A stretch of DNA of 64,000 nt from an uncultured bacterium (GTDB lineage: Bacteria; Zixibacteria; MSB-5A5; CAIYYT01), in the NCBI GenBank assembly GCA_963726455.1, contig CAVSCK010000004.1, positions 480,001 through 544,000 of the forward strand. The letters run 5' to 3'. A model generated the notes under the pieces. It searched no databases. It was not told the DNA's origin and saw only the letters and a list, made by a program, of their open reading frames with translations. The position numbers and the translations under genes are program-made. The first letter of the stretch is position 1. Every line of letters starts with the position of its first letter. Positions 1 to 64,000 of the stretch are shown here, piece after piece.

Positions 1-945
1 GATGACCGTGTCTACATCGAAAAACTGATCGACCGGCCGCGCCATATTGAAATGCAGATAGCGCGCGATCGTTTCGGCAACAGCGTTTACTTCGGCGAAA
101 GAGAATGCTCCATTCAAAGACGACATCAGAAATTGATTGAAGAGGCGCCCTCTGTCCTCGTGGATAGCGACATGCGCCGCAAGATGGGTAAGGTCGCAAT
201 CAATGCGATCACCGCTGCGGATTATTCCAATCTTGGCACCGTGGAATTCCTGGTGGATTCCGACCGTAAGTTCTACTTCCTCGAAGTCAACACGCGCCTT
301 CAGGTCGAACATCCTGTCACCGAATTGGTGACCGGCGTTGATCTGGTAAAGGAACAAATTCGCCTCGCCTCCGGTGAAAAGCTGTCAATCACTCAGGATC
401 AAATTCAAATCCGAGGGCATGCGATCGAATGCCGCATTTGTGCCGAGGACCCCGCAGCGGACTTTCTGCCGAGCGCCGGAACGATAAACGAATATCGCAT
501 GCCTGCCGGACCCGGAGTGCGTGTCGATTCCGGTTTCATAAAGGGATCGGAAGTTCCCCCATACTATGATTCCTTGCTCGCCAAACTTATTACTTTTGGC
601 GCCACGCGAGCCGAGGCAATTGCGCGTATGCAGCAGGCTCTGGCCGAATTTCGTATGACGGGCATTGCCACCAACCTTTGTTTCCATGAATCGGTCATGG
701 AAAATCCCGCGTTCGCTGCCGGCGACTTGTCGACGAGTTTCGTCGCCGATCATTTTTCAGGTGCGCGTTGCGGTGGGCCGCCTGATCGCTCACTTGCGGA
801 AGCCGCCGCCGTAGCCGCTGCGCTCTATCATTATTATGATTCGAAGCGACTGAAGCAAATCAACCTGGCAAACGGGTCAACAACCCAGTGGGGCAAACAA
901 GGCCGCCTTGACGCCTTGCGCACGGACCATCGGGGCAAGCCATGA
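1..945 (+). CDS. accC: Biotin carboxylase subunit of an acyl-CoA (probably propionyl-CoA) carboxylase, 5'-truncated by the window edge
   Basis: Frame open from base 1. Motifs ERECSIQRRHQK, FLEVNTRLQVEHPVTE and YYDSLLAKLI are present. Confidence 0.93.
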   Translation, partial: DDRVYIEKLIDRPRHIEMQIARDRFGNSVYFGERECSIQRRHQKLIEEAPSVLVDSDMRRKMGKVAINAITAADYSNLGTVEFLVDSDRKFYFLEVNTRLQVEHPVTELVTGVDLVKEQIRLASGEKLSITQDQIQIRGHAIECRICAEDPAADFLPSAGTINEYRMPAGPGVRVDSGFIKGSEVPPYYDSLLAKLITFGATRAEAIARMQQALAEFRMTGIATNLCFHESVMENPAFAAGDLSTSFVADHFSGARCGGPPDRSLAEAAAVAAALYHYYDSKRLKQINLANGSTTQWGKQGRLDALRTDHRGKP

Positions 946-1454
946 AATATCTAGTTACGATTGATGATCTATCATTCAATATCGACGTCAGCGATGTGCG
1001 CGGCGAACTCACTCTCAAGATCGATGGGCGCGAAATCGGCACTTCGGTCGTCACCGATCAGGATCATCGCCGTTTTCTCATGCTGCTCGATTCTCGGTCA
1101 TTCGATTCCGAGGTCGCCCACAGTAACGGCGTGACGTCAGTGCTGCTCGCCGGAAGAGAATTCGAGTGTGTCGTCGAAGATGAACGTCTGGTCTCAATAC
1201 GAAAAGTTGCGGGGATTGCCGCCACGAGCCATGAGACTCACGTTAAGGCGCCGATGCCGGGCCTGATCGTAAAGCTCTTGAAAAATGTCGGCGACCACGT
1301 CAAGAAAGGGGAGAGCTTGCTGTTGATTGAAGCCATGAAAATGGAAAACGAATTGAAAGCTCCGGCGGACGGCGTTGTCAGAGAAATCAATGCCCAAGCC
1401 GGAAGACCTGTTGACAAAGGGCAAGTTCTGATCACATTGTCTGGGCATGACTAA
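942..1454 (+). CDS. Biotin carboxyl carrier protein
   Basis: C-terminal biotinyl domain with EAMKMENE; ATGA overlap with the upstream gene. Confidence 0.92.
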
Positions 1455-3000
1455 GAAATTCCGAACCGACAAGGACAATCCGCACTTCGACTACCGCGAG
1501 CAACTCGGCGATCCCGGCGAATTTCCGTTTACGCGCGGCATCTATCCCGGCATGTACACGGAGCGTCTCTGGACGATGCGCCAGTATGCCGGCTATGCCA
1601 CCGCACAGGAATCCAACCAGCGCTACCGATACCTTCTCGAACATGGCCAAACCGGGCTGTCTGTCGCATTCGATCTTCCCACTCAAATCGGTTATGACTC
1701 CGATCATCCGATGGCCGTCGGCGAAGTCGGACGCACCGGAGTAGCGATCGACACGCTTGCCGACTTTGAATTGCTTTTCGACTCAATTCCACTCGGCAAA
1801 GTTTCAACATCGATGACTATCAACGCGACCGCAGCTATTCTTCTGTGCATGTACATCGCAGTTGCGAAGAAACAAGGTGTGACGCCGGATCAAATTACCG
1901 GCACGGTGCAGAATGATATTCTCAAGGAATTCATCGCGCGAGGTACCTACATCTATCCGCCCAAGCCGTCGATGCGATTGGTAACTGATATTTTCGCTTA
2001 CGCCAAGGATCACCTTTCGCGCTACAACACCATCTCTATCTCGGGCTATCACATTCGCGAAGCCGGCGCCACCGCGGTGCAGGAAATTGCCTTCACACTG
2101 GCGAATGCCATTGAGTACGTGAATCACGCGTTGCAGGCCGGGCTGGAGATCGATCAGTTTGCGCCGCGATTATCGTTCTTCTTTTGCGCGCAGCAGAATC
2201 TGCTGGAGGAAGTCGCCAAGTTCCGCGCGGCTCGTCGTATCTGGGCAAGAATCATGAAGGACCGCTTTAGAGCAACGAATCCCTCGTCTCTGATGCTGCG
2301 CTTTCACACACAGACTGCGGGAGTCTCGCTAACGGCGCAGCAGCCGGAGGTCAACACAGTGCGCACGACACTGGAAGCGCTCTCTGCAGTCCTTGGTGGC
2401 ACACAGTCTTTGCATACCAACGCTCATGATGAAGCTCTGGCGTTACCGTCGGCGGAATCAGCCCAGCTTGCACTTCGAATTCAGCAGGTACTGGGCTACG
2501 AAACCGGACTTGCAGATGCCGTCGATCCGATGGCGGGCAGCTATTATATAGAGGCGAAAACCGACGAAATCGAAGCCGGAGTATTGGGGTATCTCAAACG
2601 CGTCGACGATCTCGGCGGTTCGCTAAAAGCTATCGAGGAGGGTTTTTTCCAGAAAGAGATTCAGGCCTCGGCATACGATTTCCAATTGCAGGTCGAAAAG
2701 GGTGAACGGGTAATCGTCGGCGTCAACAAATTCCGATCCGGCGGCAAGGTCGACATACGCATGCAGAAGATTCCCGATCAGGTTCGTGAGGATCAAGTGA
2801 AGCGCCTGAACGAGATCAGGAAAAGACGCAATTCCGAAGCGGTTTTGCGTAACTTGCAGCGAGTCAGGGATGCAGCCGAGTCAGATCAAAACCTGTTGCC
2901 GTTAATATTGGATTGCGTAGAATCTTACGCGACGGTAGGGGAAATATCAGACGCGCTTCGCGCCGTCTGGGGTGAATACCGCGAATCGGTTGTTATTTAA
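1447..3000 (+). CDS. Methylmalonyl-CoA mutase, substrate-binding (large) subunit without the B12-binding domain
   Basis: [17 protein letters not shown] (Tyr as in MCM, not the Phe of isobutyryl-CoA mutase), [31 protein letters not shown]. No DxHxxG domain. Confidence 0.93.
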
Positions 3001-3405
3001 ATGAAGAAATCAATTCAACACATAGCCATCGCCGTGCGCGATATCGAAAAAGCCAAGCAACTATATTCTGGTCTGGCCGGCGTATCAGCAACAGGAACCA
3101 TGGATGTTCCGAGTCAGAAGGTGAAGGTCTGTTTTATCGAGATGCCGAATGCACGCATTGAGTTGATTTCGCCGACCGCCGGCAACGAGAGTCTCAGTCG
3201 ATTTATTGATAAGCATGGCGAGGGTTTGCATCATATTTGTCTTGGTGTCTCCGATATTTCCGCCGAACTCGAACGCCTCAAGTTGCAGGGGACACGCCTG
3301 ATTGACCAGCAACCTCGTATCGGCGGCAGAGGCCACAAAGTCGCATTCATCCATCCCGAAGCTACGGGCGGCGTACTGATTGAGCTTGAGGAAACTCAAG
3401 ACTAG
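3001..3405 (+). CDS. mce: Methylmalonyl-CoA epimerase
   Basis: VOC-fold motifs HIAIAV, GEGLHHICL and AFIHP..GGVLIEL; follows the mutase gene. Confidence 0.92.
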   Translation: MKKSIQHIAIAVRDIEKAKQLYSGLAGVSATGTMDVPSQKVKVCFIEMPNARIELISPTAGNESLSRFIDKHGEGLHHICLGVSDISAELERLKLQGTRLIDQQPRIGGRGHKVAFIHPEATGGVLIELEETQD

Positions 3406-3559
3406 TTAATGGGTGCGATGACTTCGCCCCAAAGCAATCAAAGAGACCTGACGCGTCCGACAAACGATTCATTCGGTTATCCACATAGAGGATATCATCT
3501 TGGCAAATATGCGGCTCCTAGTTTCGGGAGAAGAATGGAGATTTCTGGGAATAAGATTC

Positions 3560-3588
3560 TTGACAAAGTGTATTTAGTGGTGTAGAGT
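3560..3588 (+). promoter_or_regulatory. Putative sigma-70 promoter
   Basis: TTGACA-17 nt-TAGAGT with an extended TG. Confidence 0.45.
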
Positions 3589-3784
3589 ATAGATTATGAA
3601 GATGTGATGACGAATGGCCCGCGACACAGTAATCCCGCAGAGCTGGGGTTCTCCCTCAGGTGCCGAGAATGGCATTGTGAGCAATAGTACGCTGGTATGA
3701 GGAGGTGATTCGAAACATGCCATTACCTGCTGAGCATCATCATAACGGGGAAGAACACTGCTCGTTGAAGAAGGAGATACATAT

Positions 3785-5719
3785 ATGAAATGGATGTTTG
3801 CTACCTTGGCGTACTTGGTAATCTGGTCTGGCTTCACATCACGTTTGCTATACTCAGCCGACCGAGAGATGCTGTCTCCAATTGAGGTAGGGAGTGTGAG
3901 TGCTGACACCATTGGAGAAGGAGTTGTATCCACGATCTCGCTCAAAGTACTCTGCTGGCCAAATCAACTGAGTAAAGTAACCGCCAGAATTGTACCGGGA
4001 ACCGGCTACGAAGTCGTGGGTCAGCCGCCGGATTCATACGAGAGGCCGGACATTGAAGCGGTCGTATTCAGAGCTACGATTCGCGCAACCTCTCACGGTA
4101 TCTGGGAGGTCGGGGTCGAAGTTTCGGGTGGCTGGTCCGACACTACGAGGTTGTCAGTTAATTCGCATTTCTACATTCAAGTGAACGATTCTTCGAGTCG
4201 AGTCCTCAGTGCCGCAGAGTATTCCTCCCTCCAAGGCGATGCAGGCAAAGTGACAAAGAACCCTACTAGGAGCAGTAAGTCAATCCCGCACAATACAGGG
4301 AAGATGTCGAAGCCGAGAATCCTTTCAACAAGACAAGACTCTGTTGCTAGGATTCGGAAAGAAGAGAAGATCAACGATACGACCCGGCACAAGAGCGAAG
4401 CGCCGTCCTCTATTGATACATCGAAAGCAAAAGAAGGCGACACGCGAAAAATGATTGGAACCTTTGATTTGTGCGGCTCTCTTTCGTACCATGATTCACG
4501 CGACCCGCAAGGATGGACAAGACCTGCCGTAAACGTCATGGTAGAGGTTTGGAACGAAAACGAATACGACATTCCGCCATCCGGCGATCAACTACTCGGA
4601 ACTGGTATAACCGATTGGACCGGCTCCTATACGTTCTCGTTCTTAGATAACACTGACGAGGACGGAACAGCAGACCCGTACATCGTCTGGCGAAGCGATA
4701 ACGCAGACTGGGAGGTGAGACGTCCCAATGCGGGAGACATATACAGATGGTATTCGCAAATTATGCGCGATGCCGCCGATGACGAGACAGTTGAGTTCGG
4801 CGATCATACTATTCAGAGCTATCCCGAGGCTATGTAGTGCTTTCAGTTTGTCAACCTTGGTTGGAATGAAGCCGACTACGTTGGGCCTGACCCTGGATTT
4901 GTTTCGTGCATTTGGCCAGACGCCTCTACTTACACCAGCAATCTTGGTGATGTGATTCATATCACGTCGGATTATGCTCGAGCGATAGACGTTGTAAACC
5001 ACGAGTATGGGCACGCAATGATGATGCAGCACTATTACAATAGTGTCGTTTGGGGGTGCAACCAGACGGGGATAAATGTTATCTCATGTCCGAGCACTGC
5101 ATGGAGAGAAGGGTGGGCCACGTTCTTCGCCCTAGTTGTGACGCCCGACGGCGTGATGGACTACGACATCCCGGGACAGGGGGTACATTTCCCAATCGAA
5201 ATCCCGCAGTTTACTCCTTTCGAGCAAGGTCCATCCGTTACAGGTAGGGTTGCTGGGGCCCTCCTCGATGTCTGGGATACGAATAACGATAATTTGGATC
5301 AGAACTCGTCCAACCCAGTGAGTTTTGGGACATTGTACACCTGGGGGGTTCAGAATCATGTAGACACCTTTTTTTACGCATACTGGACCTATTTACGTTA
5401 TAATGAACTCAGCAGTCAACAGGTAGCTGCCGGACTTCAGTCCATAGCCAACAACACTATCGATTACAGTTGCACTTTGTGCGGCGATGCAAACAGTGAC
5501 GGAACCATAGACGTTTCAGATGCAGTGTTCTTGATTCAATACATTTTTGCAGGTGGCGCCGCTCCCGGCTCATGCAGTTACCCCCTCGGAAAGGGCGACG
5601 CTGACGGCACTGGCACTGTAGATATCTCGGATGCTTCGTTTCTAGTTTCGCACATTTTTGCCGACGGTCCCTGTCCACATTGTCTCGGAGCACCTGAACT
5701 ACCTCAGCCATGCCCCTGA
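3785..5719 (+). CDS. Secreted gluzincin-type metallopeptidase with C-terminal dockerin-like module, interrupted by a single in-frame TAG at 4835-4837
   Basis: ORFs 3785..4837 and 4952..5719 share a frame and the intervening codons are open. N-terminal signal-like segment, HEYGH plus downstream EG(W) ligand, C-terminal GDANSDGTIDVSDAVFLIQYIF. Confidence 0.75.
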
Positions 5720-5870
5720 GTCGAAGCATCATTTCAGAACCAAGTATCGACATGCCTATCTTAGGTTGCCGGGGAATCAGCATCTTGATCGCCCGCACGC
5801 CGAAATCGATTCACCACGTAACTTCCGAGAGAAATGCTTCCGCACCTTGTTGCTGGCCTAATAAATATAC

Positions 5871-5898
5871 TTGACACGCTTGTGAAAAAAATTACATT
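5871..5898 (+). promoter_or_regulatory. Putative sigma-70 promoter of the nuo operon
   Basis: TTGACA-16 nt-TACATT just upstream of the nuoA RBS. Confidence 0.6.
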
Positions 5899-5924
5899 GC
5901 CCCGCAATAGTTTCGGAGGTTGAT

Positions 5925-6287
5925 CTGAGTAGTTTCGAAACATATTTCCCGATCTTCTTCCAGATCGTTCTGGCCATCATCATCGGGGCGTTCATGTTCG
6001 GCCTCTCGGCATCGCTCGGAAAGCGTTCGCGCAGCATTGTCAAAGATGAAGCTTACGAATGTGGCATCGAAGCTACCACCGATACCCGCCAACGTTTCTC
6101 GGTAAAATTCTATCTCGTTGCCATACTATTTATTGTCTTCGATCTCGAGACAATATTTCTCTTTCCGTGGGCGGTTAATTTCAAACAACTCGGACTATTC
6201 GGACTCGTGGAGATGGTCATCTTCATCCTGATCCTCCTTGTCGGTTACGTATATATCGTGAAGAAAGGAGCGATCAAATGGGATTAG
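5925..6287 (+). CDS. nuoA: NADH-quinone oxidoreductase subunit A (probable CTG start)
   Basis: [33 protein letters not shown] at 5915-5920 precedes an in-frame CTG that restores TM1. Confidence 0.93.
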
Positions 6288-6769
6288 AAGAAAAAATCCC
6301 GGACGGGATAGTTTTGGCGACGGCAGAGAAGCTCGTCAATTGGGCGCGCAAACGGTCAACCTGGCCCTTCGGCTTCGGGCTGGCTTGTTGTGCGATCGAG
6401 ATGATGTCTTCCTTCGGGCCCAAGTATGACCTCTCGCGCTTCGGAATGGAAGTTATGCGCGCCTCGCCGCGTCAGGCCGATCTTATGATTGTCGCCGGCA
6501 GAGTATCGAACAAGATGGCGCCGGTACTCAAACGTCTTTACGATCAAATGCCCAATCCGAAATGGGTAATCGCCATGGGCGCCTGTGCGTCCTGTGGCGG
6601 GGTATTCAACAACTACGCGATTCTTCAGGGCGTTGATAAGATCGTGCCCGTGGATATATACGTGCCCGGTTGTCCGCCGCGGCCCGAACAACTGATTGAC
6701 GGTATCGTCAAACTGGAGAAGTTGATCGAACAGGAGAAGCTCAAAGGCGAATCGAAACAAAGCGCTTGA
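6278..6769 (+). CDS. nuoB: NADH-quinone oxidoreductase subunit B
   Basis: [24 protein letters not shown]. Confidence 0.97.
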
Positions 6770-6804
6770 GCATAGCAACAAAGGATCGTAGCTAAGTTTA
6801 CTTG

Positions 6805-7305
6805 ATGAATAACGTCACTCAAGAGCGGGTCAAGTCTCAATTCGGGGATCGAATACTGGAAACAGTAGTCGCCTACGACGAATTGACTTTCGTCGTGGAC
6901 AAGTCTGCTGTTGTCGAGCTGGCCCGTTTTCTCCGCGACGATAATTCCCTCAAGTACCTGCATCTCTCCGACATTACTGCGACTGACTGGCCCGCACGTC
7001 CGAAAAGATTCGAGGTCGTTTATCATCTGATGTCGTTCGATCTCAAGGATTATGTCCGCCTCAAAGTTCGCGTTGGCGAAGACGAACCCGTGCCAACTCT
7101 GACGGGCGAATGGGACACCGCGAACTGGCTCGAACGCGAAGTCTACGACATGTTCGGCATCAAATTCGCCGGTCATCCGGACATGCGCCGCATTCTCATG
7201 TGGGATGAATTCGAAGGCCATCCACTGCGCAAGGATTATCCGCTGACCTACGAGGTGCCACAGTTTACCTACAATAAGGATTTGCCGCCGGAGGTCATCA
7301 AGTAA
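6805..7305 (+). CDS. nuoC: NADH-quinone oxidoreductase subunit C
   Basis: WLEREVYDMFGI, GHPDMRRIL, GHPLRKDYP. Confidence 0.96.
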   Translation: MNNVTQERVKSQFGDRILETVVAYDELTFVVDKSAVVELARFLRDDNSLKYLHLSDITATDWPARPKRFEVVYHLMSFDLKDYVRLKVRVGEDEPVPTLTGEWDTANWLEREVYDMFGIKFAGHPDMRRILMWDEFEGHPLRKDYPLTYEVPQFTYNKDLPPEVIK

Positions 7306-8474
7306 TGCGCACCGAGACGATGACCGTCAATCTCGGTCCGCAACATCCCGCGACTCACGGGGTGCTTCGTGTCGTGCTTGAACTCGATGGCGAAATCGTG
7401 GTGAAATGCACGCCGGAAATCGGCTACCTGCACACCGGTATCGAAAAGACCGCCGAAGCCAAGCTCTATTACAAAGTCATTCCTTTGACTGACCGCATGG
7501 ACTATCTCGCACCCATGTCGAATAATCTCGGCTATTGCCTGGCGGTGGAGAAGCTTTTCGGCGTTGAAGCCCCGCCCAAAGCGCAATGGGCGCGTGTACT
7601 CCTGACCGAAATCACCCGACTGAATTCACATATCGTCTGGCTGGGAACTCACGCGCTGGATATCGGCGCCATGAGTATGCTGCTTTACACCTTCCGCGAA
7701 CGCGAGGATTTGCTCTATATATATGAAGCTGTTTCCGGCCAGCGAATGATGTCCACGTATTTTCGTATCGGCGGCCTGGCTGCCGACCTGCCGGAGGATT
7801 TCGAAAAGCGTGTCCGCCGAGTCCTGGATACTTTCCCGGGGCGCTTCGAAGAATATGAGAACATTCTGACGAACAACCGCATTTGGCGCAACCGCACCAT
7901 CGGCGTCGGCGTGATCAGTAAGGAAGAGGCGCTTACGTCGGGGCTCACCGGTCCGCTGTTGCGCGCTGCCGGCGTCAAATACGATCTGCGTAAAGCCAGG
8001 CCGTATTCGAGCTACGAAAAATTCGATTTCGAGATTCCGACCCGCGAAGCTTCTGATTGTTTCGCACGGTACGAAGTTCGCCTCGAGGAAATGCGCCAAA
8101 GTTTGCGCATCATCAAGCAGGCGCTGGAAGGTATGCCGGAAGGACGTTATCGCGCCGATGCACCCGGTATCGTGAATCCGACCAAGGAAGAAGCGCTCTA
8201 TCAGATGGAAGCCATGATCTATCACTTCAAGCTGACGACCGAAGGTTTCCATCCTCCCAAAGGCGAAGTCTACGTGACCATCGAATCGCCCAAAGGTGAA
8301 CTCGGATACTACATCGTTTCCGATGGCGGCACGCGGCCATACCGCATGCGCGTGCGTCCGCCAAGCTTTGTGAATATCGCGGCGTTGTCGAAGCTGGTGG
8401 TTGGCAGACTGCTGGCGGACGTCATTGCCTGTATCGGATCGGTGGACATCGTACTGGGTGAGGTGGACAGATGA
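7305..8474 (+). CDS. nuoD: NADH-quinone oxidoreductase subunit D
   Basis: NLGPQHPATHGVLR, GYLHTGIEK, C-terminal DIVLGEVDR. Confidence 0.97.
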   Translation: MRTETMTVNLGPQHPATHGVLRVVLELDGEIVVKCTPEIGYLHTGIEKTAEAKLYYKVIPLTDRMDYLAPMSNNLGYCLAVEKLFGVEAPPKAQWARVLLTEITRLNSHIVWLGTHALDIGAMSMLLYTFREREDLLYIYEAVSGQRMMSTYFRIGGLAADLPEDFEKRVRRVLDTFPGRFEEYENILTNNRIWRNRTIGVGVISKEEALTSGLTGPLLRAAGVKYDLRKARPYSSYEKFDFEIPTREASDCFARYEVRLEEMRQSLRIIKQALEGMPEGRYRADAPGIVNPTKEEALYQMEAMIYHFKLTTEGFHPPKGEVYVTIESPKGELGYYIVSDGGTRPYRMRVRPPSFVNIAALSKLVVGRLLADVIACIGSVDIVLGEVDR

Positions 8475-8947
8475 TCTTATCAGATGCGGCTAAGTTAAAA
8501 ATTTCACAAGCTGGCAAGAAATATCCAAAGATAAAGTCTGCTATTTTGCCGGCTCTGCATATTGCCTACGAAGAGCATGGTTATCTTAGCGACCAAATGT
8601 ACGAGGAGATCTCGCAAATACTTGGACTGAAATTTATCGAGGTTGCCGAGGCCGCCTCATTCTATACGATGTTTCCCAAGGCCAAACGCGGCAAGTACCT
8701 GTTGCAGGTCTGCCGCAATATTTCGTGCGCCTTATTGGGTTCGCATCATTTACGAGACTACCTGCTCGAAAAGCTGGGCGTGCGACTTGGAGAGACCACC
8801 GCCGACGGTCTGTTCACCGTGGTCGAGGTCGAATGCCTCGGCAGTTGTACGACCGCTCCGATGATGCAGGTCAACCAACATTACTATGAGAATCTCACGG
8901 TTGAGAAAGTCGACCGCCTGATTGAGGAATTCCGGGGCCGGAAATAG
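8471..8947 (+). CDS. nuoE: NADH-quinone oxidoreductase subunit E
   Basis: 2Fe-2S ligands CRNISC and ECLGSC. Confidence 0.95.
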   Translation: MILSDAAKLKISQAGKKYPKIKSAILPALHIAYEEHGYLSDQMYEEISQILGLKFIEVAEAASFYTMFPKAKRGKYLLQVCRNISCALLGSHHLRDYLLEKLGVRLGETTADGLFTVVEVECLGSCTTAPMMQVNQHYYENLTVEKVDRLIEEFRGRK

Positions 8948-8952
8948 ATCTG

Positions 8953-10243
8953 ATGGAAACGAAGATACTCACTGAGTTTGTCAGCGATCCGCAACAGCAC
9001 ACAATTGACCGTGCCATTGAGCATGGCGCCTATCAGGCATGGCAGAAAGTGCTCAAGGATATCAAGCCCGACGAACTTGATTCAAATGGTCAAGGACTCC
9101 GGCTTGCGCGGTCGCGGCGGCGCGGGATTCCCGACTGGAATGAAGTGGAGCTTCGTTCCCAAAAACTCGCCCAAACCGAAATACCTTTGCTGCAACGCCG
9201 ACGAATCCGAGCCCGGCACCTGCAAGGATCGTGTTTTGCTCGAAGGTGATCCGCACGCAGTTGTCGAGGGAATGGCAATTGCCTCGTATGCCATCGATTG
9301 TCATACGGCATTCTTCTATATCCGCGGCGAATATGACGTCAGCCAGGTTCGCATGTCCAAAGCAATCGAGGACGCCTACGCCAAAGGATATCTCGGCAAA
9401 AACATTTTTGGCACCGGCTATGATCTTGACATCGTCGTGCACCGTGGTGGCGGCGCATATATATGTGGCGAAGAAACCGCGCTGCTCAGTTCGCTTGAAG
9501 GCGACAAAGGGCTGGCGCGTTTGAAACCTCCGTTCCCGGCGGTCGAGGGCCTGTACAATTGCCCGACCATCATCAACAACGTCGAAACCCTTGCCAATTT
9601 GCCCCGCATTGTAATGAAGGGCGCGCAGTGGTTCGCCAGCCTGGGTACCGAAAAATCCAAAGGCACGAGAATCTTCTCGGTCTCCGGCCATGTAAAGAAG
9701 CCGGGTAACTACGAGTTGGAGCTTGGCTATTCATTGCGCGATCTCGTTTACGGCCTCGCCGGGGGCATCAAGGATGACAAGCAACTCAAGGCGATTATTC
9801 CCGGCGGCTCATCCACACCGATTCTTTTGCCCGACAAGCTCGACACCAAATTGGATTTCGAATCGGTCGCCGCAGCGGGTTCCATGCTCGGTTCCTGTGC
9901 CGTCATCGTGATGGACGAGGACACTTGCATCGTCTGGATCGCCGAAATTCTGGCGCACTTCTATATGCACGAATCCTGCGGCAAGTGCACTCCCTGCCGG
10001 CAGGGTACCGGCTGGATGTATGAAATCATCCGCCGCATTGAAGCAGGCAAGGGCAAAATGGAAGACCTGGACACGCTGATGGATATCGCTAAGAATATCG
10101 AAGGGAACACGATTTGCCCGCTGGGCGACGCAGCCGCAGTCCCGGTCATTTCTGCGCTAAGTCTATTCCGGGATGAATTTGTTTATCACATCGAGAACGG
10201 CAGATGCAAGGCGCCGACTCGATTTCGCATGAGAGAGAAATGA
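8953..10243 (+). CDS. nuoF: NADH-quinone oxidoreductase subunit F (apparent +1 frameshift near 9078)
   Basis: GLRGRGGAGF, NADESEPG, YICGEETAL, CGKCTPC. The N-terminus lies in ORF 8953..9249 and the rest in 8978..10243. Confidence 0.95.
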
Positions 10244-12840
10244 GCGATTTCAATATAACAGTCAACGGCCAGCAGGTTCCGGTTGTCAAAGGCCAGACGG
10301 TGCTTCAGGCATCTTTGGCTGCGGGCATCGATATTCCGGTGTTCTGCTGGCACCCGCAACTTGTTCCTGTAGGCGCCTGTCGTATCTGCCTCGTGGAAAT
10401 TGAGAAGTTCCCCAAGCTGCAGGTTGCTTGTGCTACTGTTGCCACGGACGGCATGATTGTTCACACGGAATCGCCCAAGACCATCAAAGCCCGCCAGAGT
10501 GTCCTTGAGTTCATTCTCGCTCATCATCCGCTCGATTGCCCAACCTGCGACAAGGGCGGCGAATGCGATCTGCAAAACATCACGTTCAAGTACGGCCTCG
10601 ATTACAGCCGGCAGCTCGAGCCGAAACACCGCTTTATCGTCGATCCAACATCAACCTTCGACGACTGGCGCATTGGTCCCGAGGTGATTCGCAATCAGAA
10701 TCGCTGCATCCATTGTTTTCGTTGCACGCGCATCGTAAATGAAATCGCCTTTGAGGATGACCTCGGCGCCTATCAGCGCGGATATCACACCGAAATTCTG
10801 CCGCCGCCCGGACGCGAAATTCACAATCTGTATTCTGGAAACGTCGTTGAATACTGTCCTGTCGGCGCTCTGACTAATACCGATTGGCGTTACAAAGTGC
10901 GCGTCTGGCTCACCAAGCAGGCAAACACGATTTGTCCGCACTGCCCGGACGGCTGCAACATGAAGCTCTGGACGTTCCACAACAAGTTGTTCCGGGCAAC
11001 CTCTAATGCCAACGAAGACATTGACTGCGGCTTCCTATGCGATATCGGTCGCTATGGTTATCAGTATGTTCAGAGTCCTGACCGCATCAAGCGGCCCATG
11101 GTCCGACGCAAGGGTGAACTGGTCGAGACCTCATGGGATGAAGCGCTTGGCTTGATCAAACGCCAGACTGATGACATTAAATCCAAGTTGTCAGGTAGTG
11201 GCTTCTTCGGCTTTATCGGCGACATCAGGACTGACGAAGAGGTCTATTCCTTCCAGCGATTCCTGCGCCGCGTTATCGGCTCGAACAACATCGATCACCG
11301 CTTCCATCGCCGCCGTCGGCTTTCGCCTGGTGAGGAAGTCGCCATGCGCGGTATTGGCTCGGATGACCTTGAATTCAAAGATATCGAAAACGCCGATGTC
11401 ATCGTGATTTTCGGATCCGACTTGCACTCCGAGGACCCGATTACTTCGCTGCGTGTCAAGCGGGCTGTCTTCCGTCACAATGCCAAAGTGGTTTTGCTCA
11501 ACCCGTTGCCGACGCCACTGAACAAACGCACGGCCACGCTGGAAGTAATCTATAAACCGGGCACCGGCGCCGTGCTTCTGCATGGCATTATTGACACGAT
11601 TATGAATCTGCCACAGTTCGATCCGGCAGCGGTCGGTCTTGATGCCAACGAACTGGCGGAATTTCGTAAAGCTAATGCTTCATATACGGCGGCTCAGACG
11701 GCGAATATCTGCAGCGTCGAACTTGAAACCTTGTCTCAGGCCGCCCAGTTCATTTTTGGCGCACGGAATCTCGTCATTATTGGCGGAAGCTACGTCGAAC
11801 GCGACGCCTTCCGCGACTCGCTGCATTTGGCAGTTGCGAATCTGCAACGGTTCTGCAAATCAGCGAAGAAACTATTTCTGCCGCCAGACAGCAATACGAT
11901 GGGCGCGTCCTTCTTCGGCGCCGAGCCAGGATTCCTCCCGGGCAAGCAGCCCTGGTCGAAAAAATCCTTCTACGAAGATCTCTGGCACGGCCCGATACCC
12001 GAAATGGCGGGGAAGGACACAATCGGCATTCTTGAAGCTATCGACGAAGATGAAATCGAATGCGGCTTCGTGTTCAATGCCGATCCGGTGCGCTTGTTCC
12101 CGGACGGCAATTATGTCCGGTCGGTTATGGAGAAGCTGAAGTTGCTCGTGGTGGTGGACAGCTTCATGACTGAGACCGCGCGTCTTGCCGATGTCATTCT
12201 GCCGATGTCGACTTTCGCCGAGACTGAGGGTACGCGCGTCAATTGGGAATATCGTCTGCAATACTCACAACGGGCAATTCCTCCGTTGTATGAATCAAAA
12301 CCCGGCTGCGAAATCGTTGAGCTGTTGGCAGACAAACTTGGTGTTAAGTTCAGCCAACCGGGGCCGTCCGATGTCTTCAAAGAAATGGCGCGCTGTCTGC
12401 CCGCAAACGCGCCGACAACATTCGCTGCTTTCGGCAAGGCCGGATACCTGATTCGTTCTGCCGATGCGAAGAAACCCGCGAAACTTGCCGAGATCAAATT
12501 CACGCCGCCGGCCATCGATACCGAATATCGGTTTGCGTTATTGATCGGTAATGCTGATCATCACCGCGGCATGTTGACGGAGCGTAATGAATCCCTGCTA
12601 AAATTCACCGGTGAGCCGTTCGTCGGCATCAGTGAAGCCGACGCCACTGAACTTGCGGTATCTGACGGTGACCTCGTCAAAGTCGAATCCAAGAACGGCA
12701 AGGTCATCGGTAAGGCACAGATTCTTTCCGGTTTCCCGAAACGGCGCGTGTTGTTGCCGGAGAACTTCAGCGAAATGACCACGAATTCCTTGATGAGTCG
12801 CCAGGACAAGATCGATTTCGTCAAGTTGGTGAAGATGTAG
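10240..12840 (+). CDS. nuoG: NADH-quinone oxidoreductase subunit G
   Basis: GACRIC, HPLDCPTCDKGGECDLQ, CIHCFRC, CPVGAL, CPHCPDGC; molybdopterin-oxidoreductase-like C-terminus. Confidence 0.95.
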   Translation: MSDFNITVNGQQVPVVKGQTVLQASLAAGIDIPVFCWHPQLVPVGACRICLVEIEKFPKLQVACATVATDGMIVHTESPKTIKARQSVLEFILAHHPLDCPTCDKGGECDLQNITFKYGLDYSRQLEPKHRFIVDPTSTFDDWRIGPEVIRNQNRCIHCFRCTRIVNEIAFEDDLGAYQRGYHTEILPPPGREIHNLYSGNVVEYCPVGALTNTDWRYKVRVWLTKQANTICPHCPDGCNMKLWTFHNKLFRATSNANEDIDCGFLCDIGRYGYQYVQSPDRIKRPMVRRKGELVETSWDEALGLIKRQTDDIKSKLSGSGFFGFIGDIRTDEEVYSFQRFLRRVIGSNNIDHRFHRRRRLSPGEEVAMRGIGSDDLEFKDIENADVIVIFGSDLHSEDPITSLRVKRAVFRHNAKVVLLNPLPTPLNKRTATLEVIYKPGTGAVLLHGIIDTIMNLPQFDPAAVGLDANELAEFRKANASYTAAQTANICSVELETLSQAAQFIFGARNLVIIGGSYVERDAFRDSLHLAVANLQRFCKSAKKLFLPPDSNTMGASFFGAEPGFLPGKQPWSKKSFYEDLWHGPIPEMAGKDTIGILEAIDEDEIECGFVFNADPVRLFPDGNYVRSVMEKLKLLVVVDSFMTETARLADVILPMSTFAETEGTRVNWEYRLQYSQRAIPPLYESKPGCEIVELLADKLGVKFSQPGPSDVFKEMARCLPANAPTTFAAFGKAGYLIRSADAKKPAKLAEIKFTPPAIDTEYRFALLIGNADHHRGMLTERNESLLKFTGEPFVGISEADATELAVSDGDLVKVESKNGKVIGKAQILSGFPKRRVLLPENFSEMTTNSLMSRQDKIDFVKLVKM

Positions 12841-12841
12841 G

Positions 12842-13825
12842 ATGCTGCTATTCATCCTTATCACGGTTATCAAGTCCCTGGTCATTCTGACCGTGCTGCT
12901 CTTGACCTGTGCCTGGATGACTTATGCCGAACGCAAATTTGTCGCGTTCATGCAATCGCGCATCGGGCCGAATGTCGCCGGTTGGTATGGATTGCTCCAG
13001 CCGGTAGCCGATTTGGTCAAGCTCTTGCTTAAGGAAGAAGTGCTTCCCGGTGGCGCCAACCGGACTCTGTATTTGTTGGCTCCGCTTATGGTGTTTATCC
13101 CGGCGATGTTGCCGATCGCGATGATACCAATCGGTAAGGATATAACGCTTTTCGGTCACACGATCCCGCTGGTAATATCTAATTTCAATCTTGGCCTGTT
13201 GTTCGTATTCGCCATCACTTCGCTCGGAGTCTACGGGATTGTAATGGCCGGCTGGTCGGCCAACAGCAAGTATTCTTTGCTGGGTGGTCTGAGATCCTCC
13301 GCGCAGATGGTTTCCTACGAGATCGGGCTCGGCATGTCCGTAATCGGTCTGCTCGTGCTGGCGGGAACCTTGAATCTTGTCGAAATTGTAAACCAGCAAA
13401 GCGTCTGGTACAAATGGTATATCTTCCGTCAGCCGCTTGGCTTCCTGCTCTATTTTATCTGCGCGATCGCGGAGACCAATCGTTCGCCGTTTGACCTGCC
13501 GGAAGCGGAATCCGAATTAGTTGCCGGTTACTTTACCGAATATTCGTCCATGCGTTTCGGCCTGTTCTTCGTCGGCGAGTATGCCAACATGGTTACCGTC
13601 GCCGCGGTCGCTACGACATTATTCCTCGGCGGCTGGCAGGGTCCATTCTTGCCGCCGGTGTTGTGGTTTATTATCAAGGCCGCCGCGTTGCTCTTTTGCT
13701 ACATCTGGATTCGCGCCAGTTTGCCGCGATTCCGTTACGACCAGTTGATGAAATTCGGCTGGTATGTCGTCATCCCGCTGGCACTCGCCAATATTCTGGT
13801 GACGGCACTGATAGCGTTGCTCTAG
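12842..13825 (+). CDS. nuoH: NADH-quinone oxidoreductase subunit H
   Basis: ERK..RIGPN, GLLQPVAD, AETNRSPFDLPEAESELV, PRFRYDQLM. Confidence 0.97.
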   Translation: MLLFILITVIKSLVILTVLLLTCAWMTYAERKFVAFMQSRIGPNVAGWYGLLQPVADLVKLLLKEEVLPGGANRTLYLLAPLMVFIPAMLPIAMIPIGKDITLFGHTIPLVISNFNLGLLFVFAITSLGVYGIVMAGWSANSKYSLLGGLRSSAQMVSYEIGLGMSVIGLLVLAGTLNLVEIVNQQSVWYKWYIFRQPLGFLLYFICAIAETNRSPFDLPEAESELVAGYFTEYSSMRFGLFFVGEYANMVTVAAVATTLFLGGWQGPFLPPVLWFIIKAAALLFCYIWIRASLPRFRYDQLMKFGWYVVIPLALANILVTALIALL

Positions 13826-13835
13826 GAGGTTAGAG

Positions 13836-14345
13836 TTGTTCAGGATACTCAAACAGATCGTCATCGCCATCCCGATCGGGATGTACACCGTGCTGAAACA
13901 GATGTTTCGCAAGCCGGTGACGATTCAATATCCGTTCGAGAAAGAGCCGATGATGCCGCGCTATCGCGGACTGCACTTTCTCGAACGCTACGAGGACGGC
14001 TCCGAGCGCTGCGTCTGCTGTGGCCTCTGTGCGGCTTCGTGCCCGGCGGATGCGATATATATGGAGCCGGGCGAGACCGAGAGGGGAGAGCGCTACGCGA
14101 AAGTCTATGAGATCAACGAACTCCGCTGCATCTTCTGCGGCTTCTGCGAAGAGGCCTGTCCGGAGGAAGCGATCTTCCTCGGCAAGGAATATGAATTTGC
14201 CGACTCGCGGCGTGACAAATTCATCTATACGAAAGAGGATTTGCTGGTGAAGTGGCCGCGCGAAAAGCCGTCTGAGGTCAAATTCATCCGCAAGGACCGG
14301 CGCGTCAATTGGGATGACGTGCCGGAAATCAAGGAGCAGGAATAA
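13836..14345 (+). CDS. nuoI: NADH-quinone oxidoreductase subunit I
   Basis: TIQYP and two CxxCxxCxxxCP motifs. Confidence 0.96.
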   Translation: MFRILKQIVIAIPIGMYTVLKQMFRKPVTIQYPFEKEPMMPRYRGLHFLERYEDGSERCVCCGLCAASCPADAIYMEPGETERGERYAKVYEINELRCIFCGFCEEACPEEAIFLGKEYEFADSRRDKFIYTKEDLLVKWPREKPSEVKFIRKDRRVNWDDVPEIKEQE

Positions 14346-14349
14346 GCTC

Positions 14350-14850
14350 ATGGGTCTGGCAATCTTTTTCATCACTGCCGCCGTCGCAATCGTCGCCGCG
14401 GTCTTGGTGATTGTGCAACGCAACCCGATTTCCTCAGTGATGTATCTGGTAGTGACCTTCGTGGCTCAGGCCGTCCTGTTCATTCAACTTCAGGCCGCCT
14501 TCATCGCCATGCTCCAGGTTATCGTATACGCCGGAGCGATTATGGTGCTATTCCTGTTTGTGATCATGTTGCTCAATTTGCGCCGCGAGGAATTCGGCAA
14601 AGATGTCAAACTGAAATTCAAACCCGTGGCGATTGCTTTCGCCGTGGTGTTGTTGATAGAAACGATAGTCGTGATCAACGCTTCACTGATGCCCGCGCAG
14701 CCCGCCGCCGAATTGTCGGCAACCTTCGGTTCCGTTCAGGAAGTCGGCAAAGAGTTGTTCACGACCTATCTATATCCTTTTGAACTGACCTCAGTGTTGC
14801 TGATCGTCGCGATTCTCGGCGCTGTGGTCATGGCGAAGAAGAAGCTGTAG
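14350..14850 (+). CDS. nuoJ: NADH-quinone oxidoreductase subunit J
   Basis: QVIVYAGAIMVLFLFVIMLL, YPFELTS. Confidence 0.95.
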   Translation: MGLAIFFITAAVAIVAAVLVIVQRNPISSVMYLVVTFVAQAVLFIQLQAAFIAMLQVIVYAGAIMVLFLFVIMLLNLRREEFGKDVKLKFKPVAIAFAVVLLIETIVVINASLMPAQPAAELSATFGSVQEVGKELFTTYLYPFELTSVLLIVAILGAVVMAKKKL

Positions 14851-14853
14851 ACT

Positions 14854-15156
14854 ATGGTTCCGCTGGAATATTATCTGATTGTCGCCGGAATGATCTTCAC
14901 GATCGGTATGATCGGCGTGATCATTGCCCGCAACATCATAATCATTTTCATGTCGGTCGAGTTGATGCTCAACGCCGCCAATCTGGCGATGATCGCCTTC
15001 TCGCGTAATCTCGGCTCGATGGGCGGACACGTTATGGTCTTTATGATTATGACGGTCGCTGCGGCGGAAGCTGCGGTCGGCCTGTCGATTATTATCGCGC
15101 TGTTTCGCAATCGCGACAGCGCCAACATTGATGAAGTCAACCTGTTGAAGTGGTAG
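14854..15156 (+). CDS. nuoK: NADH-quinone oxidoreductase subunit K
   Basis: ELMLNAAN, AAAEAAVGL. Confidence 0.96.
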   Translation: MVPLEYYLIVAGMIFTIGMIGVIIARNIIIIFMSVELMLNAANLAMIAFSRNLGSMGGHVMVFMIMTVAAAEAAVGLSIIIALFRNRDSANIDEVNLLKW

Positions 15157-15169
15157 CGCCGAAGGTACG

Positions 15170-17102
15170 ATGGAATTGATCTGGCTCATACCGCTTGTCC
15201 CGCTCGCCGGCTTCATACTCAACGGCCTGTTCGGCAAGAATTTCAGCAAGCCGGTCATCAATACTATTGCCTGCGGCTCCGTAGCGGTTTCGTTCCTGCT
15301 TTCCCTGAATGCTTTCTTCGGCCTCCTGCGTCTTGATCCCGAGGCCCGAAGTTTCGAATACATTTTGTTCTCGTGGATTCCTTCGGGCAACTTCAGTGCC
15401 GACATTGGATTTTTGCTCGATCCGCTATCGGCCGTCATGATTCTTGTCGTCACCGGCGTCGGTCTGTTGATCCACATCTATTCCATCGGCTACATGGCCC
15501 ACGACGAGGGCTATCCGCGCTTCTTCACTTACATGAATTTGTTCATGGCCTCGATGTTGACGCTTGTCCTTGCCAACAACTTCGTGCTCATGTACGTCGG
15601 CTGGGAAGGCGTCGGCCTCTGCTCATACTTGCTGATTGGTTTCTGGTACGAAAAGAAGTCCGCTACCGATGCCGGCAAAAAAGCGTTCATCGTCAACCGC
15701 ATCGGCGATTTCGGATTTGCTCTCGGAATAATGCTATTGTTCTGGACGCTCGGTTCGGTGCATTTTTCGACCGTTTTCAATTTGGCTCCCCAACAACTTG
15801 CTTACGGTGGGGGAGTGGTCACGGCGGCGACGCTGCTGTTATTCCTCGGCGCTACCGGTAAGTCTGCTCAGGTGCCGTTGTACGTCTGGCTTCCTGACGC
15901 TATGGAGGGCCCGACCCCGGTCTCCGCATTGATTCACGCCGCGACGATGGTCACTGCCGGTGTCTACATGGTCGCGCGCTGTAATGTGCTGTACGTGATG
16001 GCTCCGACGACGTTACTTGTGGTCGCCATTGTCGGCATCTTCACCGCCTTCTACGCCGCGACAATCGGTCTCTTCCAGAACGACATTAAGCGTGTGCTTG
16101 CCTATTCCACCATCAGTCAGCTTGGTTATATGTTCGCTGCCTGCGGTGTCGCCGCTTTCGGCGCGGGTATCTTCCATCTTATGACGCATGCTTTCTTCAA
16201 AGCTTTGTTGTTCCTGGGCGCCGGTTCGGTGATTCACGCCATGAGTGGCGAGCAGGACATGCGTCGCATGGGTGGTCTCAAAGGCAAACTGCCCGCGACC
16301 TACACGACCATGATAATTGCGACGCTGGCAATTGCCGGCATCCCGTTGTTCTCCGGCTTCTTCTCAAAAGACGAAATTCTCTGGCAGGCGTTTTCCTCGC
16401 CGTTCGGCTCTCCGATTCTCTGGGTTGTCGGCCTGATCACCGCCGGTCTGACTGCGTTCTACATGTTCCGCCTGATTTACATGACTTTCTTCGGTGAGCG
16501 CCGCTACGACGACCACACGGCCGCGCATCTGCACGAATCACCTCGCGTTATGACCGTGCCGTTGATGATTCTCGGCGTTCCTGTCGCTGGTCGGCGGCTA
16601 CGTCGGCCTTCCCAAGGCACTCCTTGGCGGCGCTTGGTTCGAGCATTTCTTGCATCCGGTATTTGCCAGGGGCGCCGAAATCGGCAAGCTCGCGGAAGCG
16701 GCAGGGGAGTCGCATGCGACTGAATACATCCTCATGATTGTCGCTGTCGCATTGGTGGTCGTCATGATTCTGACTGCCAAGCGTTTCTATCTTGATCGCG
16801 CCAAACAGTCAGAGCAATTTGAGCAGGGCTTCGGCGGGCTCTATAAGCTGATTTATCACAAGTATTACATAGATGAACTGTACGACAAGGCCATCGTCAA
16901 TCCCATGGTCAAAGGATCAAATTTCCTCTGGCAGAAATTCGATGTCCTGATTATCGACGGCGCGGTGAACGGCGCCGCCTGGCTGATCGGCCAATGGGCG
17001 ATGGGCTTCCGCAAACTGCAAACCGGCATGGTGCGCAGTTACGCCTTCGTCTTTCTCGGCGGCGCGATCTTTGTGATCGGCTATTTGATTTTGAGCAGGT
17101 AG
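15170..17102 (+). CDS. nuoL: NADH-quinone oxidoreductase subunit L (apparent frameshift near 16580)
   Basis: [35 protein letters not shown]; the C-terminus (YIDELY, QTG..RSY) lies in ORF 16650..17102. Confidence 0.95.
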
Positions 17103-17104
17103 CA

Positions 17105-18662
17105 ATGAACGAACAGATATTGACCATCGTAACTTTCCTTCCCACAGTGGGCGCGATCATATTGCTCCTGCTGCGCGAACAGATGAAGCAGGCGATCAAA
17201 GTGACCGCGCTGGCAACATCGGTGGTCACGTTCCTGTTCTCCACCTATCTTTATTTCAATTTCCAACCCGGCACTGCCGCCATGCAATTCGTCGTTCACA
17301 AACCCTGGATTCCGGCGCTCGGTGTCACCTATCACCTGGGCATTGACGGCATCAGTCTGTTTCTCGTTCTCTTGACCACTCTGCTCACTGCGATCTCGAT
17401 ACTATCCGCCTGGACGGCCGTGGCCGACCGCGTCAAGGGATTCATGGTCTCGCTACTGATCCTGGAAACCGGCATGCTCGGCGTCTTTGTGTCGCTCGAT
17501 CTGTTCCTGTTCTATGTCTTCTGGGAAGTCATGCTGGTTCCGATGTACTTCCTCATCGGCATCTGGGGCGGCATCAACCGCATCTATGCAGCCATCAAAT
17601 TTGTCTTGTTCACGATGTTCGGCTCGCTCCTGATGTTGGTCGCCATCGTGGCGCTATACATTATTCGTTATAAGGCAACCGGAGTTTGGTCGTTCGACCT
17701 CTTATCATATTATGATTTGCGAATCCCACTCGGCGCTCAGAATTGGCTTTTCATCGCCTTTGCGCTGGCGTTCCTGATCAAAGTCCCGATGTTCCCGTTC
17801 CATACCTGGTTACCGGATGCCCACGTACAAGCGCCGACCGCCGGCTCCGTGATTCTGGCTGGGGTGCTGCTGAAAATGGGCACCTATGGTTTCCTGCGTT
17901 ATTGCATACCGATGTTCCCAAATGCCTTTGACGCCTTCATGCCGCTGTTGGCGGTGCTGGCACTGATCGGCATCATTTACGGTGCGCTCGTGGCGATGGT
18001 GCAGAAGGATGTCAAATCGTTGGTCGCATTTTCATCCGTCGCCCACATGGGATTTGTCATGATCGGAATGTTCGCCCTCAACATGCAGGGTGTGCAGGGT
18101 TCAATTCTGCAAATGCTCAATCATGGCATCTCGACCGGAGCCCTGTTCCTGGTCGTCGGCATGATCTACGAACGACGGCACACGCGCTTGATCGATGATT
18201 TCGGAGGCATCTTCAAGGTCATGCCTGTCTTTACGACATTCTTCATGATCATAACTTTGTCATCAATCGGTTTGCCCGGCACCAACGGTTTCGTCGGCGA
18301 GTTCCTGATTCTGCTCGGCACTTTCGGCATGAACAAGGTCTACGCCGTGATCGCCACCTCCGGCATCATCCTGGCCGCTGTCTACATGCTCTGGATGTTC
18401 CAGCGTGTGATGTTCGGCAAGTGCGAAAAACCGGAGAATCTCAAGCTGACCGATATCAATCTCCGCGAAAAACTCGTACTGATCCCGCTTGATCGTCCTG
18501 ATCTTCTGGATCGGACTCTACCCGAAACCATTCCTCGACGCGATGGCGCCTTCGGTGCAGAATCTGATCGAGCAGACCAATGGGAAACGTATGCACCTTT
18601 CGCAGAGTTTCACGCCTGACAGAGAATGGGTTATTGCCACTGCGACGGCGGTGGAGGAGTAA
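17105..18662 (+). CDS. nuoM: NADH-quinone oxidoreductase subunit M (apparent frameshift near 18490)
   Basis: [25 protein letters not shown]. The shifted frame gives IFWIGLYP...TAVEE* ending at TAA 18660-18662. Confidence 0.95.
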
Positions 18663-18667
18663 ACGAC

Positions 18668-18892
18668 ATGGCCAATGTAAAGATCTACACCAAGGTTGGC
18701 TGTCCTTACTGCGCCAAAGCTAAAGAGGATTTCAAAAAGCGTGGCGTCGACTTTGAAGAAATCGACGTCCATAATGTTCCCGGTGCCGCCGAGGAGGCGG
18801 CGAAATACGCCAAAGGCCAGAAAGTCGTGCCGGTGATTGTCGAGAATGGCAAGGTCACCCTCGGCTACGGCGGCGGGTCATGAGGATTCTAA
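18668..18892 (+). CDS. Glutaredoxin-like (CPYC) protein with predicted C-terminal selenocysteine (UXX-stop type): ...GYGGGS-U-G-F*
   Basis: GGAGGAG RBS; TKVGCPYC; VVPVI cis-Pro motif; TGA at 18881 followed by GGA TTC TAA and a hairpin. Confidence 0.85.
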
Positions 18893-18918
18893 CCGACGGC
18901 AGTTTGTCGTCTTAGGAT
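18884..18918 (+). promoter_or_regulatory. Putative bacterial SECIS element
   Basis: ATTCTAA-CC-GACGGCA-GTT-TGTCGTC-TTAGGAT: a bulged stem-loop immediately 3' of the TGA with G at the start of the apical loop. Confidence 0.7.
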
Positions 18919-18939
18919 GAAACATTAAAGAGATACTTG

Positions 18940-20395
18940 ATGAATATTCCGAACGTTGATTTCGCCCTGTTGTCGCCCTCGTTGATAGTCTGTATCACCG
19001 GGTTGCTGACGATGGTCATGGTGCCGTTCCTGAGTGAACGGCGGCAGGTTATCGTCGCGCATGTCAGTTGGCTGGGTTTGGCTATCGCTCTGGTCGCCGT
19101 GTCACAACAGATCGGCAAGAACGCCACGACCTTCGACGGCATGTTCCTCGGCGATGACTTCAGCCAGTTCTTCAACGGCATCTTTATTGTCGCCTCGATG
19201 CTGACGATTTTCACGTCGATCGATTACCTTCGCCGCAAGGAGAACGAGCACGGGGAATACTATCCGCTTATTCTCTTCGCCACCTACGGCATGATGGTCA
19301 TGGCATCGACTGCGAATTTGCTCGTGATCTTCCTTGGCCTCGAAATTATGTCGGTGGCACTGTACGTTCTCGCCGGTTTTGCGCGCACCGAATTGAAATC
19401 AACTGAGGCCGCTGTCAAGTATTTCTTGCTGGGCGCCTTTGCGACCGGATTCACCGTTTTCGGTATTGCCTTCATCTACGGCGCGACCGGTACTTTCGAC
19501 ATCGCGCGCATCGCAGGTGTTGCCTTCGGTTCGTCCAGTGTCGATACCTTCTTGACTGATCGGTGGCGCCTTGTTGGCGATTGGGTTTGGCTTCAAAGTC
19601 TCCGCCGTGCCGTTCCACATGTGGACTCCGGACGCCTACGAAGGTGCTCCCTCACCGATAACCGGCTTTATGTCCGCCGGTCCCAAGGCCGCCGCCTTTG
19701 CCGCCATGTTACGCATCTTCATCGTCGGATATGCCGGCGTCGGCGCTCATATTCAGACGTTGTTCTGGATTCTGTCGGTCGCCACCATGACGGTTGGCAA
19801 CATCATGGCGCTTCGGCAAAGCAACATCAAACGCATGCTCGCTTTTTCGTCAATCGCGCATGCCGGCTACATTCTCATCGCCCTGGCAGTCAGTAGCAGC
19901 GAATCTTCGTCTGCCGCTGCATTATACTTGTTGGCGTACGCGCTGACTAATCTCGGCGCCTTTATGGTCATTGCTCTGGTAGATTCCGCCTCGCAGCACG
20001 ATGAGTTCACGACAATTGATTCTTTCACCGGCCTCGCACGTAAACGTCCTTATTTGGGACTGGCGCTCACGCTGTTTCTGTTGTCGCTGGCCGGATTCCC
20101 GCCGACTGCGGGTTTTATGGGTAAGTTCGTGCTCTTCAAAGCCGCTGTTGATCAGGGCTATTACATGCTGGTTGTCATCGCCGTGATGAACAGCTTGGTA
20201 TCGGTGTTCTACTACTTGCGCGTTGTCGTGAAGATGTTCATGAGCGATGCGGAAGAGCAGGCCGTTGAGGTACCCGCCGTTCCCGCGTTCCTTATGGTGG
20301 CACTGGTATTTGCTGTGGCGGCTGTATTCCTGATCGGTGTCTATCCGCAGGCCTGGTTCAATTTCGCCGGGCTGTCAATCCTCGGCGGCAACTGA
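18940..20395 (+). CDS. nuoN: NADH-quinone oxidoreductase subunit N (apparent frameshift near 19556)
   Basis: [44 protein letters not shown]. Confidence 0.95.
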
Positions 20396-21632
20396 CGCGC
20401 CGCCTCCCATATTCATTCCCGCAATCCATCCCGTCGTCCACGCGCTCTGAAAATTGTATCCGCCGGTGATTCCGTCGATATCGAGTATCTCTCCAGCCAA
20501 ATACAATCCCGGACAGACCCGGCTCTCCATCGTGCCGAAAATCAACTTCTTTCAGTTTCACTCCGCCGCAAGTTACGAATTCCTCTTTGAATTCGCCCTT
20601 GCCGATAATCGCGAATTCTCCTTGGCACAACTCTGACGAGATCCGTGCCAGTCCGTCCCTGGTAATATGCGACCACGTTACCGAATCATCGACTCCCGCC
20701 GTGCTCACAATGCGTTCCCAGAATCTGCGTGGCAGGGGCAGGAGACTGCTTGTCATCACAAACTTCGTTGGATTCTCTTCGCGGTACGCTCGCATGGCAG
20801 CAAGCACCGACTCTGCATCATGGTCGGCGATCCAATTGATTTGCAGTTTGGCTTGATACCGACTCTCGAAGAGTTTGCGCGCGCCCCAGGCCGATAATTT
20901 CAGTACCGCCGGGCCGCTCAATCCCCAGTGTGTAATCAGAACCGGACCCGCTTGCTCGAAACATTTCTTGCCGTCAATTGATAGCATCAACTTTGAGTTG
21001 GGAAAACTCAATCCCTGCAACTGATCGAGCCGTGCATCCTTAATCTTGAAGGTGAACAACGACGGGACAGGGGGGATGATCGAATGACGAAGCGACGCCG
21101 CGATCCTGTAACCTTGCTCGCTCGATCCCGTGGCCAGCATCACGCAATCAAAAAGTTCAGTTGCACCATCTTTGAGATGAATCGCAAATCGCCGTCCGAT
21201 GGAGTCGTCCGAAATCTTAACGTCAACTACGCGCGCGCCAAGCCGTTCTTGCACTCGCGCTTCGCGGGCACTCTTTCTCAGACATTCGATGATTGTCGCT
21301 GACAGATCGCTGACAGGGAACATGCGGCCGTCCTCTTCTGCTTTGAGTTCGACGCCGTACTTATTAAACCAGTTCACCGTATCGCGTGGCTGAAACTTGC
21401 GAAACGCCCCCAATAATTCCTTGCTACCGCGCGGATATCCTTCCACCATGAGTTCAGGATCGAAACAATGATGCGTGACATTGCATCTGCCACCGCCGGA
21501 GATTCCCACCTTATATAGCGGTTGATGCGTCCCCTCGAAAATCGTCACCTCTACGTTGTCGTAATGTTCCGCACAGGCAATAGCGCCGAAGTATCCCGCA
21601 GCGCCACCCCCGACCACAGCCACTCGTACCAC
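20375..21632 (-). CDS. HI0933/BaiN-family NAD(P)/FAD-dependent flavoprotein (apparent frameshift near 20535)
   Basis: [30 protein letters not shown]. The shifted frame gives [22 protein letters not shown]. Confidence 0.9.
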
Positions 21633-21808
21633 TGCAGGTTTTTCATGCCTCGGGAAGTCATGCCTGTCAATGTAGGGAAGTTGATGCCATTTCGCCCGTG
21701 TTTTGCATCAGCGTCGGGAAACCCGCATCGAAGACTCTCACGTTCGGCTGCCGTCGCAAGATTAAATAAAGATCGAGTGGGTGGCCTTTCCTGCCAGTTA
21801 TAGTGTCT

Positions 21809-22858
21809 TTACCGAGCTTTCAACGACGCGATATCGATCACGAAACGGTACTTGACATCACTCTTCACCACGCGATCGTAGGCCTCGTTGACCTTCTGGA
21901 TCGGAATCAGTTCAATGTCGCTCGTGACATTGTGCTTGCCGCAAAAGTCGAGCATCTCCTGCGTCTCGGCAATTCCGCCGATCATCGATCCGGCCAGAGT
22001 GTGGCGATGAGGCACCAGCGAAAACGCGCCGATTGGTATCGGCTTGTCCGGGATTCCGACCACGACAAATGCGCCGTCTACTCTCAAGAGCGATAGGTAT
22101 TGGTTCCAATCGATTTCCGCTGACACCGTGCAGACGATCAGATCAAAATAACCGCGCAACTTCGTAAACGTCTCCGGATCGGCTGTCGCGTAAAAGAAAT
22201 CCGCTCCCAGACGTTTGCCGTCCGCCTGTTTCGTAAGTGAATGACTCAGCACGGTGACCTCAGCGCCCAGCGCATGGCCAATTTTCACCCCCATGTGTCC
22301 CAATCCGCCCAAACCCACAATACCTACCTTCTTGCCCGGTCCGGCGTGCCAGTGCCGAAGCGGGGAGTAGAGCGTAATGCCGGCGCACAAAAGCGGCGCC
22401 GCTGCGTCCAGCGGAAGGTTATCCGGTATGTGCAGCACGTAATCTTCCTTGACCACAATTTTGTCGGAGTAGCCGCCATATGTCAAAGTACCGTCGTACT
22501 CTTTGCCATTGTAGGTGAACACCGCTCCCACATTGCAGTATTGCTCCAAACCTTGTTGGCATTGGGGACAGGTGCGGCACGAATCGACAAAGCAGCCGAC
22601 GCCGGCCTGGTCGCCTACTTTGAACTTGCTGACTTTCTTTCCGACCGCCGTGACGATTCCGGCGATCTCGTGGCCGGGAACCATGGGGAAGATCGCGTCT
22701 CCCCATTCCTCGCGCGCCTGATGAATATCCGAATGGCAAATTCCGCAGTACTTGATCTCGATCGCCACATCATTGTCTCGCGGTTCTCTCCGCTCAAACG
22801 AAAATGGTTTCAATGGCGCCTTGGCTGCGACAGCAGCATAACCTTGAGTCTTTAGCAT
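21809..22858 (-). CDS. Zn-dependent NAD(P) alcohol dehydrogenase (cinnamyl-ADH/YahK-like)
   Basis: CGICHSD, PGHE, CxxCxxC, PLLCAG, GLGGLG, YRFVID. Confidence 0.93.
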
Positions 22859-23137
22859 TTCACATCCTTTTCTACGAACTTGTCTCCCCGAATAACAATG
22901 ATACGAAACTGCCTTCCATAAATGTAGTCCCGGCTGACTCCAATAACAACTATCTGTTACTGCGAACGGCCTTGCCACAAGATGCCTACGACGGTGGCGT
23001 CTTCAGGCGTTTCCAGGCATTCTGAACGAGGATACATTTGCTTACGTATACAAGAATTTCCACTTGATACAAAGTGCCGCTTGCAAAAATCCCCTCTTGA
23101 GAGGGGATAATAGGGGTGTGTTCTTGATCCTTCCTGC

Positions 23138-24601
23138 TTATGTCGACGCTTTAACCTTCGGCTTTGATTTCTTGCCGTCGGCGTTCGCCTTTTGATCGGC
23201 GTCGCTTTCCAGCGCCAGTTTCCCGTTACGATTTTCTATTTTCGTGGGATATTTGCCCGAAAAACAGGCTACGCAGAAGTCTTCCTTCGGCAGGGAATGC
23301 ATGGACAGCATTGCGTCTATGGAGAGATAACCAATTGAATCGACTCCCAAGTATTTGCCGATCTCCTCAACCGTCATATGTGACGCGATCAATTCTTCCT
23401 TCGTCGGCATATCGATTCCGTAAAAACAGGGCGATATGATCGGCGGGGAAGAGATCCGCAGATGAATTTCCTTCGCGCCCGCCTCACGCAACATCTGAAT
23501 CAGCTTCTTCATCGTCGTCCCGCGCACCACTGAGTCATCCACGATCACGACGCGCTTATCCTTCAACACACCCTTGACCGGATTGAATTTCACTTTGACG
23601 TCCAGATCGCGGATATCCTGTTTGGGATCGATAAACGTTCTCCCAACATAGTGATTGCGAATAAACCCGAATTCAAACGGTATCTTGGATTGTTCCGAAA
23701 ATCCCAGCGTCGCCGTGTTGGACGAGTCCGGCACCGAAATTACGATATCTGCATCTGCGGGATGCTGCAGCGCCAGATACCGTCCCAGCCGCCGTCTCAC
23801 CTTGTCGACGTTCTCGCCGAATATTTTCGAATCAGGCCGCGCAAAATAGATGAACTCAAAAATACAGAAGGCGTGCTTGGTTTCCTTGAACGGGAAATGT
23901 GACTTCAGCCCGCTCTCATTAATCTCTATGATTTCCCCCGGCAGAACATCGCGCACATATTCGGCGCCGATCAGGTCGAAAGAGCACGTTTCCGATGCCA
24001 CCACCCAACTCTGTCCCAGCTTGCCAAGTGCCAGCGGCCGAAATCCATGCGGATCGCGGGCCGCTACGAGCGTCTCTTTCGTAAGGAACAGCATGCAGTA
24101 AGCGCCCTGCACCTTCCGCAACGCATCACCGATCATCTCGACCAGCGTCGGCTTCTTGCTCTTGGCGATCAGGTGCAATGGTATTTCAGTATCCGAGGTC
24201 GTCTGGAATATCGAACCCGCGTCTTCCAGACCTTTCTTGAGCGATTCCGCATTGGTCAGATTGCCGTTGTGCGCCGCCGCCAGCTTTTCGCCCTTGAAAT
24301 TTATCACGAGCGGCTGGACGTTGCGCAGGGAAGATGAGCCCGCCGTCGAATAGCGATTGTGGCCGATGGCTCGGTCGCCTTTAAGAACGGACAGCTTTTC
24401 CTGTCGCCCAAAGACTTCGGCAACTTCACCTTGGCCACGAACTTCATTCAGGGTGTTGCCGTCGAAGGTGACAATTCCTGCCCCTTCCTGACCCCGATGT
24501 TGCAGCGCATACAGACCGAAGTAGGTTAACTCGGCGGCGTTCCTCGCCCCGAAAATCCCAAATACGCCGCATTCACAATAGATGTCTTCTGACACGTTCA
24601 C
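23138..24601 (-). CDS. purF: Amidophosphoribosyltransferase
   Basis: Short propeptide then CGVFG; LQHRGQE, GHNRYST, VDDSVVRGTT; Fe-S cysteines. Confidence 0.97.
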   Translation of the reverse strand: MNVSEDIYCECGVFGIFGARNAAELTYFGLYALQHRGQEGAGIVTFDGNTLNEVRGQGEVAEVFGRQEKLSVLKGDRAIGHNRYSTAGSSSLRNVQPLVINFKGEKLAAAHNGNLTNAESLKKGLEDAGSIFQTTSDTEIPLHLIAKSKKPTLVEMIGDALRKVQGAYCMLFLTKETLVAARDPHGFRPLALGKLGQSWVVASETCSFDLIGAEYVRDVLPGEIIEINESGLKSHFPFKETKHAFCIFEFIYFARPDSKIFGENVDKVRRRLGRYLALQHPADADIVISVPDSSNTATLGFSEQSKIPFEFGFIRNHYVGRTFIDPKQDIRDLDVKVKFNPVKGVLKDKRVVIVDDSVVRGTTMKKLIQMLREAGAKEIHLRISSPPIISPCFYGIDMPTKEELIASHMTVEEIGKYLGVDSIGYLSIDAMLSMHSLPKEDFCVACFSGKYPTKIENRNGKLALESDADQKANADGKKSKPKVKAST

Positions 24602-24898
24602 TCCAGAAAGGAAGTCAATGTATCGTTCTCCCTCTCGCTGTCAAGCGTTTAACCTCCTGACCGGTATAAAGAATACGTATGCCGTTGGAGGTAGTCGCTG
24701 CAGCAAATATGAATTGCTCTGCACATCTCTTAGGTTTTATACGTCTAGAATACTATATTCACGCCGCCTGACCGCCGATCGGGCGCCCTATTGTATTGAT
24801 ATTGAATGGGATACCGGAGGCAGTTCAGTTATTGAACAGCCGTGTCGGAACCCGTTTGTATAACCGTCTACGGCATAGAGTTTGCGCTTTGACGTTTC

Positions 24899-25648
24899 GT
24901 GAGCACGATGGAGAATAAAGACAGTCTAAAGTACCGTTCGCTACGTACTATACTTTCTGCGCCACAAGAGCCCCAGGAAGCACAGGCGATATTGCATGAG
25001 GCCCTGGCGACCGCTCTCGACGCTTTGGGTATAGCTGCAGGCTCAATTGCGATCCTCAGCAAGGACGGCAAGGAGCTCGTCGATGTCCGCCACGGCGATT
25101 CCGTTCTGCTCGGCCAGCTTGGCGCACTCGAACAACGGATGCTCGCTTCGTTGCGCAATAACTTCGGTCTTGAAAATATCTACTCAACTTTGAACTACGA
25201 AGGCGAGAAATCCCTTTTCTCGTACATGATCAAAGCCGGCAACGATAACCTTGGCGCTGTCTCCGGGATCTGCATCGGCAGCCGCAACATCGCACTCGAA
25301 GAGGAATTCATCGCGGTCATTGCCACCGCACTTCGGCTGCTTTTTGGTCAGGCCGGCCAACTCGATACCGTGCGGGTCGAGGCCGTAAAGGAAACTACCA
25401 TCACGCTAAATCACGAGATCAATAACCCCTTGACCGCCGTGCTGGGCAACGTTCAGTTGTTACTTATGAAGGGGAAGGACCTGCCCGAGGATGTTCGCAC
25501 GCGACTGCTGATGATCGAACAAAGCAGTCTTCGCATTCGCGATGCGGTCTCCAAGCTTCTGAATCTGAAAGAAGCCAAGTCGACAACCTACCTCGACGAC
25601 ACGAAGATGATTGATCTTCAGGATTCTGAAGGCGGCGAAGGCAAGTAG
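24899..25648 (+). CDS. GAF-like plus HisKA phosphoacceptor protein lacking a HATPase domain
   Basis: H-box TLNHEINNPLT near the C-terminus; no N/G1/G2 boxes. Confidence 0.75.
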   Translation: MSTMENKDSLKYRSLRTILSAPQEPQEAQAILHEALATALDALGIAAGSIAILSKDGKELVDVRHGDSVLLGQLGALEQRMLASLRNNFGLENIYSTLNYEGEKSLFSYMIKAGNDNLGAVSGICIGSRNIALEEEFIAVIATALRLLFGQAGQLDTVRVEAVKETTITLNHEINNPLTAVLGNVQLLLMKGKDLPEDVRTRLLMIEQSSLRIRDAVSKLLNLKEAKSTTYLDDTKMIDLQDSEGGEGK

Positions 25649-26016
25649 CCGCGATCGTTTTCCGCCCGCGCGTGCTTACGATATAGCAGATGAAATAGTA
25701 TCAGCCCGATCCCAATGAACAATGGCACCATCGCGATAACTACCTCGCCCCCGATCGGGTCGTTGGCCGCCGACGACTGAAACGCCATCCCGACTAGAAG
25801 TCCTATGCCTGCTGCCGCGGAAACAATTCCTGCCTTCAGACTGCCATAGCTCTCCCGCTCCAGCGGCAGACTCATGCCCTGTTTGATCATCGCCAGTCGT
25901 ATCTCGTGGTTCATCTGAATTCGCTTATATACGAACATGTAAACCAAATAGGCGATCAGGGCAAAGAACCCCAGGCCCAGAACGATTCCGGCAAACATTC
26001 CCATCATATCAGACAT
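25618..26016 (-). CDS. Small membrane protein (DUF6249-like), divergent from the ECF sigma gene
   Basis: Three hydrophobic segments, HEIRLAMIKQG, PLFIGIG. Confidence 0.7.
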   Translation of the reverse strand: MSDMMGMFAGIVLGLGFFALIAYLVYMFVYKRIQMNHEIRLAMIKQGMSLPLERESYGSLKAGIVSAAAGIGLLVGMAFQSSAANDPIGGEVVIAMVPLFIGIGLILFHLLYRKHARAENDRGYLPSPPSES

Positions 26017-26123
26017 ATTAACTCGCCACATATTTTGTCCTCGCTGCCAATTTTGACTCGCGGAGTGACTCTTTTGTTTCATTCGTGCAACTTTCTTCCT
26101 CTAACTTCAGTCTATATATCTGT

Positions 26124-26696
26124 ATGGAGTCAACGATAATCGACCAGGACCGCGAACTGCTTGAACGCGCTCGACAGGGACAGCGGCTCGCCCTGACGGC
26201 TCTCACCAACAAATATCGTGCACGCGTCTACACATTGATCAGCCGCATGGTCGACGACTCCGGCCGCGCCGAGGAATTGGCGCTCGAAACTTTCATCCGC
26301 GCGTTCAAAAACCTCAAGAACTTCCGTGGCGACGCCAAATTCTCAAGCTGGCTATATCGCATCGCCGTCAATACCGCTCTGGCCGAAAGGGCCAAAAAAC
26401 GGCTGGACCAGGTCTCTCTCGAATCTATCGAATATCTTCCGGCTGACTGCTCAACTCAACCCGATCATGTGTATCAGGGACTGTTCTGCAGCAAGGTCGT
26501 CGATGAGGCGCTGGCTCAGTTGCCGCCACATTATGCGATTGCCTTGCGACTGTTCTACCTGAAAGGCGTCGGCTACGTCGAGATCGCCGAGATGATGAAG
26601 ATTCCGATCGGCACCGTTAAGACATACTTGCACCGGGGCAAACAAGCTCTGCGCGCGGTAATCTCGGGCAAGTATTCGCGGGAGGATTTGTTGTGA
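26124..26696 (+). CDS. ECF sigma-70 factor
   Basis: FRGDAKFSSWLYRIAVN and the region-4 motif EIAEMMKIPIGTVKTYLHRG. Confidence 0.93.
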   Translation: MESTIIDQDRELLERARQGQRLALTALTNKYRARVYTLISRMVDDSGRAEELALETFIRAFKNLKNFRGDAKFSSWLYRIAVNTALAERAKKRLDQVSLESIEYLPADCSTQPDHVYQGLFCSKVVDEALAQLPPHYAIALRLFYLKGVGYVEIAEMMKIPIGTVKTYLHRGKQALRAVISGKYSREDLL

Positions 26697-27223
26697 TGCG
26701 CTGTTCCGATGTTCATAGGAATTTGCCAGCGTTCCTCGACGGTTCACTCGAGGCCACCGAAAACGAATCGATTCGCGCGCATCTCGACCGCTGTCCGTCT
26801 TGTGCCGGCGCAATCACTAACGAACGGCTGCTCGGTGCTGCTGAATTGGAGGACGTCAGTTCTCCCGGTCTCTTCACCGAGAAACTCCTTGGTAATTTCG
26901 CTGAGCCGACAATTTCGCTGATACTATTCCGCTATTTCTGCGCAATCTTCGCCGCCAGCGCCGGATTGGGAGTGTCGATTTTTGCTTTCTGGCGGCATTT
27001 CTCGCAGCCCAAACAGACCGCCGTTGCCCGACTCGACTGGGATTCACTCGCAAATCTGCCGACGTCTCTTCCTTGGCTTGAACAGATTACAGCCAGTCCT
27101 GCGTTTCATTACGCCCTTTGGGCTCTTGCCGCAACTATCCTGAGCGCTCTGCTGATCGTGCTCGTAGACTTGCCGCGTCGTCGCCGGCTCGATCCGATTC
27201 ATCTTTACAAGCACCACAACTAG
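26693..27223 (+). CDS. Zinc-finger (zf-HC2) membrane anti-sigma factor
   Basis: HLDRCPSC, two TM segments, overlaps the sigma gene stop. Confidence 0.85.
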   Translation: MMRCSDVHRNLPAFLDGSLEATENESIRAHLDRCPSCAGAITNERLLGAAELEDVSSPGLFTEKLLGNFAEPTISLILFRYFCAIFAASAGLGVSIFAFWRHFSQPKQTAVARLDWDSLANLPTSLPWLEQITASPAFHYALWALAATILSALLIVLVDLPRRRRLDPIHLYKHHN

Positions 27224-27294
27224 TCATAGAAAAGCGAAGGCAACCACCTCGTGAATGGTTGCCCTGTATTCAGTCTCTGGTAGAACTCCCTACT

Positions 27295-28830
27295 TTACTT
27301 ACCGCATGCCGGCGCCCAAACCTCTGCTCCACACGGCGCGGGACCGCCGCTGAAGATGTATGCTATAATGTAGACTGCATCCGAAATATCAACGCTGCAA
27401 TCGCAGTTGGCATCTCCCGAGCAAATAGCGAACGGTGCCGGCGCCGGTCCGCCCGCAAAGATGTACTGTATTATGTATACCGCGTCTGAGATATCAACCG
27501 ACAGATCGGCATTGGCGTCGCCAACCACGCAACTGTTGGTTATCGGCGCTCGGCAAGTGCAGGTAACCGGCGGCGGTCCACCCTGAAAGATGCTCGCCTT
27601 CAGGTAATTCAAATCCGCCATCGTAATAAAACAGTCGCCGTTTACGTCTCCGTTGGCCAATGGAACCGGAGAAGGTCCCTGTTGGAAGAGATACTCCCCT
27701 AGATACGTTATGTCGCCGACGTCAATGATTCCGTCACTATTGACATCTCCCGGCTTCTGATAGGCGCACGTGTCGCAAAGTGCAGGATTGACGCAAGTAC
27801 ATGTTACCGGCGGCTGGCCTCCCTGAAATACGAAACGCCGCAGGAAATTCACGTCATTCGTGTCAATACAGCAGTCACCATTAGGATCACCATTAGCGCG
27901 CGGCACTGGCGCCGGGCCGACTCCAACCAGGTAATCGACGAGAAAGCTAATGTCGCTGATATCGATTGTGCCGCTACCATCCGCGTCTCCCGGTTTCTGA
28001 TATGCACAGGTGTCGCACAGAGCAGGATTAATGCACGTACAAGTTACCGGCGGCGGGCCTCCCTGAAATACGAAACGCCGCAGGAAGTTCACGTCATTCG
28101 TGTCAATACAGCAGTCACCGTTCGGATCGCCGTTTGCGCGCGGCACAGGCGCTGGGCCGACTCCAGTCAAGTATTCGACCAGGAAGTTTATGTCGCTGAT
28201 ATCTATTGTGCCGCTGCCATCTGCGTCTCCCGGCTTCTGGTAGGCGCAAGTGTCACACAGTGCCGGATTCATGCAGGTACACGTCACCGGCGGCTGGCCT
28301 CCTTGGAACACAAAACGCCGTAGAAAATTGACGTCATTCGTGTCAATACAGCAATCACCGTTGGGATCGCCGTTGGCACGAGGATCGGGCGCGGGACCGA
28401 TCCCGACTAAGTAGGCGACCAGGAAGTTTATGTCACTGATGTCAATTGAACCGCTGCCGTCTGCATCTCCCGGCTTCTGAATTGCACAAGTGTCAATGAA
28501 TATCGTGTCTTTCATGGTCGCGGGATGAATGGCACAATGATAGGGAAACGGACCCAGCCCATCAGACTTGGTAAACACTACACTGAAAGTTTGGCCCACG
28601 CTCAGGTTTCCCGAATTCCATGCTTTCGGTGATGTCACATCGGACGTTGTCGTATGTAAGGTGCCGCCGACCATCGTCCATTTGACGGTATCGTTCCAGG
28701 CAACCTTCGTATTCGCCGGCGTAAACGCGAAGTCACTGATGCTAATTTGATGCGTCGTGGCAAGAACTTGCGCTACGAGTAGACACCAAATCATCATCGT
28801 TAGTGGCAATAGCTTGACTCTTGCTGACAT
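27295..28830 (-). CDS. Secreted plastocyanin-like cupredoxin with five dockerin-like repeats
   Basis: Signal peptide; type-1 Cu ligands H...YHCAIHPATM; five GDA/VxxxGxxDISD modules. Confidence 0.85.
   Translation of the reverse strand: MSARVKLLPLTMMIWCLLVAQVLATTHQISISDFAFTPANTKVAWNDTVKWTMVGGTLHTTTSDVTSPKAWNSGNLSVGQTFSVVFTKSDGLGPFPYHCAIHPATMKDTIFIDTCAIQKPGDADGSGSIDISDINFLVAYLVGIGPAPDPRANGDPNGDCCIDTNDVNFLRRFVFQGGQPPVTCTCMNPALCDTCAYQKPGDADGSGTIDISDINFLVEYLTGVGPAPVPRANGDPNGDCCIDTNDVNFLRRFVFQGGPPPVTCTCINPALCDTCAYQKPGDADGSGTIDISDISFLVDYLVGVGPAPVPRANGDPNGDCCIDTNDVNFLRRFVFQGGQPPVTCTCVNPALCDTCAYQKPGDVNSDGIIDVGDITYLGEYLFQQGPSPVPLANGDVNGDCFITMADLNYLKASIFQGGPPPVTCTCRAPITNSCVVGDANADLSVDISDAVYIIQYIFAGGPAPAPFAICSGDANCDCSVDISDAVYIIAYIFSGGPAPCGAEVWAPACGK
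27770..28490 (-). repeat. Three near-identical 240-bp (80-aa) coding tandem repeats, with a diverged fourth copy at about 27530-27770
   Basis: The unit QKPGDADGSG..DCCIDTNDVNFLRRFVFQGG.PPVTCTC recurs with a 240-bp period. Confidence 0.92.
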
Positions 28831-28968
28831 GATACCTCCACTGGCGGGGATACAATCCTGCCCTGTCATCGAACGCGCTCATTCGACGATCGGCTTTAGA
28901 ACACTTTCTTGTCTTACTGTTATAAGATAGCCCCAAGTGCCGGTTTTGTCAAGTGGGCAGAACGCAGT

Positions 28969-29769
28969 TTAGCGGCCTTCGTTCGGTTTTAAGTAGCGGA
29001 CAATCCTGCTGCCCAGTTCCTGCGAAAGTTCCGGTTGCGTGAGCAGCAGCATATTGCCGTAATGGTAGGAATTATAGACCTTGACGTCCAGCGGTCGCGG
29101 CAGGAGATCTGATAACAAGGTACAGGACTCCAGCGAGTAGACATCTTTGTCGGAGGTTGCGATGAACAGCGGACGGTCACCATACTTCTTGATTGGTTCA
29201 GCTATCCGCAGGCCGTTGTATTCCAGCGCCGGTGAAATTAAACCGGTGAATTTCACGTTCGGATGATTGGCGGCGAAGATCATCGCGGTATTGGCCCCCA
29301 GCTCAGCGCCTACAATCGCGATATTGTTTGAATCAATCATGTTGCCATGCTTCAGCAGCACCTGTTGCAGCATCTGCTCCACGTCTCCCGGATACTTGGA
29401 AAACTCACCGACATAGAATGTATTCGGCGGCCGATTACGCTGGGTGCGGAAGTCGAAAATCGAGTAACCATATCCGCGCATATCCATCGCAAATACTACC
29501 AGCCCCTTATTGCAAAGCGGTTCTTCGAATTCCTTCCACGTGGCATGTGTCTCGGTAGATTGGTGCAGCAATATGACCAGCGGCAACTTTGCCTTCCCGA
29601 TCGTCTTGGGAAAATACAGTTGCCCCACCAACTCCAGACTGTCGGGCGACATTACCGTGATCTCTGCCGAGTCCGGTGCCGGGAACTGTCTGCCGTCGGC
29701 TACTTCCGCCATGCCGATGCCGACTGCAATTGCCAGGAGGAGCGTGATGAGGGAACGAAAGGTAAGCAT
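28969..29769 (-). CDS. Secreted alpha/beta-fold hydrolase-like protein
   Basis: Signal peptide, VILLH, DMRGYG, GAELG nucleophile elbow, LISP, C-terminal His. Confidence 0.8.
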   Translation of the reverse strand: MLTFRSLITLLLAIAVGIGMAEVADGRQFPAPDSAEITVMSPDSLELVGQLYFPKTIGKAKLPLVILLHQSTETHATWKEFEEPLCNKGLVVFAMDMRGYGYSIFDFRTQRNRPPNTFYVGEFSKYPGDVEQMLQQVLLKHGNMIDSNNIAIVGAELGANTAMIFAANHPNVKFTGLISPALEYNGLRIAEPIKKYGDRPLFIATSDKDVYSLESCTLLSDLLPRPLDVKVYNSYHYGNMLLLTQPELSQELGSRIVRYLKPNEGR

Positions 29770-29775
29770 ATTAGG

Positions 29776-30924
29776 TTAGATCACTGTGCTTTCATCGCGC
29801 AACGCCGTTTCGACGAAACGATGCGGCGATAGGGGGGATATATCGAAAGAAGTCTTTTCACCGCAGACCAATTCTGACGTCACAATTCCGGCGGCCGGCG
29901 CGTGCATAAAACCATGTCCGGAAAATCCGGTGCAGTGGAACAGCCGGGGAAATGCGCCGCTTGATCCAATTATGGCGTGATGATCCGGCGTCGTCTCATA
30001 CAGGCCGCCCCAGGCCGCCTTGATCTCCGCCGTCTCCAACTGAGGAATTCGATCCAGCCCCTTCATCAGAATCGTATCCGTATATTCCGGATCCGTCGAT
30101 TCGTCGTAACCTTCGGGAGTGTCCTTATCCGCCCAACCCAGTAACAACCCGCCCGATTCCTTGTGAGTGTAAAGCCCCGAGCCGATATCAACCACCATCG
30201 GAAATGATGAGCCGATAAAATCCAGCGGCGCTGTCGTGACGATCTGGCGCTTGATCGGCGCCACCGGTAGGTCAATTCCCACGAATGCGGCTATCTGCCG
30301 TGAATAGGGACCTGCGGCATTGATCACGGTATCGGTGATCAGTTCGCCATTGTTCGTTGTCACCGATGATATCTTGTCTCCCGATGTCTTGATCCCGGTC
30401 GCTTCTGTTTCCAGCAAAAACTTGACACCCAACCGGCGGGCGGCGCTGACATACCCCTGCGTAAATTGATGCGGATCGCCAATCCCATCCTTCTTCGAAT
30501 ACGTGCCGGCAATTATATCATCCACGCGCAACGGAGGCGCCAGCTTCGCAATATCATCGCGCGACATCCACTGGGCCGGAACTCCCAAACGTTTCCACAT
30601 ATCGAATTGCGAGCGAAACGTCCTGACCTGATCCTCGGAGGTTAAGACAAATAGGTAACCCACCTGATCGAATTCCACTTCAGCATCCATATCCCTGGCG
30701 AAGGTTTCGAATTTGTCCTCGGATAAAAGCGACATCCGAACGTTAATTTCCGAACTGAACTGCGCCCTGATTCCACCCGCGCATTTTGCGGTCGAGCCGT
30801 TGCCCAGATATTGCTCTTTCTCGACAACCGCGATTCTGCCGACCTTTTTCGCCGCCAGGTGATATGCCGTTGCCACACCGATTATTCCGCCACCTATTAT
30901 CACGACATCATAACTATCAGACAT
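29776..30924 (-). CDS. FAD-dependent oxidoreductase (sarcosine oxidase beta/DAO family)
   Basis: GGGIIG, AGGIRAQF, TPDHHAIIG, GFSGHGFM. Confidence 0.92.
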   Translation of the reverse strand: MSDSYDVVIIGGGIIGVATAYHLAAKKVGRIAVVEKEQYLGNGSTAKCAGGIRAQFSSEINVRMSLLSEDKFETFARDMDAEVEFDQVGYLFVLTSEDQVRTFRSQFDMWKRLGVPAQWMSRDDIAKLAPPLRVDDIIAGTYSKKDGIGDPHQFTQGYVSAARRLGVKFLLETEATGIKTSGDKISSVTTNNGELITDTVINAAGPYSRQIAAFVGIDLPVAPIKRQIVTTAPLDFIGSSFPMVVDIGSGLYTHKESGGLLLGWADKDTPEGYDESTDPEYTDTILMKGLDRIPQLETAEIKAAWGGLYETTPDHHAIIGSSGAFPRLFHCTGFSGHGFMHAPAAGIVTSELVCGEKTSFDISPLSPHRFVETALRDESTVI

Positions 30925-31101
30925 TACAATCCTCCTCCAGAGGTCAGGCAGTATTCTAGCCAATTACCGTCTGGAGTCAAGTAATTTCAGGTCGCGCGCA
31001 TGCGCTGCATCGAAGCAATTTAGACATTCAAAGTCGTCTCTCAGTGACACTAGATTCATGATCAGAAATTGACTGAATGAGCATCGGAGACTGCTACCGG
31101 A

Positions 31102-31552
31102 TTAATATGCCAGTGCCAGTATTTCGCTGACCTGTTCCAGAAACCGCTTGTCCTGATCAGTGAATGCAGCCGGAGTACGTCGAGTCGATGTCAATTTCAC
31201 CGACAACCTTGCCGTCTTTGAAGATCGGCACGACAATTTCCGATTTCGTTTCTATTGAGCAAGCCAGATAGCGCGGGTCTGCATTCACATCGTCGACGAT
31301 CAGTGTCTCTTCCGATTCAACCGCTGCGCCGCAGATTCCCGAACCCACTTTAATCCGCGTATGTGGTGACGGCTTGCCGAGAAACGGTCCCAACACCAGG
31401 ACATCGTCCGGCTTGAGATCGTAAATTCCCACCCAATTGTAGCTGGAGAAATTCTCCTTCAGCAGCCTGACCGCCTCCAGAGGAAGCTTTTTGACTGCAT
31501 CATTATCTGCGGAAATCACCCTCAAACGGGCGAGGATTTCTGACTGTGTCAC
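31102..31552 (-). CDS. GAF-domain protein, MsrC-like free Met-R-sulfoxide reductase (apparent frameshift near 31178)
   Basis: NWVGIY, LGPF.G, GICG, YLACS..SEIVVP, DIDS. The shifted frame gives AFTDQDKRFLEQV. Confidence 0.85.
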
Positions 31553-31718
31553 CTGACTTTTCGTCTCCTAATCTGCACGATTCCGGTAGTGATTCTAATT
31601 CCTTCATATTCTACGACATAGCCGCCGCAAATGTGCCAGCAATTTAGCTCGAAATCCCGCCTTGTCAACCCCGCTCACGGGCTTCAGCACAATGCAACAC
31701 CTGCCGATGCCTTAATGT

Positions 31719-33089
31719 ATGAGCAAAATTCCACGGATTCTCGTTGTCGACGACGAAGATTCCATGTGCAACTTCATGGAAATCATGCTGAAGAAAGAGG
31801 GCTATTCCGTCTCCACAGCGCAATCCGGAGCTGACGCCTTGGATCGCATCGCCAACGACAATCCCGACCTGGTGATCTCCGACATCATGATGCCGGAAAT
31901 GTCCGGTATCGAGTTGTTGACTGAAGTCAGAAAGCGCCGCGATGACCTGCATTTCATCGTCATGACCGCCTTTGCCTCTGTCGATTCGGCCGTGGAAGCG
32001 CTCAAAAAAGGCGCCGACGACTACATCACCAAACCTTTCAAAATCGACGAAATCAAACAGGTCATCAAGACACTGCTTCAGGACAACGCGCTTCCGTCCG
32101 GCGGCAAGAAACCGGCGCGCCGTAATGCTGATCTGTTTACGCTCGACAGGTTCGTCGGTCAATCGGATATCGTGTTCCGCCTTAAGGACCTGGTGACTCA
32201 GATTGCATCTTCCGACTCGGCCGTACTGATACTCGGCGAAAGTGGCACCGGCAAGGACCTGATCGCACGCGCTATCCACGCGCTCTCGCACCGGCGCGAA
32301 CAGCCCTTTGTGGCAATCAACTGCGGCGCCATTCCGGAATTGTTGCTCGAATCAGAACTCTTTGGACACAAGAAGGGATCGTTCACCGGCGCCATCAAGG
32401 ACAAGGAAGGTCTGTTCCAGACTGCCGATGGCGGAGTGCTTTTCCTTGATGAAATCGGAAATCTCTCAACCGGTCTGCAGGTCAAGCTACTGCGCGTCCT
32501 TGAAACTCAAGAGCTGGCCCCGGTTGGCTCCACTGTGCCGGTCAAAGTTGATGTACGCTTGATCGCTGCTACGAATGCTGATCTCGAGGGCGATGTGAAA
32601 ACCGGCCGCTTCCGCGCCGATCTTTTCTACCGGCTTAACGTGCTCCCGATTCGCCTGCCTTCGCTCTCACAAAGACGTGAAGACATCCCGATGTTGGCGG
32701 AACACTTCTTGATGAAGCTTGCAGCCAAACACAACAGCGCTCCGAAAAAACTATCGCCGGAGGCCGAGCGGCTTATCTCGGTTGCCGAGTGGCCCGGGAA
32801 TGTTCGCGAATTGGAGAACACGATCACTCGCGCGTTTCTCCTGTCTCGATCGCAGCTCATCAGCCCGGCCGATTTTCCCGATAAGATCGCCAGGCAGGGA
32901 ACGGCGGCAGATGTCACACCGGATGTCCCGACAAGTCCAACCCTCGAGTCAATTGAAAAGGCATACATCTATTGGGTGCTCAGTCAAACCGGCTGGCAAA
33001 AGGCCAAGGCAGCCAAGCTGCTGGGCATCGACGCTTCGACACTCTATCGCAAAATCGAGAAATATGACCTGAAGAGGGAAGGGGAATAG
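31719..33089 (+). CDS. Sigma-54-dependent response regulator (NtrC/PilR family)
   Basis: REC domain, GESGTGKD, GSFTGA, FLDEIG, WPGNVREL, Fis HTH. Confidence 0.95.
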   Translation: MSKIPRILVVDDEDSMCNFMEIMLKKEGYSVSTAQSGADALDRIANDNPDLVISDIMMPEMSGIELLTEVRKRRDDLHFIVMTAFASVDSAVEALKKGADDYITKPFKIDEIKQVIKTLLQDNALPSGGKKPARRNADLFTLDRFVGQSDIVFRLKDLVTQIASSDSAVLILGESGTGKDLIARAIHALSHRREQPFVAINCGAIPELLLESELFGHKKGSFTGAIKDKEGLFQTADGGVLFLDEIGNLSTGLQVKLLRVLETQELAPVGSTVPVKVDVRLIAATNADLEGDVKTGRFRADLFYRLNVLPIRLPSLSQRREDIPMLAEHFLMKLAAKHNSAPKKLSPEAERLISVAEWPGNVRELENTITRAFLLSRSQLISPADFPDKIARQGTAADVTPDVPTSPTLESIEKAYIYWVLSQTGWQKAKAAKLLGIDASTLYRKIEKYDLKREGE

Positions 33090-33107
33090 CATTGCAGAAT
33101 GCAATGC
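33089..33107. promoter_or_regulatory. Putative enhancer (bEBP binding) palindrome
   Basis: Perfect inverted repeat GCATTGCA-GAA-TGCAATGC about 105 bp upstream of a sigma-54 promoter. Confidence 0.6.
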
Positions 33108-33210
33108 CCCTGTCGCAGTTTCCCCGCGTTCCGGGCCCTCCCTTCGGGTGTTTCCCTTTGCAACGCAACATAAGCCGCTGCACATGCGGCAGTTATAACA
33201 CTGCGTCGAG

Positions 33211-33227
33211 TGGGCATTGCAGTTGCA
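33211..33227 (+). promoter_or_regulatory. Sigma-54 promoter of the pilin genes
   Basis: TGGGCATTGCAGTTGCA matches GG-N10-GC with TTGC at -12. Confidence 0.75.
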
Positions 33228-33256
33228 TCACGTATGGCAGACGGTTACGAGGAGAA

Positions 33257-33694
33257 ATGATGAACTACAGGCAAGACAATCAGAAAGGTTTTACGCTGCT
33301 GGAACTGATGATCGTAGTGGTCATCCTCGGCATCCTTGCCGCCATGGCAATTCCTCGCTTTATCGCCGTCACAACCAAGACCAAACAGTCAGAAGCCAAA
33401 CTGATTCTCAAGCAGATCTACAGTAACGAACGCATCTACTGGGAGCAGTTCGGCGAATACTGGATTCCGCCCGGCGGCACCACTGCCAACCAGGCGAATC
33501 CCTTTGCTTTTGCGGAAATCCTGGTTGAGGTGCAAAACCCGGCGCGTTACGACTATACCATCGCCGGCACGGCGACCACTTTCACTGCCACTGCCACCGC
33601 GAATCTCGATGACGATGCCACTATGGACGAGTGGACCATCAACGAGGCCGGACAATTGCGGGTAACGGCTGGCAAGAATGACGCTGCGGGCTAG
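33257..33694 (+). CDS. Type IVa pilin
   Basis: Prepilin site KG/FTLLELMIVV; GAGGAG RBS. Confidence 0.93.
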   Translation: MMNYRQDNQKGFTLLELMIVVVILGILAAMAIPRFIAVTTKTKQSEAKLILKQIYSNERIYWEQFGEYWIPPGGTTANQANPFAFAEILVEVQNPARYDYTIAGTATTFTATATANLDDDATMDEWTINEAGQLRVTAGKNDAAG

Positions 33695-33772
33695 ATCAAT
33701 GCTTGAATGGAAGAATAACCTGAACTTGATGAGAAACCAAGTTTCTTAACCTTAAGCCTGAGGAGGCACAAC

Positions 33773-34213
33773 ATGTTGTCCAATTTTCATCGGAGCCAGA
33801 AGGGCTTCACACTGATCGAGCTGATGATCGTCGTGGTCATCATCGGTATCTTGGCTGCTTTGGCTATTCCGCGGTTCATGAGAGCCACAACGAAGTCGAA
33901 ACAGTCAGAAGCCAAGCAGATCTTAAAGCAGATCTACACAATGCAACAGACCTACAAGCAGGCCAATGACACTTACTGGATTTCCGGTGGTGCCACTGCC
34001 AGTGCTGCAGCGCCAAACGGGTTTGCTGTGCTGGGCGTCGAGGTCGGCCCGACCGCTCGTTACACCTACAGCTTCCCGGTAGAGACCGCGACCACTTTCA
34101 CCGGACAGGCGACAGTAGCCGCACCTGGTCTTGACGATGACGCAGCGCCAGACACCTGGACAATCAACCAGGATGGTCAGCTGGTGTGCACGTCTGATGA
34201 CTCGGTGCTTTAG
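33773..34213 (+). CDS. pilA: Type IVa pilin (paralog, probable major pilin)
   Basis: KG/FTLIELMIVVVIIGILAALAIP; strong RBS; followed by a terminator. Confidence 0.9.
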   Translation: MLSNFHRSQKGFTLIELMIVVVIIGILAALAIPRFMRATTKSKQSEAKQILKQIYTMQQTYKQANDTYWISGGATASAAAPNGFAVLGVEVGPTARYTYSFPVETATTFTGQATVAAPGLDDDAAPDTWTINQDGQLVCTSDDSVL

Positions 34214-34236
34214 TCGTACGTTTGAAACTCGTTGTG

Positions 34237-34267
34237 AAGCGGGGTCATTTGACCCCGCTTTTTTATT
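34237..34267 (+). terminator. Rho-independent terminator
   Basis: AAGCGGGGTCA-TT-TGACCCCGCTT followed by a T run. Confidence 0.88.
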
Positions 34268-34312
34268 GCCCGCCTCCTGAATGACCGTGTCAATACTGCC
34301 GAAAATAGCAGT

Positions 34313-35485
34313 ATGACACATAATCTCCCCGGCGAAGTCTGCACCCCAAAGACCGGGACTGTCCCTGCATCAAAACGCCTGTTGCTGGTCACCGACCGAT
34401 TTCCGGCTTCTCCCGACGATTTTCACAGCGCCTGGATTCTGGAAGTCACTACTACTCTGAATTCCCATGGTATCGCTCCCGAGGTGTTTACGACCTCTTG
34501 TGCGACCGCTCGCTCATCTGGCAAGTGGCCTATGCCCGTCTTCCACAGCAGTTCTGCTCAACTCGAATTCCGTTATGGAAGCCGCAAAGGACTGCGAACT
34601 TATCTGAAATTCAGGGATTATCTTCGTAACGGCGCGCTGGCTCTGACTCAACACTTGCAGCGGCATAGCTACGATCATGTCATAGCGCTGGGTGCCTTTC
34701 CGTCCGGGTGGGTGGCGTGGCAGGCGTGCGAACCGAACAACATCCCGTTCTCAATATGGTCCCTCGGAAATGACATCAACGATTGGGCTCGCAGAATGTC
34801 CTTCGGTCGGCTTGTCCGCCAGTCTTTGCGGCATGCCGCCAATCTATACGCCTCAGGGGATAAACTTTCCGACACCGTGACCTCAATCAGTGGACGTGAA
34901 TGCTGCTTCCTGCCGACTTTTCGGCGGTTGCACTACCGGATGTTCCCGATGCCGCGTGAACACTATTTCCTTTACGTGGGCGCCATCGAAAAGCGGCGCG
35001 GCGTCTTCGATCTCCTCAAGGCCTTTGCGCGCATCAGGAAAGACATTTGGGATTATCGCCTGTTAATCGTGGGCTCCGGTTCTCAGGAAAACCGTTTGCA
35101 GAAGGCCATCACATCGCTCCACCTGCGTGGCAAAGTTCATGCCCTTGGCAATGTCTCCGATGAAGAACTCGTAAATTACCTGCAACGCGCCAAGGCCCTG
35201 ATTATTCCGTCCCATTCCGACTCAATTCCTATTGCCCTCGGTGAAGCGCTGCAAACCGCGACGCCCCTGGTTGTGACCGATGTCGGCGACCTTGGCACGC
35301 TCGTGCGCGACAACAAACTCGGCTTCGTGGCACGCCGCAAATCGCCCAGTTCGCTTGCCGATGCCATGGTGCGAATGATGGTCTCCGATCTTGATATCCG
35401 CGCCAGCGCTAAACAAGTAATCGATCGCCTCTTGCCCGAAAATGCCGTGCGCACTCTGATCGAATCTCTGGCGGACAAGACCTGA
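34313..35485 (+). CDS. Glycosyltransferase, GT4-like
   Basis: FLYVG.IEKRRG, IIPSHSDSIPIALGEA, PLVVTDVG. Confidence 0.88.
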   Translation: MTHNLPGEVCTPKTGTVPASKRLLLVTDRFPASPDDFHSAWILEVTTTLNSHGIAPEVFTTSCATARSSGKWPMPVFHSSSAQLEFRYGSRKGLRTYLKFRDYLRNGALALTQHLQRHSYDHVIALGAFPSGWVAWQACEPNNIPFSIWSLGNDINDWARRMSFGRLVRQSLRHAANLYASGDKLSDTVTSISGRECCFLPTFRRLHYRMFPMPREHYFLYVGAIEKRRGVFDLLKAFARIRKDIWDYRLLIVGSGSQENRLQKAITSLHLRGKVHALGNVSDEELVNYLQRAKALIIPSHSDSIPIALGEALQTATPLVVTDVGDLGTLVRDNKLGFVARRKSPSSLADAMVRMMVSDLDIRASAKQVIDRLLPENAVRTLIESLADKT

Positions 35486-35581
35486 TTCACCGCCAACGCG
35501 TGTCTGAAAGGACACGCCGCTGATTTCGTATCTCGCAAAAAACGATTGCACCGACACGTTGAAACGCGTTAGTTCAAGCAT

Positions 35582-37516
35582 GTGAACAAGCTTTTCCTGT
35601 TGATTTGTCTGGCCCTCTCTCTTGCCGCCACCACTTCAATCTCAGCCGCCGATCTGCACTTTCCAGTCGACACGATCAATCACGTCCTCAACTTCATCGA
35701 TATCGACACCACAGATATTTCCTTCCGGACTGACTGGGTTGACCGCGACAGCTTTCGGCTCAAAATCATCGATGATCTCACGGTGCATCCGCTGCAAATA
35801 CCGCACTACCTCAAGAATCGCGGTGACTTTCTGATGGACACTTCCGCTTCAGTCTTGGATAAATTCGATTCGCTGGCGATGACACTGAATACAACTTGGA
35901 TGCCGATTGCCGATCTCGACAGGCCGTCCCAGTTAGGTAGTTCCTCTGCCACAAGTCTGTTTCCCGCCGCAATTCGGCAAGGTGGAGTCGCGGCGGAATT
36001 TGCCCGGCAACTTGACCTGCTGGTATCTTCGCTCACCGACGCTAATGCCTTGATGGAATCGCGTGTCCTCGCTCCAATGGGCAGAGACCGTTCATTTCTT
36101 GAAAACGATTTTATTCAATTTCTTCACGAGGACGAGAAGAGCGCCGAGTACTCGCTTGACCGCATCGACAGCTTGCAACGCCTCAATGATTCGCTCGCTA
36201 TCCGATTCAAAACTGTCGGACCGAAAGTCCGGCTCAACGCAAGCATCTCCGCCAACCGTCTTGTCGTCAGCGAGTATCAGCAATTTTCATCGTGGCTTGC
36301 CGTCAACCGTCGCGCGCTCTTGAAACTAACTGACGAACAAATTCGGCAACTGTTTCCAACAATCGATGGCCTGTGTGAAATCAGCGGAAAGGGCAATGAC
36401 CGCCACGAGCGTTATTGTGCCGTCACCATTGATCTAGGCGGCGATGATGAATATCTCCTATCCGCATTGGCTTCCCAACGCAGTCAGATCATCTTCGATC
36501 TCTCCGGCGACGACCGCTACATCGCCCAATCTGACTACTGCTTCGGCGGCGGATTCCTTGGTTGCAGCATCCTGGACGACTGGCAGGGGAATGACACCTA
36601 CCTCGCCAAGAGCTACTCTCTCGGCTGCGGTATTTTCGGAACCGGCATTCTGGTCGATCGCGCCGGCGACGACACCTACATCGGCGACATCGGCTGTCAG
36701 GGTGCATCATCCTTCGGTGTTGGCATGTTGCTCGACTATGGTGGAATGGACTCCTACAGTGCGTCGCTCTATTCCCAGGGTTTCGCCTTCATTATGGGTT
36801 CCTCTGCGCTCGTCGATTTCAGCGGCAATGACCGCTACGCCGTCGGCTGGAAATATGGCGACATTCTCCGTTATGAAGACCACTATGTCTCGCTTTCGCA
36901 GGGTTTCGCCTACGGGCTGCGCCCATATTTCTCCGGTGGGGTCGGCCTGTTGGTTGACGGCAGCGGCAACGACGTTTATGAATCCGATATCTTCGGCCAG
37001 GGCGCCTCCTATTGGTTTGCATTGGGCGGGCTGCTGGACTACGGCGGAAACGATCAATACATCTCGTACCAGTATGCCCAAGGCAACGGCACGCACCTTT
37101 CGCTCGGCGCGCTTATTGACATCAGCGGCGACGACTTGTACAGTTCAAAGGGCGTCTCACAGGGCTGCGGACACGATCTCGCTTTCGGGTTGTTGCTCGA
37201 TTGTTCCGGCAATGACCAATACAATGCCTTCGATCTGTCCCAGGCCGCCGGTTCCGCCAACGGCGTCGGCATGCTCATCGACCTTGCCGGTGATGATGCC
37301 TACATGGCGCGCGTGAAGGGCAACACCCATGGTTACGGCAACCCGCGCCGCGAGTACGGATCGGTCGGCCTGCTGCTCGATCTGGGCGGTGTCGACTATT
37401 ATCGCGGTTACGGCGCCGATGATTCCTATTGGGTAACCCCGTCCAAATGGGGTTTGGGCGCCGATCTGAATTCGGTCAAACCCGATACAACAAAGGTGAA
37501 AACCGGTGGCAAGTAG
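35582..37516 (+). CDS. Secreted protein with many D-x-x-G-N/D-D-x-Y repeats
   Basis: Signal peptide; more than 10 roughly 25-aa repeats such as LLDYGGNDQY and LVDGSGNDVY. Confidence 0.75.
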   Translation: MNKLFLLICLALSLAATTSISAADLHFPVDTINHVLNFIDIDTTDISFRTDWVDRDSFRLKIIDDLTVHPLQIPHYLKNRGDFLMDTSASVLDKFDSLAMTLNTTWMPIADLDRPSQLGSSSATSLFPAAIRQGGVAAEFARQLDLLVSSLTDANALMESRVLAPMGRDRSFLENDFIQFLHEDEKSAEYSLDRIDSLQRLNDSLAIRFKTVGPKVRLNASISANRLVVSEYQQFSSWLAVNRRALLKLTDEQIRQLFPTIDGLCEISGKGNDRHERYCAVTIDLGGDDEYLLSALASQRSQIIFDLSGDDRYIAQSDYCFGGGFLGCSILDDWQGNDTYLAKSYSLGCGIFGTGILVDRAGDDTYIGDIGCQGASSFGVGMLLDYGGMDSYSASLYSQGFAFIMGSSALVDFSGNDRYAVGWKYGDILRYEDHYVSLSQGFAYGLRPYFSGGVGLLVDGSGNDVYESDIFGQGASYWFALGGLLDYGGNDQYISYQYAQGNGTHLSLGALIDISGDDLYSSKGVSQGCGHDLAFGLLLDCSGNDQYNAFDLSQAAGSANGVGMLIDLAGDDAYMARVKGNTHGYGNPRREYGSVGLLLDLGGVDYYRGYGADDSYWVTPSKWGLGADLNSVKPDTTKVKTGGK

Positions 37517-38429
37517 AATCATCATCCTGCTGCTCTGCATGGCTTCGGCTTTGCTGGCTGATACGCGCTCCGAAGTTACGCGTCTGTTTCAGCAGGCATC
37601 CTCGGGCGAGATTCGTTTCACTAAATTGGTGCAACCCTCCAAAGACTCGCTCAGCGCCATGAAGGATAGTGCCGCCAAATATCTTGTCGAGCGGCTGACC
37701 ACCACCGATGCGCGGGAAGCGCTCACGCTGGTCGACATCTTCCGTGGCATGGGCAGAGTCGCCACTCCGTATCTCGTCGCCGCTCTCAAGACTGACGACA
37801 AGTATCAATTGCGAACCACCTGCCGCTCGCTGGCCGACATCAAGGATTCAACCGCAATTTCTGATCTGCTCATCACCGCGACCAATTCTGATTACACTGT
37901 CCGCGCGGAAGCAGTGACCGCGATCGGCAAGAGCGGTGGGGGAGCGAACACCGCCGCGAAATTGGAGCCGTTCCTGCGCGACTCGGTCTTTTCCGTTCGC
38001 AAAAGTGCTGTCTACGGTCTTGGTGTCCTGAAAAGTCCTGGATCGGCGGAATTGCTCGTGCGCTCGCTATACGATCCGCATTTCGGCGTGCGGCTGTCCG
38101 CCTACGACGCTATCGTATCGTTCGACACTCTGTCCTTTGCCCAGGTCACTGCTTTGATCGACACCGTCAAGACTCCTGCAGTCGCTGGGCTGGCTATCCG
38201 CCTGGCAGGCCGACTTCGTATTCATCAGGTGGAACCGAAAGTCGCGGTATATCTGAACGACGCTGACCCGCTTCTTCGCGGTTGGGCTGTCTGGTCCGAA
38301 GGGCGGCTTCTGGGCAGGAACGTTGCCCCAAAGTTGTCTGAATTGCAGAGTCGTGAGACCGACATTTTCGTGAAGTCAATGATTACTGACACACGCGCCT
38401 ATATCGACACGCTTTCTTCTCATGAGTAA
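37506..38429 (+). CDS. Secreted HEAT-repeat protein
   Basis: Signal peptide; repeated D...VR..A...LG units. Confidence 0.8.
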   Translation: MASRIIILLLCMASALLADTRSEVTRLFQQASSGEIRFTKLVQPSKDSLSAMKDSAAKYLVERLTTTDAREALTLVDIFRGMGRVATPYLVAALKTDDKYQLRTTCRSLADIKDSTAISDLLITATNSDYTVRAEAVTAIGKSGGGANTAAKLEPFLRDSVFSVRKSAVYGLGVLKSPGSAELLVRSLYDPHFGVRLSAYDAIVSFDTLSFAQVTALIDTVKTPAVAGLAIRLAGRLRIHQVEPKVAVYLNDADPLLRGWAVWSEGRLLGRNVAPKLSELQSRETDIFVKSMITDTRAYIDTLSSHE

Positions 38430-39645
38430 GTTCGATTTTCTGGATCAGTTCCACAAAGAGCAAAAGCTCGATGTGGATCGCGTCGCCTTGCGCGATTTCG
38501 CCTCCGAAATCGGCGGCGAAATCGTCACTGCCGACAACGGAACCTATCTTGAAATCGTCACCGACTTCTCCAGCAAGTACCTTCATGGCGTCAAGGCGCT
38601 CCAGACAATCCTTGCCAACCGCCAGGTATCTTTCGATTGTTTCGAGACTTCAGGCGGCAACGGTTGTGCCGATTGCGAACAACTTGTCTTCATCGACGCC
38701 GAGACCACCGGCTTGTCGACCACTGCGGGCACAGTCGCCTTTCTGATCGGTGTCGGCTATGTCACCGGCGACATCTTTCGCGTGCACCAGTTCTTTCTTC
38801 CCGATTATGCCGACGAGCCGGCGCTGCTCGATGCCGTCACTGAGCTTGTTGACGGCAAAACCGTTGTTGTCAGTTTTAACGGCAAATCGTTCGACCTCCC
38901 GCTCCTGGAGGCGCGCTATATCGTCCAGCGTATGTCGACTCCATTCGCGCGAATGCGCCATCTCGACCTGCTCCATGTCTCACGCCGTTTCTGGCGGGGA
39001 CGCTTCGTGGACAACACTCTGCAGACACTCGAAAAGGAACTGCTCAATGTCTACCGCTACAATGACACCCCCGGCTACTTGATTCCTCAACTCTATTTCG
39101 ATTATCTCCGCACCGGAGAGCCCGAACCATTGGCGGGAGTCATGTTGCATAACCGATTGGATATCGTGACCCTGCTGTTTCTGATGCAAACGATCCAAAG
39201 TTATCTCGAGGATGCCGAACGTTTCGACTATTATTCTCCACTTGATGCCCTGATGATTTCCCGGCATTTGTCGCGAAAGGGAGAGATCGAAAAAGCCGTG
39301 GAGGTTGCCTGCCGTCAGTTTAATGGTCAGGTGAAGCACGAGACTGAGTTGACGCTGGCGCTCCATCTATATCGCTCCCAGAAGCGTCTGGGACGCCACC
39401 AGGAAGCTCTCACCACCGTCTTGCACATTCGGCAGTCGTTCGGGGAGACCCGCCTGTTTGCCCTGGAGGAAGCCGCCAAGATTTTCGAACACCGTCTGCG
39501 CGACTACGCCGCCGCTTCCCAACTGGTTCTGGAAGCCCTCGAATATTTGGACAGCCCTTTAGCGGAAATCGAGCCGAACCGTCTGTCCGTCTGGTACGAC
39601 AACTTCCAAAAGCGAAGAAAACGCCTTCTGGCTCGTCTGGCCTAA
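38422..39645 (+). CDS. YprB-like RNase H-fold exonuclease with TPR-like C-terminus
   Basis: FIDAETTGL, SFNGKSFDLP, HLDLLH, HNRLDI. Confidence 0.87.
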   Translation: MSKFDFLDQFHKEQKLDVDRVALRDFASEIGGEIVTADNGTYLEIVTDFSSKYLHGVKALQTILANRQVSFDCFETSGGNGCADCEQLVFIDAETTGLSTTAGTVAFLIGVGYVTGDIFRVHQFFLPDYADEPALLDAVTELVDGKTVVVSFNGKSFDLPLLEARYIVQRMSTPFARMRHLDLLHVSRRFWRGRFVDNTLQTLEKELLNVYRYNDTPGYLIPQLYFDYLRTGEPEPLAGVMLHNRLDIVTLLFLMQTIQSYLEDAERFDYYSPLDALMISRHLSRKGEIEKAVEVACRQFNGQVKHETELTLALHLYRSQKRLGRHQEALTTVLHIRQSFGETRLFALEEAAKIFEHRLRDYAAASQLVLEALEYLDSPLAEIEPNRLSVWYDNFQKRRKRLLARLA

Positions 39646-39690
39646 CTTTTTGCTGCACATTTTTTTGGTCTCAGCCGATAACTAGACAAG

Positions 39691-40993
39691 ATGAACAAGC
39701 TGCAGTTTGAAGCGCGACTGTCGTCCTTCAAGTCCTTGTCGACGTTGCCCGCCGTAATGGCGCAAGTGCTTCGTGTGTGCGACGATCCCGATTCGTCTTT
39801 GTCGCAACTTAGCGATATCATCATGAGCGATGTCGCTCTGACCGCACGAATCCTCAAAGTCGCCAATTCACCTTATTATGGCACTACACAGGAAATATCT
39901 TCCATTCGCCAGGGCGTCGTTACCCTGGGCGCGGGTCGCGTAAAATCGCTCGCACTATCGCTGTCGCTGTATGATCTCTCTGCCAAAATCGGCGGCAGAA
40001 TTGATCTGAAAGATTTCTGGCGCCATTCGCTCAACGTTGCCTGTGTCGCCGAACTGATTGCCAGGAAGGTCGAACCGGCATATATGGAAGAGTCCTTCAC
40101 CTGCGGTTGCCTTCATGACATCGGCGTTCTCGTGTTGGACAGCATTTACGGCAAGGAATACTCGAAAGTGCTCGGCAGCAGCGTCGCCGGCAGCGATCTC
40201 GCGCGCCGCGAACAGCAGTTTCTCGAAATCGACCATGCCGTCGCCGGCGAAATGGTGGCCCGCGTCTGGAATTTCCCGGCCATGTATGCAGAAGCCATCG
40301 CCCATCATCACGATGTCATCGGCCTGGAGGGTTCCCGCCGCAGCGATGTTCTTCCGATGATTATCAACCTCGCGGACCGACTGGCAACGTTCGCGCATGA
40401 AGTATCGCAGTCGCCTGATCGCGCACAGCTTTCCAACCGCGAAATCCTCGCCAGCAATCTTGGACTCAGCTCGACTGACTCTGCGTGAAATCGAATGTGA
40501 GGCGCTCAGCAAGCTTCTCGAAGCCGCGCGCTTCCTCGAAATGGATGTTGGCACACCGACCGAACTGTTACAGCGCGCCACCGGTCAGCTCTATGATCTT
40601 TACGTGCAGTTGGAGAGCACTTTCAACGAACTGAAGCACGCCAAGGATCAACTGGATGAGGAGAAGCTCAACAAAGTTGCGCTCGATTCCCTGAAAGCTA
40701 TTATCGCGACGTTCTCACATTACCTGAACAACGCCGCCGCTACGATCTCCGGACGCACGCAACTTCTCGATCTCGCACTCCAGAAGGGTAACATCTCGGA
40801 CCCGCAGGGAATGTTGGGCAAATCACTTCCGGTGTATGACAAAGGCGTCGAGCAAATTCTCTCGGTCATCGACAAACTCAAGAAGATCACCATTTTCAAA
40901 ACCGCCATCTATCACGACAACACCCGCATCATCGATTTCGAAAAAGAACTGCGCGAATTCGACGCTGCCACCACCAAAATCACTCACGAATAA
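39691..40993 (+). CDS. HDOD-domain signalling protein with C-terminal HisKA-like segment (apparent frameshift near 40480)
   Basis: LPAV, ILKVANSPYYG, FWRHS, LHDIG, DHAVAG; C-terminal FSHYLNN. Confidence 0.85.
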
Positions 40994-41030
40994 TCAATCT
41001 CAAGTACTTTCAGCATTAGTCACCAGATTT

Positions 41031-41052
41031 GTAGGAGCGGCTTCAGCCGCGA
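41031..41052 (+). repeat. GTAG-type REP palindrome
   Basis: GTAGGAGCGGCTTCAGCCGCGA. Confidence 0.6.
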
Positions 41053-41304
41053 CCTTATTGCTACACTGTCTTTTTCCACGCTGTCAAGAATCCGTATGCC
41101 GCGCCGTCAGGACCACTGTTGCTGTCCTGTAATCCTCAAACAGCGCGGTTGCGGCAGGTCCTGATTTCGCGCGTTCTCTGGGAATCCCTTGATAGTTTCT
41201 GACTCCCAGCGCGAAATTGTGACCTGCCGCTTGTGAGTACTGCTGAATATTGAACGTACGGGACTGCCTCCCAATTCCTGACGGTTCTCTCGCACCTGCT
41301 TCCT

Positions 41305-41340
41305 CCCCTCGCCCTTTGGGAGAGGGGCAGGGGGTGAGGG
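41305..41340. repeat. REP-like palindrome CCCCTCGCCCTT..GGGAGAGGGG...GGGGTGAGGG (second copy at 60370-60405)
   Basis: Two near-identical copies in the window. Confidence 0.7.
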
Positions 41341-41474
41341 AGCACCTGCATTATTCGAACCCATATTACCTTGACCGCCTAACCACATGTTTCCCAACGC
41401 CGATTCCCAAAGAATTCCCTTGATTCCGCCCGTTTCGGAACGTAGTTTCGAGGATAAATTTTTCGGAGGACTTC

Positions 41475-43011
41475 ATGACTGTCAAGATAGGTGATACCAA
41501 ACTCAGCATATATGACGTGCGCAAAGTAGCCCGTCATAATCGATCAAATCGAGATCACTCCAGCCGCTCAAACCGCATCAAACACTGCCGCACTTTCGTC
41601 GATCAAGAAAGTCGCCGAACAGGAAGTTATGTACGGCATCAACACCGGAATCGGGGACTTGGCGAAGGTGGCCCTGCCGGCGGAGAAGCTCGAAGTATTC
41701 CAGAAGCTGCTGGTCTTCTCGCACGCCGCCGGCTATGGCGATCCGCTATCCATCGAATACGTGCGCGCTGCCTGGACATCACGTCTCAGTGTTCTGACCC
41801 AGGGGCATTCCGGCTGCAATTTGCGTGTTGTCGAGACGATGATGCAACGATGCTCAACAAGGGAGTCACACCGATTGCCTGCGAGAAGGGTTCTGTCGGC
41901 GCTTGCGGCGATCTGTCGCCGATGTCGCAAATGGCGCTGGTCATGATCGGCGTTGGGGAGGCCTTCTATCAGGGACAGCGCCTGAGCGCCGAAGATGCCA
42001 TGAAGAAGGCCGGCATTCCGATCATCAAATTCGAAGCGCGTGATGGTCTCGCCTCGATCAACGGCTCCAATGTCATCTCCGGCGCGGGATCGCTGTTGAT
42101 GTGCGACGCGATCGATGTCGTGAAGAATTCCGAGATTGCTGCGGCGATGACGCTCGAAGCGCTCAATACCAATCCGCAGGCCTTCGATGAACGCATTCAC
42201 AAGATCCGCGGCTTTGCCGGCGCGGTTCGATCGGCGCGACATCTGCGCAACATTATGAAAGATTCCGAGATCATGAAGCGTACCGGCAAGAATGTGCAGG
42301 ACGCTTATTCACTTCGTTCCACGCCGCAGGTTGTCGGCGCCGTCTGGGACTGCTCTCGATTTTGCCAGAACAGCAATTCGAAATCGAGATCAACGGTGTC
42401 GGCGACAATCCGATCTTCTTCCCGGATGAAGATGGCGGCGTCGTCCTGACCGGCGCGAATTTCCAGGGCACGCCGATTTCGTATCCGCTCGATTTTGTCG
42501 GCTCGGGCTCGCGATGATCACGGTTATTTCCGAACGTCGTCTCAATCGCACTGCTGAACAAGGCACTCTCGATGGGACTGCCGGCGTATCTGACCAAAGG
42601 CGCAGGCATGATGTCCGGCATGATGCTGATGCAATACACTGCCGGCGCGCTCGTCTGCGAAAATCGAATTCTCTCGGCGCCGGCATCAATTGGCTCGATT
42701 CCCGCCGCGGCCGATCAGGAAGATTTCGTTTCGATGGGAATGACGACGCTGCTGAAAACGCGCGACATCATCAAGAACGCATTTGCCGGCATGGCTATGG
42801 AAATGATCGCCGGCGCGCAGGCGTTCGATATTCTCAAACCGCTCAAGCCGGGCAAGGGATCATTGGCCGCCTACGAAGTCATTCGCAAGTACGTGCCCTA
42901 CATGGACGACGACCGTCCATTGCATAATGACATCAATGCGCTGGCAGCGGAGCAGTGACTCGCGGCGAAATAATATCCGCTGTCGAAGCCGCGGCAGGGA
43001 AGTTGGATTAA
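41475..43011 (+). CDS. hutH: Histidine ammonia-lyase family protein with multiple apparent frameshifts
   Basis: MYGINTG, SHAAG, GHSG, GSVGACGDL, QDAYSLR, DNP, GANF, QEDFVSMG are spread over several frames. Confidence 0.82.
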
Positions 43012-43358
43012 ACAGATTATTCCGATCAGGGCGACTTCGATCGCCTGTCTCTCGCGTATGTCAAAAAAGCAAAGCCCACAGGCGGCGACCTATGGGCTTG
43101 TTGGGTGAGTGGAGGGATTATGACCAAACCCGCTTACAAGAGAGTAATCGGTGTAAAGGAACGGTCGAGCTGTTACTGGCCTTGGGAGCTATCGCAATAA
43201 GTCTCTGCCAGTTCCTTTACACATGATTAAGACGCCGAAGTCGCCATTCTGTTCAATGGCCAGTGCCTTTTTTTCCGGCAAAATAGTTGTTGACTGGCCG
43301 CTTTGCGAGTAATTTCCGTTGCTGCTCCGGCCATTAGATGCCGGCATCCCAGATTCTT

Positions 43359-43432
43359 GGGCCCGTAGCTCAGATGGTTAGAGCGCGCGCCTGATAAGCG
43401 CGAGGTCGGCAGTCCGATTCTGCCCGGGCCCA
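43359..43432 (+). tRNA. tRNA-Ile (GAT)
   Basis: Cloverleaf with GGGCCCG/CGGGCCC acceptor stem and anticodon loop CTGATAA; CCA not encoded. Confidence 0.95.
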
Positions 43433-43717
43433 GTTTTGATCTCCACACAAGTCGGTCATCGCTTTTCCGTCGACCTGTTTCATCTTGAGTAGTAGTTTGC
43501 ATGCACGCCTCGGTGCCCCATCCGCTTGCGGTGGGTTTCGTACGCCCCCAGAATTTCTACTCTGCCTTCACCAGGGTTTCGACATTTCCGATTCTTAATT
43601 GGCGCACATATGCTCATGTTGACAAAAACAACGACGGGCGATGTCATAAACACCGCCCGTCTGAAAGCGAATCAATCGGTCTTGGCCGTAGTGTCTAGGC
43701 CATCCGAGTGATATGGC

Positions 43718-44269
43718 TCATTTATTGTGTGATCCCTTACGGGCGCCCGTCCCCTTTGATTCCATTTTCGCCTTTGTCGCCTTTGCCCACATCGCTACAG
43801 GATCTTTTCCTTCCTGTATGTTGTTGACTGAGGCGTCCAGCGTCTCCCCTTTGATCGTGCCCGTCCATTGCATTTGACCGTTGGTTGGACTTGTGCAAGT
43901 CGCCGAGAACTTGACTAAGCCACCCGATTCCTTGGTGGCAGTGTATGCCGCTGGAGTAAATCCCATCGGGTCGCAGGCCAACGAATGGAACATGCCGTTC
44001 TTGAACGTGATGACTTCCTTGTCACCTGTCGTGGCGCCTGTCTTGCCGATTTGGCCGGTAAACGTCCTGCCGTCAAGTATTCCCTTGGTGGCTGTCGTCT
44101 TATTTCCGGTCGTTTCCTTCATGGTCATCTTCGTCGGCTGCTGTGGTTGCTGTTGCACGCCCTGCGTGTTATTCGGCGTATCATCTGCTACTGCAAATCC
44201 CGAAAACGCCACCACGAACATCAATGCCGTGAAGATCATCATGCCCTTGGAAAAAAGGTTCTTTCTCAT
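43718..44269 (-). CDS. Secreted hypothetical protein
   Basis: Signal peptide, Gln-rich linker, Cys pair, GGAG RBS. Confidence 0.75.
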   Translation of the reverse strand: MRKNLFSKGMMIFTALMFVVAFSGFAVADDTPNNTQGVQQQPQQPTKMTMKETTGNKTTATKGILDGRTFTGQIGKTGATTGDKEVITFKNGMFHSLACDPMGFTPAAYTATKESGGLVKFSATCTSPTNGQMQWTGTIKGETLDASVNNIQEGKDPVAMWAKATKAKMESKGTGARKGSHNK

Positions 44270-44848
44270 TCAGCTTCACTCCTTTCCGACTTCGCTGATT
44301 GAGCCGTTCCGATTTTACCTCAGAACCGCTCAGGTTTCCTTAGTGACTCATCCAATCCTGCTGAGTTCACTTTCATTTTTTTACTGCGGTGAGACATGGC
44401 TCTCAGCCAACGTCTCCCGCCAAAACCTGTCAACTCACGAACACATCCTCCCAATCCACCAAAACTGACCTGATTCTGACTTGAATTAATTACTACGCCT
44501 GCCCTCAAGATGTTGGTATTATCTGTATTGCACTTGACGCGATCGCAGTAAGTGATTGTATCAGTAGCGGTTACGTGACAAATCGTTTGGTCGGAAAACC
44601 GTCCATCTATGGCCACACTGACTCTCATACACCCATCAACAGAACAACAATGCCTGCGCGGAGTGGTGGCGTCCGGGCCGGTGAGCGCGCGACTTTAACC
44701 TTGACTTTGGCGAGGACTGTGGCTATTTTGGTTTATCTTCGCGATCATAACCTATTGGGACTGCGGTACATTATCGGTCAACTGTGCCGAGAGTGGTCTG
44801 CAAGCGCACCGGAAAATGTGAATTGTCATATTGTCATAAGGAGGAAAC

Positions 44849-47092
44849 ATGTTTCGCAGAATGCTAACGTTGGTCTCACTATCAGTGCTGTTTCTTTCGC
44901 TGGCAAGTATTCGCGGCGTTGCCCAGGACTTAGGATGCGGCACCGTGGTTACTCCGGAGCAAGTTCGTTTTGAGCAAGACTGGCAGAAACTGCAGAGCTC
45001 TCTCAAGATCGAGAGGAGCACTGATCACTATTCCATTCCGCTCGCAATTCACATCGTTCGTCAAAGCTCCGGCCTGGGTGGATTAACTCTGGCAGAGCTT
45101 CAGATCGCGTTCGACTCCAGCAATGTGTATGCCGCTCAAACTAACGTCAGCTTCTATCTATATGGTACCGTCGATTACATCGACAACGACCTTTACTATT
45201 TTGGCATGGGTAACACTGCCAACTACGATCTTCTGAAGCAGACCAATCCCGTCCCCGGGGCGATCAATGTCTACTTCGTGCCGCCAACGGAAATCTCCGG
45301 CTTTAGTCTCTGCGGGATATCCTCCTTTACAAGCTCACCGGTTCAGGGAATCATTATGAACAATCATTGCGTGGATCCTACCTTCGCCCGGACGGTACTG
45401 TTTCACGAAGTCGGCCACTATTTTGATCTGTACCACACGCATGAGACCGCCTTCGGTGTTGAATGTCCGAACGGTTCGAACTGCACTATTGCCGGTGACC
45501 TGCTTTGTGACACGCCGGCTGATCCTAATGTGTACCAGCATGTGAGTGGAGCTCCCGCGTGTCTGTACGATCAATATGCGTCGCTGCCACCGTCGTGCGA
45601 TGGCACCCCTTATGATCCACCCGTACTGAACATTATGTCATATTCATCGAAACTTTGTATGCTGGAAATGACGCCACAGCAGAATACCCGGTTCCGCCAG
45701 GTACTGGCCACTGTCCGCTCGGAATTGGTCTATGCTATCAACGGATTTGTCTTGATGCCACCACAGATTGTCGACTGGTCGGTTCAACAGGGAACCGTGC
45801 GCGACACTACGATCCGACTTGCCTATGCTTACAATGATACTGCCACTGTACATTCGGCCGTGACGACGACCGGCAAATTCCAGGTTGCCGTGACGTTACC
45901 TGCAACCATGGACAAAACCGATACCTTGAACTTTGCCTTGACCTTCGATGCCTCGAATCTCAGCGGCCCCTGCGTTCTGGGACGGTACTCCGACACTTTG
46001 GTCATTACGACTTCGATACCCGGATCATCGCCGATGCGGGTTCCGCTCAGCGCCAACGTCAGCTATGGAGTGCCATCCTACTCTGAGACACGGCTCGGCG
46101 CCGGCTGCCTCAGGTTCACCGCGCCGGTTACACCGGGATTCGGCAACATAACGGACTCGGCGTTCGTCGTACCGGGCAAGAATATTCTCTACGATGGTTC
46201 TCTCTTGATCGGGATGCTCCAGGGCAGTGATACCGTGGCCTACATGGATCTCTATACTCGCAACGACTTCTCGCCGATCGACGAATTCGTAAGAGGTATC
46301 GATTCACGCGGGCGAACTACGCAGACGCTCCGTTTCGTTACCAGTGATGGACGCTTTGCGGGAAACGTCAAATACACCTACGGCTGGAACAATACCGGCC
46401 TCGATAGTTGCGGATACGTACTCGTCGACTACACACTCAAGAACCCTTGCTATGCCGCCGCAACTGTATACACCGGAGTATTTTTCGACTTCGATATCGG
46501 CTACAATTCTGCCACTGACATGGCGCAGGTGAATCCGGATAGCAAGGTTGCTTTCGTTACCGACGCGGGTATAACTCGGGCCGGCGGAGTGGCTCTACTT
46601 GCCACCTGCACCGAAGACCCGTTAATCAGTGTCGTGAACAATCAGGATGTCATCTGGCAGACCGGAGGCCTGACACCCGGCTGGGCCTACAAGCTGATGG
46701 CAGTGCCGAATCCTACCGGACTAATCCCGTCGAGCGACTGCTCAGCGATGTTGTCATTCGGCAGCACGACTATCATGGCCGGCGGCGAAGCGAAATATCG
46801 TTACGCCGTTCTTGGCAGCAATTCCAGTTGGACGGGTCTGGCTCATGCGCTTGCCGATGTTGTGACGATGGGAGGAACCTCCACGATTTGTTCGTACGTT
46901 GCCGGTGACGCTAACGGTGATGGCGCCGTCGACATTTCCGATGCCGTTTTCCTGATCCAGTTCATTTTCGCCGGCGGCCCGACGCCGGATCCCATGAATT
47001 CAGGCGACGCCAATTGCGATGGCGCGGTGGATATCTCGGATGTAGTCTACTTGATCCAATATATCTTCTCCGGCGGCCCGGCGCCGTGCTGA
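44849..47092 (+). CDS. Secreted M43 (pappalysin/ulilysin-like) metzincin with C-terminal dockerin-like module
   Basis: Cys-switch-like CGT, HEVGHYFDLYHTH, CDTP, Met-turn NIMSY, C-terminal GDANGDGAVDISDAVFLIQFIF. Confidence 0.88.
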   Translation: MFRRMLTLVSLSVLFLSLASIRGVAQDLGCGTVVTPEQVRFEQDWQKLQSSLKIERSTDHYSIPLAIHIVRQSSGLGGLTLAELQIAFDSSNVYAAQTNVSFYLYGTVDYIDNDLYYFGMGNTANYDLLKQTNPVPGAINVYFVPPTEISGFSLCGISSFTSSPVQGIIMNNHCVDPTFARTVLFHEVGHYFDLYHTHETAFGVECPNGSNCTIAGDLLCDTPADPNVYQHVSGAPACLYDQYASLPPSCDGTPYDPPVLNIMSYSSKLCMLEMTPQQNTRFRQVLATVRSELVYAINGFVLMPPQIVDWSVQQGTVRDTTIRLAYAYNDTATVHSAVTTTGKFQVAVTLPATMDKTDTLNFALTFDASNLSGPCVLGRYSDTLVITTSIPGSSPMRVPLSANVSYGVPSYSETRLGAGCLRFTAPVTPGFGNITDSAFVVPGKNILYDGSLLIGMLQGSDTVAYMDLYTRNDFSPIDEFVRGIDSRGRTTQTLRFVTSDGRFAGNVKYTYGWNNTGLDSCGYVLVDYTLKNPCYAAATVYTGVFFDFDIGYNSATDMAQVNPDSKVAFVTDAGITRAGGVALLATCTEDPLISVVNNQDVIWQTGGLTPGWAYKLMAVPNPTGLIPSSDCSAMLSFGSTTIMAGGEAKYRYAVLGSNSSWTGLAHALADVVTMGGTSTICSYVAGDANGDGAVDISDAVFLIQFIFAGGPTPDPMNSGDANCDGAVDISDVVYLIQYIFSGGPAPC

Positions 47093-47225
47093 GACGGGCA
47101 CATGACATACTTGGCCGGCAGCAAAATCTGCCGGCCGTCCCATCCTCTTGCCAGCAGCCAAATTGCCGATAAATGGGCTAGGGAAGCGTCAGCGAAACAT
47201 TTTGCAATTATTTTGAAAAAACCTG

Positions 47226-47254
47226 TTGACATGGGCGAACCACACGTATATATT
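47226..47254 (+). promoter_or_regulatory. rRNA-type sigma-70 promoter
   Basis: TTGACA-17 nt-TATATT, an A/T-rich UP region and a GC-rich discriminator. BoxA-like GATCTTTGA occurs downstream near 47358 and 47515. Confidence 0.8.
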
Positions 47255-47372
47255 AAGCGCCCCTGTGAGGAGTGTGGGTTGAAGTGTCCTGTAAAATCAA
47301 GGACATACGCGGGTTGAACGGCACGGGGGTCGGACGAAAGCGAAGCGCGACGGCAACGATCTTTGAATTTTC

Positions 47373-47445
47373 GGGGATGTAGCTCAGTTGGGAGAGCGAC
47401 GGCTTTGCAAGCCGTAGGTCGTCGGTTCGATCCCGATCATCTCCA
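47373..47445 (+). tRNA. tRNA-Ala (TGC)
   Basis: GGGGATG/CATCTCC acceptor with G3:U70; anticodon TGC. Confidence 0.96.
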
Positions 47446-47598
47446 GTGACGATAAGGCAAATAAGCCGATAATCAATAGAAAAGCTTCTTCTCCGCGTAG
47501 ACCGGAGAAGTAACGATCTTTGACAACCAAATATCAGAGCTATGCGGAATCTTCATAAGAAGACCGTGTGGCTACAGAAATCGAGCTTTTAGGATTTC

Positions 47599-50626
<3,028 letters not shown>

Positions 50627-50880
50627 AAAAATTTGTCGCGCGGGGCGATGGTAACATCGCCCCTAACGTGACGAATTTCAAGTCCTAAAAGCTTTTCTGT
50701 TCTCATGGTTCTCCTTAGATTGATGTCTGCTTGCAGCCATCAATGCTTCATCACACTTTGCACATGATCGTTCGTGCTGGTTCGATCGCAAAGCTGATGA
50801 TTCGAGGACCCGCATAACTCTGATGTTGGTGATAAATTCGTTGGACGTGTCGCGCCGTCTCACCATCACTCTGGCATAGG

Positions 50881-51166
50881 GTGCCCCACCGCTTGCGGTG
50901 GGTTTAATTCCCGTGTCATTCCCGCTTCACTGCGGAGTGCCATTCCTGCTTCGCTGCAGGTGCCATTCCCGCTTGGCTGCGGAGTGTCATTCCCGCGAAG
51001 GCGGAAATCCAGTCCATGGTGTGTCATTCCCGCGAAAGCGGGAATCCAAGACAAAAGACGGTAGGTCGCTCGGGAAGGGATTCCCGGCGACAGACTAATC
51101 ACCACCTGTCATTCCCACGAAAGTGGGAATCCAGGATTACAATGGTGCCCCACTGCTTGCGGTGGG
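50881..51166. repeat. REP/BIME-like cluster in the 23S-5S spacer
   Basis: Two GTGCCCCAC.GCTTGCGGTGGG direct copies flank about six GTCATTCCCGC...GCGGGAATCC-type hairpins. Confidence 0.8.
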
Positions 51167-51191
51167 TGTCGCGAAACGCTTCAGAAAATAT

Positions 51192-51308
51192 CCCCGGTGG
51201 CAATAACGAGAGGGTCACACCCGTTCCCATTCCGAACACGGCAGTTAAGCCTCTCAGTGTCGATGGTACTGCTTGGGCGACTGAGTGGGAGAGTAGATCG
51301 CTGCCGGT
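51192..51308 (+). rRNA. rrf: 5S rRNA
   Basis: CACCCGTTCCCATTCCGAACACGG, GATGGTACT, GGGAGAGTAG. Confidence 0.96.
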
Positions 51309-51317
51309 CTAAATGAC

Positions 51318-51364
51318 AAACCCCGCCCGTTCACGGTGAACCCGTCGAACCGGCGGGGTTTTTT
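51318..51364 (+). terminator. rRNA operon terminator
   Basis: AAACCCCGCC...GGCGGGGTTTTTT. Confidence 0.85.
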
Positions 51365-51491
51365 GTTGTTGACAAACGCTAAACAGTTGAAGACATTGTC
51401 GAGTGAATTGAATAAGTTCTACGAGCACGGCCCGTAAGAACACGGGGGTTATCATGAGTTTGCGGGCTTACCACCGGTATTGAGGAGTACG

Positions 51492-52643
51492 ATGCTGGAA
51501 AACGCTTTTTGGTTTGTTCTTGGTCTGATCGCTCAGTGGTTTGTTCCGGGCTCGATCTGGACCACTGGGCCCGTCGTTGCCTGGAAGAGTAGAAGGCGAC
51601 ATAAGAGACTACAGAGGACGCTAGTTGGAACCGGGTCGGACTTGGTCGTGGGTCGCCTACGGGTCGAACAAGTGATGGTTCAAGTCTTCGATCCGCCGCT
51701 TATGTGGGACGAAATCGTCACCGGATTTGAATCGCATCCCCGCCCCATTCCAGCGGATATACAGGAACTGGAGTCTACCTATCTTGACAAAAGAGTAGCT
51801 GCACTTCGCGCGGAGGGAAAGACCGTCGATTTCAACGACCGGTACGCCTTGAAATCAATCAGAATCGAGCGACCGCAAGCAGAAGACGGAAAAAGGCGTA
51901 ATCGTCCAGAATTCATATTCGAACCGACCAATTTCAAGTACTATTTGATGGTTAATGACTGCTTAGATGCTCCTTTGCTTCCAGAACAAGGGGGAAAGAT
52001 GGTTTCGATCCGACAGCGTTTGGACCTCGAATTGGCGGGCTTCGAGTGGTCAGATGTGGAAAGAGTTCCAATCCATCAGCCATTTGGGACAGTGACAAAT
52101 GTTATCACTAGTGACAACCAGTTGGTAATTCCCATACGAAGTAGAATGCAAGCTGTAACCAATATAGCGGGCGGAGAAAGATGGCACAGAGCAACCGGAT
52201 CATGCGCTGAAGGCATGCTTCGACCCGTCGACTCTTCGTCACTAAAAGCGGAAAGCCCTAGTCCCTTTGAAACATCCTTTCGCTCACTGAAAGACGAATT
52301 GGGACTTGTACTAGGTGAACATTACACCAAACGCCAGGTGAAGCTTGTTGGAATTGCATACGACAAACAGCGATGCCAACCTTTTGCGATCTTCTATCTC
52401 AAACTAGAGCACCTTGGTTTTCTGGATGTTCTCCAGCATTGGACCACGTCGAAGGACAGGCAAGAAAATAAGGCCTTAATGCCCGTTGCGGCTGAACAAA
52501 GAACGATAGCCGATCTATTGCTCGGGAAGCTGACTTTTGAGGGCAAACCCGTGCATCTTTTTTCAAACCAGCAACAGCTGGGAGTACTACTGGGAGCTTT
52601 TCAGGTGCTCGAACCGTCGTCTCTTAGCCAAATGCTGCAGTAG
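51492..52643 (+). CDS. Hypothetical protein: N-terminal TM helix plus degenerate Nudix-like domain
   Basis: GAGGAG RBS; EG...RSLKDELGL resembles a Nudix box; visibly more AT-rich than the core genes. Confidence 0.65.
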   Translation: MLENAFWFVLGLIAQWFVPGSIWTTGPVVAWKSRRRHKRLQRTLVGTGSDLVVGRLRVEQVMVQVFDPPLMWDEIVTGFESHPRPIPADIQELESTYLDKRVAALRAEGKTVDFNDRYALKSIRIERPQAEDGKRRNRPEFIFEPTNFKYYLMVNDCLDAPLLPEQGGKMVSIRQRLDLELAGFEWSDVERVPIHQPFGTVTNVITSDNQLVIPIRSRMQAVTNIAGGERWHRATGSCAEGMLRPVDSSSLKAESPSPFETSFRSLKDELGLVLGEHYTKRQVKLVGIAYDKQRCQPFAIFYLKLEHLGFLDVLQHWTTSKDRQENKALMPVAAEQRTIADLLLGKLTFEGKPVHLFSNQQQLGVLLGAFQVLEPSSLSQMLQ

Positions 52644-52710
52644 GTGTCGGCTGTAAACTGGTACCCCACAGCTTGCTGTGGGAGAGTAATCCTCTTCCGC
52701 TCTAAATGAC

Positions 52711-52741
52711 AAACCCCGCCTGACTTCAGGCGCGGTTTTTT
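52711..52741 (+). terminator. Terminator (diverged copy of the rRNA terminator)
   Basis: AAACCCCGCCTGA-CT-TCAGGCGCGGTTTTTT. Confidence 0.75.
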
Positions 52742-52805
52742 GTTGCTTGACTCCTTTGCTTTCCTGACTTTATTGTTGGCATTCGTTGGGCATCGATAAG
52801 GCAGG

Positions 52806-53302
52806 ATGGACATAAGAACTTACAATTGTCGACTCGTGATGATTCGCAGGTATGTAACATGCGAGTGGACAACTATAATTTCTGTAGCCGCCCTCGGACT
52901 AGGAGGCGCAATCTATTTGTGCTTGCGACCTGCGACGCTACAAATGTTCAGTTGGTGCCAGTCTCTTGGAATTGACAGTCAAGTTAGTTTTCTACGGGAG
53001 ATAGTTTCTGGGTGGAGGGGTCTGCCCCCGATTGGGTGGTATTCTCTCTTCCTCAAGGACTGTGGTTCTTTAGCGGCTTGCTGCTGCTTCTCAGAGCATG
53101 GAGGGGATTCGACTGGCGCAAATGCTTCTTCTGGTGTCTTGCATTTATCGTCATGGCGTTCGGTTCCGAGTTTGGTCAACTGCCGGGCATCCTACGAGGG
53201 ACATATGACAGTCTTGATGTTATGTTCTTGTGTGTCGGTTTGGTTGCTGCAATATGGGTATTCGTTATCGATCACTCAAAAGTACGGAGGGACTATTCGT
53301 GA
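52806..53302 (+). CDS. Hypothetical membrane protein (apparent frameshift near 53018; start uncertain)
   Basis: GGAIYLCLRP..LQMFSW in one frame continues as PDWVVFSLPQGLW...GTYDSLD in another. Confidence 0.55.
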
Positions 53303-53730
53303 AAACAAAACTAATCGCAAGGAATGTTGTTTCGGCAACCGTCTTCTTGGTCTTTGTCGTCTTAGCAATTGGCAGCTCTGAATCGGAAAAGAACACCGCG
53401 ACCACTCGGTCACAGACAGCGTCCTACAATCTCACAGCAGATCAGCTTTCGAAGGAATACGAAGCTAACGAAGTCGCCGCGGATAACAAGTACAAAGGTC
53501 AAGTAGTTGTTGTGAGTGGATCGATTAAGGACATTGGCAAAGATATTCTTGATGATCCTTATGTCGTAATTGGAGGATTGGGCTTTCTGGATGGGGTGCA
53601 GTGCATGTTCTCAAAATCGGAGTCGTCTTCGATTGCAGCACTTTCGAAGGAGCAATCTATCAGAATCAAGGGACAAGTTGAAGGCAAGTTGATAGGGAAT
53701 GTTCTGCTTAAAAGCTGCAGCATTCAGTGA
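53299..53730 (+). CDS. OB-fold protein (tRNA_anti-like)
   Basis: N-terminal TM, YEANEVAADNKYKG..VSG.I; GGAGG RBS before GTG. Confidence 0.82.
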   Translation: MKTKLIARNVVSATVFLVFVVLAIGSSESEKNTATTRSQTASYNLTADQLSKEYEANEVAADNKYKGQVVVVSGSIKDIGKDILDDPYVVIGGLGFLDGVQCMFSKSESSSIAALSKEQSIRIKGQVEGKLIGNVLLKSCSIQ

Positions 53731-54024
53731 TCTTTGGGCCACTGCACAGCAATCGCGGAAATGACTAGTTGCGTACGTCAAAACCGCATCGGTCTTGACT
53801 TCTGTTCGTCCGCCCCCTCGCGAATCCCTTCCCGACCGCATTTTACCTTGTCAATTCCGTGACCTGAGACATATCTCCATCTTGGTAATCAACCCGTAGC
53901 CCACAGCTTGCTGTCGGTTACCTGTTCACGCAGTGCGTCATATTCGAAAACACATGCCCGACGCCCCCAGACGAAAGTTGAACTATCTTCTTGATATTCT
54001 CTGTTGATTTGCTTTAGTTAACCC

Positions 54025-54612
54025 ATGCTTCCCGAATATTTCGCGATTATCGGTGCCATCATCGGCTCGCTTGGCGGCTTCTATTACTTATTCGAAACCA
54101 TCGTCGGCAAAGCCCAGCCCAACCGCGTCACCTGGCTGCTTTGGGGAATCTTCCCGATGGTCATCTTTGTGGCGCAAAGGGCGCGGGGCGTGGCGGGCAT
54201 ATCGTGGACGTCGTTTGTCGCCGGCCTTACACCGTTGCTTATCGTCGCTGCATCTTACCTTAACAAGAAGGCTTATTGGAAAAGTGAACCGCGCGACTAC
54301 TACCTGATGGCTGCGGCGATCATCGGCATCATCCTTTGGGCTATAACCGACAATGCGAACTTGGCCATACTGTTCTCGCTGCTGGCCGATATGCTGGCGG
54401 GCATGCCGACACTTATCAAGGCGTATCGCCATCCTCATACCGAGAGTTGGATTGCCTATGCTATCAGCACCTTCGGCTTCGGAATTGCCTTTCTGTCGGT
54501 TCAAACCTACAACTTTGAAAATACCACTTTTGTCGCCTACGTAGTTATCCTCAACGGCACCTTTGCGGTGCTGTCCTCCCGGGGCCGTGGTCATAAACAG
54601 GCAACTACCTAA
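54025..54612 (+). CDS. Hypothetical multi-pass membrane protein
   Basis: PNRVTWLLW, PTLIKAY..P.TES; about six TM segments. Confidence 0.75.
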   Translation: MLPEYFAIIGAIIGSLGGFYYLFETIVGKAQPNRVTWLLWGIFPMVIFVAQRARGVAGISWTSFVAGLTPLLIVAASYLNKKAYWKSEPRDYYLMAAAIIGIILWAITDNANLAILFSLLADMLAGMPTLIKAYRHPHTESWIAYAISTFGFGIAFLSVQTYNFENTTFVAYVVILNGTFAVLSSRGRGHKQATT

Positions 54613-54739
54613 CCGGTAACCCACAGCTTGCCGTGGGAGCGCATCTGTCTACCACCGAAGACGCCAATCCACTTTTATTTGACACCTTTATCCTCCAATG
54701 ATTATTCTGCCGGGGGGAAACTTTAGAAAGGCAGGGAGA

Positions 54740-55081
54740 ATGCCTCCTGATGGAAATATAAGCAGCACCGCTCAGATACTTGAAGCGTCCCGGTCGGCCA
54801 TCGCGCTTATCGAGGGAAAATCTGCGGACGACCTGCGCAATGACAGCAACCTGACCCACGCTCTCGAGCAACAGATCGAAATCGTCGGCGAGGCCTCCAT
54901 GCGAACTTCGGCGGAATTTCGCGCTGCACATCCTGAGATCGACTGGCGGCAGATCAAACTTGCCGGCCGCAAGATCACGCACAGTCTGGCGCGCATGAAT
55001 GCGGATGACCTATTCAAATTCTGCGACACCGATTTGCGACGCATGATCCCGTTGCTGGAAAAGATACTGGATGTTGCTTGA
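54740..55081 (+). CDS. HepT-like/DUF86 (HEPN) protein, orphan and degenerate
   Basis: IEIVGEA, HPEIDWRQI; the expected RxxxxH reads GRKITH. Confidence 0.75.
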   Translation: MPPDGNISSTAQILEASRSAIALIEGKSADDLRNDSNLTHALEQQIEIVGEASMRTSAEFRAAHPEIDWRQIKLAGRKITHSLARMNADDLFKFCDTDLRRMIPLLEKILDVA

Positions 55082-55257
55082 TCACGGTGAGTAGTACAGT
55101 AGTTCGAAACCCCGTGCGGAAGCGCTTCCGACTTCGATAATAAACTAAATGGGGTTTCGACAATTGCGGTCTTTGTTGCTCCACACTTGAATCTTGACAC
55201 GCTTTCTCTGAACCACCACATTCACTTCTGCAACCATCAAAAACGGAGGATTCCCAA

Positions 55258-55668
55258 GTGAACATGCAACCTAACCTTCTGGCGACACTTGTAGGGGGAG
55301 CGATCTACTGGGTCATCGGCGGTCTGTGGTACGCCGCCATCCTGGGCAAACCATATCAAGCCGCTCTGAAATTCGGCGAGGAGGGCGCGCCGCAAGTCAA
55401 GAAATCAATGCCGCTGGCGCTGGTGTTGTTCCTCATTAGCGGCCTCTTGTCTGCCTATGTCATGGGTCATATCGTCATGTACACCGGCGCGGTTACGTTT
55501 GTGAATGGCATGCTGGTCGGCTTCTGGATTTGGGCCGGATTCGCAATTACAATCGTTGTGAACCTTCACGTGTTCGAACACCGACCGCAGCCGCTCTTAT
55601 GGATTAACAGTATTTTCTATATGGTGGCCCTGCCAATACTGGGTGGAATCATGGCGATCTGGAAGTAG
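55258..55668 (+). CDS. DUF1761-like membrane protein
   Basis: GGLWY..LGK, four TM segments, FE.RP..L.WIN. Confidence 0.8.
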   Translation: MNMQPNLLATLVGGAIYWVIGGLWYAAILGKPYQAALKFGEEGAPQVKKSMPLALVLFLISGLLSAYVMGHIVMYTGAVTFVNGMLVGFWIWAGFAITIVVNLHVFEHRPQPLLWINSIFYMVALPILGGIMAIWK

Positions 55669-55812
55669 ACATTAATCCTGTCGCGGTTTTGATATTCCTA
55701 AATTGCAGGTAAGACACACACTCATCTTTGCACGGCGCCACGGGTTCTGCCGCGTCGCCGGCAATTCTGCTCCTTGCTCGCCGATTCATTCCCGACTATC
55801 TTGCCGGAGCGT

Positions 55813-57706
55813 ATGAATCGAAGCAAACGTCACGACAACACAGTTTCGCCTTCTGCCGCCTCCCGACAGAGTATTTCCGACAAGCCCTGGTTATGGATAG
55901 CAATCGTCGCAGCCATAGCCACGCTCGTCCGGGTCATCTACTGGCTTGAATCCGGCGATGACCCTTTGCGCGGGCAGTTGCTGCTGGATGCCAAAGTCTA
56001 CGATCTGATGGCGACCGAAATTGCCCGGGAGACTTTCTGGGGAAGCGAGGTCTTCTTCCGCGCGCCGCTATTCCAATATATTCTAGCGTTCACCTATCAA
56101 CTGTTCGGCATCCAGCAGACCGCCATCACATTCCTGAATCTTCTGATGGGAGTAGCTGCCGCCGTTCTGACCTATCTCACTGCGCGAAACTATCTGCGCG
56201 AGAATTGGGCGCGCGATTGCTGGTATTGTCGCCGCCCTCTATCCGACCTTGTACTATTTCGAGCACGAAATCATGCCGACCGCGACGGAAGTGTTCACCT
56301 TCGCGTTGACTCTGTTTGTGTTTTCGCTTTATGATCGCTTCCGGAAACCAACATTCCTTCTGCTGGGTGGATTGTCGCTCGGCATTGCTGCGCTCGCGCG
56401 GCCGAACATCCTGTTGTTTGGCCTGACGCTGCCGATCTGGCTCTGGCTGCTGCACCGTGATGACGGTTGGAACACGATACTCCGCCGCCTCTCACCGATC
56501 GTTGTTGCTGCCACAGTTGTGATCTTACCTTGCACGGTACGAAACTACGTCGTCGGGCATGAATTCGTGCTTATCTCCGCGCAAGGCGGCGCCAATTTCT
56601 ACATGGGTAACAATGCCGACGCCGACGGACAAACTGCAAGTTTCCCGGCACAGTCCGGTGTCGTCAGCAAGTTCGGCGACCACATCTGGACCGACTCCAA
56701 GGCACTCGCGGAGCAGAGGACAGGCCGCAGCATGTCGCCGAGCGAGGTGTCATCGTACTGGTTCGGCGAGGGCCTCCGTTATGCCACCGGCCATCCGTTG
56801 AGCTGGTTGGAATTGTCTCTGAAAAAACTGTATCTGACCTTCTGCGGCGAGGAGTTGTTTAATAACGAGGATCCGCTATCCGGCCGCCGTTATGCGTTCG
56901 TGTATTCGCTGTTCATCTGGTCTTTCGGCCTGCGATTTCCCTATGGTCTGCTTGCGCCGTTGTGCGTCCTTGGAATCCTGACTGCTTTCCGCAAACAGCG
57001 CGCTCCGTGGCTTCCGATCTTGTTCGTCCTGTCGCAAGTTGCGTCGGTCGCATTGTTCTTTGTCTGCTCGCGTTATCGACAGCCGATGATTCCTGCCATG
57101 ATCATCCTTGCTGTCGTCGGCGTGAGCGAATTATGGGCAGCATTCAAGAGCGCGAAACGGAGACAGTTTGTCAAGCTCGTGTCTGCGGGTGTGATACTGG
57201 CGATCATTCTTAATCCACCGTTCACTGTCGCAAGCGCGTCTAACCGCTCCATGTATCACGTCCTCGTCGGCAGGGCGTTGATCAATGACAGCAAAAGTGA
57301 TCTTGCGATTTCGGAACTATCGTCTGCCGGTGAAATTGACAGCCGCAATAATCTTGCGTATCATTACCTCGGTATGGCCTATGCCAATACCGGGCACCTC
57401 GATCTCGCGCTGAACGCTCTCAAAAAGGCGGAAGCGCTGAATCCCAACTACGCGAAGACTCTTATGTTGCTCACGCGGGTATATTACGACCTGAAAGATT
57501 ACCGTGGCGCTTACAACTATCTCGAACGAACCCGTGCACTCGATTCAACTTCGGCATCAGGATACGTTCCTTTCTGGATTGGTGCGCGTTCGGCATTAGC
57601 AGTTGGAAATGTTAGCGTCGCAAGGGGGTACCTCGATCGGCTTCTGGCCCTCAACCCCAACGACCGTGACGCGAAAGCACTCTTGGATTCTTTGGGCTTG
57701 AAGTAG
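55813..57706 (+). CDS. PMT/ArnT-like (GT-C) membrane glycosyltransferase with TPRs (apparent frameshift near 56210)
   Basis: DAKVYD, FFRAPL, RPNILL, GGANFYMGNN, SRYRQP; TPR tail. Confidence 0.82.
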
Positions 57707-57779
57707 CTGCGTGGTTCATCTCTGCTTGAGTGCCGAAGAACTTGCTCGGTGACTCCTCAAATCTGCCGATATATAATAC

Positions 57780-58064
57780 ATGCTCGTTGTTCTCGGCACC
57801 ATCTGGCCAATGATAACGTTCCCGCTGGTACTTGTGGCGGCGATCGTTTCCCCCAAGCGCTATCGCTGGCGGGTACTCTTCATCACGCCGATAGTTCTGA
57901 TACTCCCCTGCATTCTCTTTGTCAATGCACTCACCGACAACAGTAATCTCTTGTTCGCTGTGATCATGGGATTTGCGATGCTTGGCTGGGCGGCCTACTA
58001 TTTGGTCCTCATCGTCGTCAGGTTGGCCACTCTGGTCCGAAGCGCCGGCGCCAGGCAGACTTAG
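57780..58064 (+). CDS. Small hypothetical membrane protein (start uncertain)
   Basis: Three hydrophobic segments. Confidence 0.45.
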   Translation: MLVVLGTIWPMITFPLVLVAAIVSPKRYRWRVLFITPIVLILPCILFVNALTDNSNLLFAVIMGFAMLGWAAYYLVLIVVRLATLVRSAGARQT

Positions 58065-58280
58065 AAGCATCCTGTTCGAATCTTCGACACCTCGCCGTGG
58101 CATTTCTCCCCGTCTCGTTCGCAACGTGGCATAATGCAACCATAAGCGTGGCTGATCAACTATTTCTGAACTGTTTGAATTGTTTTCCGCTCGACTCGTG
58201 TGAAGTGATTCATCGCCCACCGTATCATCAATGAGAAAAACGGAAACCAAAGGTAATTACATACCAAGGAGAGTCTAGAA

Positions 58281-58589
58281 ATGAGAGTCGTCGTCTTAGT
58301 CACGCGGGAGGGCTTCACCAAAAATATTTACGACCAACTGATGCGCGAGTTGAATGTCGAGGACAACCCGCCCAAGGGCATGGTCACGCATATTGCGACG
58401 TTCGACAACAAAGGGATTCGGGTCACCGATATCTGGGAAAGCGAACAGGATTTTCGCAATTTCTCGGAAAAGCGGTTGATGCCCGGGCTCAACAAGGTGG
58501 GATTCAGGGAGAAACCGACGATCGAGATCTATCCGCTGGCGCTGTATCTCACGGAAGAGAAACTACACAAGCACGCCGGAGTCCACTAG
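58281..58589 (+). CDS. Small hypothetical protein (dimeric alpha/beta barrel-like)
   Basis: AAGGAG RBS, PPKG..H, VTDIWES..DF..F; followed by a terminator. Confidence 0.75.
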   Translation: MRVVVLVTREGFTKNIYDQLMRELNVEDNPPKGMVTHIATFDNKGIRVTDIWESEQDFRNFSEKRLMPGLNKVGFREKPTIEIYPLALYLTEEKLHKHAGVH

Positions 58590-58616
58590 AAGCTGGACTG
58601 GCCAGGATTGTTCCAC

Positions 58617-58650
58617 GACCCCGACTGCCTACCGGCCGGGGTCTTTTTTT
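58617..58650 (+). terminator. Rho-independent terminator
   Basis: GACCCCG...CGGGGTC followed by T7. Confidence 0.8.
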
Positions 58651-58654
58651 GTTC

Positions 58655-58915
58655 GTGCGCGGCAGTCGTCCTCGCCCGACTCGCCAGATCCTGTGCGCGG
58701 CAGTCGTCCTCGCCTGCCGCGTCGTACCACAATCTCAATCTTGCCCTCGCCATCGCGAATTCATATCCCGTGCGCGGCAGTCGTCCTCGCCTGCCGCGTC
58801 GTACCACAATCTCAGTCTTGCCCTCACCGTCGCGAATTCATATCCCGTGCGCGGCAGTCGTCCTCGCCTGCCGCGTCGTGCCACAATCTCAATCTTGCCC
58901 TCGCCATCGCGAATT
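58655..58915 (+). repeat. Tandem repeat: three 77-bp units (58693, 58770, 58847) plus a partial head copy, each with a GCGGCAG...CTGCCGC palindrome
   Basis: Units are nearly identical over their full length. Confidence 0.9.
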
Positions 58916-58929
58916 AATATCTTCATCCC

Positions 58930-59442
58930 ATGTATATCCGCAAACTCACTCACGACGACATTTCTGCCTTCCGGGACATCCGTATCGAAATGTGTGAGCG
59001 GCATCCTGAGGCGTTCGGGCAGACCGCCGACGAAGTCAGCGCTATGCCGGCAGAGAAGGCCGTCGAGTGGATCGGTCCCTGCGACAAATTTCCGGAGCGA
59101 TTTGTACTGGCTGCTTTCGACAACGATCAGATTGTTGCCACCGTTGCCTTCATGCGCGAGGATGTTGCCAAGGAACGCCATCGCGGTTGGATTTGGTCGG
59201 TCTATGTTCGTCCTGAGGCGCGCGGCAAGGGAATCAGCAAACTTCTGATGCAGCAACTAATCAGTGAAGCCCGCAAGTGTGACGGCCTGGAAATGCTAAC
59301 GCTATCTGTCTCGCTGCCGCAGACTTCCGCCCGTACTCTGTACACGTCACTCGGCTTCTTCACGACCGGCCTGAATCTTCATGCGTACAAATTGCCTGAC
59401 GGCCGCTACATCGACCACGAACTAATGACCTTGTGGCTATAA
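58930..59442 (+). CDS. GNAT family N-acetyltransferase
   Basis: VYVRPEARGKG, ARTLYTSLGF. Confidence 0.92.
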   Translation: MYIRKLTHDDISAFRDIRIEMCERHPEAFGQTADEVSAMPAEKAVEWIGPCDKFPERFVLAAFDNDQIVATVAFMREDVAKERHRGWIWSVYVRPEARGKGISKLLMQQLISEARKCDGLEMLTLSVSLPQTSARTLYTSLGFFTTGLNLHAYKLPDGRYIDHELMTLWL

Positions 59443-59575
59443 CGCGTTACCGATTTCCACATCGCAAACCTCGACCGATCTAGACTCGTATCTGAATAAA
59501 AGCGATAGACAGCCGGGGGACCGACTGGTAGATTGTTTTTACGACAATAACCAAGTATCAAGGAGGAGTAACACT

Positions 59576-60148
59576 ATGAAACGATCAAGTTTCGTGCTGC
59601 TTGTGTGCGCGTTTCTATTCCTGGCGTTTCCGATTTTGGCGGAGGACGCAAAGACCGCCCAGCCGCAAGGAATGCCGTCCATGGGTCCGCCGGAAGAGAT
59701 GAAACAACTGGCCTACCTGATCGGCACCTGGGATTATACAATGAAAATGAAAATGAATCCTGCCGACACCATGTGGATGGATTCCAAGGGCACGGTCAAG
59801 TATGAGCAGGTTTATGGCGGCGCCGCTCTCCAGTCCACGACGCAGGATCAAGGGATGGGAATGCCTTTCACCGGCGGCGGCTTCGTCTGCTACGATCGTG
59901 AAACCAAGAAATGGCAGATGAGCTGGATTGACAATATGTCCGCGCGGCTCTCCCTCTACACCGGCACTCACACTGCCAACAGCACGGTGTTCACGGGTGA
60001 GGACGTTATGATGGGAAAGCCGGAGATGTCCCGCATGACTTCTTTCAACGAGACTCCGACCGCCTTCGAATGGAAAGGCGAGGTCTCCTATGACAACGGC
60101 AAAACCTGGATGACCTGGGGCACCGCCAAATACGCCAAACGCCAGTAA
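59576..60148 (+). CDS. Secreted DUF1579-like protein
   Basis: Signal peptide, L.GTW, YD...KKWQMSWIDNM; AAGGAGG RBS. Confidence 0.82.
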   Translation: MKRSSFVLLVCAFLFLAFPILAEDAKTAQPQGMPSMGPPEEMKQLAYLIGTWDYTMKMKMNPADTMWMDSKGTVKYEQVYGGAALQSTTQDQGMGMPFTGGGFVCYDRETKKWQMSWIDNMSARLSLYTGTHTANSTVFTGEDVMMGKPEMSRMTSFNETPTAFEWKGEVSYDNGKTWMTWGTAKYAKRQ

Positions 60149-60169
60149 CGCGCCCCTAAAGTTAGTTGA

Positions 60170-60534
60170 TCGAAACCCCGAATGTAGCGCGTGCGAAATG
60201 CATCTGCTGCATCCGGGGTTTCGACATTCTTTCCCCGCGCCGTCAGGAATCCTTTGCTGACGGAAACCTCTGAACCCAGTAGGTTGAACATTCCTGTTTG
60301 ACATTTCCTCGTCTGCCATTTGTTCCGCCCCAGAACGAGACAAGCAAGAATCCTTATCCTACTAACCTTCCCCTCGCCCTTCGGGAGAGGGGCCAGGGGT
60401 GAGGGAGCGCGCCTATCGACACATATCCCTTCTCCGCGCCGTCAGGAATCCTTTCCTGACGGGGTTCGACAGTCTTCCTCTTGATCGTTGTGTCAGGTCT
60501 TACCCCGCGACGAAGTCGGGGCGTGACCTGACAC
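60170..60534. repeat. Cluster of mixed palindromic (REP-like) elements
   Basis: CGAAACCCC..GGGGTTTCG (also near 55105-55160), two CCGTCAGGAATCCTTT.CTGACGG, and GTGTCAGGTC..GACCTGACAC. Confidence 0.7.
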
Positions 60535-61063
60535 CACCGAATCTCCTGTTTTCGTAGTGCCGAACACCAAAAATCTCGATGAGCCCTATAAGTAGAGGAC
60601 GTTGTCAGCGACCATGGCCTCGCGCGGGTTTCCCGTGTCGACAAGTGTGTCGGACTGATGCCGACTCAGCGCTGAGATGAACCGTGTGGATCGGATCGAC
60701 CGATCCAGTGGCCACCCGAGCCATCCCGTTATGGGACACGGCAATACCAAACGGCTTCGGGTTTTTCGCGATGCACGCGCTGGCGCAACGTATCGTGAGC
60801 GGCACATCTACAGGTGTGTCCGCGCAGGATGCGCCAAAGAACCGCGCTACTATAGCGCCGACAACCCTTAGCGTAGCGCTACGCGACCTTTTATTAAGTC
60901 GATCCGATGAGCAAATCGAGATCGAAAGAGGTTCGCGAATAGGGCAAGTATGTCGCTTGCCCTGATGGAAGAGTGTCTCTTGGTGGGGCGTTGGTGTGCT
61001 ATTGCTATTGCAGGTAACACAACGGGCGACCTCGCTCGGCCGCCCGTCATGTCAAAGGATGTA

Positions 61064-61723
61064 TTAGAATCTGCCGAAGCCAATGGCGAAGTTGATGGTC
61101 GCGCCTTCCAGATCGTGCTGGGTATAGCGCTGGCTGTGCAGATCGTTGACAAACCGATAGCCCGCTCCCAGACTGACGCGTACATAGCGCGACAAGTTCT
61201 GAGACAGATCAATCTGCGGTTCAAGGACGAAGAAGCTCTTATCGTGATGGTAGTCGTAGTAGTCGTAATAGGGGAGGTGTTCATTCACGGAACCACCGCC
61301 TATCAGCATGCCAAACGATATCTGTCCCGACCGTGGTTTGCCGGTGATTACCCCAAACTCGAGACCGCCATAACCGAAGTCCCAGCCGTTGCCATGGTCG
61401 TAGTAGTCGTTATAGGGATAGCCCATGTGTTGATGATAGCGGGTGTCGGGCAATCCGTAGCCGGCAAGTCCGACATAGAAACTGTTGTTAAACTCCAGAC
61501 CACCCCGGACCCCAACCATGGCCTTGAAGTCGTCTTTGATTTCGCCGACCTTAAGTACCGGCGCCACGTACCAGCCGATGCCTACTCTGGATTCCTGGGT
61601 CTGGTGCCGGCCACCTTCGCTGCCGCCGCCACCCGATGGCTTCTTGTGTCCGGGGGTCTTGACAACGGCAAAGGCATTCGCCGTCAGGCCGAGTATCGCG
61701 ACTAGTGTTATGAGCTTGCGCAT
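61064..61723 (-). CDS. Small outer-membrane beta-barrel protein
   Basis: Signal peptide, alternating beta strands, C-terminal Phe (GFGRF); GGAGG RBS. Confidence 0.8.
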   Translation of the reverse strand: MRKLITLVAILGLTANAFAVVKTPGHKKPSGGGGSEGGRHQTQESRVGIGWYVAPVLKVGEIKDDFKAMVGVRGGLEFNNSFYVGLAGYGLPDTRYHQHMGYPYNDYYDHGNGWDFGYGGLEFGVITGKPRSGQISFGMLIGGGSVNEHLPYYDYYDYHHDKSFFVLEPQIDLSQNLSRYVRVSLGAGYRFVNDLHSQRYTQHDLEGATINFAIGFGRF

Positions 61724-62728
61724 TCTATCCTCCTATCAAGGGAACCATTATTCATCACGTTCATGCTGATCACATAATCAAGAACCGTGCCCAAGTGGCT
61801 AACTCGCACTACACGTATGAGTTAAGCAATTGCCGGCGCGGTTGGACTGCACACAAATCAGGCGTTTCGACACTGCAGACGCTCGAAATCTACACGCCTT
61901 ATCAATCCTTAGAGCATTACGAACCGCAGACTCCAATTGCTCAATTTCAGTGAAAGGCATCCTCACCGGACGTCCGGAGCCATCCCGTGAAACGGATAAT
62001 TGACCGACAAGTTGCATTGGGTGAGTCACAACCGTCAATTGCGCTCCGTGTTGCTGTACACGCAATCGACACGCCAGGTTTTCGTTAACTTGCTTTCAGG
62101 GCGCGCCTCAGGAAGATCTTTGAATGTGCGACTTTAGGTCGATGTCCAATGTCTGGACAATCGTCCGGCGATTTTCGCGACGGTATCCTAATCGCCGAAG
62201 GTCAGTGCATTTTACGACCAGCATTTCACCCTTTATTGACGCGCCTCGGAAGCGATAAGCAAACTTGCATCGTTCCAAAGCAAACTCTGGCACTGAAGTT
62301 GCTTTAATGATTGCTGCAATCCGTGATGTAATCAAAGTTTGTTTGTGAGGTTAGTTTGAAGCAGAGTTGTTTCAACGTCACACGTTGCATCCAAGTATTT
62401 CCCACTGCAACCACTTATTCAAGGCCTGCGGCGAAGATTTGTTTTGGCTTTGGCTTGTTGGGGAGCGGCCTTGCGCTTCGTTCGCGACAGCGCGAGTGAC
62501 CAGACAGATACCATGAGGGGGAGGCGAAGAGCCCTGGCAGGATGCCGGGGCTTTTCGTACATATGTACCGAAACAAGCTCGGCATTGCGTACATAAGTCG
62601 GAGGGTGTGTTGGACGTGTCTGTTGAAAAATCAGACGCTCAGGTCAATAAAAGTATGTTGACATATAAGAGTTCATAGAGCATATTATCAACGGAGAAAC
62701 TATAACAGTGAGTGCAAGGTGACTGCTT

Positions 62729-63157
62729 ATGGCTCAAGTTTGTGAACGCTGTCGAACCAATCTCTATCTCCGTCACGCCTACATGTGGTATTCCCGATGC
62801 GTCTGCCATTCCTGCCTTAAAGACATGGAGGCGGGTAGAAAGTGGTTCGAGCATCCGTTTCGTCCTGCCCTCGCCAGCCCCCGAAAAATCCCTATTCTCG
62901 CGGGGCTGCTCGCGTTACTTTTCGGTCCTTTCGGCATGCTATATGTCGGTATGTTCTGGAAGCCGTTGGTCAGCGAAATCCTCTTTTACGCAGTCCTCAT
63001 CACGGCGCTGGTAACAACTCCGGAAGGCGAAGTCCTTTTGGTCAGTGTTGCCGGCATTCTTGGCATAGGTCATTCTTTTCTGTTACCGGGCTGGGCTATG
63101 CGCCGCGCCAAGGACATTAACGCCGGCGAATGCGAATCGCTCGACTGCGATTCGTGA
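62729..63157 (+). CDS. Hypothetical membrane protein with N-terminal CxxC...CxxC
   Basis: CERC, CHSC, LLFGPFGMLY. Confidence 0.6.
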   Translation: MAQVCERCRTNLYLRHAYMWYSRCVCHSCLKDMEAGRKWFEHPFRPALASPRKIPILAGLLALLFGPFGMLYVGMFWKPLVSEILFYAVLITALVTTPEGEVLLVSVAGILGIGHSFLLPGWAMRRAKDINAGECESLDCDS

Positions 63158-63167
63158 AATGACCTTC

Positions 63168-63776
63168 TTACGGCCGATTGTCTAAAGATTTCCACAGATA
63201 GAGAGACGCTACGGTGCGATAGGGGCGCCAGGGCTTGCTGACACGCTCAATTGAATTCGGAGTAAGTCTGATTCGGTAGAGTTGCGTCAGCGTCTTGCGA
63301 ATGCCCAGATCACGATCGGGAAAGACGTCAGGACGCGCCAGCACGAACATCAGATACATCTGCGCGCTCCACGGTCCCATGCCTTTGACCTGCGTAATTG
63401 CCGCGGCAACGTCGTCATCGCAACATTCGGCAAGCTTGGCGATCCGTAACTTGCGACTTTCGACATGCTCAACCAGCGAACGGAGCGCGTTGACTTTGGG
63501 GCGCGACACTCCGGCGGCGCGAAGCCGGGCATCGCTGCAGGCGCCGAGCGATTTTGCATTCATACGCCCGCCGACCGCAAGTTTGACTCTGCCAAATATG
63601 GTGTCGGCGGCCTTGCCGGACAGTTGCTGGCCGATGATGATGCGCGCCAGCATTTCGAAAGTATTCGGAAGTCTCGGCATCGGCAATATTCCATGCTTCT
63701 CAATCAGATCCTTCATAATGGGATCGACTTTCTTCAGGTGGCGCAACGCCTGTAGTACATCATGGGCGATCATCAT
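63168..63776 (-). CDS. DNA-3-methyladenine glycosylase (AlkA/HhH-GPD family)
   Basis: IIGQQLS, VKGMGPWSA, DVFP..DLG, WRPYR. Confidence 0.93.
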   Translation of the reverse strand: MMIAHDVLQALRHLKKVDPIMKDLIEKHGILPMPRLPNTFEMLARIIIGQQLSGKAADTIFGRVKLAVGGRMNAKSLGACSDARLRAAGVSRPKVNALRSLVEHVESRKLRIAKLAECCDDDVAAAITQVKGMGPWSAQMYLMFVLARPDVFPDRDLGIRKTLTQLYRIRLTPNSIERVSKPWRPYRTVASLYLWKSLDNRP

Positions 63777-64000
63777 TCGTGGCAAGATCGCGTTCACGCA
63801 CGATCCTGTCAAGCTGCGATTGATTGCCGGTTGTGCGTCGTTTTATTTGTTGACTCACGGTACGACAATCGCCAGATTTCCGCTAAACGCACAGATACGG
63901 AGGCAAGTTGGAGCAAATCACCAGGGCAGACATCGCTCGCTACAAAGAAAACTGGCTCAAGGAAACCGAGAGCGCCTCGCTCTACCGACTGCTGGCCGAC

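Follow-up and report, generated by a model that had tools for sequence, protein, structure and literature searches.

Mitochondrial Grx2 acts on thiols of respiratory complex I, uses glutathione, contains no selenocysteine (Sec) and is not encoded together with complex I. As a glutaredoxin connected with complex I it is the nearest functional analogy to the gene described here, for which the connection is genomic only. Mammalian thioredoxin reductase is a flavoenzyme dimer with a C-terminal Gly-Cys-Sec-Gly arm; in our predicted protein, too, Sec would sit beside a dithiol centre, on a flexible C-terminal tail with flanking glycines, an arrangement suggestive of a selenenylsulfide relay, but the protein is unrelated to that enzyme in fold and size, lacks an adjacent cysteine in the tail and would depend on a bacterial SECIS element. 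The Uxx-star selenoproteins (umbrella model NF041212, with sub-families NF041114, NF041211 and NF047338) share with it the glutaredoxin fold, Sec as the third-last residue and a SECIS after the true stop. According to the table in the 2026 review PMC13188914, family 1 is marked by two Sec residues and a UxxT motif and family 2 by a GxGU motif; the same review credits the Uxx-star families to Zhang & Gladyshev (2008) and Haft & Tolstoy (2025) and raises the possibility that their Sec binds metals or unknown substrates. The glycine-rich stretch before the predicted Sec of our protein is comparable to the GxGU motif which that table lists for family 2, while the group to which our protein belongs differs from the Uxx-star family at large in having its own tail and a fixed position in the complex I (nuo) operon.

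The window, by which we mean the entire 64,000-nt stretch of DNA that was analysed, contains a nuo operon with one additional small gene, here called grx, between nuoM and nuoN. Its features, some of them located with the proteins of a relative of the same genus (L054), are as follows.

5994..20395, + strand: nuoA-N operon of the 14-subunit type, including nuoE, nuoF and nuoG and bearing an extra gene (Pfam and tblastn)
17105..18662, + strand: nuoM, its reading frame broken (+1) near 18490 in the assembly (tblastn with intact L054 NuoM)
18653..18659, + strand: Shine-Dalgarno sequence GGAGGAG of grx, in the last nuoM codons and abutting the nuoM stop TAA (sequence reading)
18668..18892, + strand: grx, predicted Uxx-star glutaredoxin-like selenoprotein gene, 74 codons plus TAA (translation with TGA as U; NF041212; PF00462; AlphaFold2)
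18701..18712, + strand: CPYC redox motif, Cys12 and Cys15 (C12, P13 and C15 invariant in 79 family members)
18881..18883, + strand: TGA predicted to be decoded as Sec, residue 72 (TGA in 81/81 distinct related sequences)
18886..18918, + strand: putative bacterial SECIS hairpin (MFE fold; covariation of the upper helix)
18890..18892, + strand: true stop TAA (stop at codon +3 in 81/81)
18937..20395, + strand: nuoN, its reading frame broken (+1) near 19555 in the assembly, start at TTG 18937 or ATG 18940 (tblastn)

Within the operon, Pfam profiles match NuoB, C, D, E, F, G, H, I and J between 6278 and 14850 (+), NuoL, NuoM and NuoN were identified in the window by tblastn with the L054 proteins, and a nuoA-like ORF at 5994-6287 is assigned from reading of the translation alone. 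L054 NuoM aligns in two parts, residues 1-462 at 17105-18490 (frame 2) and residues 462-518 at 18489-18659 (frame 3), with the nuoM stop TAA following at 18660-18662; L054 NuoN is likewise divided by tblastn on the window, into residues 1-206 (frame 1) and residues 207-485 (frame 2). Compared with the intact L054 genes, nuoL, nuoM and nuoN each contain a +1 frame break and the assembly therefore contains indels; taken together with the five-contig assembly, these breaks have the appearance of single-base indels left in a long-read assembly and not of pseudogenes. The grx ORF is free of frame breaks in this same assembly. The frame switches lie at 16575-16720 in nuoL, at about 18490 in nuoM and at about 19555 in nuoN, and an HI0933-like gene at 20358-21632 (-) apparently also runs on in a second frame (ORF 20375-20545). 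Upstream of the operon, the translation of 4952-5719 (+) contains, by eye, an HExxH-like metalloprotease motif and two Asp-rich repeats near its C-terminus that are dockerin- or calcium-binding-like. Between nuoM, grx and nuoN we detected no terminator-like site on the + strand, and the one promoter-like match found between genes is as many as shuffled sequences yield. The ribosome-binding site of grx, GGAGGAG at 18653-18659, lies within the end of nuoM, where the earlier note had placed it, and nuoN has a purine-rich stretch of its own 3' of the hairpin.

The grx gene begins at ATG 18668, contains a single TGA and ends GGC GGC GGG TCA TGA GGA TTC TAA, predicting a C-terminus of GGGSUGF. A search of 61 related genomes with the grx protein found it in 43, and all of the best 30 loci have two codons and then a stop after the TGA. 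Pooling these 30 with 35 loci from public contigs and 30 from a sample of the phylum gave 95 loci and 81 distinct sequences, every one of which has TGA at the predicted Sec position. Immediately after it, codon +1 encodes Gly in 79 sequences (GGA 47, GGT 13, GGC 12, GGG 7) and Asp in 2; codon +2 encodes Phe in most (TTC 33, TTT 31), otherwise Tyr (10) or Ile (7); and codon +3 is a stop in 81/81 (TAA 51, TGA 15, TAG 15). That the encoded amino acids are kept through synonymous third-position changes indicates that the codons following TGA are translated. The claim of a C-terminal Sec three residues from the end thus recurs as TGA-x-x-stop in all 81 sequences, and the alignment of homologues that had been proposed as a check returned both an unvarying TGA and covariation of the stem beyond it. 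The use of TGA as a general sense codon in this lineage was considered and rejected, TGA being the final stop of grx in 15 of the 81.

The minimum free energy fold of 18878-18925 is a bulged hairpin of -12.8 kcal/mol, in which 18886-18892 pairs with 18912-18918 as a lower stem, a CC bulge follows, and 18895-18901 pairs with 18905-18911 as an upper stem closed by a GUU loop (18902-18904). On its own the window hairpin is only modestly more stable than shuffled sequences (z = -1.98, with 9 of 200 shuffles folding equally well), and its lower stem is not generally conserved among relatives. The upper helix is another matter: in an alignment of 56 distinct nuo-linked sequences made by plain MAFFT with no structure fitting, 93.4% of cells at its six pairs are paired (26-62% once the partner is shifted by 1-3 columns), compensatory double changes occur in 6/6 pairs (61 cells), and none of 500 shuffles reached the observed pairing or covariation. 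A GC-rich hairpin lies directly 3' of the true stop at each locus, and a G-U is held in the loops across loci (AGUU, GUU, GGUC and similar). The bSECIS model carries a rule for the distance from UGA to the loop; among the 30 best-scoring hairpins, most have a loop that begins 19-25 nt downstream of the U of UGA. A similar tail and hairpin are present in 33 family members outside nuo operons. Comparison with Rfam gave no matching family for the region, only two matches at chance level (E 5.5 and 8.3). The bulged hairpin proposed as a SECIS directly 3' of the UGA folds as it had been drawn and covaries in all six pairs of its upper helix, and its end, said to fall about 20 nt before nuoN, lies 22 nt from ATG 18940. 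Across 30 loci the distance from hairpin to nuoN start is mostly 18-31 nt, start calls being rough. From fold and covariation, we take the hairpin to be a bacterial SECIS lying just 3' of the true stop and filling the space up to nuoN.

Recoding of UGA would make use of SelB and tRNA-Sec together with the SECIS hairpin, and the genome encodes this machinery: selA, selB, selC and selD, for which a search had been recommended, are all present. The selB gene (contig 3:128061-129908; 303 bits against a cut-off of 242) adjoins selA (515 bits), which in turn adjoins a tRNA-SeC gene with anticodon tca, forming a selC-selA-selB cluster, and selD on contig 4:1791814-1792734 has an in-frame TGA, i.e. 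it is the Sec form. A second selD on contig 3:645393-646257 is split over two adjacent frames, probably by an indel. Among related genomes, selB scores above its cut-off in 58 of 61. It is very probable, in our estimation, that window 18668-18892 is a genuine selenoprotein gene of the Uxx-star family, with UGA 18881-18883 recoded to Sec and a placement between nuoM and nuoN that has been kept through most of the phylum.

As the earlier note had supposed, the ORF encodes a thioredoxin/glutaredoxin-fold protein with CPYC at 18701-18712 (PF00462 Glutaredoxin, 59.3 bits; AlphaFold2 model) and belongs with the Uxx-star proteins (NF041212, 107.6 bits against a cut-off of 66). The NF041212 score is for the 74-residue form and spans profile positions 1-70 of 70; the 71-residue form scores 103.8 bits. 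Placement in the numbered families is less straightforward. The window protein, at 77.8 bits, falls short of the cut-off of 100 for family 2 (NF041211), as do three other nuo-linked members at 78.7-85.7 bits, and it misses family 3 (68.8 bits against 97). It marginally exceeds the family 1 cut-off (76.4 bits against 72), and the UxxT motif and second Sec of that family are absent, so that we do not assign it there. Because it combines CPYC with one predicted Sec, the window protein is best placed as a subgroup of its own under the NF041212 umbrella. Nuo-linked members share 41-80% protein identity and a tail of the form G-F-G-G-G/S-U-G-F/Y, and in a quick tree of 79 family members they cluster (3 label changes against 25.5 in shuffles), with 43 of 76 forks unresolved.

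The AlphaFold2 model, built from the 79-member alignment, has a pLDDT of 90.4 and a strand-helix-strand-helix-strand-strand order with no helix past residue 47; CPYC and the cis-Pro loop are invariant in the 79 members. Its best PDB matches are glutaredoxins, NrdH and methanoredoxin (TM 0.72-0.79), and the human Grx2 structures 2ht9 and 2fls also match the fold. E. coli Grx3 aligns to residues 2-63 and no further than its own chain residue 61 of 82, leaving its last 21 residues without a counterpart; given this and the lack of a late helix, the classical C-terminal helix appears to be replaced by the Gly-rich Sec tail. In the classical glutaredoxin fold that helix starts beside the active-site cysteine, so a selenenylsulfide between Sec and Cys12 is plausible. 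The protein does not qualify as a classical glutathione-dependent glutaredoxin (TIGR02181, the Grx3 model, 48.4 bits against a cut-off of 90). It resembles the NrdH/YruB-type proteins (TIGR02194, TIGR02196; 1h75, TM 0.77), which are also short CxxC redoxins of about 75 residues lacking a full glutathione site, but it falls below their cut-offs (88.55 and 85.75; 61.3 bits to TIGR02196), has no ribonucleotide reductase context and bears the Sec tail. The selenoprotein glutaredoxin of Clostridium oremlandii (cGrx1/cGrx2; 7c10, 4tr0; TM 0.78-0.79), one of the closest structural matches, likewise combines a small bacterial glutaredoxin fold with a Sec-using host; in the Sec form of that enzyme, according to PMC13188914, Sec is in the active-site U/CxxC, whereas the window protein has an all-Cys site and its predicted Sec on the C-terminal tail.

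The order nuoM-grx-nuoN, which the earlier note had proposed to look for in related genomes, is found in 95 of 95 loci (30/30, 35/35 and 30/30), one of which is cut before nuoN and three of which show only the end of nuoM at the end of a contig. In 22 complete loci, grx starts between 14 nt before and 15 nt after the nuoM stop (-14 to +15), and its own stop lies 21-50 nt from the nuoN start, a space that is essentially the hairpin. By its position, grx is thus predicted to be co-transcribed, and translated with near coupling, with nuoM and nuoN. The window genome has one copy of grx, in only one of its two nuo operons, the second nuo-like operon being on contig 3. A second NuoD-like locus is found there in two pieces (contig 3:457165-457902), and a third, weaker one (contig 4:1727900-1728409; 123 bits) may be a hydrogenase-type large subunit.

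In a phylum sample of 151 genomes, all within one class, grx occurs in 107 genomes, or about 70% of the sampled species, with no match in the other 44. The distribution is all-or-none by family: grx is near-universal in some (52/55, 15/15, 11/12, 9/10) and absent from others (0/11, 0/8, 0/6, 0/5). Submitters labelled the 35 nuo-linked public contigs as Zixibacteria (18), Ignavibacteria or a lower rank (9), Calditrichota (1) or FCB group (1), leaving 6 unlabelled. Loci L054-L125, although one class by genome search, bear conflicting labels (Zixibacteria, Ignavibacteria, Calditrichota, FCB group), and near-identical grx sequences are sometimes deposited under different phylum labels. A literature search, conducted without Haft & Tolstoy (2025, mSystems), the likeliest source on neighbourhoods of the family, returned no report tying a glutaredoxin or selenoprotein to nuoM or nuoN; the fixed place of grx inside the complex I operon of an uncultured phylum is apparently undescribed.

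The reading we favour, with about as much doubt as confidence, is that grx encodes a thiol/selenol oxidoreductase made together with complex I. It would act on the complex or on intermediates of its assembly, as a protective or accessory factor with which complex I can dispense. In such a mechanism a flexible Sec tail would take the place of the classical C-terminal helix that borders the active site. The target of this tail would be an oxidised thiol, in the form of a disulfide, sulfenate or mixed disulfide, in a subunit of complex I or an intermediate of its assembly. The attack would yield a selenenylsulfide for the CPYC pair to resolve, in a relay like that of the C-terminal arm of mammalian thioredoxin reductase.

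The main rival also accepts a real Uxx-star selenoprotein, and supposes that it is a general cytosolic redox or metal-handling protein that shares the nuo transcript for its expression; we regard this as a serious possibility, if a somewhat less probable one. It draws on two sets of observations. In five genomes of the same class that lack grx, nuoN comes immediately after nuoM in each of the two nuo operons, and these 10 loci have neither room for grx nor a trace of it between the two genes. NuoM of these genomes is up to 68.6% identical to the reference, as close as in grx-bearing genomes, and orthologous operons without grx are thus found in 5 of 5 grx-less genomes tested. Since these relatives possess the same operon without the gene, complex I does not need grx, and the protein would therefore be a protective or accessory factor and not a core subunit. 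The second set concerns 33 Uxx-star members of other phyla, none of which lies near nuo. In 8 loci labelled Thermoleophilia or Actinomycetes (L081, L082, L085, L087, L088, L098, L099, L117) an HMA-domain heavy-metal P-type ATPase gene is nearby, ending 0-82 nt upstream of the Uxx-star gene in 5 of the 8 and placed further up or downstream in the others, a neighbourhood in keeping with the proposed metal-ligand role in that branch. In 3 loci labelled actinomycete or Gaiellales (L080, L114, L129) an AhpC/TSA redoxin gene starts 31-56 nt after the Uxx-star gene, suggesting a peroxidase-reductant pair, and on Eremiobacterota-type contigs the Uxx-star gene lies between genes for TPR and GAF proteins. 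Against a general protein stands the retention of the nuoM-nuoN position in 95/95 loci while the protein itself diverges to 41-80% identity; a hitch-hiking gene should relocate or disappear more frequently. The overlapping or near-zero packing of the genes, and the presence of a single copy in its own genome in only one of two nuo operons, also argue against it.

A stronger version of the complex I connection would make the product a supernumerary redox-active component or dedicated repair factor of complex I in this phylum, its Sec tail keeping a thiol of the enzyme reduced and the spacer possibly tying NuoN synthesis to selenium. This seems to us unlikely, though well short of implausible. 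Of what would mark an accessory or core subunit, a conserved position in the operon is found, but presence wherever the orthologous complex exists is not. A search for longer proteins at E <= 1e-8 found no form fused to NuoM or NuoN, which is weak evidence, and within these two subunits no cysteine is specific to grx-bearing operons. NuoN has no conserved cysteine. In NuoM, Cys267 (L054 numbering; about 17900 in the window) lies just before a P-M-F-P motif; it was considered as a target and rejected, being present in 22/22 grx-bearing sequences but also in 2/10 grx-less ones and belonging to a membrane-helix motif. The functional tie to complex I put forward in the earlier note, as Fe-S repair or as an accessory subunit, stays conjectural, with five relatives running the operon without grx and members from other phyla beside unrelated genes.

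The arrangement might instead be mainly regulatory, in that the SECIS fills the spacer between grx and nuoN and Sec decoding would take the ribosome 9 nt further into the hairpin, coupling the production of NuoN, the final subunit of complex I, to the supply of selenium. The geometry would permit the effect of Sec decoding on nuoN translation that the earlier note had raised. The short distance from grx stop to nuoN start in 22 loci (just 21-50 nt), the similarly tight interval between hairpin end and nuoN start in most of 30 loci (18-31 nt on rough start calls) and the lack of a separate promoter or terminator signal above chance would all suit such a role. Yet the protein is strongly conserved, its CPYC and cis-Pro loop being invariant in 79 members, which means that the product of grx is itself of consequence; moreover, a purine-rich stretch belonging to nuoN follows the hairpin, and in grx-less genomes nuoN is expressed straight after nuoM. 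We consider a mainly regulatory role improbable. Least tenable of all, to the point that we set it aside, is a plain 71-residue glutaredoxin that ends at the TGA, with the hairpin serving as an intercistronic RNA element in the expression of nuoN or the stability of the transcript: it accords with the public annotation of at least 92 close homologues, the modest z-score of the window hairpin and the lack of an Rfam family, but against it stand the synonymous retention of amino acids beyond the TGA with a stop always next (81/81), the like tail and hairpin in 33 members with no downstream nuoN, the extension of the curated HMM NF041212 through U-x-x and the complete Sec machinery.

Whether the gene deserves to be called hidden, as it was in the earlier note, depends on where one looks. 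Public annotation of metagenome-assembled genomes does truncate it at the TGA, and the public records of at least 92 close homologues all describe proteins of 66-83 residues, called glutaredoxin where named and in no case selenoprotein. A curated NCBIfam model nonetheless exists; the kind of protein is already catalogued, and the NCBI pipeline would name the window protein. The consequence of cutting the annotation at the Sec codon is that the C-terminal selenol is absent from database records across the whole phylum.

On our favoured reading of an oxidoreductase made together with complex I, the conserved position of grx between nuoM and nuoN points to a redox helper that would be produced in step with the complex, and offers a testable bacterial parallel to the control of mitochondrial complex I by a glutaredoxin. 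It would also give a first way into the function of the Uxx-star family. Should the product prove to be a component or dedicated repair factor of the enzyme, complex I would have its first known selenoprotein.
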